Shown here piece after piece: positions 1 to 42,832 of a stretch of DNA of 42,832 nt. Position 1 is the stretch's first letter; every line of letters starts with the position of its first letter. A program made the translations under genes and the position numbers. The notes beneath the pieces were generated by a model, which had not been told where the DNA came from, made no database searches, and saw only the letters and a list, made by a program, of their open reading frames with translations. The stretch is from contig JAQBBQ010000139.1 of NCBI GenBank assembly GCA_032125995.1, positions 1 through 42,832 on the forward strand. The letters run 5' to 3'. This stretch comes from Betaproteobacteria bacterium (GTDB lineage Bacteria; Pseudomonadota; Gammaproteobacteria; Burkholderiales; SG8-39).

Positions 1-528
1 GCGTACCAGCTTGCGCAGCGCCAAGGCATCGAGGTGGTGGGGCTCACGTCGGCGGCCAATGTCGATTTCTGCAACAGCTTGGGGCTGTACCACCGTGTAC
101 TGCGCTACGACCAGCTCAACCAGGTCGTCGCCGAAGCACCCTGCGTGTTTGTAGACTTCGCCGGCAACGTCGCGCTGCGGAAGGCTATTCACACGCGATT
201 TTCGGATCTGAAATACAGCTGCTCGATTGGCGGCACACATGTCGACCGGCTCGGCGGCGCACGCGACCTTCCCGGCCCGCCGGCCACGCTGTTCTTCGCG
301 CCGGCGCAGGCGAAGAAGCGCACCGCCGACCTGGGCGGGGCAGAGTTCGGCAAGCGGTTGGTACACGCATGGCAAGTCTTCGCCAAGCAGGTAGTTTCAA
401 CCACACCACCGTGGATCACTGTGCAGCACCACTACGGGCCGCAGGCCGTGCAGGCCGCCTATGCGCAGGTGCTGGCCGGCCACGGCGACCCACGCGTCGG
501 CCACATCCTGTCATTGGCCAAGACCTAG
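1..528 (+). CDS. DUF2855-family protein, 5'-truncated by the window edge
   Basis: Frame open from base 1 (AYQLAQRQGIEVVGLTSAANVDFC...FVDFAGN...FFAPAQ...GHILSL). Motifs recognised as the C-terminal half of DUF2855 proteins. Confidence 0.7.
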   Translation, partial: AYQLAQRQGIEVVGLTSAANVDFCNSLGLYHRVLRYDQLNQVVAEAPCVFVDFAGNVALRKAIHTRFSDLKYSCSIGGTHVDRLGGARDLPGPPATLFFAPAQAKKRTADLGGAEFGKRLVHAWQVFAKQVVSTTPPWITVQHHYGPQAVQAAYAQVLAGHGDPRVGHILSLAKT

Positions 529-716
529 GTGGCGCGCGCGCGATAACCAGCGACGAAGCGCGGCGACTTTAGCGGGGCGGTTTAATACCGCGATCTGCAA
601 GGTTCCGACGTTGCTGAATGACTGCGATGGGTCGGTAACGTCCGGTCCCGATTGATGGTTACCGGCCGAGAGTGGTCACTGAAATAATATGGCGCTTGCC
701 ATTGTGCTCCGGCAGG

Positions 717-816
717 AAGCGCCTCGCCAAGACGGTTGATCAGCGTCGCAAGGTACTTGTGCTGCTCGTCCAACAGCGGCACGCCGAGGGTACGGCTTTC
801 GTTCCACTCGAAAAAA
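717..816 (-). pseudogene. Bacteriohemerythrin N-terminal fragment, probably the detached C-terminal domain of the upstream GGDEF gene
   Basis: Reads FFEWNESRTLGVPLLDEQHKYLATLINRLGEAL, matching the hemerythrin W-x(5-6)-G-x3-D-x-QH start motif. Later iron ligands are absent. Separated from the GGDEF ORF by a TAG (854-856) and a frameshift at the A7/T7 run (811-817). Confidence 0.7.
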
Positions 817-853
817 ATGGCAGCCTGAGTGGCCCCACGATGTCCGGGTCGCG

Positions 854-1759
854 CTAGCTGGCCACCTTGAAGCACTTGCCGCCGGCACGCTTGGCAGCGT
901 ACATGGCGCCGTCGGCGTCCGCCACAAGGGTATCTATATCCTTGCCGTTGGCCGGATAGAGCGCGATACCGATACTGATGCCGACCTGGCAGGACTGCTC
1001 GGCAACGACCACCGGCGCGTTGAACGCAAGCACCATGCGCTTGGCTACGATCGCCGCATCCTCGGCGCTTGTGGTCCGAGCCAGGATGGCGGAAAACTCG
1101 TCGCCGCCGATGCGCGCCACGGTATCGCCCTCGCGCGAGGCGGCGCGCAGGCGCTTGGCCGCAACCTGGAGCAGCGCGTCACCCGTCTCGTGGCCAAACC
1201 GGTCGTTCACGTGCTTGAATCCGTCCAGATCGGCGACCAGGATGGCGAACGCGCCGCTGTGTCGGCGCGCATCGACCAGCGTCTGGCGCAGGCGGTCGAA
1301 GAACAGCGCCCGGTTGGGCAGCTCAGTGAGCGCGTCGCGGAACGCGAGGTAGGAACGCTTGGTCAGGGCGCGGCGCTGCTCCGTGACGTCGCTGACCGTG
1401 ATCACCGCGCCGGCGCCCCCCGGCAGGTCGAACGCAGAGCTGGCGAGCTCGCCGTCGAACAGGCTGCCGTCGGCGCGCACCCCACGAAAGGCGGTGGGCG
1501 GCGCTTCGGCACCGGGCGTCTCGTCGAGTACCCCGGCGAGCATTTCACGATCTTCGGCCGCCACCAGGTCGAGAAAGCGCCTTCCGGTCGCGGCGTTGGG
1601 CTCAAGCCCGAACATGGCGAGCAGCGCGGGGCTTGCCCAGATTACCAGCGCGTGGCGCAGTACCGCCACCGCCAGTTCGCGGCGCTTAACGAGTCCGGCG
1701 AGAGCCGCCTGGGGGAGCGAAGGTTGCATAGGTAAAACGTAATCTAATCGACTCCGCAA
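854..1759 (-). CDS. PAS-GGDEF diguanylate cyclase (alternative start ATG 1729)
   Basis: PAS-like N-terminus, D-x-LTELPNR, DLDGFKHVNDRFGHETGD, I-site REGD five residues before an intact GGDEF, ADGAMYAAK. Confidence 0.9.
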   Translation of the reverse strand: MRSRLDYVLPMQPSLPQAALAGLVKRRELAVAVLRHALVIWASPALLAMFGLEPNAATGRRFLDLVAAEDREMLAGVLDETPGAEAPPTAFRGVRADGSLFDGELASSAFDLPGGAGAVITVSDVTEQRRALTKRSYLAFRDALTELPNRALFFDRLRQTLVDARRHSGAFAILVADLDGFKHVNDRFGHETGDALLQVAAKRLRAASREGDTVARIGGDEFSAILARTTSAEDAAIVAKRMVLAFNAPVVVAEQSCQVGISIGIALYPANGKDIDTLVADADGAMYAAKRAGGKCFKVAS

Positions 1760-1967
1760 CCAGCGTGTTGCAAAAGTGGTGTCGCAAAAACTGCGCTTGT
1801 GGACCGCGTGGACCTACAGGCCTGCGAACATTGCGCTTTCCGTCCGATGCGGCGGAAGGTTCTTACCGAAATTTACGATTCACGCTGCCCCTGAATTCCA
1901 GTTGCGGCAATGGCCTCGATGGTGCTTCTCAGGCAGCGCGTCAGGTTTGGAGCGCAATTTCCGCGCG

Positions 1968-2278
1968 ATGAGTGCCAGCGCGCATGAGATAAATGGCGAC
2001 GGCGCGTGCGTTCCGGGCGCCCAAGGGGCGCGGGGGCGTGCGCCGGCACGTGCATGGGGCACAGGCCACGCGTGACCGGCGCCGCACAAGACTGCCATCT
2101 GTCGGCCCCAAGCGCGCGCTCCAGGAAATGCCGCCGCGCAAGCACCAGCGCATTATCAATTTGTCCTCGGTCGCCAGGCTGAACGACAGCTGCGGCGGCG
2201 CGTTTTCTTGCCGCCGACGCCGCGAACAACATCAACGGGCACAGGTTCGTCGTGGACGGCGGTTGGCGGGCGAAGTAG
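1968..2278 (+). pseudogene. Decayed short-chain dehydrogenase/reductase (SDR)
   Basis: Fragments in different frames: KRALQEMPPRKHQRIINLSSVARLN (SDR beta5/Ser region) and FLAADAANNINGHRFVVDGGWRAK* (SDR C-terminus). The YxxxK segment between them is missing. Confidence 0.65.
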
Positions 2279-2367
2279 TCGCGGCGGTTTCGCGCGCGGC
2301 GGCTGGACACTGCACATCCGCCCCTGTAGTCTGTTCGATCATCACCTACCGCACGAAGAATTAGGAA

Positions 2368-3033
2368 ATGTTCAAGGCGCAGGTCACGGTGCTGCCGAAA
2401 AAAACGAGCGACACCGTGATGGTAGTCGACGATCAGTCGACCAGCCGCGCCATTCTCGAGCAGGTCGTGCGCAGCCTGGACGAGCGCGTACAGGTGAGCG
2501 CCTTCGCGCGCCCGGTCGATGCGCTGATGTGGGCGACACGGCACGTCACAGACCTTGTGCTGGTCGATTACCTGATGCCGGACATGAACGGCATCGAGTT
2601 CGTCAAGCGCCTGCGTGGGCTACTGGGCTACGAGAACGTGCCGATCCTGATGGTGACGGTGCACGATGCGCGCGACGTGCGCTACGCGGCGCTCGACGCC
2701 GGAATTACCGACGTGCTGTCGAAGCCGGTCGACGTGCGAGAGTGCATGGCACGCTGCCGCAACCTGCTTACGCTGCGCCGCCAACAATTCGCGCTCGAGG
2801 ATCGGCAGCGCCTGCTCGAGGAGGTGGTGCGGCAATCCGTGCGCGAGGCGCACGCCCGTGAGCTCGAGAAAGAAACCCTGATGCAGCTCGCACGCGGCGC
2901 CAACACCCGCAACGAGTCGGGACCTGGTTACGTGTTCTCGCGCATGCCGCGCTACGTGCGTGCGTTCATCTCCTCCAGACCCATCGGCCAGTTCCGCCCG
3001 CGGCGCAAGATCGCCGGGCGCACGGCTGGCTGA
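2368..3033 (+). CDS. RpfG-like response regulator (REC domain plus linker; HD-GYP output domain truncated or absent)
   Basis: VMVVDD...DLVLVDYLMPDMNG...ILMVT...KP receiver motifs. RCRNLLTLRRQQ linker and a degenerate start of HD-GYP (KETLMQLAR...RMPRY), then unrelated sequence and a stop. Confidence 0.75.
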   Translation: MFKAQVTVLPKKTSDTVMVVDDQSTSRAILEQVVRSLDERVQVSAFARPVDALMWATRHVTDLVLVDYLMPDMNGIEFVKRLRGLLGYENVPILMVTVHDARDVRYAALDAGITDVLSKPVDVRECMARCRNLLTLRRQQFALEDRQRLLEEVVRQSVREAHARELEKETLMQLARGANTRNESGPGYVFSRMPRYVRAFISSRPIGQFRPRRKIAGRTAG

Positions 3034-3179
3034 GCGTTCGCGACCCACCTCGGGCAGCCGGCAGCGTCCCGCGTCGCTCAGGCCTCGGCTGGCCATGATG
3101 CGATCGACGGCGATGCCGTGAAAGCATGTTCTTCGACGGATTCGTGCTCGAGAAAGTGCGCGTTCGCGATAGCGAGCTG

Positions 3180-3270
3180 CGCCTCAACCAACGTCCCAGG
3201 AAGACCTTGGGCTTTGAAACACCTGCCGATAGACTAAGGGCGGCCTTGCGTTGACCGGGCGAACCCGTCC
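3180..3270 (+). mobile_element. IS30-family remnant: last ~25 transposase codons plus right-end-like sequence
   Basis: Translates RLNQRPRKTLGFETPADRLRAALR*, the typical IS30 C-terminal LN-x-RPRK-x-LG-x2-TP motif. Followed by GCGTTGACCGGGCGAACCCG, which resembles IS30-family right ends. Confidence 0.75.
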
Positions 3271-3290
3271 CCGGTAGGTGCTACTGCTTT

Positions 3291-3310
3291 AGCCCTTATC
3301 CGTAAGGGCT
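3291..3310. repeat. Perfect 8-bp inverted repeat AGCCCTTA-tccg-TAAGGGCT
   Basis: Read directly; lies in the AT-rich stretch between the IS remnant and tRNA-Leu. Confidence 0.6.
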
Positions 3311-3410
3311 TCTTGCGTTTACAGGCCGTTCCGTTAGGCCTCTATTCACCCCTTCTTTCACCGGCGCTCAAAAGAAAGCAGACCGAACCATAGCGATGAT
3401 GGCTATACAG

Positions 3411-3489
3411 GGACTAGATCGAGGACTAAGCGCTTTCATTAAACATAGAATTCACATCATAAACAATACGTAACTATCTGTTTTTATGA
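3411..3489 (-). other. Putative att-flanking region of an island at tRNA-Leu 3' end
   Basis: AT-rich. The minus strand just after CCA reads AAACAGATAGTTA (1 mismatch to IHF WATCARNNNNTTR). GGACTA direct repeat at 3411 and 3423. Confidence 0.45.
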
Positions 3490-3576
3490 TGGTGCCCGGG
3501 GCGGGACTCGAACCCGCACGACCTTTCGGTCAGGGGATTTTAAGTCCCCTGCGGCTACCGATTACGCCACCCGGGC
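3490..3576 (-). tRNA. tRNA-Leu(TAA)
   Basis: GCCCGGG acceptor stem, anticodon arm GGGGA-CTTAAAA-TCCCC, long variable arm, GTTCGAGTC T-loop, encoded CCA; 87 nt. Confidence 0.97.
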
Positions 3577-3594
3577 GGTCTGCGAAAAAACGAT

Positions 3595-3668
3595 TGGAGG
3601 CTGGGGTCGGAATCGAACCGGCGTCCACGGCTTTGCAGGCCGCTGCATGACCACTCTGCCACCCAGCC
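3595..3668 (-). tRNA. tRNA-Cys(GCA)
   Basis: GGCTGGG acceptor, anticodon loop CTGCAAA, GTTCGATTC, CCA; 74 nt. Confidence 0.97.
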
Positions 3669-3785
3669 GGGGTGCGGCGCTCAAGCTAAGCGAGCACCGG
3701 AAACGAAAAAGGGAAAGCCGCTGGCACTTCGGCCAGGGCACGGACGATGCCGGAGCCTACGCGCCACGGGCTTCCCCTTGTAATC

Positions 3786-3861
3786 TGGAGCGGGAAACGA
3801 GTCTCGAACTCGCGACCTCAACCTTGGCAAGGTTGCGCTCTACCAACTGAGCTATTCCCGC
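3786..3861 (-). tRNA. tRNA-Gly(GCC)
   Basis: GCGGGAATAGCTCAGTTGGTAGAGC...CTTGCCAAGG...GTTCGAGAC...CCA; 76 nt; classic pgsA-Gly-Cys-Leu cluster. Confidence 0.98.
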
Positions 3862-3874
3862 GCGCTGCGGTCGG

Positions 3875-3904
3875 ATTATAAGCCGTACCCCGACGCGGCC
3901 TCAA
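3875..3904 (-). promoter_or_regulatory. sigma70 promoter of the tRNA Gly-Cys-Leu operon
   Basis: TTGAGG-N18-TATAAT followed by a GC-rich discriminator, 13 nt upstream of tRNA-Gly. Confidence 0.65.
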
Positions 3905-4473
3905 CCGGGCGTGGATGCGTCGGGCATCGCCCGGCGCAGGTAGTACAGCATCGAGATGACCGTCAGGATGGCCGAGATATTGATCAGCAGCGTACCCAGC
4001 CACTGGCAATCGAGCACGCCAAACAGCGGCTCGTGGAACAGCAGCAGCGGTATCGCGATCATCTGCAGCGTGGTCTTCACCTTGCCGACGAATGCGACGG
4101 CGACGCTGCGCGCCCGTCCGACCCGCGCCATCCATTCGCGCAACGCCGAGATCGCAAGTTCGCGTCCAATAATGATGAGGGCGATGACCGCATCCACTCT
4201 GCCGAGTTGCAGCAGTATGATCAACGCACCGACCACGATCAGCTTGTCGGCGACCGGGTCGAGAAACGCGCCGAACGCAGACATCTGATCGAGCGCGCGA
4301 GCCAGGTAACCGTCGAGCCAGTCGGTGACCGCAGCAAACACGAAGATGGCGGTCGCCGTCATATTCTTCGCCTCGGGCGACAGCCAGGAATCCGGCAGAT
4401 AGAACACGCCGACGATCAGCGGAATCAATACGATTCGCAGCCAGGTGACCAGATTGGGCCAATTCAGCGGCAT
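3901..4473 (-). CDS. pgsA: CDP-diacylglycerol--glycerol-3-phosphate 3-phosphatidyltransferase
   Basis: PN-x-VTWLRI, TDWLDGYLAR, FGAFLDPVADK CDP-alcohol motif; uvrC-pgsA-tRNA synteny. Confidence 0.97.
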   Translation of the reverse strand: MPLNWPNLVTWLRIVLIPLIVGVFYLPDSWLSPEAKNMTATAIFVFAAVTDWLDGYLARALDQMSAFGAFLDPVADKLIVVGALIILLQLGRVDAVIALIIIGRELAISALREWMARVGRARSVAVAFVGKVKTTLQMIAIPLLLFHEPLFGVLDCQWLGTLLINISAILTVISMLYYLRRAMPDASTPG

Positions 4474-4488
4474 ACCGGAATCCTATGC

Positions 4489-6315
4489 CTAACCCGTCGC
4501 CTGCCCGTGCAAATGTCGGTGGATGCGTTCGGCGATGGCTCGGCTAATACCTTCGATTTGTGCGATTTCATCGACGGCCGCAGATTGCACGCCGCGCAGT
4601 CCGCCAAAGTGCGTCAGCAGCCGCTGGCGTCGTTTGTCGCCGATACCCGGAATCTCGGCGAGCGATGACACGGTGCGGGCGCGACCCCGGCGCGCGCGAT
4701 GGCCGACGATCGCGAAGCGGTGCGCCTCATCGCGAATGCTCTGGATCAAATGCAGACCCGGGTCATGCGCCGGAAGCGTCATGCATCGCGCCTCGGCCTC
4801 CACAATCAGCTGTTCGAGCCCCGGCTTTCGCGCCGGTCCTTTGGCGACGCCGATCACGCTGATGTCGCTCATGCCGATTTCAGCGAGCGATGCGCGCGCC
4901 GCACTCACCTGCCCCTTTCCCCCGTCGATCAGGATCAAGTCAGGAATTTTCCCGCCGTCGACCGCCAGCCGCTTGTAACGCCGACGCAGCGCCTGCCGCA
5001 TCGCCGCGTAGTCGTCTCCGGGGGTCACGTCACGAATATTGAAGCGGCGGTACTCACCGTTTTGCATCGCATGCCGATCGTAGACCACGCACGAAGCGAC
5101 GGTGGCCTCGCCCATCGTGTGGCTGATGTCGAAACATTCGATGCGCTCGACCGATTCCGGCAAATCCAGCGCCTGGCGCAGTGCGGCAAGCCGACCTTCC
5201 TGTGTCGCGCGTTCGTGGGCGCGACGCGTCAGCGCGAGTTGCGCGTTCTTGCGCACCATCTCGAGCCACATCCGGCGTTCGCCCTGCTGAGGTGCAAGGA
5301 CCTGGCTGCCCTGCGGCGCCCGCGCCGCGAGCGCTTCGCCCAGCGCTTCACGGTCAACTTCATCGCTGGTCAGGATCAGGCGCGGAACCGGATGGTCGAG
5401 ATAGTGCTGTTCGAGAAACGCGGTAATGATCTCTCCCGGCATGGCACCCTCGGCGTTGGCCGGAAAGAAGCTGCGATCGCCGATATGGCGACCGCCGCGG
5501 ATCATGACGAGATTGACGCAGGCAATGCGGTCCTCGACCACGGTCGCGACGACATCGGCATCCACGCCGCGCTCGCTCTCGACGTACTGGCGCGCCTGGA
5601 CGCTTGACAACGCGCGGACCTGATCGCGGACCGCGGCCGCCTCCTCGTAGCGCCGCGCTGCCGCCGCAGCGGACATTCGATCGCTCAACGAGCGAATGAC
5701 ATCGTCTTCACGTCCTTGCAGAAACAACTCGGCATGGCGCACGTCCTGCCGATACGCTTCGGCACCGATCTGACCCGTGCAGGGCGCCGTGCAGCGTCGA
5801 ATCTGATACAGCAAGCACGGGCGCGCGCGATTCTCGAACACCGAATCCTCGCAGGTCCGCAGCCGGAATACGCGCTGCAATGTGTGAATCGCCTCGCGCA
5901 CCGCATAGGCGTGCGGGAACGGACCAAAGTAACGGCTCTCGCGTTCGCGTGCCCCTCGGTGAAAACCGATCCGCGGAACCACATGACCGCTAATCACCAG
6001 GTAGGGGTAGGACTTGTCATCGCGGAACAGAATGTTGTAGCGCGGCGCGAGGCTTTTGATCAGATTGTTCTCGAGCAGCAGCGCCTCGTCCTCGGAGCGG
6101 GTCGCCGTCACCTCAATCGAGGCAATCTGCGAAATCATCTTCTGCACGCGCGGGCTGTGCGCCGAGCGCCGGGTGAAGTAGCTGATGACGCGCTTGCGCA
6201 GGTCGCGCGCCTTGCCGACATAGAGCACCTCCCCGCCCGCACCGAGCATCCGATACACCCCGGGCAAGTGCGGCAGTCCGCGCGCGAAGGCTTTGGGCTC
6301 GAAAGTTGCGTTCAT
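4489..6315 (-). CDS. uvrC: Excinuclease ABC subunit C (start placed at ATG 6315)
   Basis: GIY-YIG (PGVYRM...YVGKA), RYNILFRDDKSYPY, ECFDISHT, IDGGKGQ, RDEAHRFAI, C-terminal HhH. Confidence 0.97.
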   Translation of the reverse strand: MNATFEPKAFARGLPHLPGVYRMLGAGGEVLYVGKARDLRKRVISYFTRRSAHSPRVQKMISQIASIEVTATRSEDEALLLENNLIKSLAPRYNILFRDDKSYPYLVISGHVVPRIGFHRGARERESRYFGPFPHAYAVREAIHTLQRVFRLRTCEDSVFENRARPCLLYQIRRCTAPCTGQIGAEAYRQDVRHAELFLQGREDDVIRSLSDRMSAAAAARRYEEAAAVRDQVRALSSVQARQYVESERGVDADVVATVVEDRIACVNLVMIRGGRHIGDRSFFPANAEGAMPGEIITAFLEQHYLDHPVPRLILTSDEVDREALGEALAARAPQGSQVLAPQQGERRMWLEMVRKNAQLALTRRAHERATQEGRLAALRQALDLPESVERIECFDISHTMGEATVASCVVYDRHAMQNGEYRRFNIRDVTPGDDYAAMRQALRRRYKRLAVDGGKIPDLILIDGGKGQVSAARASLAEIGMSDISVIGVAKGPARKPGLEQLIVEAEARCMTLPAHDPGLHLIQSIRDEAHRFAIVGHRARRGRARTVSSLAEIPGIGDKRRQRLLTHFGGLRGVQSAAVDEIAQIEGISRAIAERIHRHLHGQATG

Positions 6316-6398
6316 GGCACGGGCGAGAGCCTGCATTCTAGCGTTAGGTTCATGATTTCGTATAGAATTCCTGCCCTTTCCGAAGTTCGAGCACCACC

Positions 6399-6965
6399 AT
6401 GGCAAAAGTTCTCGCGACCGAAATTCGCGTTGGCAATCTGATCGAATGGGACAAACGCGTATGGCGCGTCCTCAAGTGCTATCACGTCCATGTCGGCGGG
6501 CGCGGGGGCGCGTTCATGCAAGTCGAAATGAAGGACATCGAGGTCGGCACGAAGGTCAATCAGCGGTTTCGAACCGATGAAAAGGTGGAGCGCGCGTTTG
6601 TCGAGCCGCGCGAGATGGCGTACCTGTACCAGGACGGCGAGAGCTACGTGTTCATGGATAAGCAGAACTACGAACAACTGCCCTTGTCGGCCGATTTCCT
6701 TGAAGGGCAATCAGACTACCTGCTGCCCAACACGGAAGTTCAGATCAATTTCCACAATGGGCGTGCCATTGGCATCGAACTGCCGCCCGCGGTCGTGTTG
6801 GCCATCGTCGACACCGAACCCGGGATTAAGAACGCCACCGCCACCACGAGCTTCAAGCCCGCTACGACGGAGACCGGGCTCGTGGTCCTGGTGCCGCCGT
6901 TCGTAAATCAAGGCGAAAAGATTCGCGTCAACACCAACGATGGCAGCTACATGGAGCGCGCCTGA
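6399..6965 (+). CDS. efp: Elongation factor P with atypical loop HVHVGGRGGAF (Arg35)
   Basis: 188 aa EF-P fold motifs: YLYQDG...FMD...YEQ, TEPGIK...KPA...TG...VPPFV..GE.I.VNT..G.Y.ERA. Confidence 0.93.
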   Translation: MAKVLATEIRVGNLIEWDKRVWRVLKCYHVHVGGRGGAFMQVEMKDIEVGTKVNQRFRTDEKVERAFVEPREMAYLYQDGESYVFMDKQNYEQLPLSADFLEGQSDYLLPNTEVQINFHNGRAIGIELPPAVVLAIVDTEPGIKNATATTSFKPATTETGLVVLVPPFVNQGEKIRVNTNDGSYMERA

Positions 6966-6977
6966 AGCTGGCGTGAA

Positions 6978-8006
6978 TCAGGCGAGCGAGTCGAGGGTCG
7001 CGGCGGCCTGCCGAAAGGCGACACTCTTACGCAGATCGCGACCGTGGCGCGACCACATGCGCTCCGCGCGCTCGGGATTCGCGAGCGAAACCGGCCCCAG
7101 CGCATCCAGCAACGCGTCCTGCCCGGCGGGATCTTGGCACAGCAGGACCATGTCACAGCCGGCCGCCAGCGCAGCGCGCGCGCGGTCGGCAACGCCACCG
7201 GCCGTGCTTGCACCTTCCATCGACAGATCGTCGCTGAAGATCAGCCCCTGGAACCCCAACGCGCCGCGCAACACGTTCTGCAACCAGTAGCGCGAATAGC
7301 CGGCGGGTTCCGCATCGGCTTGCGTGAAGATCACGTGCGCCGGCATCACGCCTTTGAGCCCGGCCGCGATGACAGGGCGGTACGGCACGAGGTCTTTGCG
7401 CATGATCTCGTCGGTCTGACGCTCGTCGCGCGGCACGCTCACGTGCGAGTCGAGTGCGGCGAACCCATGGCCCGGGAAATGCTTGGCGACCGCAGCCACC
7501 CCGCCGTCGTCTAGGCCCTGAACAAGCGCCGCCGCGAGCGCACCCACGGCACCCGGGTCGAAATGCAGCGCACGGTCGCCGATCACTGAACTCGAGCCGT
7601 AATCGAGATCCAGAACAGGTGCAAAGCTGAAATCGACGCCGTGCGCATCGAGCTCTGCGGCAATCGTGTAACCCACCGCACGCGCAGCCGCTGTAGCCGC
7701 CCCGTGGTCACGATCCCATAAACGGCCCAAGGTCCGCATCGGCGGTATTGCCGTAAAGCCTTCTCGAAACCGCTGCACGCGCCCGCCCTCGTGATCGACA
7801 CAGACGAAAAGCCGCGGCTCGCGGAGCGCCGCAATTTCCGCGGTGAGCGCAACCAACTGCTCCGGGCTCTCGAAATTGTGGGCGAACAAGATCACGCCAC
7901 CCACCGCGGGGTGCAGCAACCGGCGCCGGTCGTCGTCGGACAGCGCGGCGGTGGCTGGATCGAGGACCACAGGTCCGAGGGGAAAGCGTTTCCTTATGCG
8001 TCGCAT
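6978..8006 (-). CDS. nagZ: Beta-N-acetylhexosaminidase (GH3)
   Basis: GGVILF, VDHEGGRVQRF, KHFPGHG...DSH, FSDDLSMEGA. Confidence 0.96.
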   Translation of the reverse strand: MRRIRKRFPLGPVVLDPATAALSDDDRRRLLHPAVGGVILFAHNFESPEQLVALTAEIAALREPRLFVCVDHEGGRVQRFREGFTAIPPMRTLGRLWDRDHGAATAAARAVGYTIAAELDAHGVDFSFAPVLDLDYGSSSVIGDRALHFDPGAVGALAAALVQGLDDGGVAAVAKHFPGHGFAALDSHVSVPRDERQTDEIMRKDLVPYRPVIAAGLKGVMPAHVIFTQADAEPAGYSRYWLQNVLRGALGFQGLIFSDDLSMEGASTAGGVADRARAALAAGCDMVLLCQDPAGQDALLDALGPVSLANPERAERMWSRHGRDLRKSVAFRQAAATLDSLA

Positions 8007-8377
8007 TCGAGAATCACCATTGCGCTCGCGAGTGACCGTTCATCACTCAACGACAGGTGGGTGCGGCGAATGCCGCGTGCCGCGAGCAGCGCGGCGAGCG
8101 GAGCGGAAAATTCCAGCTGCGGCTGGCCGAGTTCCCGCTGGGTCACCCAGAGGCTGTGCCACACCACGGGTGCACGCACGCCCGTGCCCAGTGCCTTGCC
8201 GAACGCCTCCTTTGCTGCGAAGCGTTTGGCGAGATAGGCAGCCGGTCGGCCGATGGACCGGTATCGCGCCAGCTCGGGTGCACAGAGGATGCGTTCCGCA
8301 AATCGTTCGCCAAAACGCGCAACAACCCGCTCGACGCGGGAAATCTCCACCAGATCCGTGCCAACGCCGTAAATCAC
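7994..8377 (-). CDS. acpS: Holo-[acyl-carrier-protein] synthase
   Basis: GVGTDLV, AKRFAAKEAFGKALGTG, LSLSDE. Confidence 0.97.
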   Translation of the reverse strand: MIYGVGTDLVEISRVERVVARFGERFAERILCAPELARYRSIGRPAAYLAKRFAAKEAFGKALGTGVRAPVVWHSLWVTQRELGQPQLEFSAPLAALLAARGIRRTHLSLSDERSLASAMVILECDA

Positions 8378-9135
8378 TGCACGTTCCCGCGCGCCGCGGC
8401 GTCGACCATCAGGCGCTTCATCTCGCGCACCGCCTCCCGCATGCCGACGAACACCGCACGGCTGACGATCGCGTGCCCGATGTGAAGTTCGCGCACGCCG
8501 GGCAGCGCGGCGACCGGTTGCACGTTGAAGTAATTGAGCGCATGGCCCGCGTTGAAGCGCAGCCCGAGTTTGCGGATTGCATCGCCCACCCGGCCGATGC
8601 GATCGAGTTCGACGAGCACCGCCGGACGCTCGCTGTCACGACCCTTCGAATGGAAGGCGTGGGCGTACGGCCCGGTATGGACCTCGCAAACGGTTGCGCC
8701 GATTCGCGCGGCAGCTTCAACCTGCGTCAGATCCGCGTCGATGAACACCGACACGCGGATCCCGGCGCCGGTAAGCCGCGCGACCGACTCGCGCAGCGCC
8801 ACTTCCTGGGCGACGATGTCGAGTCCACCCTCGGTGGTGATTTCGTGCCGGCCTTCTGGGACGAGCATCGCCATTTCGGGCTTGAGCTGCTCCGCGATCG
8901 CAACCATTTCAGGCGTCGCTGCCATCTCGAGATTGAGCTTGATGTGCGTCAACTCGCGCAGACGGCGCACATCCTCGTCCTGAATGTGTCGACGATCCTC
9001 CCGTAGGTGCACCGTAATTCCATCCGCACCACCGAGATGCGCCTCGATCGCAGCCCAGACCGGATCGGGCTCGTAGGTTTGCCGCGCCTGCCGAATGGTT
9101 GCCACGTGATCGACGTTGACGCCGAGTTCGATCAT
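8374..9135 (-). CDS. pdxJ: Pyridoxine 5'-phosphate synthase
   Basis: LGVNVDHVATIRQAR, GITVHLREDRRHI, TTEGGLD, EVHTG, NAGHAL, IGHAIV. Confidence 0.98.
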   Translation of the reverse strand: MIELGVNVDHVATIRQARQTYEPDPVWAAIEAHLGGADGITVHLREDRRHIQDEDVRRLRELTHIKLNLEMAATPEMVAIAEQLKPEMAMLVPEGRHEITTEGGLDIVAQEVALRESVARLTGAGIRVSVFIDADLTQVEAAARIGATVCEVHTGPYAHAFHSKGRDSERPAVLVELDRIGRVGDAIRKLGLRFNAGHALNYFNVQPVAALPGVRELHIGHAIVSRAVFVGMREAVREMKRLMVDAAARGNVQ

Positions 9136-9866
9136 AGATCTTGCAATTCCATGAGCACGTTGCGCGTATGCAGCGTCTGACCGGGAAGACGCTGTGCGAT
9201 CAAGATACGCATCAGCGTACGCGCCTCGTCCCGCGTTTGCGCACGCGCATAATCGTCGCGCGCGACATCGAGCAGGGTCTGGCCGCTGACCACACAGCTA
9301 CCGGACGGGAGCCGAGAATTCCCTTCCCCGTTCAGGGGCACTGGCCCGAGCTCGGGCTCATATCGGTAGCGTCGACGCGGATCCACCGGCGCCCCGCTGT
9401 CCGCCTCCCGTTCGAGCAAAGGCGCATAGCCGAGTTCAGCCAGCATCCTGAGTTCGAAGGCGCGCAACACATCGGCGGGCGCCTGTCCCTCGCTCAATTG
9501 GGCAAGGCTGGCATCGTAGGTGTCGAACAATGTTTCGTGAGGATCTTCGCGTGGCAGAAGACGTAACAGCAGTTCGTTTAGATAGAACCCGCACATGAGG
9601 GCGATGCCTGGCAACGCGGGCAGCCCACCCGCCCACTCGACCGCGGTCAGCGTCGCGAGTTCCGAGGATGCGCTCCAGCTCAGGCGCAGGGGATGGAATG
9701 CGAGCAGCAGGCCCCGCATCGCCGATCTCGGGCGACGCGCGCCGCGCGCGAGTAGGCCGATCCGGCCCCAGCGCCGCGAGTATGCCTCCACGATCAGGCT
9801 CGTCTCCTTGTACGCATAGCTGTGAAGCACGTAGCCTGGCTCCTGCTCGATGCGGCGCCGCGCCAT
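9132..9866 (-). CDS. recO: DNA repair protein RecO
   Basis: YVLHSYAYKETSLIV, ARGARRPRS, CGFYLNELL, FE..L.ELGY; era-recO-pdxJ synteny. Confidence 0.95.
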   Translation of the reverse strand: MARRRIEQEPGYVLHSYAYKETSLIVEAYSRRWGRIGLLARGARRPRSAMRGLLLAFHPLRLSWSASSELATLTAVEWAGGLPALPGIALMCGFYLNELLLRLLPREDPHETLFDTYDASLAQLSEGQAPADVLRAFELRMLAELGYAPLLEREADSGAPVDPRRRYRYEPELGPVPLNGEGNSRLPSGSCVVSGQTLLDVARDDYARAQTRDEARTLMRILIAQRLPGQTLHTRNVLMELQDL

Positions 9867-10750
9867 CAGGCGTACCCAAGCTGGCGCAGCACGCGCAAAT
9901 CATCGGTCCAGTTTTCCCGCACCTTGACCCAGACGTTCAGGAAGACCTTGCCAGCGTACAGCTGTTCCATGTCGCGACGCGCATCGTGTGCGACGCGCTT
10001 AAGCGTGGCGCCGCCGCGACCGACGACGATACCCTTCTGACTCTCGCGTTCGACGAAAATGGTGGCATCGACACGGCGCATCGTGCCGTCCAGGCGGAAG
10101 CCGTCGATCGTCACTTCGCAACGGTACGGAAGTTCTTCGCCCAGCGCGTTGAACAGCTTCTCGCGCAGCAGCTCCGCTGCGAAGAAGCGTTCGTCGCGGT
10201 CGGTCAGCTGGTCAGCCGGATACAGTGCGGGGCCTTCGGGCACCGCCGCCGCCAGGACCCGCAGCAGCTCCGGAAGGTTCTTTCCGGTTCGCGCACTGAC
10301 CGGGACGATGGCGTCAAAATCGCGCAGTTTGGAGAGTCGGTCAAGAAACGGCAGCAGGCGGGCAGCGCCGCGTACGCGGTCGATCTTATTGACGGCGACA
10401 ATCACGTTCTGATGCACCGGGATGGCATTGAGGACCGCGCGATCCTCTGGCCCGAAGTGCAGCGCCTCGATGACGAATAGCGCGACGTCGCAATCACGCG
10501 CCGCCTCGACCGCGCGCCGTCCGAGCGTCCGATGCAGGGCGCTGCGCTTTCGCGGCGGTCGTCCAGGGGCATCGATAAATACAAGCTGGGCGTCGTCCGT
10601 CGTCAGAATTGCAGTGATGAGATGGCGTGTCGTTTGCGCCTTGGGCGATACGATTGAGAGTTTCTGGCCAATCAAGCGATTGACCAGGCTCGATTTTCCG
10701 GTGTTCGGCCTACCGGCGATGCCCACCGTACCGCAACGGTGGGTGGTCAC
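9866..10750 (-). CDS. era: GTPase Era (start placed at GTG 10750)
   Basis: GRPNTGKSS, QTTR, DAPG, NKID, VSA; KH domain with QKGIVVGRGG and WVKV. Confidence 0.96.
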   Translation of the reverse strand: MTTHRCGTVGIAGRPNTGKSSLVNRLIGQKLSIVSPKAQTTRHLITAILTTDDAQLVFIDAPGRPPRKRSALHRTLGRRAVEAARDCDVALFVIEALHFGPEDRAVLNAIPVHQNVIVAVNKIDRVRGAARLLPFLDRLSKLRDFDAIVPVSARTGKNLPELLRVLAAAVPEGPALYPADQLTDRDERFFAAELLREKLFNALGEELPYRCEVTIDGFRLDGTMRRVDATIFVERESQKGIVVGRGGATLKRVAHDARRDMEQLYAGKVFLNVWVKVRENWTDDLRVLRQLGYA

Positions 10751-11424
10751 CGTTCGATGCTCACGAGAACCGCGGCAGCCGCATCCTGCTCGGCACGCTG
10801 GCGTGAGTTTCCCGATCCGGTTGCGCACAACCCGAGGTCGGCGACAACACACTCCACCTCAAAAGTCTGTTCGTGAGCCGCGCCGCGGATTTGCACGATG
10901 CGGTATTCTGGACGCGACTTGCGCTGGCCTTGCACAAGTTCCTGCAAGCGCGTTTTAGGATCCTTGGCCGACCCCGCGCCTGCCGGATCAAGGCTGGAAA
11001 GGCGCTCAGCGTAAGTCGCGAGCACCACCTCGCGTGCCTTCTCATAGCCGCCATCCAGGAACACCGCGCCGAAGAGTGCCTCGAGTGCATCCGCCAGGAT
11101 CGATGCGCGTACCGCGTTACCCTGAACGCGCTCGCCGTCGCCAAGACGAATGTCGGGCGAGATGTCCAGCGTCCGCGCCGCTTCGGCCAAAGCCTCCTCG
11201 CACACCAAGGCGGCCCGCAGGCGGGTCAGGTGTCCCTCGGCAAGCGCCGGATAGCGCGCATAGAGTGCCTCGGCCATCACGCAGCCGAGAACGCCATCGC
11301 CGAGGAATTCGAGTCGTTCGTTGTGTGGCGCACCGTAGCTGCGATGCGTGAGCGCCTGCTCAAGCAGCGCGCCATCGCCAAAGCGGTAACCGATGCGCTG
11401 CTCGAGATCCTGCGTTCGGGACAA
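10747..11424 (-). CDS. rnc: Ribonuclease III
   Basis: ALTHRS, NERLEFLGDGVL, LADALEALFGA, dsRBD KDPKTRLQE. Confidence 0.98.
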   Translation of the reverse strand: MSRTQDLEQRIGYRFGDGALLEQALTHRSYGAPHNERLEFLGDGVLGCVMAEALYARYPALAEGHLTRLRAALVCEEALAEAARTLDISPDIRLGDGERVQGNAVRASILADALEALFGAVFLDGGYEKAREVVLATYAERLSSLDPAGAGSAKDPKTRLQELVQGQRKSRPEYRIVQIRGAAHEQTFEVECVVADLGLCATGSGNSRQRAEQDAAAAVLVSIER

Positions 11425-11430
11425 AGGGTG

Positions 11431-11787
11431 CTACGGCTCCCGAGTGCTGGCCGCAAAATCGATGCAGACAGCGATATTGGCAAAGAGCTTGATTTCCTTG
11501 CGGTAGGCAAACGCAAGCACGGGAAGCCCGCCTTCCTTGGTGATCTCGATATCCGCGGGCGCGATCGAGGTGATATCGTCGATATTCGCATGGGCCTCAA
11601 ACGACTTGCGCATATCAGCCGCCGATAATTCCGAACGATCTTGCGCAATGTTATTGATCGCCTTCTTGGCGTTGAAGTACTCGATGTACGAGGGCGCAAG
11701 CTTCATTACGAGCAAGGCCGCAAAGATCAAGACAAATCCTCCGAGCAGAAGTCCGCTGAGGCTGATGCCGGTTTGCCTGTTTCGCAT
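11431..11787 (-). CDS. DUF4845-family protein (start placed at ATG 11787)
   Basis: MRNRQTGISLSGLL pilin-like N-terminus plus TM segment; conserved position between lepB and rnc. Confidence 0.85.
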   Translation of the reverse strand: MRNRQTGISLSGLLLGGFVLIFAALLVMKLAPSYIEYFNAKKAINNIAQDRSELSAADMRKSFEAHANIDDITSIAPADIEITKEGGLPVLAFAYRKEIKLFANIAVCIDFAASTREP

Positions 11788-11807
11788 GATGCCTCCCTGT
11801 GCGGGCG

Positions 11808-12596
11808 CTAACGGAACGATCCAAAGCGTCCGAGTTCGTTTAGGTTCAGCCAAATAAAGAATGCCTTGCCGACGATATTCTCATCCGGCACAAAACCCCA
11901 GACGCGGCTATCGCTGGAATTGTCCCGGTTGTCTCCCATCATGAAATAGTGATTCGGCGGCACGACGCACGACAATCCCTCGTTATTGTAGTTGCAATTA
12001 GCCGCGTGCGGGAATGCGCGCGCGAAGGGCGGCATGCCGGGTGAATCTGCGTCAAGCAGAGTCTCATGCTCGGTGAGGCCGAAGCGCTCGACAAAGCGGT
12101 TTGAGTACTGCATCCGTTCGCGCGACAGATAGTCGCCGATCTGTCGCACCGGGACCGGCGCACCGTTGATCGACAGCCGCTTGCCGCGGTACTCGACCCG
12201 GTCTCCCGGCAGGCCGACGACGCGCTTAATGTAGTCGAGCGACGGATCCGGTGGGTAGCGAAAGACCATGACGTCGCCGCGCTGCGGCGTGTTCAGGGTG
12301 ACGACCTTGCGATTAATAACCGGCAAACGGATTCCATAGGTGAATTTGTTCACCAGAATAAAGTCGCCGATCACCAGCGTGGGCATCATCGAGCCGGATG
12401 GAATCTTGAACGGCTCGACGATGAACGAGCGCAATATGAATACCGCGAGGATCACCGGGAAAAAGCTAACCGAGTACTCGACCCACCAGGGCTGGCGCGC
12501 GGCTGCCTGGCGCCGACGCCGCAGAACCGCGACGTCGAGCGCCCAGACGGCGCCGGTCAGCGCCAACAACAGAAACAGAAACAGCGCGAAGTTCAA
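11808..12596 (-). CDS. lepB: Signal peptidase I
   Basis: EPFKIPSGSMMPTL, DYIKRVVGLPGD, GDNRDNSSDSR. Confidence 0.98.
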   Translation of the reverse strand: MNFALFLFLLLALTGAVWALDVAVLRRRRQAAARQPWWVEYSVSFFPVILAVFILRSFIVEPFKIPSGSMMPTLVIGDFILVNKFTYGIRLPVINRKVVTLNTPQRGDVMVFRYPPDPSLDYIKRVVGLPGDRVEYRGKRLSINGAPVPVRQIGDYLSRERMQYSNRFVERFGLTEHETLLDADSPGMPPFARAFPHAANCNYNNEGLSCVVPPNHYFMMGDNRDNSSDSRVWGFVPDENIVGKAFFIWLNLNELGRFGSFR

Positions 12597-12608
12597 ACGC
12601 GTCGGCGC

Positions 12609-14408
12609 CTACTTCTCGCCCATCTGCAGCACCGCGAGAAACGCCTCCTGGGGAATCTCGACCGCACCGACCTGCTTCATCCTGCGTTTGCCTTCCTTCT
12701 GCTTGTCGAGAAGCTTCCGCTTGCGCGAGACGTCACCGCCGTAGCATTTCGCAAGCACATTCTTGCGCAGCGCTTTGACGTTTTCGCGTGCCAGGATCGT
12801 GCCGCCGATCGCGGCTTGAATCGCAACATCGAACATCTGTCGTGGAATGAGTTTACGCAGCCGCGCAACGAGATCCCGGCCGCGCGCCTGCGCGGTCGCA
12901 CGATGGGTTATCGACGACAGCGCATCGACCCGCTCGCCATTGATCAGCACCTCCAGCTTGACGACGTCGGCTGGGCGGTATGCCTTGAACTCGTAGTCAA
13001 GCGAGCCAAAACCGCGCGTCAGCGACTTGAGGCGGTCGAAGAAGTCGAGCACCACCTCGCTCAAGGGCATGTCGTAGGACAGCATGACGTGGCGGCTCGT
13101 GTAGTGAAGATTGGTCTGCACGCCGCGCTTTTGCGTGCACAGCGTCATGATGGCGCCCACGTAGTCCTGTGGAACAAAGATCGTCGTCCCGATAATGGGC
13201 TCTCGAATTTCCATGATCTTGTCGACGTCGGGCATTCGCGCCGGGTTGGACAGCTGCTCGACACTGCCGTCGCGCAGTTCGACCTCGTAGACGACCGACG
13301 GCGCCGTCGTCACCAACGCCATTCCATATTCGCGCTCGAGACGCTCCTGGACGATGTCCATATGCAGCAGACCAAGAAAGCCGCAGCGGAAGCCGAATCC
13401 CAGGGCCTGCGAGACTTCAGGCTCGTAGTGCAGGGAGGCGTCGTTTAGATGCAGCTTTTCCAGTGCGTCGCGCAATGACTCGTACTGATTCGATTCGACC
13501 GGGTAGAGGCCCGCAAAGACCTGCGGCTTAACCTCCTTGAAGCCCGGCAGCGGCGCCTCCGCCGTCCGATTGGCGTGCGAGATCGTATCGCCGACCTTGG
13601 CCGAGCGTAGCTCTTTGATGCCGGCGACGACGAACCCGACCTCGCCCACGGAGAGTACGTCGCGCGGCTGCGCCTTTGGCGTGAACACGCCGATCTGGTC
13701 GCAATCGTATTCGTCGCGCGTGCTGAGGAGAATAATGCGATCTTTGGATCGCAAGGTACCGTCCGCGATCCGTACCAGAATGACAACCCCAATGTAATTG
13801 TCGAACCAGGAATCGATGACCAGCGCTCTGAGGCGTCCCTGCGGATCGCCCTTCGGCGGGGGCACGCGCGCGATGACGGCTTCGAGAATGTCGCGCACAC
13901 CTTCGCCAGTCTTCGCACTGGCGCGGATCGCGTCCTTCGCGTCGATCCCGATCACATCCTCGATTTCTTGAATCGCCTTGTCGGGATCGGCAGAGGGCAG
14001 GTCGAGCTTGTTGAGGACCGGGATCACTTCGACGCCCTGCTCGATGGCGGTGTAGCAGTTCGCCACGGTTTGGGCCTCGACGCCCTGCGAGGCGTCGACC
14101 ACCAGAAGGGCGCCTTCGCATGCCGCCAGCGAACGACTGACTTCGTACGAGAAATCGACGTGCCCCGGGGTGTCGATCAGATTCAGTAGGTAGGTCTCGC
14201 CGGTCTGGGAAACATACTGCAGCGCGGCGGTCTGCGCCTTGATCGTGATGCCCCGCTCGCGCTCCAGATCCATCGAGTCCAGGACCTGCACATCCATTTC
14301 GCGTTCAGACAAGCCACCGCAGAGCTGAATAAAGCGGTCGGCGAGCGTCGACTTGCCGTGGTCGATGTGCGCGATGATCGAAAAGTTGCGGATGCGGCTC
14401 TGAGGCAT
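12609..14408 (-). CDS. lepA: Elongation factor 4 (start ATG 14408 or GTG 14411)
   Basis: [51 protein letters not shown]. Confidence 0.99.
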
Positions 14409-14411
14409 CAC

Positions 14412-14437
14412 AAAAAAGGGTGCCTGCGGCACCCTTT
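14412..14437 (-). terminator. Terminator-like hairpin directly upstream of the lepA start
   Basis: Minus strand AAAGGGTGCC-GCA-GGCACCCTTT then TTT, immediately followed by GTG-ATG of lepA. Confidence 0.55.
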
Positions 14438-14451
14438 GTTGTACTGGGCCG

Positions 14452-14691
14452 CTATTCTAACGCAAGGTGCCTGCGCAAGGCGTCCTCGTTCAGCCAGTAA
14501 TGACAGATTTCCGCGCCCTGAGAATCGACGAGCACCGGCACGCGTTCACCAAACTGGCGCTCTAGGTCCGGGTGCGCATCGACATCGAACACCTCAAGCT
14601 CGAAGCCGAGTTGTGCCTGCAGCGGTCGCAGGGCGGCGACCAACTCGTCACACAGGTGGCAGTAGCTGCGCCCGTAGATGCGCAGGCGCAT
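14452..14691 (-). CDS. Glutaredoxin-like protein (DUF836 type)
   Basis: [11 protein letters not shown] CxxC motif, DVD...VPVL; conserved between degP and lepA. Confidence 0.88.
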
Positions 14692-14698
14692 CGCGCCG

Positions 14699-16111
14699 CT
14701 AGCCCTTGTCCTGGAGGCCGGAAATGGTGACGAAGGCCATGTTTTCGCCGCGCCGAACCTGCAGCGTAAACACCGCGGTCTTGTCGAGTTTGCCGAGCAG
14801 CTGATTCAGCTTCCCAACCGAGCCGAGCGCGGTTTGCCGTCCGCCGTACACGAGGGTCAGCAGGACGTCGCCGCGGCGTACGTCGGCACGCGCGTCCGGG
14901 CGCACCTCGGTCACGATCAAACCGTGCGTGAGCTTCATCTCGTGCTTCTGCTCGTCGGAGAGCGCCGCGACAACGATGCCGAGTCGATTCGCGGCGCCGG
15001 CACTCGGACGTCCCTTGGGGGTCGTGTCGTGCGCGGCAATTCGATCTTCCTTCAGCTCCCCGACGGTGATTTCCATCGCTCGCGTCTCGCCGTTGCGCAA
15101 AACCTCGACGTCCACCTTCGATCCCGGTCGTGTGCTCCCCACGATGCGTGGTAGATCGCTCGAGGACCCCACCTGCTTGCCGTTGAAGCGCGTAATGATG
15201 TCGGTGGCAAGGATGCCAGCCTTGTCCGCGGGACTCGCTTTCTCGACCGAGTTGACGAGCGCGCCGCGCGGGCGATCAAGCCCAAACGAGGTCGCCAGAT
15301 CGCGCGTAACCTCTTGAATTACGACGCCAATGCGTCCGCGGGACACATGCCCTCGTTCGCGCAGCTGGCTCTGGACGTCGAGTGCGACATCGATCGGAAT
15401 CGCGAACGACAACCCCATGAAGCCGCCCGTTCGGCTGTAGATCTGGGAATTGATCCCGACGACCTCGCCGCGCATATTGAACAGCGGTCCACCCGAGTTT
15501 CCGGGATTGATCGCAACGTCGGTTTGAATGAAGGGAACAAAGTTCTCCTGCGGTAGCGAGCGTCCCTTGGCCGACACGATCCCCGCCGTGACGGTGTTAT
15601 CGAAACCGAAGGGCGAGCCGATTGCGACAACCCATTCGCCGACCTTGAGTGCCCCCGGCGTACCGAAGCGCACCGTCGGCAGATCGCTGGCCTCTATCTT
15701 GACGAGCGCGACATCGGTGCGCTTGTCCGCGCCGATGACCTTTGCCTTGAACTCGCGCTTGTCGGTGAGACGAACATTGACTTCATCGGAACCTTCGATG
15801 ACGTGCGCGTTGGTCAGAATGTAACCGTCTGCACTGATGACAAAACCGGAGCCCAACGAGTGACTCTCACGCGGCACGCCCGGCGAGCGCGGGATGAAGC
15901 GCCGGAAAAATTCCAGCATCTCTTCGTCTTCGATGCCGGGAACCTGCGGCAGACTACTGCGCCGGACGGTCTGCGTGGTACTGATATTGACAACCGCCGG
16001 GCCCTGCTGTTCCACCAGGCGCGTGAAATCCGGTAGCTCGCGCGCCTGCGCGAGAACCGTGCCACTGATGGCGAACAAGCAAAGCAAACCAAAGCTTTTT
16101 ACCGCCTGCAT
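14699..16111 (-). CDS. mucD: DegP/DegQ (MucD)-type periplasmic serine protease with 2 PDZ domains (start placed at ATG 16111)
   Basis: LPDFT.LVE, SLGSGF, LTNAHV, TDVAL, QTDVAINPGNSGGPL; signal peptide; SD AAAGGAA upstream. Confidence 0.93.
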   Translation of the reverse strand: MQAVKSFGLLCLFAISGTVLAQARELPDFTRLVEQQGPAVVNISTTQTVRRSSLPQVPGIEDEEMLEFFRRFIPRSPGVPRESHSLGSGFVISADGYILTNAHVIEGSDEVNVRLTDKREFKAKVIGADKRTDVALVKIEASDLPTVRFGTPGALKVGEWVVAIGSPFGFDNTVTAGIVSAKGRSLPQENFVPFIQTDVAINPGNSGGPLFNMRGEVVGINSQIYSRTGGFMGLSFAIPIDVALDVQSQLRERGHVSRGRIGVVIQEVTRDLATSFGLDRPRGALVNSVEKASPADKAGILATDIITRFNGKQVGSSSDLPRIVGSTRPGSKVDVEVLRNGETRAMEITVGELKEDRIAAHDTTPKGRPSAGAANRLGIVVAALSDEQKHEMKLTHGLIVTEVRPDARADVRRGDVLLTLVYGGRQTALGSVGKLNQLLGKLDKTAVFTLQVRRGENMAFVTISGLQDKG

Positions 16112-16141
16112 ACGGGTTCCTTTCGATGATAGTCTGCGACG

Positions 16142-16168
16142 TTCGATTCGCGTACCACAGCAAAGTTC
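16142..16168 (-). promoter_or_regulatory. sigmaE-type promoter for degP/mucD
   Basis: GAACTT-N16-TCGAA on the minus strand, 30 nt upstream of the ATG. Confidence 0.7.
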
Positions 16169-17141
16169 ACTGTGGACGCTGATAGCTGACCTGGTCGGCA
16201 ACGCGTCGCACGCTCGCCGCGGGCGTTTCGCCGACGACGGTCACGACATGGTCTCCGATCTCACGCACGTAAATGTTGATACCGCCCGCGTTCACTGCTC
16301 CACTCGACACGGGCGCTCGCCGTCCCTGCACTGATTCGATGAACACCGAGACCGCGGCAAGGCCATCTGAGTATACGACCTGGCCGATGCGGTGCCGCGC
16401 CGCCGACACCCGCACCACCTCGACGATCTTTTGAAACCCCGGCAGGTTCGATTCAATACGCCAGCCCTCGGCCGCCAGATCTGCCGGTCGTACCGATGCT
16501 TCTTCGATCCGCCACGAACGGGTCGCGTGCCGGGGTTCGACCGCCTCCGCGCCAACATCGCCGATGGCAAGTCGCGTGAAGGTGAACTGCTCAACGGGCA
16601 CATTGGCCTCGCTCAGCGTGATCGCGCGCAGCAACATGCCACTTGCTGCGTCAGCACACAGCGCATAGCCGTAGCGAAAACCATCCTTCGGTTCCATGGT
16701 CAGGGTCTTGCACGCGCGATCCGCGACGCGATCCATCGATCCGAGGCGGACCGTGTAATGTTGCAACAGCGCATCCAATCGCGCCGGCAGCAGCGCCGGA
16801 AAGCCGGGTGCCCCCCCACCGTGACCGATTTTCAGTGTCTGGGATTGCGGCAGATAGCATCGCACGCCATCCTTGGTACGTACAATCTCACGCGGCGCAC
16901 CATCGAGCACTTCCAGGCGTTCGACGTTGCCCGCCGCACTGGCACGGCGCGTCACGCGGGAGGTTTCGCTCCGCTGGCCTTGCTGGAACACGAATGTTCC
17001 CGTGTACGACAGGGTCTGCGTCGCCTCGTAGACCCTGCTGAGCAACGCGCGTGCTTCGGGCGTTGTCTGCGCACTGGCGGTGCCGGCCGCCCATGCGAGC
17101 GACAGCACCAGGGCACGCGCGCCGAGCGCGGCACCATTCAT
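16167..17141 (-). CDS. rseB: MucB/RseB sigmaE negative regulator
   Basis: Signal peptide; YTGTFVFQ, ERLEVLDG.PREIVR, YSDGLAAVSVFIE, VTVVGETP. Confidence 0.92.
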   Translation of the reverse strand: MNGAALGARALVLSLAWAAGTASAQTTPEARALLSRVYEATQTLSYTGTFVFQQGQRSETSRVTRRASAAGNVERLEVLDGAPREIVRTKDGVRCYLPQSQTLKIGHGGGAPGFPALLPARLDALLQHYTVRLGSMDRVADRACKTLTMEPKDGFRYGYALCADAASGMLLRAITLSEANVPVEQFTFTRLAIGDVGAEAVEPRHATRSWRIEEASVRPADLAAEGWRIESNLPGFQKIVEVVRVSAARHRIGQVVYSDGLAAVSVFIESVQGRRAPVSSGAVNAGGINIYVREIGDHVVTVVGETPAASVRRVADQVSYQRPQ

Positions 17142-17734
17142 CGAGGCATGCCCTCGACGACCGGCCCCGACACCGTGCGTACGTAAGGCGCCATGCCTTG
17201 AAGCGCGGACCGCGGCGAAAACTCCTGATGCGCGAGCAGATAGTCGTTTGCCGCCTCAGGTAACAGCACGCGCATCGGCAGCGGCGCCGAACCGAGACGA
17301 CGTTCAAGTGTCTGGCGCATCACCGGTCGGACACCCTCGGTTGATGCCGACTGTATCCGCCCCGCTTGAGGCGCGCTCGCAAGCGGCGCTCCGGGCAACA
17401 CGCCCGGGGTCGTTTCCAGTGGCGGTGCGAACGCAAGCCACCCGACCAGGGCGACCGCGGCCAGGCTTGCCGCCGCGGACAGCGCCATCCACCGCCCGCG
17501 TTCAGCCCGCAGGCGACCGGGGGCCAAGATCGTCGGCTCGGCCGCCAGCTTGTCGGCAAACCGTGCCGAGAAACCTGGGGATCGCAGCGATAGTTCGCGC
17601 ATCGCGTCGCTTAGGAGGTGATACAACCGCCACGTCTCGCGCGACGCGTCGTCGCGATCGAGCGCATCGATCACCTGGTCCAGCTCGCGCGATTCCAACT
17701 CGCCGTCCACCAACGCAGAGATCTTGGTCTTCAT
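17138..17734 (-). CDS. rseA: Anti-sigmaE factor RseA/MucA
   Basis: KISALVDGEL, TW..YHL.SDAMR, TM AASLAAVALVGW, DYLLAHQ. Confidence 0.92.
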   Translation of the reverse strand: MKTKISALVDGELESRELDQVIDALDRDDASRETWRLYHLLSDAMRELSLRSPGFSARFADKLAAEPTILAPGRLRAERGRWMALSAAASLAAVALVGWLAFAPPLETTPGVLPGAPLASAPQAGRIQSASTEGVRPVMRQTLERRLGSAPLPMRVLLPEAANDYLLAHQEFSPRSALQGMAPYVRTVSGPVVEGMPR

Positions 17735-17747
17735 CGGATGATCACCC

Positions 17748-18356
17748 TTACCACCGTTTGTCCTTTGGCGTCTCGATCAGCGGGCGAAGCCGCTCTGCAA
17801 TCGCCTCGCGCGCCCGGAAAATTCGGGACCGGACCGTACCGATCGGGCAGTCCATGATGCGTGCGATATCCTCGTAGCTCATGCCGTCCATCTCGCGTAA
17901 CTGGATGGCGGTACGCAATTCCTCCGGCAGCGCCTCCATCGTCGCGTTCACCGTGTCCGCGATTTCCTTGGACAGCAGCATGTGCTCGGGCGTATTTAAA
18001 TCCCTCAGGCGCTCACCGTCTGCATACCCTTCGGCCTCGTCTGCGTCGATGTCGGTCGAGGTTGGCGCCCGCCGGCGCATGGCGGCGAGGTAATTCTTGG
18101 CGGTGTTAATTCCGATGCGGTAAAGCCAGGTATAGAACGCACTGTCCCCGCGGAATGCCGGTAATGCGCGATAGGCTTTGATGAATGCTTCTTGCATCAC
18201 GTCCTCGACCTCTGACGGATCCCGTATGAATCGAGACAGCAGCCGTCCGAGCTTGCGTTGGTACTTTTCGACGAGCAACTCAAAGGCCCGTTTGTCGCCA
18301 CGCTGCGCCCGCTCGACCAGCTGGCGGTCGATATCGCGCTCAGACACCGCCACCAC
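17748..18356 (-). CDS. rpoE: ECF sigma factor RpoE/AlgU
   Basis: D..LVERAQRGD..AFELLV.KYQ, FRGDSAFYTWLYRI, CPIGTVRSRIFRARE. Confidence 0.98.
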   Translation of the reverse strand: MVAVSERDIDRQLVERAQRGDKRAFELLVEKYQRKLGRLLSRFIRDPSEVEDVMQEAFIKAYRALPAFRGDSAFYTWLYRIGINTAKNYLAAMRRRAPTSTDIDADEAEGYADGERLRDLNTPEHMLLSKEIADTVNATMEALPEELRTAIQLREMDGMSYEDIARIMDCPIGTVRSRIFRAREAIAERLRPLIETPKDKRW

Positions 18357-18424
18357 CCGCCCCGCCCGAGTCGGCCTGCGCTTGACCCGTCGCGAGACCC
18401 GTCCCGCCGAACCGTCTACTTGCC

Positions 18425-18451
18425 ACAGACAGGCAGAGGGGGAAATAGTTC
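18425..18451 (-). promoter_or_regulatory. Autoregulatory sigmaE-type promoter of rpoE
   Basis: GAACTA-N16-TCTGT on the minus strand upstream of rpoE. Confidence 0.6.
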
Positions 18452-18470
18452 ACGCGCAATCCACGTCCGG

Positions 18471-18962
18471 TCACCACGGTTCCTGTGGCAGGGGCGCGAC
18501 ACCGGGCAACCGCCCCCAAAGCGCCCACAGGCGCAGGCGCCGGAACGCATCCGGGTCAAGCATGTCGTCGGCGATCACTAGCGTGCGTCGGAGCGGCGCC
18601 GCGATCGGGAGCGCAACCAGATGCGCGCTGACCCAACGCCGCGACCCGACCCGCGAGGCAAGCCGCTCGTGACTTGAGAGTTCAAGCACGATCCGGTCCG
18701 GCCCCTGGAGTTCGAATCCCCGCACCGACCGGCCCGCGCGCAGCAGGGCGCGATCCCACGCCGTCGCGATTCCCAGGGCCACCATCAGCGCCGCGAGGAT
18801 CCATCCGATGGCCGCGTCGGACAGGGCCAGCAAGGCTGCAGCCGAGGCGCCGTGTACGAACACGATAAACGTTGCAATCCAGCGCGACGGTGTCAACTGG
18901 AAATGCGTCGCGTTTCCAACGCTGCGAACGCTGCGTACGATCGGAGCGTTGCGCGCGGTCAC
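18471..18962 (-). CDS. YgfX/CptA-like membrane protein
   Basis: Two TM helices (H.ASAAALL), C-terminal D.LD.DAFRRLR.W motif; start overlaps the fabF stop. Confidence 0.7.
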   Translation of the reverse strand: MTARNAPIVRSVRSVGNATHFQLTPSRWIATFIVFVHGASAAALLALSDAAIGWILAALMVALGIATAWDRALLRAGRSVRGFELQGPDRIVLELSSHERLASRVGSRRWVSAHLVALPIAAPLRRTLVIADDMLDPDAFRRLRLWALWGRLPGVAPLPQEPW

Positions 18963-20191
18963 ACGCGCGCGAAAACCAGGGTTCCGTTCGTCCCGCCAAA
19001 ACCAAAATTGTTTTTCACCGCAACGTCGATTTTGAGGTCACGCGCCGTGTGTGCGCAGTAATCGAGATCGCATTCTGGGTCGGGATCGCTGAGATTGATC
19101 GTTGGCGGACAGATTCCGTGATGCAGCGCGAGAACCGTGAACACGGATTCAACCCCGCCAGCGCCGCCCAGCAAGTGTCCGGTCATCGATTTGGTGGAGC
19201 TGACGACGAGAGACTTGGCGTGCGCGCCGAACGCCGCCTTGAGGGCGTCGGTTTCGTTCTTGTCGCCAAGCGGGGTCGACGTGCCATGCGCGTTCACGTA
19301 CTGCACGCGTTCCGGGGCGAGGCCGGCATCGTTCAGGGCATCGCGCATGCAACGGCGCGGCCCGTCCACGTTCGGCGCGGTGATGTGAAACGCGTCGGCG
19401 CTCATGCCGAAGCCCACCAACTCGCAATAGACTCGGGCGCCGCGCGCGCGCGCATGCGCGTAGTCTTCGACCACCAGCACCCCGGCGCCTTCACCCAGGA
19501 CGAAGCCGTCACGGCCACGGTCCCACGGACGGCTCGCGGTCTGCGGGTCATCGTTACGCGTCGACAGGGCGCGTGCCGCAGCGAAGCCCCCAATGCCCAG
19601 CGGTGAGATTGCGGCTTCGGCGCCCCCGGCGACCATGACGTCCGCATCACCACGCTCAATGAGCCTCGCGGCGAGACCAATCGAGTGCAATCCGGTCGTA
19701 CACGCCGTCACGATTCCCAGATTCGGTCCCTTCATGCCCAGCATGATGGACAGATGGCCGGAGATCAGGTTGATGATCGTTGCCGGTACGAAAAACGGTG
19801 AAATTCGTCGCGGACCTTTGCTGACGTACTCGGTGTGCATGTGCTCGATCATCGGCAGGCCGCCGATTCCAGAGCCGATGTTCACGCCGATGCGCTCGGC
19901 GTTCGCCTCCGTGACCTCGAGCCCGCAGTCGCGCCACGCCTGGAGTCCGGCTGCGAGCCCGAAATGGATGAAGGCGTCCATGTGCCGCGCCTCCTTTGCG
20001 GCCAGGTACGTGGTGACGTCGAACCCTTTGACTTCGCCAGCGAACCGGCACGCAAAGGCGGACGCGTCGAAACGCTGAATCGGGCCGATTCCGGAGCGCC
20101 CGGCAACGACGTTTTGCCAGGCTTCGTCCACCGTGTTCCCAACCGGGCAGACGGCGCCGAGCCCAGTGATGACGACTCTGCGACGAGACAA
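18959..20191 (-). CDS. fabF: 3-oxoacyl-ACP synthase II (start placed at TTG 20191)
   Basis: RRVVITGLG, TACTTG, NAHGTST, GHLLGGAG, NNFGFGGTN. Confidence 0.98.
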   Translation of the reverse strand: MSRRRVVITGLGAVCPVGNTVDEAWQNVVAGRSGIGPIQRFDASAFACRFAGEVKGFDVTTYLAAKEARHMDAFIHFGLAAGLQAWRDCGLEVTEANAERIGVNIGSGIGGLPMIEHMHTEYVSKGPRRISPFFVPATIINLISGHLSIMLGMKGPNLGIVTACTTGLHSIGLAARLIERGDADVMVAGGAEAAISPLGIGGFAAARALSTRNDDPQTASRPWDRGRDGFVLGEGAGVLVVEDYAHARARGARVYCELVGFGMSADAFHITAPNVDGPRRCMRDALNDAGLAPERVQYVNAHGTSTPLGDKNETDALKAAFGAHAKSLVVSSTKSMTGHLLGGAGGVESVFTVLALHHGICPPTINLSDPDPECDLDYCAHTARDLKIDVAVKNNFGFGGTNGTLVFARV

Positions 20192-20244
20192 CGTGCGTCC
20201 TGCTCTAGGCGCGGCGGTCTGCAACCGGCCGGCGCGCGCGTGCG

Positions 20245-20484
20245 TTAGGCCTTTTGGTGTGCCGTGATGAAGTCGATAGCTTGCTGGACCGTGGTGATCT
20301 TCTCGGCCTCTTCGTCCGGAATTTCGGTCTCAAATTCCTCTTCCAGCGCCATCACCAACTCGACCGTGTCGAGTGAATCCGCGCCAAGATCATCCACGAA
20401 AGACGACTCAATCTTGATCTCCGCCTCGTTTACGCCCAACTGCTCGGCAATGATCTTCTTGACGCGTTGTTCGATGTTCTCCAT
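20245..20484 (-). CDS. acpP: Acyl carrier protein
   Basis: [11 protein letters not shown]...[20 protein letters not shown]; SD GGGAGGAG. Confidence 0.99.
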
Positions 20485-20586
20485 CTTCTGCTCCTCCCTC
20501 TGGGGCTTCGCCTGAGGTCCGCGAAGCGGGCTGAATTCTACCAAACCGTCGAACCTGCGAGCGCATCATTCGGAGCGCGCCAGCGC

Positions 20587-21336
20587 TCAGCCGCTCATGT
20601 ACATGCCGCCATTGACGTGGAGGACGGTCCCCGTCACGTAGCCGGCCTGGGGCGAGGCCAGATAGGTCACCGCCGAGGCAACGTCGTCTGCCGCGCCGAG
20701 GCGTCCCAACGGGATCTGCGCGAGCAGCGCGTCGCGCTGCGCGTCGGAGAGCCCCCGGGTCATATCGGTGTCGATAAATCCGGGGGCAACGCAATTCACG
20801 GTGATATTCCGGCTGCCGAGCTCGCGCGCGAGCGCGCGCGTCATCCCCGCAACGCCAGCCTTGGCCGCTGCATAGTTTGCCTGCCCAGCGTTGCCCGATG
20901 CGCCAACGACCGACGTGATGTTAATGATCCGTCCCCAGCGGGCCTTCATCATCGCTCGCAGCACCGAACGCGAGAGGCGAAATACCGCCCGCAAGTTCGT
21001 TTCAATGACCTCGTCCCACTCACTGTCCTTCATGCGCAACGCCAGGTTGTCGCGCACCACGGCGGCGTTGTTGACCAGGATCAGGATGTCGCCATACGTC
21101 TTGCGCACTGCCTCCACGATCGCATCGCATTGCGCCGAGTCGCGCACGTCGAGGACTCGGCCTGCGCTTTTCCCGCCCAAGGCAGCGAGCGCTTGCGTCA
21201 CACGCTGTGCCCCAGCCTCGGTCGTCGCGGTACCGATCACGGTGGCGCCCTGCCCCGCAAGCGCCTGCGCAATCGCGCTGCCAATCCCGCGCGAAGCGCC
21301 GGTGACCAGCGCAACTTTCCCATCCAGCATGCTCAT
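20587..21336 (-). CDS. fabG: 3-oxoacyl-ACP reductase
   Basis: TGASRGIG, NNA, GQANYAAAK, LHVNGGMYM. Confidence 0.98.
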   Translation of the reverse strand: MSMLDGKVALVTGASRGIGSAIAQALAGQGATVIGTATTEAGAQRVTQALAALGGKSAGRVLDVRDSAQCDAIVEAVRKTYGDILILVNNAAVVRDNLALRMKDSEWDEVIETNLRAVFRLSRSVLRAMMKARWGRIINITSVVGASGNAGQANYAAAKAGVAGMTRALARELGSRNITVNCVAPGFIDTDMTRGLSDAQRDALLAQIPLGRLGAADDVASAVTYLASPQAGYVTGTVLHVNGGMYMSG

Positions 21337-22268
21337 GCGCCCTGAATCTCCGCCAGCGCCTGCTCAAGCGATTGCCGGTCGCCGAGCGACAGCCCCTGCA
21401 CCTCCGGCGCGATCCGTCTCACCAGGCCCGCCAGCACCCTGCCGGGTCCGCACTCGACAATGTGCGTGACGCCGTCCCGCGCCATGCGTTGCACCGTTTC
21501 GGCCCAGCGCACCGGGGATGCGGCCTGGCGGACGAGGGCATCCCGGATGGCCGCGGCCGATTCGGCAATCGCGACGTCGACATTGTTGATCAAATCAATG
21601 CGTGGCGCGTCGAACGCGACCGCCTCGAGATGGGCCCGTAGTCGCTCCGCCGCCGGTTGCATCAAGCTTGAGTGGAACGGTGCGCTGACCGGTAGGCGCA
21701 GCGCGCGTTTAGCGCCACGCGCCTTGCAGGCATCGATCGCGCGCGCAACCGCGCTCTGATGTCCGGCAATCACCACCTGGCCGGGTGCGTTGAAATTTAC
21801 CGCCTGGACCACCTCGCCCTGCGCAACCTCCGCGCAGGCCGCGCGCACCGCGTCATCGTCAAGGCTCATGATTGCCGCCATCGCGCCCTGCCCCTCCGGG
21901 ACCGCCTGCTGCATCGCTTCCGCGCGAAAGCGCACGATCGGCAGACAGGCGTTGAGCGACAGCGCACCTGCGGCGACCAGTGCGCTGTACTCCCCAAGGC
22001 TGTGGCCTGCGACCAGGCTCGGTACGGGCCCGCCGAGCGCGCACCACGCACGGTAGGCAGCGATGCCCGCGGTGAGCATCGCCGGCTGCGTATTGACGGT
22101 CAACGCGAGTGCCTCCGCAGGTCCATCGTCCAGCACGCGGAGAAATTCGGCGCCGAGCACCTCGCCGGCTTCCTGCCGGACGCCGTCCACCCCGGGCAGT
22201 CCGGCGTAGGCCTGGAGCATACCGACCGCCTGCGAACCCTGTCCTGGAAACACGAAAGCGAGCTTCAT
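21333..22268 (-). CDS. fabD: Malonyl-CoA:ACP transacylase
   Basis: FPGQGSQ, AGHSLGEY, VSAPFHS, ECGPG. Confidence 0.98.
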   Translation of the reverse strand: MKLAFVFPGQGSQAVGMLQAYAGLPGVDGVRQEAGEVLGAEFLRVLDDGPAEALALTVNTQPAMLTAGIAAYRAWCALGGPVPSLVAGHSLGEYSALVAAGALSLNACLPIVRFRAEAMQQAVPEGQGAMAAIMSLDDDAVRAACAEVAQGEVVQAVNFNAPGQVVIAGHQSAVARAIDACKARGAKRALRLPVSAPFHSSLMQPAAERLRAHLEAVAFDAPRIDLINNVDVAIAESAAAIRDALVRQAASPVRWAETVQRMARDGVTHIVECGPGRVLAGLVRRIAPEVQGLSLGDRQSLEQALAEIQGA

Positions 22269-22280
22269 ACGCCGATCCTC

Positions 22281-23240
22281 TCAGAGGGTAGCGAGTACCG
22301 CGCCCCAGGTGAACCCACCCCCAACGCCCTGCATCATCACGCGATCGCCGCTCCGAATTTTGCCCGCGCGCAGCGATTCGTCGAGCGCGAGCGGCACCGA
22401 CGCGGCCGAGGTATTGCCGTGCCGATCGACCGTCACCACCAGGCGCTCGAGCGGCAGGCCAAGCTTGCGCGCCGTGGCTTCGAGGATGCGTACGTTCGCC
22501 TGGTGCGGGATCAGCCAATCGATGTCATCGAGCTGCATTCCGGCCGCAGCGACCGTCTCGCGCGCGACCTCATCCAGTACGCGCACGGCGAATTTGAACA
22601 CCTGACTACCCGCCATCTGCAGAAACGGCGAACCGACGATCCGTCCACCGCAGACGTTGCCCGGTACCGACAGGATACCGGCGTGGCGGCCGTCTGCACG
22701 CAGCACGGACGCATGGATACCCGGCGTCTCCGCGTCCGCGACGACGACCGCGCCGGCACCGTCGCCAAATAGCACGCAGGTACCGCGGTCGTTCCAGTCC
22801 AGGATGCGCGAAAACACCTCGGCGCCGACCACCAGTACGCGCTTCGCCGATCCGCCGCGGATGAACACATCCGCAGTCGCCAGGGCGTAGACGAATCCGC
22901 TGCACACCGCCTGCACGTCGAAGGCGGGACACTGCGCGATACCCAGCTTGGCCTGCAGCAGGCAGGCAGTGCTCGGGAAGATGAAATCGGGTGTCGAGGT
23001 CGCGACGATGATGAGATCAATGTCGCCCGGCGCAACGCCGGCGTCCGTGAGCGCTCGGCGACTGGCCTCAAGCGCGAGGTCGCTCGACGTCTGTGACTCG
23101 TCCGCAATGCGGCGCTCGACGATTCCGGTGCGCTCGCGAATCCACGCGTCGCTCGTGTCCAGGCGTGCCGAAAATTCGTCGTTGCGAACGACACGCTCTG
23201 GCAGGTAGCTCCCGGTGCCGATGATTCGGGAGTAGATCAT
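22281..23240 (-). CDS. fabH: 3-oxoacyl-ACP synthase III
   Basis: [33 protein letters not shown]. Confidence 0.98.
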
Positions 23241-24274
23241 GCGCGCGTCGGCATCGCAGGCGTCGTCTCGACCAATTCCGCCATGCGCTGCGCAATTCGT
23301 TGTGGAACGTTATTGCGGACTTCGTCTACCGCGCGCGCGAGCGCATGTCCAAAGGCGAACGCGTCGGCCGCGCCGTGACTTTTGATCACGATACCGCGCA
23401 AGCCGAGCAGGCTCGCGCCGTTATAGCGGCGATGATCCATTCGTTGGCGGAACGAACGCAGCACCGGCAATGCGGCGAGCGCAGCGAGTCGCCGCAGCAG
23501 GCTGCGGTTGAATTCCTCATGCAACGCCGACGACATCATTTGCACCACGCCCTCGGAAGCCTTGAGCGCGACGTTGCCGACGAAGCCGTCACAGACGACG
23601 ACATCGGTCGTGCCCTTGTAAATGTCGTCGCCCTCGACATTGCCCGCAAAGTTGAGGCCGCTTGCGCGCAGCATCTCCGCCGCACGCTTCACCGTCTCGT
23701 TGCCCTTGATGTCCTCGACGCCAATGTTGAGCAACCCAACCGTGGGACGCGCCTTGTGTTCAACCGCGGCGACGAGCATGGCGCCCATGATGCCGAACTG
23801 AAGCAGATGGTCCGCCGTACAGTCGACATTCGCGCCGAGGTCGAGCACCGTGGTGTGGTCGCCACGTATGTTCGGCAGGACGCTGGCAATTGCGGGTCGG
23901 TCGATTCCGGCAAGCGTCTTCAGGACAAAACGCGAAATTGCCATCAAGGCGCCCGTATTGCCGGCGCTCACACAGGCATGCGCCTCACCAGACTTCACGA
24001 GGTTGGCGGCGACACGAATCGACGAGTCCTTTTTGTAACGTAACGCCGTGACCGGCGCCTCGTCCATGGCGACAACCTCGCTCGCGTGACGCACTCTGAG
24101 CCGGGGGCCGGTACGGCCACCGTGGGCGATGAGTTCGGCTTCGATCGCGTCGCGCAGGCCCACCAGAACCACATCGACGCCCGCTTGTCGATTCTGGAAA
24201 TCGAGCACGGCCGGAATCGTGACATGGGGGCCGTGATCGCCTCCCATGCAGTCAACGGCGACAGAGATGTCCAT
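23237..24274 (-). CDS. plsX: Phosphate acyltransferase
   Basis: [35 protein letters not shown]. Confidence 0.98.
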
Positions 24275-24331
24275 GCGGCAGCCGCCGCGCGCCCTCGGCG
24301 CGCGCCACGCCTTTCGTGATGCCGTTGAGGT

Positions 24332-24511
24332 TTACTCGCCCTTGACCTTGGCGACTTTCTTGCCCCGGTAGTAACCGGTCGGGCTGATATGGTGGCGCAA
24401 GTGCGTCTCGCCGGTCGTCGGTTCGACCGCAAGCGCCGGACTACCCAGCGCGTCGTGCGCGCGATGCATCCCGCGTTTCGAGGACGTCTTTCGGTTTTGT
24501 GGAACGGCCAT
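24332..24511 (-). CDS. rpmF: 50S ribosomal protein L32
   Basis: [19 protein letters not shown]...HLRHHIS..GYYRG; SD AAAGGAG. Confidence 0.98.
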
Positions 24512-24573
24512 CGGTTGGCTCCTTTCAATTACGGTTATGGCAGGCACGGGCGGTTGCGCCGCGCGCGATCGCA

Positions 24574-25092
24574 TTATCGACTTCGCTGTCGCCCTTCGCG
24601 CGCCGGCGCGCCCAGCATGGCTGACAATCCGGCGAACGGCGAGTCGCGCTGCACCCCCTGTGCGTCAGACGCTGCGGCGCAGCGCTCATGGCGCGGCGCG
24701 AACGGGATCGCGAGCAGCAGTTCATCCTCGATCAGCGCGCCAATCGGCATCTCCCGGCTCGCAAGAATCCGATCTGGTGCGGTCGGATCGGTGGCATCGG
24801 CGTCGATTTCCGCTTCCGATGCGGCGAGCACCAGCACCGCGTCAAGATCGACCGGAAACGCCATCGTTTCGAGACAACGCTGACAGTCGAGTTTGAGAAC
24901 CCCGCGCAGCCTCAATCGCAGCGCCTGTCGCCCGAGGGTATCGAGCATCCCACGCAGGTCATACTCGAGATCACCCTCGGAATCGGCAAGGCTGGACTGC
25001 AGTCGCGGCAGTTCGCGCAGCGGCCAGCGACCCTGCCGCGATTCGCCCGACACCGCAAAATCGAAGCCGTCGATGGTAGGTTTCTGAGACAT
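24574..25092 (-). CDS. yceD: YceD/DUF177 family protein
   Basis: [20 protein letters not shown]; upstream of rpmF. Confidence 0.93.
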
Positions 25093-25139
25093 AAACGGCG
25101 AATGGTATCATTGCAGAAATTTCCAGTCAAAACAATGTC

Positions 25140-25730
25140 ATGGAAGAACGTCGCCGGCTGGTTCTCGCGTCCACTTCGACCTATCGGCGGCAGCTACTTG
25201 AGCGCCTCGGCCTGGCCTTCGAATGGGCCGCACCCGAGGTCGACGAGGCGGCCCTGGCCGACGAAGGGCCGGCGGACACCGCGCGCCGCCTTGCGCACGC
25301 AAAGGCGAGCGCCGTTGCAGCACGTTTTCCAGACGCGCTGTTGATCGGTTCGGACCAGGTCGCCAGCCTCAATGGCCTGCGCTTAGGCAAACCGGGCAAC
25401 CATGCCAACGCCGTCGGCCAGTTGCGCGCACTGAGCGGGCGCACGGCGCAATTCGACACCGCGCTCTGCGTGCTCGACGTCGCCGGCGGCAGGACGTGGA
25501 CACGCGTGGTCGCGTGCCGCGTCGCCTTTCGTCACCTCGATGACGCGATGATCGAGGCCTATTTGCGGCGCGAGCAGCCCTACGACTGCGCCGGAAGTGC
25601 TAAATCGGAGGGACTTGGAATCGCGCTCATCGAACGGCTCGACACCGAGGATCCGACCGCACTCATCGGACTTCCGCTGATCGCATTGACCGAACTGCTG
25701 TCGGCCGCCGGCATGCCGGTGCTGGGCTGA
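25140..25730 (+). CDS. yceF: Maf-family (YceF-type) nucleotide pyrophosphatase
   Basis: LVLASTS.YRR, IGSDQ, GKP, DCAGSAKSEGLG, LIGLPLI. Confidence 0.93.
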   Translation: MEERRRLVLASTSTYRRQLLERLGLAFEWAAPEVDEAALADEGPADTARRLAHAKASAVAARFPDALLIGSDQVASLNGLRLGKPGNHANAVGQLRALSGRTAQFDTALCVLDVAGGRTWTRVVACRVAFRHLDDAMIEAYLRREQPYDCAGSAKSEGLGIALIERLDTEDPTALIGLPLIALTELLSAAGMPVLG

Positions 25731-25782
25731 CCCGACGCCATCGTCGTCACGCTCGCCACCGTCGGCAGAGGGCGCGCGGCGC

Positions 25783-25827
25783 GGCACCCCCGCACCCCGG
25801 CACCCCGGCACCCCGGCACCCCGGCAC
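25783..25827. repeat. 8-bp tandem repeat (GGCACCCC)x5.6; G-rich on the minus strand
   Basis: ggcacccc cgcacccc ggcacccc ggcacccc ggcacccc ggcac, abutting the S49 peptidase stop codon. Confidence 0.9.
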
Positions 25828-26775
25828 TCAACGCAGCACGGGTCCGTTGCGGAGCGAAAATTCGGCGAGCGCGGCGGCGACACTGGCCCCAAAACGCTTC
25901 GCGATCCGCTCGGCGAAGTTCTTCTTCTCGGTGTAGTCGACGATCTTCTCGGCCTTGACGACGTCGCGTGCGACGCTATCCAGCGTTCCAAGTGCATCGA
26001 CGAGCCCCAGTTCGATGCCTTTCTGCCCGCTCCAAATCAACCCCGAGAACATCTCGGGTGTCTCTTTAAGCCGATCGCCGCGTCCCTCGCGGACCACCGC
26101 AATGAACTGCTGGTGAATTTCGTCTATCAGCGCGAGTACGTATCGCTTCTGTTCCTCGTTTTCGGGAAGGAAGGGATCGAGCATCGCCTTGTTCTTGCCC
26201 GCGATCAGCAGGCGTCGCTCGACGCCGAGCTTTTGCATCAATCCGGTCAGGCCAAAACTGTCCATGCGCACGCCGATCGAGCCGACAATACTCGACTGAC
26301 TGACGTAGATGCGATCGGCACCGACGGCAACGTAGTAGCCACCCGATGCGCACAGGTCTTCGACGACCGCATACAGGGGAATAGTCGGGAATTTCTGGCG
26401 CAAGCGCCGCATCTCGTCGTAGATCGTTTGCGCCTGCACCGGGCTACCGCCCGGGCTGTTGATACGCAGGACGACGGCTTTCGTGTTCTTGTCCTCGAAT
26501 GCTGCCTGGAGCGCGCTGGTGACGCGATCGGCGTTCGCATCGCTACCGGGTCCGATGATGCCGTCGATTTGCACCAACGCCGTGTGCTTGGCCGCTTTCG
26601 TCGACGGCAGGACGGCCGTCCAATCGACGGCAAGCACAATAACGACCGTGATATAGGCGAAGGTCAGGAGCTTGAAAAAGATGCCCCAGCGACGCGCACG
26701 TCGCTGCTCGGCAAGCCCATTCATGGCAATTTTTTCGACCAGCTTGCGTTCCCACTGATCCCCGTTATCGGTCAT
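25828..26775 (-). CDS. S49 family peptidase (SppA-like; start placed at ATG 26775)
   Basis: RRWGIFFK TM, LRINSPGGSP, CASGGYY, GSIGV, FSGLIWSG. Confidence 0.93.
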   Translation of the reverse strand: MTDNGDQWERKLVEKIAMNGLAEQRRARRWGIFFKLLTFAYITVVIVLAVDWTAVLPSTKAAKHTALVQIDGIIGPGSDANADRVTSALQAAFEDKNTKAVVLRINSPGGSPVQAQTIYDEMRRLRQKFPTIPLYAVVEDLCASGGYYVAVGADRIYVSQSSIVGSIGVRMDSFGLTGLMQKLGVERRLLIAGKNKAMLDPFLPENEEQKRYVLALIDEIHQQFIAVVREGRGDRLKETPEMFSGLIWSGQKGIELGLVDALGTLDSVARDVVKAEKIVDYTEKKNFAERIAKRFGASVAAALAEFSLRNGPVLR

Positions 26776-27124
26776 TTTCGATTCCCAGAAAGTAGACGCC
26801 ACCATGGCGCTCTAACACGGCAAGACGGACGAGCGGCGTACTGCCGCACGGTCCGCCGAGGCAGCGACCGTCCCTCACGTCGTAGAGCGCACCGTGCGTC
26901 GAGCATACCAAATCGCGCCCGTCCGCCGCGAAGAAGTCACCGGCCCGCCAGTCAAGCTCCATCGGCATGTGCCCGCAGCGATTGAGGTAGCCGAACACGC
27001 GCCCCGCCGCGCGTACGACGAAGGCCGGCGTCGGCGCGCCGAAATAGTCGACCTCGAAGCGCACGCCCGGACCGGCGTCGGGTAGCGCATCGGACGCGCA
27101 GATCAAGCGTTCTGCGTCAGCCAT
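26765..27124 (-). CDS. Rieske [2Fe-2S] ferredoxin-like protein
   Basis: NRCGH...CSTHGA, G.C.GGPC. Confidence 0.92.
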   Translation of the reverse strand: MADAERLICASDALPDAGPGVRFEVDYFGAPTPAFVVRAAGRVFGYLNRCGHMPMELDWRAGDFFAADGRDLVCSTHGALYDVRDGRCLGGPCGSTPLVRLAVLERHGGVYFLGIENDR

Positions 27125-27762
27125 TCGTTCAGTGCGGCCACGCTGCCCACGCAGGCCACCGTTGGGTGCGCGCGGAGCGCGGATTCCGGATGCGCCCCAT
27201 AGGTGACGGCCACGGCGTCGACATTCGCGTCGCGCGCCATCTCAAGATCATGCGAGGTGTCTCCGATCATGAGCGCCGCGGGCGCGGCGACATCGAGCGC
27301 CGCCAGCAGCTCGTTTAGCATCGCGGGGTGCGGCTTGGGCTGTGTTTCGTCGGCGCAGCGTGAAGCAACGAAGTGATTGCGCAGCCCGCTTGCTTCCAGC
27401 GCCCGCTCGAGACCGCGCCGGCTCTTACCCGTGGCGATCGCGAGCCGATGTCCCCGGGCGCGCAGCGCATCCAACACATCCTGGATGCCCGCGAAGAGCC
27501 GCATGGCATCCTCTCGAGCGAGGAAATGCGCCCGATAGCGCTCGACAAAGGCCGTGGTCTGGTCCGCCGGCAGATCGGGGACTGCGATCCGCAGCGCATC
27601 GTGCAGCCCGAGCCCGATGACATGGCTGGCGCGCGCCGGGGTCGGCACCGGTAGACCGAGGTCGCGGCTGGCCTGCCGAATGCACTCGACGATGCTCGAC
27701 GCCGAATCGATCAGGGTCCCGTCCCAGTCGAACACGATCAGCGCATAGCGCCGCTCAGCCAT
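27103..27762 (-). CDS. HAD-superfamily phosphatase (phosphoglycolate phosphatase-like)
   Basis: FDWDGTLIDS, ATGKSR, KPHP, MIGDT..D. Confidence 0.93.
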   Translation of the reverse strand: MAERRYALIVFDWDGTLIDSASSIVECIRQASRDLGLPVPTPARASHVIGLGLHDALRIAVPDLPADQTTAFVERYRAHFLAREDAMRLFAGIQDVLDALRARGHRLAIATGKSRRGLERALEASGLRNHFVASRCADETQPKPHPAMLNELLAALDVAAPAALMIGDTSHDLEMARDANVDAVAVTYGAHPESALRAHPTVACVGSVAALNEWLTQNA

Positions 27763-28711
27763 CGCCTTCGCCTTCGAACGCAGTATCGATGACCGCCTGC
27801 ACGTCGGCAGGCACCGGGCTTTCCAGGCGCAGCGCTGCGCCGCCGAGTGGATGCGCGAGCTCCAAGCGCCACGCATGCAGGCACAGGCGTTTCGCATTGC
27901 GCCGAGCCATTTCGCGATTGAACGCGAAGTCGCCGTATTTGTCGTCGCCGACCACGGGGTGGCCGATGTGCGCGAGATGGACCCGGATCTGGTGCGTGCG
28001 TCCCGTGAGCAGTTGCAGCTCGAGCAGACTGAGCGTGGGCGAAACCGCAAGCGGTCGCGCGCGCGTTATTGCAGCGACGCCGTGGGGCCGCACGGCCACG
28101 CGCCGCTCGCCGCCGGTGCTGACGAATTTCTGCAGCGGCGCGCGGATCTCGCGCGCCCCGCCTTGCCACTGCCCCTTCACCAGTGCGAGATAGACCTTCT
28201 TGATCTCCCCTTCGCGCAACATGCGATGCAGCTCGACCAGCGCAGACCGCTTCTTCGCGATGAGGAGCAGCCCCGAGGTGTCGCGATCGAGCCGATGGGC
28301 AAGCTCGAGCAGCTTGGCGCGCGGGTGCGCGGCGCGCAGCGACTCGATGACCCCGAAGCTCACACCACTGCCGCCGTGCACCGCGAGTCCGGTCGGCTTG
28401 TCGATCACGAGCAGTGCAGGATCCTCAAATATGACCGGCAATGGCAGCCCGCGCGGCGGCGTGGTCTGCACGCGACGCGTCGCCGTCGCCAATCGCACCG
28501 GTGGCACACGGACCCGGTCGCCGAGCTGCAACCGGTGGTCCGGCCGCACGCGGGCGCTATTCACACGGACTTCACCGCTACGCACGACGCGGTAGACATG
28601 GCTTTTCGGCACGCCTTTGAGTCGGCGCAGGAGGTAGTTATCGATGCGTTGCGCCACGCCGTCCTCATCGACCTCGAGCACCGTCGCCCGAGCCTTGCTT
28701 AACTCGTTCAT
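27755..28711 (-). CDS. rluC: 23S rRNA pseudouridine synthase RluC
   Basis: S4 domain QRIDNYL...VPKS.VYR..RSGEVRVN, HRLDRDTSG, TGRTHQIRVH; divergent from rne. Confidence 0.95.
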   Translation of the reverse strand: MNELSKARATVLEVDEDGVAQRIDNYLLRRLKGVPKSHVYRVVRSGEVRVNSARVRPDHRLQLGDRVRVPPVRLATATRRVQTTPPRGLPLPVIFEDPALLVIDKPTGLAVHGGSGVSFGVIESLRAAHPRAKLLELAHRLDRDTSGLLLIAKKRSALVELHRMLREGEIKKVYLALVKGQWQGGAREIRAPLQKFVSTGGERRVAVRPHGVAAITRARPLAVSPTLSLLELQLLTGRTHQIRVHLAHIGHPVVGDDKYGDFAFNREMARRNAKRLCLHAWRLELAHPLGGAALRLESPVPADVQAVIDTAFEGEGDG

Positions 28712-28723
28712 TCTTCGTATGAT
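28695..28723 (+). promoter_or_regulatory. Putative sigma70 promoter of rne, giving a ~335-nt leader
   Basis: TTGCTT-N17-TATGAT straddling the rluC start codon. Confidence 0.5.
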
Positions 28724-29064
28724 GTGACGATCTGCTTCGAGTTGCGGGGCACGGGAATTCCTTAGGCCACAGTCTCGGCCGCGTTCCCTGAATACGCCCC
28801 CTGCCGCGCCCAGGCGCGGCCCGGAGCAGGGGTTAATTCGCTCACCGAAAGTAGCGATAGTACTGGAAGCGCGCTCAGAGGATCCCCATTCGGAGTCTCG
28901 CCCGCAGCCAAGAAATTGGGTGCGTGAAACGCGGCCACCGCCGGCCATTTCTGGTCTAACGACACAACGTGTCGCAACCGAAAGCAAGGTCATCACAGGT
29001 AGCAACCTAGGAGAATCCTGACCGACGGAATGCCCGTCCTCCTGCGCGCGCGGGAGAACATGAA

Positions 29065-31950
29065 GTGAAACGTATGCTATTCAATGCGACGCAGCAGGAA
29101 GAACTGCGCGTCGCAATCGTCGACGGACAGAAGCTCGTCGACCTCGACATCGAATCGGCCTCCAAGGAGCAACGCAAGGGCAACATCTACCAGGGCATCA
29201 TCACCCGCATCGAGCCCAGCCTCGAAGCGGCGTTCATCGACTATGGTGAAGAGCGCCACGGGTTCCTGCCCTTCAAGGAGGTTGCACGCGGTTTTTTCAA
29301 ACCCGATGTCGATGTCGGGCGCGCACGCATTCAGGATGCACTGCGCGAGGGTCAGCCGGTCATCGTTCAAGTCGAAAAGGACGAGCGCAGCACAAAAGGT
29401 GCGGCGCTCACCACCTTTATCAGTCTCGCAGGCCGCTACCTCGTCCTGATGCCGAACAACCCGCGCGGCGGGGGCGTATCGCGCCGCATCGAGGGCGACG
29501 ACCGCAGCGAACTACGCGACGCCCTGGACCAGCTCGACATCCCCGAGGGTATGAGCGTGATTGCGCGCACCGCGGCAATTGGCCGTTCGGTCGAGGAAAT
29601 GAAATGGGACCTGAACTACCTGCTGCAGCTTTGGCGTGCGGTGGAATCGGCGGCGGGCCCTGCGGGCCCCGGCGCAACGCCGCCAGCGGACAATTCGGGG
29701 CACCCATTCCTGATTTATCTCGAGTCGAGCCTCGTCATTCGGGCGATCCGCGACTACTACCAGCCCGATATCGGCGAGCTCCTGATCGATACCGAAGAGA
29801 TCTACGACCAGGCATGCGCGTTCATGCAGACCGTGATGCCGGCGAATGTCAGCAAGGTCAAGTTGTATCGCGACGACGTTCCGCTGTTTTCGCGCTTCCA
29901 AATCGAACACCAGATCGATAGCGCGTACGCACGCCATGTGAATCTACCTTCGGGCGGCGCCATCGTGATCGACCACTCCGAGGCACTGGTCGCGATCGAC
30001 GTCAACTCTGCGCGCGCGACGCGCGGCGGCGACATCGAGGAAACGGCCTTCAAGACCAATCTTGAAGCCGCTGAAGAAGTGGCACGCCAAATGCGCCTGC
30101 GCGACCTTGGCGGACTCATTGTGATCGATTTCATCGACATGGAATCGCAGCGCAACCAACGTGACGTCGAGGTGCGGTTCAGGGAGGCGCTCCATTTCGA
30201 TCGCGCCCGCGTCCAAGTCAGCAAGATTTCACGCTTCGGATTGCTCGAACTGTCGCGCCAGCGCTTGCGTCCGTCGCTTGAGGAAACGGCGCATATCAAC
30301 TGCCCGCGCTGCAGTGGCACCGGGTTCATCCGCGGGACCGAGTCGACCGCGCTCCACCTGCTGCGGATTCTGCAGGAAGAGGCGATGAAGGAAAACACCG
30401 GTGCGGTGCACGCGCAGGTATCGGTGGACGTGGCGAGCTTCCTGCTGAACGAGAAGCGCAGCGAAATTCAGAAGCTCGAAGCGCGCCTCAAGGTCAACAT
30501 CGTGCTGGTACCAAATTCGCACATCGATACACCGCACTACCGCGTCCAGCGCCTGCGCCACGACGAACTCAACCAGATGGAGCACGTGCCGGCGAGCTAC
30601 GAATTGGTCGAGGCGCCGGAGGAGACCGGCGCCGAACCCGTCGGTGGCGCCGACGCCAAGCGCGAGCGCCAGGAAGCAGCCGTCAAAGGCGTCACGCCGG
30701 ATCAGCCGGCGCCGATGGTGGCGGAAGTGCCGCCTGCCGAGCGCGCCATCCAGCGCGCGAAACCCGTCGCCGCCCGCCCGCAGGGGAGAGCCGCTGAGAC
30801 GCGCCCCGGGATCATTAGCCGCATTTTGGGCTGGTTCAATCTCGACCGCGCGGACGCGACCGAGGGCGGTGCGCCAACACGCACGGAATCGACCTCCCGC
30901 GCACGCGGCGAGGAAACGCGTCGCCGGCCGCAGGGTGCGGGCCGCGACCGACGCCCCGAGCAGCACGCGGCGCCGGAGCGTGGCGCGCGTGGCGAGCGTG
31001 GCGGACGTGGCGAGCGTGGCGGACGTGGCGAGCGCGGCGGCCGTGGTGGCCGAGGCGAGCATGGCGAACGTGGCGAACGAGGTGACGGCCGACGCGGCCG
31101 TGGCGAAGAGCGGCACGAGCCGGGCGCGCGCGCCGAGCCACGCGGCAACGGTCAGCCCCGCCGCGAACGTAGTGAACGTGGCGAACGTGGCGGCGAGCGA
31201 AAGCAGGAACAGGTGGCGCAGACCGAACCGATGGCGGCGGATGCACGCGCGCCATCTGGGCCAACCACGCCGTTGCGCGAGGGTGATGAGCCGCGCCGTC
31301 GGCGCGGTCGACGCGATCGTCAGCGCGATCGCGAGCGCTCGCCGGACGAGCACGCGACGACGGGCGCTCCTGCCGATGCACGCACGGCGGACGCGGAGGC
31401 TATCGTGTCCGCAACCATCACCGCACAAACGACGTTCGAGCACGCAACGCCTGAACGCGCCGCCGAATCTGCCGCGCCCATGGTTGTAGCACTGGCCTCG
31501 GTGACCTCGAATGACATGCCGCCTGCGGCATCGATCGAACCGACCGCCGAGACGGCGATGTCCCCGCAACGGGACATTGCGAGCACGATCGAACCGGTTG
31601 CCGAGGTTGTCCATGAAACCGCCGCGGCGACGACCACAGAGCCAGTGGCGACGCGGTCTGTCGTGCAAGCGCAGGCGCGACCCCCTGCGCCCGCTACGCA
31701 CGTGGTTGAGCCCATTGAGCCGCACTCACCGCCGCCGTCAACGGTTGCGGTCGCGGTTGCGGTTGCGATTGAGCCTGCGGCTGACGCGCAGGCCACTCTG
31801 AATGACGCGGGGTTAGTGCGGATCGAAACCGACCGCACGAAGGCGGAACTCGCGCAGCCGGAGCCCGAACCCGTGAAGCTCGGTCGGCCCAGGCCGGAAC
31901 GCCCTCGGGCGGCCGATGAAGGACTCGTTCAGATCGAAACCGACAAATAG
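29065..31950 (+). CDS. rne: Ribonuclease E
   Basis: [34 protein letters not shown] zinc link; amphipathic helix [11 protein letters not shown]; long disordered C-terminus. Confidence 0.98.
30976..31089 (+). repeat. Coding 9/18-bp repeat giving (RG[E/G/A])n in RNase E
   Basis: Exact 18-mer CGTGGCGAGCGTGGCGGA at 30988 and 31006, plus degenerate copies. Confidence 0.85.
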
Positions 31951-31992
31951 CGTAGCCCGCGCCCCAAGCCGCAGCCAGCGGCCGGGACCGCC

Positions 31993-32490
31993 TCAGTCCC
32001 GGCCGTTCGCCACGAGCGTTCGCAGTAGGCCTGCGGCTACGAGCTCGATCATGTCGAGCACGCGCTCGAAACCGTCCGACCCACCGTAGTAAGGATCGGG
32101 CACATCGGCCTCTGGCGACGTTTCGCCATCGCTGGCATGGTTTGCATAGGCAGTGAACAGGCGCAGCCCCGCGTAGCCCTCGGGCGCGAGTCCACGCAGG
32201 AAACGCAGGTGGCCCCGGTCCATCGCAAGGATCAGATCGAAGGCGTAGAAATCGTCCGCTGTCACCTGGCGCGCCCGCAGACCACTCAAGTCGTACCCGC
32301 GCCGCAGGGCGTGCGCCTGGGCGCGGGCATCGGGCGCCGCGCCGACGTGATAATCATGCGTGCCCGCCGAATCCACCTGAATCGTGCCCGAGTGGCCCGC
32401 TGCCCGCACCATGTGGCGAAACACGCCGTCGGCGGTGGGCGAACGGCAGATGTTGCCGGTGCAGACGAAAAGGACGCTGGTCGCAGCCAT
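31993..32490 (-). CDS. Low-molecular-weight protein tyrosine phosphatase
   Basis: FVCTGNICRSP, DSAGT, DPYYG. Confidence 0.95.
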   Translation of the reverse strand: MAATSVLFVCTGNICRSPTADGVFRHMVRAAGHSGTIQVDSAGTHDYHVGAAPDARAQAHALRRGYDLSGLRARQVTADDFYAFDLILAMDRGHLRFLRGLAPEGYAGLRLFTAYANHASDGETSPEADVPDPYYGGSDGFERVLDMIELVAAGLLRTLVANGRD

Positions 32491-32518
32491 CGCCGCGCCT
32501 GGTTCAGTGCTCGGCACC

Positions 32519-34600
32519 CTAGTCCGACGCCAGCGTCACGCCGAACACGCGCCGCTTGAGCACGCCCAACTGATCGCGCAGCGCCGCCGCCTGTTCAAAC
32601 TCAAGATTCTTTGCGTGCTCGAGCATGCGCTTCTCGAGCGTACGGATCTCGCGCGCGAGCTGCTTTTCTCCCATCGCCTCGTAACGCGCACCCTCCTCGG
32701 CCGCGCGCAGCTCCAGGCTCGCCTGCTCGGTGTCGTAGACGCCGTCGATCAGGTCCTTGATGCGCTTCGTGACGCCGATCGGCGTGATCCCGTGCGCTGT
32801 GTTGAACGCCAGCTGCTTGCCGCGCCGACGTTCGGTTTCGTCGATCGCTTGGCGCATGGATTTCGTCATCACGTCCGCATACAGAGTCGCGCTGCCGTTG
32901 ATGTGGCGCGCTGCACGACCGATGGTCTGGATGAGCGAACGCGCCGAGCGCAGAAAGCCTTCCTTGTCGGCATCGAGAATCGCGACCAACGACACTTCGG
33001 GTAGATCGAGTCCTTCGCGCAGCAAATTGATCCCCACCAACACGTCGAATTCGCCCAGCCGCAAGTCGCGGATGATCTCGACCCGCTCGACGGTCTCGAT
33101 CTCAGAGTGCAAGTAGCGCACCTTGATCGCGTGCTCGGCGAGATATTCGGTAAGTTCCTCGGCCATCCGCTTGGTGAGGGTGGTGACGAGGACCCGCTCG
33201 TTGCGCGCGACGCGCAGCGCGATCGCCGACATCAGATCGTCGACCTGGTTTGCCGCCGGTCTCACCTCAACCTGCGGGTCGATCAACCCGGTCGGCCGCA
33301 CCACCTGTTCGACCACCTGGGCAGACTTGTTGGCCTCGTAGTCTGCGGGGGTCGCCGACACAAAGACCGTTTGCCGCACCACGCTTTCGAACTCGTCGAA
33401 ACGCAGCGGCCGATTGTCGAGCGCCGACGGCAGGCGAAATCCGTACTCGACAAGGTTCTCCTTGCGCGAGCGGTCACCGCGGTACATGCCGCCGAGCTGG
33501 CCAATCGTCACGTGGCTCTCGTCGATGATGATCAGCGCATCGCGCGCCAGGTAATCGATCAGCGTGGGCGGCGGCTCGCCAGGCTGGCGTCCGGACAGAT
33601 GGCGCGAATAGTTCTCGATGCCCTTGCAGAAACCGAGCTCGACGAGCATCTCGAGATCGAAGCGCGTACGCTGCTCGATGCGCTGCGCTTCGACCAGGCG
33701 CCCCGCCTTCTGGAATACCGCAATACGCTCGACCAGCTCGACCTTGATCGCCTCGATTGCGCGCAGCGTCGTCTCGCGCGGCGTCACGTAATGGCTCGAT
33801 GGATAGACCGTGAAGCGCGCGAGCTTGTGCAGCACTTGCCCGGTGAGCGGATCGAAAATCTGCAATTGTTCGATCTCGTCGTCGAACAGCGAAATCCGCA
33901 CCGCATGCTCGGCATGCTCGGCCGGAAAGACGTCGATGACGTCGCCGCGCACACGGAAGGTACCGCGCCGGAATTCAATATCGTTGCGTTCGTACTGCAT
34001 CGCGACCAGGCGCCCGAGAACGTCGCGCTGCGACATCTTCTCGCCCTCGCGCAGGTGCAGGATCATGCCGTGATATTCGGACGGATCGCCGATGCCGTAG
34101 ATCGCCGACACGGTGGCCACGATCACCACGTCGCGTCGCTCCATGAGCGACTTCGTCGCCGAGAGTCGCATCTGCTCGATATGCTCGTTGATCGACGAGT
34201 CCTTCTCGATGAACAGGTCGCGCGCCGGCACGTAGGCTTCCGGCTGGTAATAGTCGTAGTAGGACACGAAGTACTCGACCGCGTTTTCCGGAAAGAACTC
34301 GCGGAACTCTGCATAGAGCTGCGCGGCGAGCGTCTTGTTCGGCGCCAGCACCATCGCCGGGCGGCCGAGCCGGGCGATGACCTGCGCCATGGTGTAGGTC
34401 TTGCCCGATCCGGTGACGCCGAGCAGGGTCTGGTACGCCAGGCCATCGCCAATCCCTGCGATCAGTTTTTCGATCGCCTCCGGCTGATCGCCGGCGGGCG
34501 CGAATGGCTCATGCAGGTTGAATGGGCTGCCCGGGAACGTGCGCGTCGCGACTTTGCGCGCCGTGCGACGAGTGGAGGGCGTGGGGAGTTTCACGATCAC
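32519..34600 (-). CDS. uvrB: Excinuclease ABC subunit B (start uncertain, GTG 34600 assumed)
   Basis: [41 protein letters not shown] domain FEQAA.LRD. Confidence 0.98.
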
Positions 34601-34703
34601 GGGTGCATCGGCCAGTTCAAAAAAATATTGATTTTCCCATGGCGCAGCCGTTCGGCGCGAGGGCAACCCAAGCCGTCGGCCGGGGTTCGAGCGTCCAGGG
34701 CGC

Positions 34704-35510
34704 TCAGGCCCGCCAGCGCAGTAGAAAGCGTTCGGCGCGTTCGATCAGCCAACCGACCCCGAGGCCAAACAGCGACAGGATCGCCACGCCCGCAACGAGT
34801 TGATCGGTGGCCATCAGGTTGCCGGCAATCAGGACGTAGGCACCAATGCCAAACTCGGCGCCAATCATCTCCGCGGCAACGAGCAGGATGATCCCGATCG
34901 ATGCGGTGATGCGGAACCCCGACAGGATCGCGGGCAGCGCGCCCGGGAAGATGATCTTTCGCACGATCGACGTCCAACGCAGGCCGAAGGACTGCCCCAT
35001 GCGGATCAGCCCGCGATCGACGTTATCGACGCCGCCGTAGACTGCGATCACCGTGGGAAAAAACACGCCAAAGAAGATGACCGCCACCTTCGATTCCTCG
35101 CCGATGCCGAACCAGATGATGAACAGCGGCAGCAGTGCAATCTTCGGAATCGGGAAAATCGCCGAGACCAGCGGCACAACGCCTGCACGTGCAAGCGAGA
35201 ACAAGCCCGCCATCAGGCCGACCGCGACGCCGGCCGCGGTACCCGCGCACCAACCAAGGAGGAGGCGCTGGATCGACGCTCCCAGGTGCTTGAACAGCAG
35301 CCCGCTGTCGAACAATTCCTCCAGCGCGATGAATGCGGCCGACGGCGCCGGAAGAATCAGCGCGCCGATCCAACCCAGGCGTGAACCAATTTCCCAGACA
35401 ATGAGAAGAACGCCAAACACGATTGGCCCAATGATCCCGAGCGGCTTGGGCGCGAAGCCGCCGCCGCGGAACGCGACCGGACGGCCCTTGGGGTCCGACC
35501 CGTCAGGCAT
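34704..35510 (-). CDS. ABC transporter permease, NitT/TauT (SsuC-like) family
   Basis: [46 protein letters not shown]. Confidence 0.92.
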
Positions 35511-36270
35511 CGACCAACGCCTGGTCCGCCGCGAGCGCCTCGTCGCGCAACAGATTCCACAGGCGATTGTGCAATGTGTCCAGCGCCGCGCGGTGGGCGT
35601 TTCGCCCGACGAGCGGCAGATCGATGTCCACCACCTCGCGAATCCGCCCCGGGCGCCGCGATAGCACGATGACCTTATGCCCGAGGCGCACTGCTTCAGC
35701 GAGATTGTGGGTCACATAACAGGCCGTGAACGGTTCACGCGACCAGAGTTCGATCAGATCATCCATCAGCAATTCGCGCGTCTGACTGTCGAGCGCGGAC
35801 AGCGGCTCGTCCATCAGCAGACAGGCTGGATTCACGCTGAGTGCGCGTGCGATCGCAACGCGTTGCTTCATCCCGCCCGAGAGCTGGCGCGGGAATGCGT
35901 CACCAAAGTCGGCCAGCTTGGTCCGCCGCAGAACATCGTCGATGATCGATTCGATCGCGGCGCCGCCGAGACCCTGGTCTTCGAGCACCAGGCTGATGTT
36001 CCCGCGCACGGTACGCCAGGGCAGTAGCGCAAAGTCCTGGAAAATGTAGGTCAGCGGATTGCGTGAATCTGCCGGCGGCTCGCCAATTTGCATCACCGCA
36101 CCCGCGCTCGGCTGCTCGAGCCCACCGATCAGCCTGAGGAGCGTCGATTTGCCGCAGCCCGACGGTCCAATGATGCAGACGATATGCCCCTGCTCGACTG
36201 TGAAATCGATGTCCTCCAGGACGTCGACCGTGCCGTAGCGGTGCGTGACGTGACTGACGTGCAAGTCCAT
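35503..36270 (-). CDS. ABC transporter ATP-binding protein, NitT/TauT family
   Basis: GPSGCGKST, FQDFALLPW, LSGGMKQR, LLMDEP, VTHN. Confidence 0.94.
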   Translation of the reverse strand: MDLHVSHVTHRYGTVDVLEDIDFTVEQGHIVCIIGPSGCGKSTLLRLIGGLEQPSAGAVMQIGEPPADSRNPLTYIFQDFALLPWRTVRGNISLVLEDQGLGGAAIESIIDDVLRRTKLADFGDAFPRQLSGGMKQRVAIARALSVNPACLLMDEPLSALDSQTRELLMDDLIELWSREPFTACYVTHNLAEAVRLGHKVIVLSRRPGRIREVVDIDLPLVGRNAHRAALDTLHNRLWNLLRDEALAADQALVDA

Positions 36271-36347
36271 CCGGGGAGGTGGCCGTCCGTTGCCTTGCGA
36301 TACCGGCGGGGCGGCGCAATGGCGCCTCGCCTGCACCCGCTAAGGCG

Positions 36348-37379
36348 TCATTTCGGCACGTTAACCATGTCGGCGTAGCCGGTCACGATCAGCTTGTTGA
36401 TCGTGAGACCGGGCTTGACGAGCTTTTGTGCCTGGAACCACTCGAGCTGCGTTTTGACGTCGCCAACATCAAGCGCGGCGCCCTCGTTCATATAGACCGC
36501 GCCCGCCTTGATACCCGGCGCAGCTTTCTCGTAGGGCCGGTCGGTGTACACGTACTTGTGGATCAGCTTGACCATCGCCTCGGTCGCCGCCGGGTCCTTC
36601 GTCTGATTGAGCATCACTGCGCGATAGTCGGCGATGCCCTTTTTGTATGCGCGCATGAAGCGCTTGACCAGCACCTGCCGTTCGTCGGTGTTGCGTGTCG
36701 ACGTGAAGATCGTCGTCACCTGGTAGCGACCCAGATCGCTCATCCAGCCGATGATTTTCGCCGCCTTGGCCTTGTCCAGGGGAATGGCGACGTGCGGCAC
36801 CATCATCATCGAATCGACCTGCCCGGATTTCACCGCGCCGATCATCGATCCGACCTTCTGCAGCGGTTTAAGGCTGACATCGCTCATGCCAAAGCCCGAC
36901 GCCGCGGCGATCTTGCCAGTCATGTAGTGAAACGAGGACCCTACCTGAGTAAGCGCAACCGAGTGGCCCTTGATCTTTGCAGGCTTGGTAACGCCCGCGG
37001 CATGGGCTTTGTTCGAAGCCATGATGGCCATGCCTTTGTAGCCCTTCTTTTCGGCGAACAGGCCGCCGACGATTTTCAACGCCCCCTTGTCGGCCAGGTT
37101 GAAGAATCCCCCCGTGAGCGCGGTGACACCGAAGTCGATGTCGCCCGAAGCAATCGCGACCGCAACCGGCTGCGCCGCCTGGAAGAACTTCAGCTCGACG
37201 TCGAGCCCCTCGGCCTTGAAGTAGCCGCGCTCATAGGCGATGAAGGTCGGTGCATGCGACGTGAAACGCAGCGCACCGACCGTAACCTTGTCGACTGCCT
37301 CGGCGCCGCTCGCCGTCGTGAAAGCCGTCGCGAGTACCGCGCACGCGGCGGCGCGACGAAAACGGGTGGAAACTTGCAT
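36348..37379 (-). CDS. ABC transporter substrate-binding protein, SsuA/THI5-like
   Basis: Signal peptide; AP.FIA.ERGYF..EGLDVEL, IASGDIDFG; SD GGAGGAG before ATG 37379. Confidence 0.9.
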   Translation of the reverse strand: MQVSTRFRRAAACAVLATAFTTASGAEAVDKVTVGALRFTSHAPTFIAYERGYFKAEGLDVELKFFQAAQPVAVAIASGDIDFGVTALTGGFFNLADKGALKIVGGLFAEKKGYKGMAIMASNKAHAAGVTKPAKIKGHSVALTQVGSSFHYMTGKIAAASGFGMSDVSLKPLQKVGSMIGAVKSGQVDSMMMVPHVAIPLDKAKAAKIIGWMSDLGRYQVTTIFTSTRNTDERQVLVKRFMRAYKKGIADYRAVMLNQTKDPAATEAMVKLIHKYVYTDRPYEKAAPGIKAGAVYMNEGAALDVGDVKTQLEWFQAQKLVKPGLTINKLIVTGYADMVNVPK

Positions 37380-37522
37380 GCTCTTCTCCTCCAATCCGGA
37401 ACCTCGATTCATGGGGTTTCGCCACCTGTCATGCGAATGGACGCGGACGGGTCACGAAGCGGTTGGATTCTCCCACAGTGGCCGCACCGGTAAAATAGCG
37501 CGGTTACTTACCCCCTCCTCCC

Positions 37523-38728
37523 ATGACCACATCGATTCTCGCCGACATCCAGATGGCGCCGCGCGACCCCATCCTGGGCGTCACCGAAAGCTTTAACGCC
37601 GATCCCAACCCGAACAAGGTCAACCTCGGCGTCGGCGTCTATTACGACGATGCCGGCAAGGTGCCGCTGCTCGAGTGCGTGAAGCGGGCTGAAACGCTGC
37701 GCATGGAAACGGCACCGAACCGCGGCTATCTGCCGATCGATGGTCTCGCGACCTACGATCACGCTGTCCAGGCGCTCGTCTTCGGCGCCGACGCGGAAGC
37801 CGTGCGTGCCAAGCGCATCGTGACGGTGCAGGCGCTCGGCGGGACCGGCGCCCTCAAAGTAGGCGCGGATTTCCTGCGCCACGTCGACCCGCAGGCAACG
37901 ATCTGGATCAGCAATCCCAGCTGGGAGAATCATCGCGCGCTGTTCGAGTCCGTCGGCTTTGCCGTCGACGCCTACCCGTACTACGACGCCAAGACCCACG
38001 GTCTGGACTTCGCCGCCATGGTCGGCGCGCTCGAGGCGATGCCCGCCGGGGCGATCGTCGTGCTGCATGCCTGCTGCCACAATCCAACCGGCGTCGACCT
38101 GAACGCAGAGCAGTGGGGCCGCGTGATCGAGATCGTGAAGGCGCGTGCGCTGGTGCCCTTTCTGGATCTCGCCTACCAGGGCTTCGCCGACGGCATCGAC
38201 ACCGACGGCGCGATCGTCCGGCGCTTTGCCGAGGCCATGTCACCGGTCTTGGTCGCAAGCTCGTTTTCCAAGTCATTCTCGCTGTACGGCGAACGCGTCG
38301 GTGCGCTCAGCATCCTTACTGCGAGCGCCGAGGAGGCCGCGCGCGTACTGAGTCAGATCAAGCGCATCGTGCGCACCAATTACTCCAATCCGCCGACCCA
38401 TGGCAGCCAGGTGGTGGCCACGATCCTGACGACGCCGGCGCTGCGCGCCCTGTGGGAACAGGAGCTCGGCGGCATGCGCGATCGCATCAAGGCGATGCGC
38501 GGGGCGCTGGTCGACAAGATTCACGCCTGCGCGCCGGGCGCAGATTTCTCCTTCGTGCTCGCGCAGCGCGGCATGTTCTCGTACTCGGGCCTGAGCAAGT
38601 CACAGGTTGATCGCCTGCGCGAGGAATTCTCGATCTATGCGATCGATACCGGGCGGATCTGCGTCGCCGCGCTGAGGACCGCGAACGTCGAAACCGTGGC
38701 CGACGCGATTGCGCAGGTGATCCGCTAG
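37523..38728 (+). CDS. tyrB: Aromatic amino acid / aspartate aminotransferase
   Basis: PRDPILG, KVNLGVGVY, HACCHNPTG, DLAYQGF, SFSKSFSLYGERVG. Confidence 0.93.
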   Translation: MTTSILADIQMAPRDPILGVTESFNADPNPNKVNLGVGVYYDDAGKVPLLECVKRAETLRMETAPNRGYLPIDGLATYDHAVQALVFGADAEAVRAKRIVTVQALGGTGALKVGADFLRHVDPQATIWISNPSWENHRALFESVGFAVDAYPYYDAKTHGLDFAAMVGALEAMPAGAIVVLHACCHNPTGVDLNAEQWGRVIEIVKARALVPFLDLAYQGFADGIDTDGAIVRRFAEAMSPVLVASSFSKSFSLYGERVGALSILTASAEEAARVLSQIKRIVRTNYSNPPTHGSQVVATILTTPALRALWEQELGGMRDRIKAMRGALVDKIHACAPGADFSFVLAQRGMFSYSGLSKSQVDRLREEFSIYAIDTGRICVAALRTANVETVADAIAQVIR

Positions 38729-38743
38729 GCCACGCGGCTGAGG

Positions 38744-40114
38744 TCAGCGGCAGCCGGCCTGGCCTTCGAGCAGGCTGCCGGCGGCCGCCCCCAACGCCGT
38801 GCCCACACCGGGCAGGAGCAGTGTGCCGATGATGGCGCCGAGGGACATCGCCCGGGAGGGCGTCGCGACGGGGTTCGACGTCGTCCCGGAGAGCTTTACC
38901 GGCACCTTCACCAGACCGGCGGTATTGGCGACCGCGACGTCGAGCTTTCCGGACAGTTGTTCCTTGCCGCTCACCTGGACATAGCCACCGGCGGCGAGGG
39001 CGCTCGACCGAGCGCAGAAGTCATTCACCCGGCGCACACGGCCGCGAATCTTGAGATTGCCGGTGAATTGCTCGAAGCGCGTCTCACCGCCGGCCGGGAT
39101 CTTGCCGCTGGCGACGCTCGCCGCCTTCGACAAATCCATCCCGCCGAGCGCGCCCTGATCGATCCGAAACGGCGCATCGAGAACCAAGTGATCGGCGAGC
39201 GCCTGCGCGGTCTTGGCTTTGGCGCTCAGTTTCGCTTGTGCGCTGAGGCGCCCAGAGAGCTTTGCCTCGCGCTTGAGTGCGCGCTGAAGCTTCGCGACAT
39301 CAACGCGTTTGATCTGCAGCGCGGCGTGCAGATCCCAGCGCGCGCCCCACGCAAGTGCCGCGTCGCCCGTGACCCGACCGCCGTACAGCACGGCGTGGAT
39401 CGGCTTGAACGAAAGTCTGCTGCCGCGCAAGATTCCCTGCGCCACGAGCGATCGAAAGGTCAGCCTGAGGTCTTTCACCGGAACGGCCCAGTTTTTCGCC
39501 TGCAGATCGAGTCCGATCTCGTCCGGGCCGCGCGGCGTCATGACGAGCCGGAACGTACCGTCGCGCGCGATGAACGACGCTTGCTGGAGGGCATTGCCCC
39601 GCCCGAGGCGCAGCTCGAGGTCGAACGGGGGCAGGCGCAGGGTCGAATGCTCGACCTTGACGTCCTCGAGCACGATGCGATCGATACGCAGCCCGCTGGT
39701 CGATTTGGATTGTGCAACGGGCTTATCGGCGCTGCGCTTTGACAGTCTGGTGATGATCGCGAGCCCCGATTCCGTCAGCGTCACCTTGCGCGCGCGAATC
39801 TCGTTGATGACCGGCGCGTCGCCGAACAGCGTGAGCAGCGCCGGCTTGATGCGTATGTCTTCGATGGCGATGTCGTTCGCCTTGCCGACCCGCACGCCAT
39901 GCGCCACCGCGCCCGGCGTCGGCCACAGGCTCAGGCGCAGATCGGCGAGCGCGACCGGGTGGCCCAGCCGCATCGAGGCCAGTTCGCTGATCTGCGGCAT
40001 GAAGCCTTTGAGCGGCACGACGAAAGGTGCCGCGACGATGACCAGGACAAGTAACAGAACCCCGAGGACGAGCCAGCGGAGTTTGCGCAATGACGGTCGA
40101 GCGGCCATGGACAA
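38744..40114 (-). CDS. AsmA-like protein with C-terminal glycine zipper
   Basis: N-terminal TM anchor, repeated beta-rich segments, LYGGRVTG, C-terminal PV.LSGT...P; ends GAIIGTLLLPGVGTALGAAAG. Confidence 0.7.
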   Translation of the reverse strand: MSMAARPSLRKLRWLVLGVLLLVLVIVAAPFVVPLKGFMPQISELASMRLGHPVALADLRLSLWPTPGAVAHGVRVGKANDIAIEDIRIKPALLTLFGDAPVINEIRARKVTLTESGLAIITRLSKRSADKPVAQSKSTSGLRIDRIVLEDVKVEHSTLRLPPFDLELRLGRGNALQQASFIARDGTFRLVMTPRGPDEIGLDLQAKNWAVPVKDLRLTFRSLVAQGILRGSRLSFKPIHAVLYGGRVTGDAALAWGARWDLHAALQIKRVDVAKLQRALKREAKLSGRLSAQAKLSAKAKTAQALADHLVLDAPFRIDQGALGGMDLSKAASVASGKIPAGGETRFEQFTGNLKIRGRVRRVNDFCARSSALAAGGYVQVSGKEQLSGKLDVAVANTAGLVKVPVKLSGTTSNPVATPSRAMSLGAIIGTLLLPGVGTALGAAAGSLLEGQAGCR

Positions 40115-40264
40115 GGCGATCGCGTGAGGACAGAAAGCGTAGCGCGCTTTCGCTCAGGCCGACAGGCAGAATGGCGCCTGCGCCCACGCGGACACGGCGG
40201 CAGGGTCAGGGTTTGTCAGGCGCCGGCCGTGCGGCCTGGAGGACCTACCAGGCGATCAAGTCGA

Positions 40265-41197
40265 TCAACGATCGGGCACCAGCGTCCAGCTTGCGTCCGG
40301 ATCATAGGCCTTGACCTTCGCCGCGATCTGCGCCGTCTGCGGCCCGAGATCCTTCTCGTAGACGTCGCCGTAGTGATTCACCAGGAAGCTCATGACGCCG
40401 GTGATACCGTAGTCGGCTGGATAGGCGATCAACGCGTAGCCGGCGACCATGTTGCCGTTGATCACGTAGCTGTACGCGCCACCCGGTGCTTTCGGACCCT
40501 GGCGCGTCAGGGTGCGAAAGCGATAGCCGTTGTACGGCGTTCCGGGCGTGCGCGCTGCCGCATCGACGAGCATTGGACCGATCGGGCTTTGCTCCTCGCC
40601 CTTGGACGCATCGGCCGGCCAGTACAGACCGTCGCGCGTGCCCGGTGTGCTGCGCAGCTTTTTCGCGTACCTGCGCACGCCCGTGCCGTCACGTGGCTGC
40701 GATGCGTATTGCCGCTGCGCGATCACGTACGCACGCAACGCTTCGATCGTCGTGAGCTCGTTGCGGCCAATGCGCCGGTTGAGCAACTCCTCGCGCCCGG
40801 CCGCCGCATCGAACTGCCACCCAGACGCGGTCTTTACGAGCGGAATCGAGAAGGGCCAGGCCGCGTAACCGACGATCAGCGTAACTTTCTCCGGCGTGTC
40901 CGGAAACAGCGTCAGCTGCGCCTTTGCGGCCTTCGCGAAGCTCGCGCGCCGGGCGGCGTCCTGCGTCTTGTCGGAGGTGCCGACAATGTCGCGTTGCGCG
41001 GTACCGAAGATCTTGATCAAGCCGTCTTCGTCGTTTGCCGCAGTTGTCGCAACGAGCGCCTTCGCCGCTGCCTCAGGTGAATCGAAGACCTGCGGCTCGC
41101 CGGCCGCCCACGCCAGGTCGTGCACCCCCAGCGTGAGGATGAATCCGAGCAACGTAGTCAACGCGGCAAGTGCAATCGAATGGAATGTACGCATCAT
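40265..41197 (-). CDS. DUF2950-family exported protein
   Basis: F.SPEAAA.AL, WPF.IPLV, W.FD..AG.EE...RRIGRNEL, AQR.YA, DGLYW, PY.GY.F..LT.QG..A.GGA..Y, YEKDLG. Confidence 0.88.
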   Translation of the reverse strand: MMRTFHSIALAALTTLLGFILTLGVHDLAWAAGEPQVFDSPEAAAKALVATTAANDEDGLIKIFGTAQRDIVGTSDKTQDAARRASFAKAAKAQLTLFPDTPEKVTLIVGYAAWPFSIPLVKTASGWQFDAAAGREELLNRRIGRNELTTIEALRAYVIAQRQYASQPRDGTGVRRYAKKLRSTPGTRDGLYWPADASKGEEQSPIGPMLVDAAARTPGTPYNGYRFRTLTRQGPKAPGGAYSYVINGNMVAGYALIAYPADYGITGVMSFLVNHYGDVYEKDLGPQTAQIAAKVKAYDPDASWTLVPDR

Positions 41198-41209
41198 CGT
41201 CCGAATCCG

Positions 41210-42511
41210 TCAGCGCCTGCGTCCGCCACCGCCACGGCTGCCGCCACTCGCAGAGCGCCCACCGCCGCCGCCGGAGCGCCCGCTGCTTCGGCTCGACGAG
41301 CCGCGATTGCTCGCCTCGCGCGTACGGCTACCCGACTCCATCCCGCCGAACGCGTTTCCACCCTGGGAACGACTTCCTGCCTGAGAACTGCGGTCGCGGC
41401 TGCCCGCCTGGCTTGCCTTGTCGCGACTTCCTGCCTGCGAACTGCGGTCACGGCCGCCCGCCTGGCTTCCCTTGTCGCGACTTCCCGCATCGCGTCCACC
41501 CGCGCCCTGCCCTCGGCCTCCGTCAGCCCCGCCGCGCCCGAACTGCGAGTCTCCCGCGCGCGCCTCACGCCCGCCCGCTTGCACGCGCCCGCTCGACACG
41601 TCGCCCGGCTTGCGATCGGATTTCCAGCTTTGGCCACCTTGGCCCCCGCCCTGGCGCCCGCCACCCGCGTCCTGTCGACCGCCCTGACGGTCCTTCGATC
41701 GGTCGCGCGCCGCGTCCGTACGCTGCTGATATTTCGGGTTGCTGCGGTTGGTGTTGATGTTGGTGGTTCGGTTGATGTTGACGTTGTTATTGATACCGTA
41801 GCGGCCGCCGTGGCGGCCCCAACTGAAGGCCCACGCGGTCGCCGCTCCCCAGAAAAAACCCGAGGCAAAGCGGTATCCCGCCGGATAGGGGTAGTAGTAG
41901 ACGGGGTACGGCGTCGGGTAATACGCGTAAAGGTACGAAGGCTGCACGACGATCACGGTCGCCGGCTGGTACTGCGGCACGTAGATCACTTCCGGGTCTG
42001 CCGGAATGATCGTGATGGCTGCTTCTTCTTCGCCGACGATCTGCTTGTCGTCGGTTTTCAGATTGCCCGCCGCCTCCGTCCTGCGCCGGAAGGCCTGGAC
42101 CGCATCCATCACGTCGGCTTGCTGGCTCACCACCGTTTCGCCGAGCTTTTCGGTCCAGTCGAGGTCGTCGCTCATTTTCTTCACGACCTCGGGGTAGTTG
42201 AGCAGGTTGCGCACCGGCTCGGGCAGCGACGCATCGGGTTCGAGCTTCGGATTCGCCTTGTGCTTCTCGAGGAAACGCTGCGCCTTCACGATGTCGATCG
42301 GGTACGTCGCGCTCGGCAGCACGATCGCGAGCAGGTCATCTGGATACAGCGCGATCGGCCCGATGAGCGTCTCGAGTTCGGCGGCCGAGAGCTTCGTCCC
42401 GCTTGTGCCTGCAGGCGCGCCCGACGGTGTCTGCGCGTGCACGGCGAGCGGCAGGGCAAGCAGCAGCGCCAGCAGGGCGAAGAATGTGGACCGTCGAATC
42501 GATTTGATCAA
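41210..42511 (-). CDS. DUF3300-family exported protein with long G/R/S/Q-rich tail
   Basis: L..L.GPIALYPD.LL..VL...TYP, WT..LG, DVMDAVQ..R, I.I.PADPEVIYVPQY; paired with DUF2950. Confidence 0.88.
   Translation of the reverse strand: MIKSIRRSTFFALLALLLALPLAVHAQTPSGAPAGTSGTKLSAAELETLIGPIALYPDDLLAIVLPSATYPIDIVKAQRFLEKHKANPKLEPDASLPEPVRNLLNYPEVVKKMSDDLDWTEKLGETVVSQQADVMDAVQAFRRRTEAAGNLKTDDKQIVGEEEAAITIIPADPEVIYVPQYQPATVIVVQPSYLYAYYPTPYPVYYYPYPAGYRFASGFFWGAATAWAFSWGRHGGRYGINNNVNINRTTNINTNRSNPKYQQRTDAARDRSKDRQGGRQDAGGGRQGGGQGGQSWKSDRKPGDVSSGRVQAGGREARAGDSQFGRGGADGGRGQGAGGRDAGSRDKGSQAGGRDRSSQAGSRDKASQAGSRDRSSQAGSRSQGGNAFGGMESGSRTREASNRGSSSRSSGRSGGGGGRSASGGSRGGGGRRR
41371..41485. repeat. 54-bp coding tandem duplication (9-aa units AGSRD[K/R]xSQ) in the DUF3300 tail
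   Basis: Copies at 41371-41424 and 41425-41478 with a few substitutions, plus a partial third copy. Confidence 0.85.
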
Positions 42512-42605
42512 GGCAGCGGCAGTCGGAAGTCGAGCAAACTTTCGGTGCGCATTCTAACCGTTGTTCAGAACGCGCGTGCCCATCGGTTCGAACGCCTACG
42601 AACCG

Positions 42606-42636
42606 TTGGCCGCGCACCCTCCATGTCGTATAAAAT
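42606..42636 (+). promoter_or_regulatory. sigma70 promoter of tRNA-Asn
   Basis: TTGGCC-N17-TATAAA(AT) followed by a GC-rich discriminator GCGCGG. Confidence 0.55.
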
Positions 42637-42661
42637 GCGCGGCTTCGCGCATTCCCGCGAT

Positions 42662-42737
42662 TCCCCGATAGCTCAGTTGGTAGAGCGACGGACTGTTAAT
42701 CCGCAGGTCGTAGGTTCGAGCCCTACTCGGGGAGCCA
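42662..42737 (+). tRNA. tRNA-Asn(GTT)
   Basis: TCCCCGA acceptor, anticodon loop CTGTTAA, GTTCGAGC, CCA; 76 nt. Confidence 0.98.
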
Positions 42738-42801
42738 TCTAAATCAAGTAGTTACGCCATAACCGCTCGCCGGTCTTGTGGCCGTGTATCTACCGTGTAT
42801 C
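42738..42801 (+). other. Putative att-flanking region of an element integrated at tRNA-Asn
   Basis: AATCAAGTAGTTA (exact IHF consensus) right after CCA; 9-bp direct repeat CCGTGTATC at 42782 and 42793. Confidence 0.5.
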
Positions 42802-42832
42802 CGGTGCGCGACGATTCACCAGGATCGCGCCA

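Follow-up and report, generated by a model that had tools for sequence, protein, structure and literature searches.

The efp gene at positions 6399..6965 (+) of the window, by which we mean the whole 42,832-nucleotide stretch of betaproteobacterial DNA analysed here, probably encodes the sole functional EF-P of its cell, a member of a betaproteobacterial subfamily with the loop HVGGRGGA that would work with an unmodified arginine. An earlier note on this DNA had described an EF-P with a proline-free, Arg-tipped, extended loop (Arg codon 6501-6503) lying 83 bp from a divergent uvrC, and the sequence agrees with that description. It had also called the protein a distinct EF-P subtype, and the loop, the HMM scores and a maximum-likelihood (ML) tree bear this out, as the protein is neither EarP-type, nor EpmAB-type, nor EfpL.

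The open reading frame, whose translation contains KCYHVHVGGRGGAFMQVEMKDI, specifies an EF-P of 188 aa. The three-domain EF-P architecture (KOW-like plus two OB domains) is present and the Pfam models match end to end: KOW-like domain I covers residues 6-63 (6414..6587, +; PF08207, EFP_N), OB domain II residues 71-124 (6609..6770, +; PF01132, EFP) and the C-terminal OB domain III residues 132-187 (6792..6959, +; PF09285, Elong-fact-P_C). The protein passes the NCBIfam efp equivalog TIGR00038 with 231.6 bits against a cut-off of 185.8. An AF2 model has a pLDDT of 90.6 overall and a mean of 81 for the block 31-40, and its top PDB matches in Foldseek are EF-P structures (TM 0.7-0.87). The window gene is a bona fide EF-P. 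Relief of polyproline stalls may be ascribed to it by analogy with the Nitrosomonas communis orthologue, for which this function has been published, as seen in E. coli.

The beta3-beta4 loop, H31-V-G-G-R35-G-G-A38 (6489..6512, +), is read from sequence and alignment as eight residues with an Arg at the tip. Arg35, encoded by cgc at 6501..6503 (+), is the equivalent of E. coli K34, and the residues around the loop are K-C-Y-H-V-H-V-G-G-R-G-G-A-F-M-Q-V-E-M-K. Proline is absent from the loop, hence there is no proline-stiffened PGKGP loop of the kind found in the unmodified actinobacterial EF-Ps, which is stiff where the window loop is glycine-rich. Across 190 distinct clade members, whose identity to the window protein is 53-96%, no stretch with conservation of at least 98% is longer than residues 28-48. 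H29, V30, H31, G33, G34, R35, G36, G37 and A38 are invariant, the position three residues before the tip Arg (V32 in the window protein) is Val in nearly all members, and each loop residue from 31 to 38 is either invariant or at least 95% conserved. Given this conservation the loop is not a product of chance, and it is under strong constraint.

To relate the protein to other EF-Ps, we reconstructed an ML tree from 79 rows and 189 columns under LG+G4, rooted at the midpoint and including one EfpL sequence (E. coli). In this tree, in which the bootstrap had not fully settled, the HVGGRGGA clade (99/95) is sister (90/92) to a Lys-type clade (100/100) with the loop HVKPGKGGAF, while the opposite side of the midpoint root holds the EarP-type clade (100/100) together with E. 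coli EF-P and E. coli EfpL. Identity to the window protein is 55-57% for the Lys-type sister clade, 44-46% for a wider Lys-type group, 38% for E. coli EF-P, 35% for E. coli EfpL and 29-36% for EarP-type EF-Ps. One complete genome of the same order, G042 (55% identity), falls in the sister clade; EarP was not found in it, and its efp has no link to uvrC. The named relatives nearest to this clade are Nitrosomonas sp., Nitrosomonas sp. Nm51, N. marina and several gammaproteobacterial MAGs. The scaffold of the window protein had been compared by the earlier note to alphaproteobacterial-type EF-Ps. The scaffold itself holds up, as the nearest relatives are Lys-type EF-Ps with the same ...GGAF.Q.EMK surroundings; the label fits only in part, since the closest of these are named Nitrosomonas or gammaproteobacterial, while the TQPGKGGAY loops of Rickettsia and Sphingomonas resemble the wider sister group.

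The HVKPGKGGAF proteins of N. marina, Nitrosomonas sp. Nm51 and the gammaproteobacterial MAGs share the scaffold around the loop with the window protein but have a Lys tip, retain the Pro and carry a seven-residue loop. When H-V and G-G-A-F are held in register, H-V-H-V-G-G-R-G-G-A aligns against H-V-K-P-G-K-G-G-A, with the extra residue before the tip. AF2 models of the window protein and of a Lys-type protein (P0297) were made from one 110-sequence alignment and compared as DSSP strings: in the former beta3 spans 20-31, coil 32-37 (VGGRGG) and beta4 starts at 38, while in the latter beta3 spans 19-29, coil 30-36 (KPGKGGA) and beta4 starts at 37. These predicted strand limits suggest that the hairpin gains one residue overall, has an additional strand pair and ends in a glycine-rich tip of six residues. 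The HVGGRGGA subfamily would descend from a Lys-type EF-P in which the tip K became R, the loop proline was lost and one residue was inserted ahead of the tip. We infer that it arose within or near the Nitrosomonas/Nitrosospira part of the order.

A different ancestry, in which an EarP-type EF-P of the rhamnosylated betaproteobacterial clade diverged after the loss of EarP, is very improbable. Both types have an Arg tip, and when the HVGGRGGA and EarP-type clades are forced together, a group that was named after the tree had been seen, lnL is 45.1 lower and the AU test does not reject the joint tree (p-AU 0.112). However, the two clades fall on opposite sides of the midpoint root, the HVGGRGGA proteins have a supported Lys-type sister to which they are far more similar in sequence, and the two types occupy different chromosomal loci and coexist in three sampled genomes (G037, G077 and G355) and in N. 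communis. Apart from the Arg tip, the EarP-type EF-P (KSGRN; P. aeruginosa structures 3OYY and 6J7M), which is the usual betaproteobacterial EF-P, differs from the window protein in its seven-residue loop, its dependence on rhamnosylation and its position beside earP.

Three further kinds of EF-P were seen in the order. A family designated f47 has the loop V-K-S-G-T-G-G-G-A-F, with neither Lys nor Arg at the tip position, in a protein 38% identical to the window protein whose loop looks one residue longer (L157:8186-8731(-) in G070 and L160:8009-8554(-) in G366; also in G123, G212, G253, G331 and G401). None of the genomes with this type is among the EarP-positive rows, and G366 holds both it and the HVGGRGGA type. 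A second, very divergent EF-P-like gene with the loop R-V-A-A-G-K-F-G-S, 29-32% identical to the window protein (L162:7715-8269(-) in G188, with similar second copies in G074, G126, G172, G215 and G315), accompanies the HVGGRGGA type in several genomes that are not among the EarP-positive rows. Finally, the Burkholderiales MAG G051 carries on a 30-kb contig an EF-P with the loop Y-P-G-K-G-T-P-V (L158:8026-8586(+)) besides an EarP-type efp; we take this loop to be of the Caulobacter/Agrobacterium kind, and the gene could be a transfer or a binning contaminant.

The Arg-tipped EfpL (YeiP; E. coli structure 8S8U) invites closer comparison. According to Sieber et al. 2024 (PMC11611912), the canonical loop has seven residues (KPGKGQA), EfpL has a nine-residue loop that is tipped by Arg and has an invariant Pro at the third position ahead of it, and the operational definition of EfpL is a loop exceeding seven residues with Arg at the tip. 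The same paper finds R33 of E. coli EfpL unmodified by MS and proposes that the unmodified Arg reaches the CCA end. Its table gives Vibrio EfpL loops as TPGGRGG(A/Q/S)K, with PGGRGG in at least 106 rows, so the GGRGG tip is common to the HVGGRGGA type and a branch of EfpL. Loop length and Arg position had been said to match EfpL. The Arg of the window loop is indeed preceded by four residues, as in EfpL, but it is followed by three, as in ordinary EF-P, and this makes eight residues against the nine of EfpL.

That the window gene encodes an auxiliary factor of the EfpL family and not a primary EF-P is hardly credible, even though it may fall under the operational definition (aligned with Lys-type relatives, the loop has eight residues; the length entry in the published table is 'N/A'), the (V/P)GGRGGA tip is almost that of Vibrio EfpL and the type occurs as a second copy in N. 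communis (PMC11611912). Both EfpL/YeiP models stay under their cut-offs (NF003392, 151.4 versus 216; TIGR02178, 139.1 versus 264) whereas the efp model passes, and the EfpL-invariant Pro is replaced by Val. E. coli EfpL, the one EfpL sequence in the tree, branches elsewhere, and the window protein is the only EF-P of its genome, where EfpL accompanies a primary EF-P. The VGGRGGA proteins are also annotated as EF-P in the published table. Its Supplementary Data 1 lists this loop at least for Nitrosospira briensis C-128, N. lacus and N. multiformis ATCC 25196, in rows that show one protein each, tip R and no EpmA, EarP or YmfI, and for N. communis, in a row with two proteins and EarP, the other loop being KSGRNSS (PMC11611912).

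At the window locus, uvrC (4489..6315, -) is a conserved divergent neighbour by tblastn synteny. Its start at 6315 was taken from the conserved MNATFEP, and relatives' UvrC proteins align from residue 1-5 of that version. The divergent uvrC-efp spacer (6316..6398) is 83 bp long with 53% GC; no ORF fits in it, and a simple promoter scan of it found no sigma-70 consensus. Downstream lies nagZ (6978..8006, -), the first gene of a convergent nagZ-acpS-pdxJ-recO-era block. The arrangement is shared by relatives: uvrC adjoins an efp of the HVGGRGGA type in 14 of 15 loci; in the fifteenth, the 2.45-kb contig stops at efp. As far as the contigs extend in these 15 loci, pgsA-uvrC is divergent from efp, and most also have the convergent nagZ-acpS-pdxJ-recO-era block. 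In further loci uvrC is upstream of efp in 76 of 80. A recent foreign origin of efp was considered and rejected, as its GC3 of 0.762 lies within the 0.70-0.81 of its neighbours and gives no signal.

Betaproteobacteria had been said to carry earP-efp near nagZ and uvrC, and the HVGGRGGA gene to have replaced that module in place; the loci of relatives do not support the first statement and contradict the second. None of uvrC, nagZ, pgsA, acpS, pdxJ, recO and era was seen at any of 21 EarP-type efp loci, in fetched stretches of up to about 9 kb a side (less at contig ends), and at these loci earP is directly beside efp. Moreover, the three genomes examined that belong to the window's own family and have the EarP type (G014, G023 and G006) show nagZ next to uvrC at a distance of 114 bp to 1 kb, with no efp between them. 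The nagZ|uvrC junction thus either holds an HVGGRGGA-type efp or is empty. Because the EarP-type loci lack the uvrC/nagZ block and there are empty nagZ|uvrC junctions, the two efp types occupy different loci. An orthologue of the 1166-aa gene next to earP-efp in G023 lies in G000, the window's genome, at C210:33152-36655; its neighbours there are different and include neither efp nor earP. As this site has a single conserved flank, the comparison is weak.

Distant members of the clade, including Nitrosospira, have a 215-250-aa uracil-DNA-glycosylase-like gene between uvrC and efp (L128:2263-2982(-), L067:3185-3832(-), L070:9841-10515(+), L069:9818-10564(+) and L071:2165-2851(-)), which is absent from the window. 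Its name is a reading of the sequence, which contains the motifs C-x-x-C-P-R-L and G-A-N-R-T-G-R-P-F-T-G-D. Nitrosospira has a porin-like gene downstream of efp instead of nagZ. Several neighbours were considered as possible modifiers, namely the uracil-DNA-glycosylase-like, cation-efflux-like, glyoxalase-like, aldehyde dehydrogenase and porin-like genes (names in distant members being readings of translations). They were rejected as candidates because none is conserved across the clade.

The HVGGRGGA loop recurs well beyond the window. Among the best 120 database matches (78-95% identity), 118 have HVHVGGRGGAF; one of the others reads HAGGRGG and the second is out of register with the fixed reading window. 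The organisms named among these 120 are Burkholderiales or Betaproteobacteria MAGs. Representatives of 50%-identity clusters still have the loop down to 59-61% identity. A scan of one genome per species gave at least 557 related stretches, and HVHVGGRGGA is present in all 80 loci kept from it, including those of the cultured Nitrosospira multiformis Nl7, Nl18 and Nl12, Nitrosospira sp. Nsp14 and Nitrosovibrio tenuis Nv1 (78-79% identity). A single efp, of this type, is present in each of four Nitrosospira/Nitrosovibrio strain genomes and in one MAG (L120), and EarP was not found in any of the five. The Nitrosospira EF-Ps, listed in the published table with the VGGRGGA loop, thus resemble the window protein in loop and in being the sole EF-P, and in the N. 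multiformis strains also in having uvrC upstream; they are unlike it in the gene downstream.

EF-P matches in 41 close relatives are bimodal. Sixteen relatives have the HVGGRGGA type (66-100% identity), and 20 have a 28-37% identical protein with a classical K-S/G-G-R-N/S loop. EarP was found in one of the 16, G037, which holds both efp types, and in 19 of the 20, the exception, G020, being a genome of 78% completeness. Of 401 genomes sampled from the same GTDB order, about 75 have the HVGGRGGA type (73 full or near-full and two partial, G377 and G397), and EarP turned up in 310 of all 401 genomes but in only three of the about 75; the counts of 75 and 310 were read off two tables. Each of the three EarP-positive genomes (G037, G077 and G355) has a second efp. 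Four of the sampled genomes carry an unpublished flag: G227, G049 and G397, which have the HVGGRGGA type, and G314, which has EarP. The HVGGRGGA subtype is common in the order and anticorrelated with EarP. In G377, a one-contig genome in which EarP was not found, the match covers residues 1-92 only (L164:7382-7654(+)); this partial efp could be a frameshift, an assembly error or a pseudogene.

The window's genome follows the same pattern. G000 comprises 3.44 Mb in 298 contigs and is 91.5% complete, and protein and family searches agree on a single efp. The families searched were EarP, EpmA, EpmB, EpmC and deoxyhypusine synthase; YmfI, a generic short-chain dehydrogenase, was left out. EarP (PF10093) was not found in this 91.5%-complete genome, and as no ORF fits in the uvrC-efp spacer either, the absence of earP reported earlier stands. 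The EarP search works, since the same search found EarP in 20 of the 41 relatives. Family searches likewise returned no EpmB, EpmC or deoxyhypusine synthase from the 91.5%-complete assembly. All matches to the EpmA model are below cut-off: four lie in open frames of 510-601 aa, which we read as aminoacyl-tRNA synthetases, and the fifth is weak (E 0.475) in a 253-aa frame. The EpmAB(C)-type Lys EF-P (KPGKG with EpmA and EpmB) is thus unlike the window protein, whose tip is Arg and whose genome yielded neither EpmB nor EpmC. Although the genome is incomplete, the absences are backed by the recurrence of the same pattern in relatives, and no known activating enzyme turned up in G000 or in nearly all genomes with this efp type.

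Direct evidence on how such a protein works comes from N. communis. Brewer et al. 2026 (BMC Biol 24:51; PMC12931083) cloned the EF-P of strain Nm2, whose loop they give as 'HVGGRG-GA', and their Supplemental Table 1 scores it 'functions without modification +' and 'rhamnosylated -'. In E. coli delta-efp delta-uup, colony size with this protein was 71.4% of that with the E. coli EF-P control; it rescued TPPH better than E. coli EF-P did and LPPP poorly, and co-expression of S. oneidensis EarP caused no mass shift (PMC12931083). The protein (UniProt A0A0F7KHW6; RefSeq WP_046850460.1 by matching loop) has a loop identical to the window's, differs from it at six of 58 aligned residues in domain I and, like it, is Arg-tipped without a cognate known modifier. 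These tests agree with the modification-independent activity proposed, as one of two options, for the window protein by the earlier note, and by analogy with this orthologue in E. coli the window protein may be active without modification in its own host as well. We consider that an unmodified Arg on a slightly longer, glycine-flanked hairpin most likely serves, as proposed for EfpL, and that neither rhamnosylation nor beta-lysylation would be needed.

Several observations temper this reading. The poor LPPP rescue by the N. communis protein could mean a missing native modification or a host mismatch (PMC12931083). N. communis also has EarP and an EarP-type EF-P (KSGRNSS), so that its HVGGRGGA protein is a second EF-P, whereas the window's genome has the HVGGRGGA type alone. 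The proven unmodified actinobacterial EF-Ps have stiff proline loops, the reverse of a glycine-rich one. AF2 confidence is lower in the loop than in the rest of the model, and the genome is only 91.5% complete.

The main competing explanation, which we regard as unlikely, is that the loop Arg is activated in the native host by an enzyme of a new kind, with GGRGG as its recognition element. The EF-Ps encoded by about half of genomes fit none of the known modification classes (Brewer & Wagner 2024, PMC11388002; PMC12931083; 2026 review, PMC13602936), and unmodified types are indistinguishable from unknown-modified types on genomes (PMC11388002, PMC12931083). The strict invariance of the loop and the poor LPPP rescue in E. 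coli would also suit such an enzyme. However, no conserved candidate lies beside efp, the neighbours being uvrC, the uracil-DNA-glycosylase-like gene, and nagZ or the porin; the orthologue works well in E. coli without modification (PMC12931083); and the GGRGG-tipped EfpLs belong to a family that is unmodified in E. coli (PMC11611912). More doubtful still is the specific version in which an enzyme whose gene lies elsewhere than beside efp puts a new modification on the Arg in the native host, and the activity in E. coli would be only partial, as the poor LPPP rescue might hint. A milder version is more likely, in which an EfpL-like second copy, such as N. communis has, displaced the EarP/EF-P pair and is now the sole EF-P in roughly a fifth of the sampled species. 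At its fixed uvrC-linked site, the HVGGRGGA type coexists with earP-efp in few genomes and mostly stands alone. This would fit either a second copy that became the only one once earP-efp had been lost, or an exchange of the gene among relatives through recombination in its flanks, which are conserved.

Activation of EF-P is usually presented as modification-dependent, and the modifying enzymes are discussed as drug targets. Many betaproteobacteria of soil and freshwater, the ammonia oxidiser Nitrosospira among them, have the HVGGRGGA type as their only EF-P, and therefore a whole lineage can do without EarP. VGGRGGA loops are already in print in the supplement of PMC11611912 and have been partly characterised since January 2026 (PMC12931083), and the window adds no mechanism beyond the latter study. 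In the literature searched, the HVGGRGGA subtype as a lineage's sole EF-P, its link to uvrC and its anticorrelation with EarP are nowhere discussed, and a full-text search on Nitrosospira EF-P gave nothing relevant. What the survey adds is that the subtype is common, EarP-anticorrelated, tied to uvrC and derived from Lys-type EF-Ps. Taken together, these four points make Nitrosospira, which is cultured, a practical native system for settling the modification state of the loop Arg, and proof of that state in a native host is the remaining point of real value.
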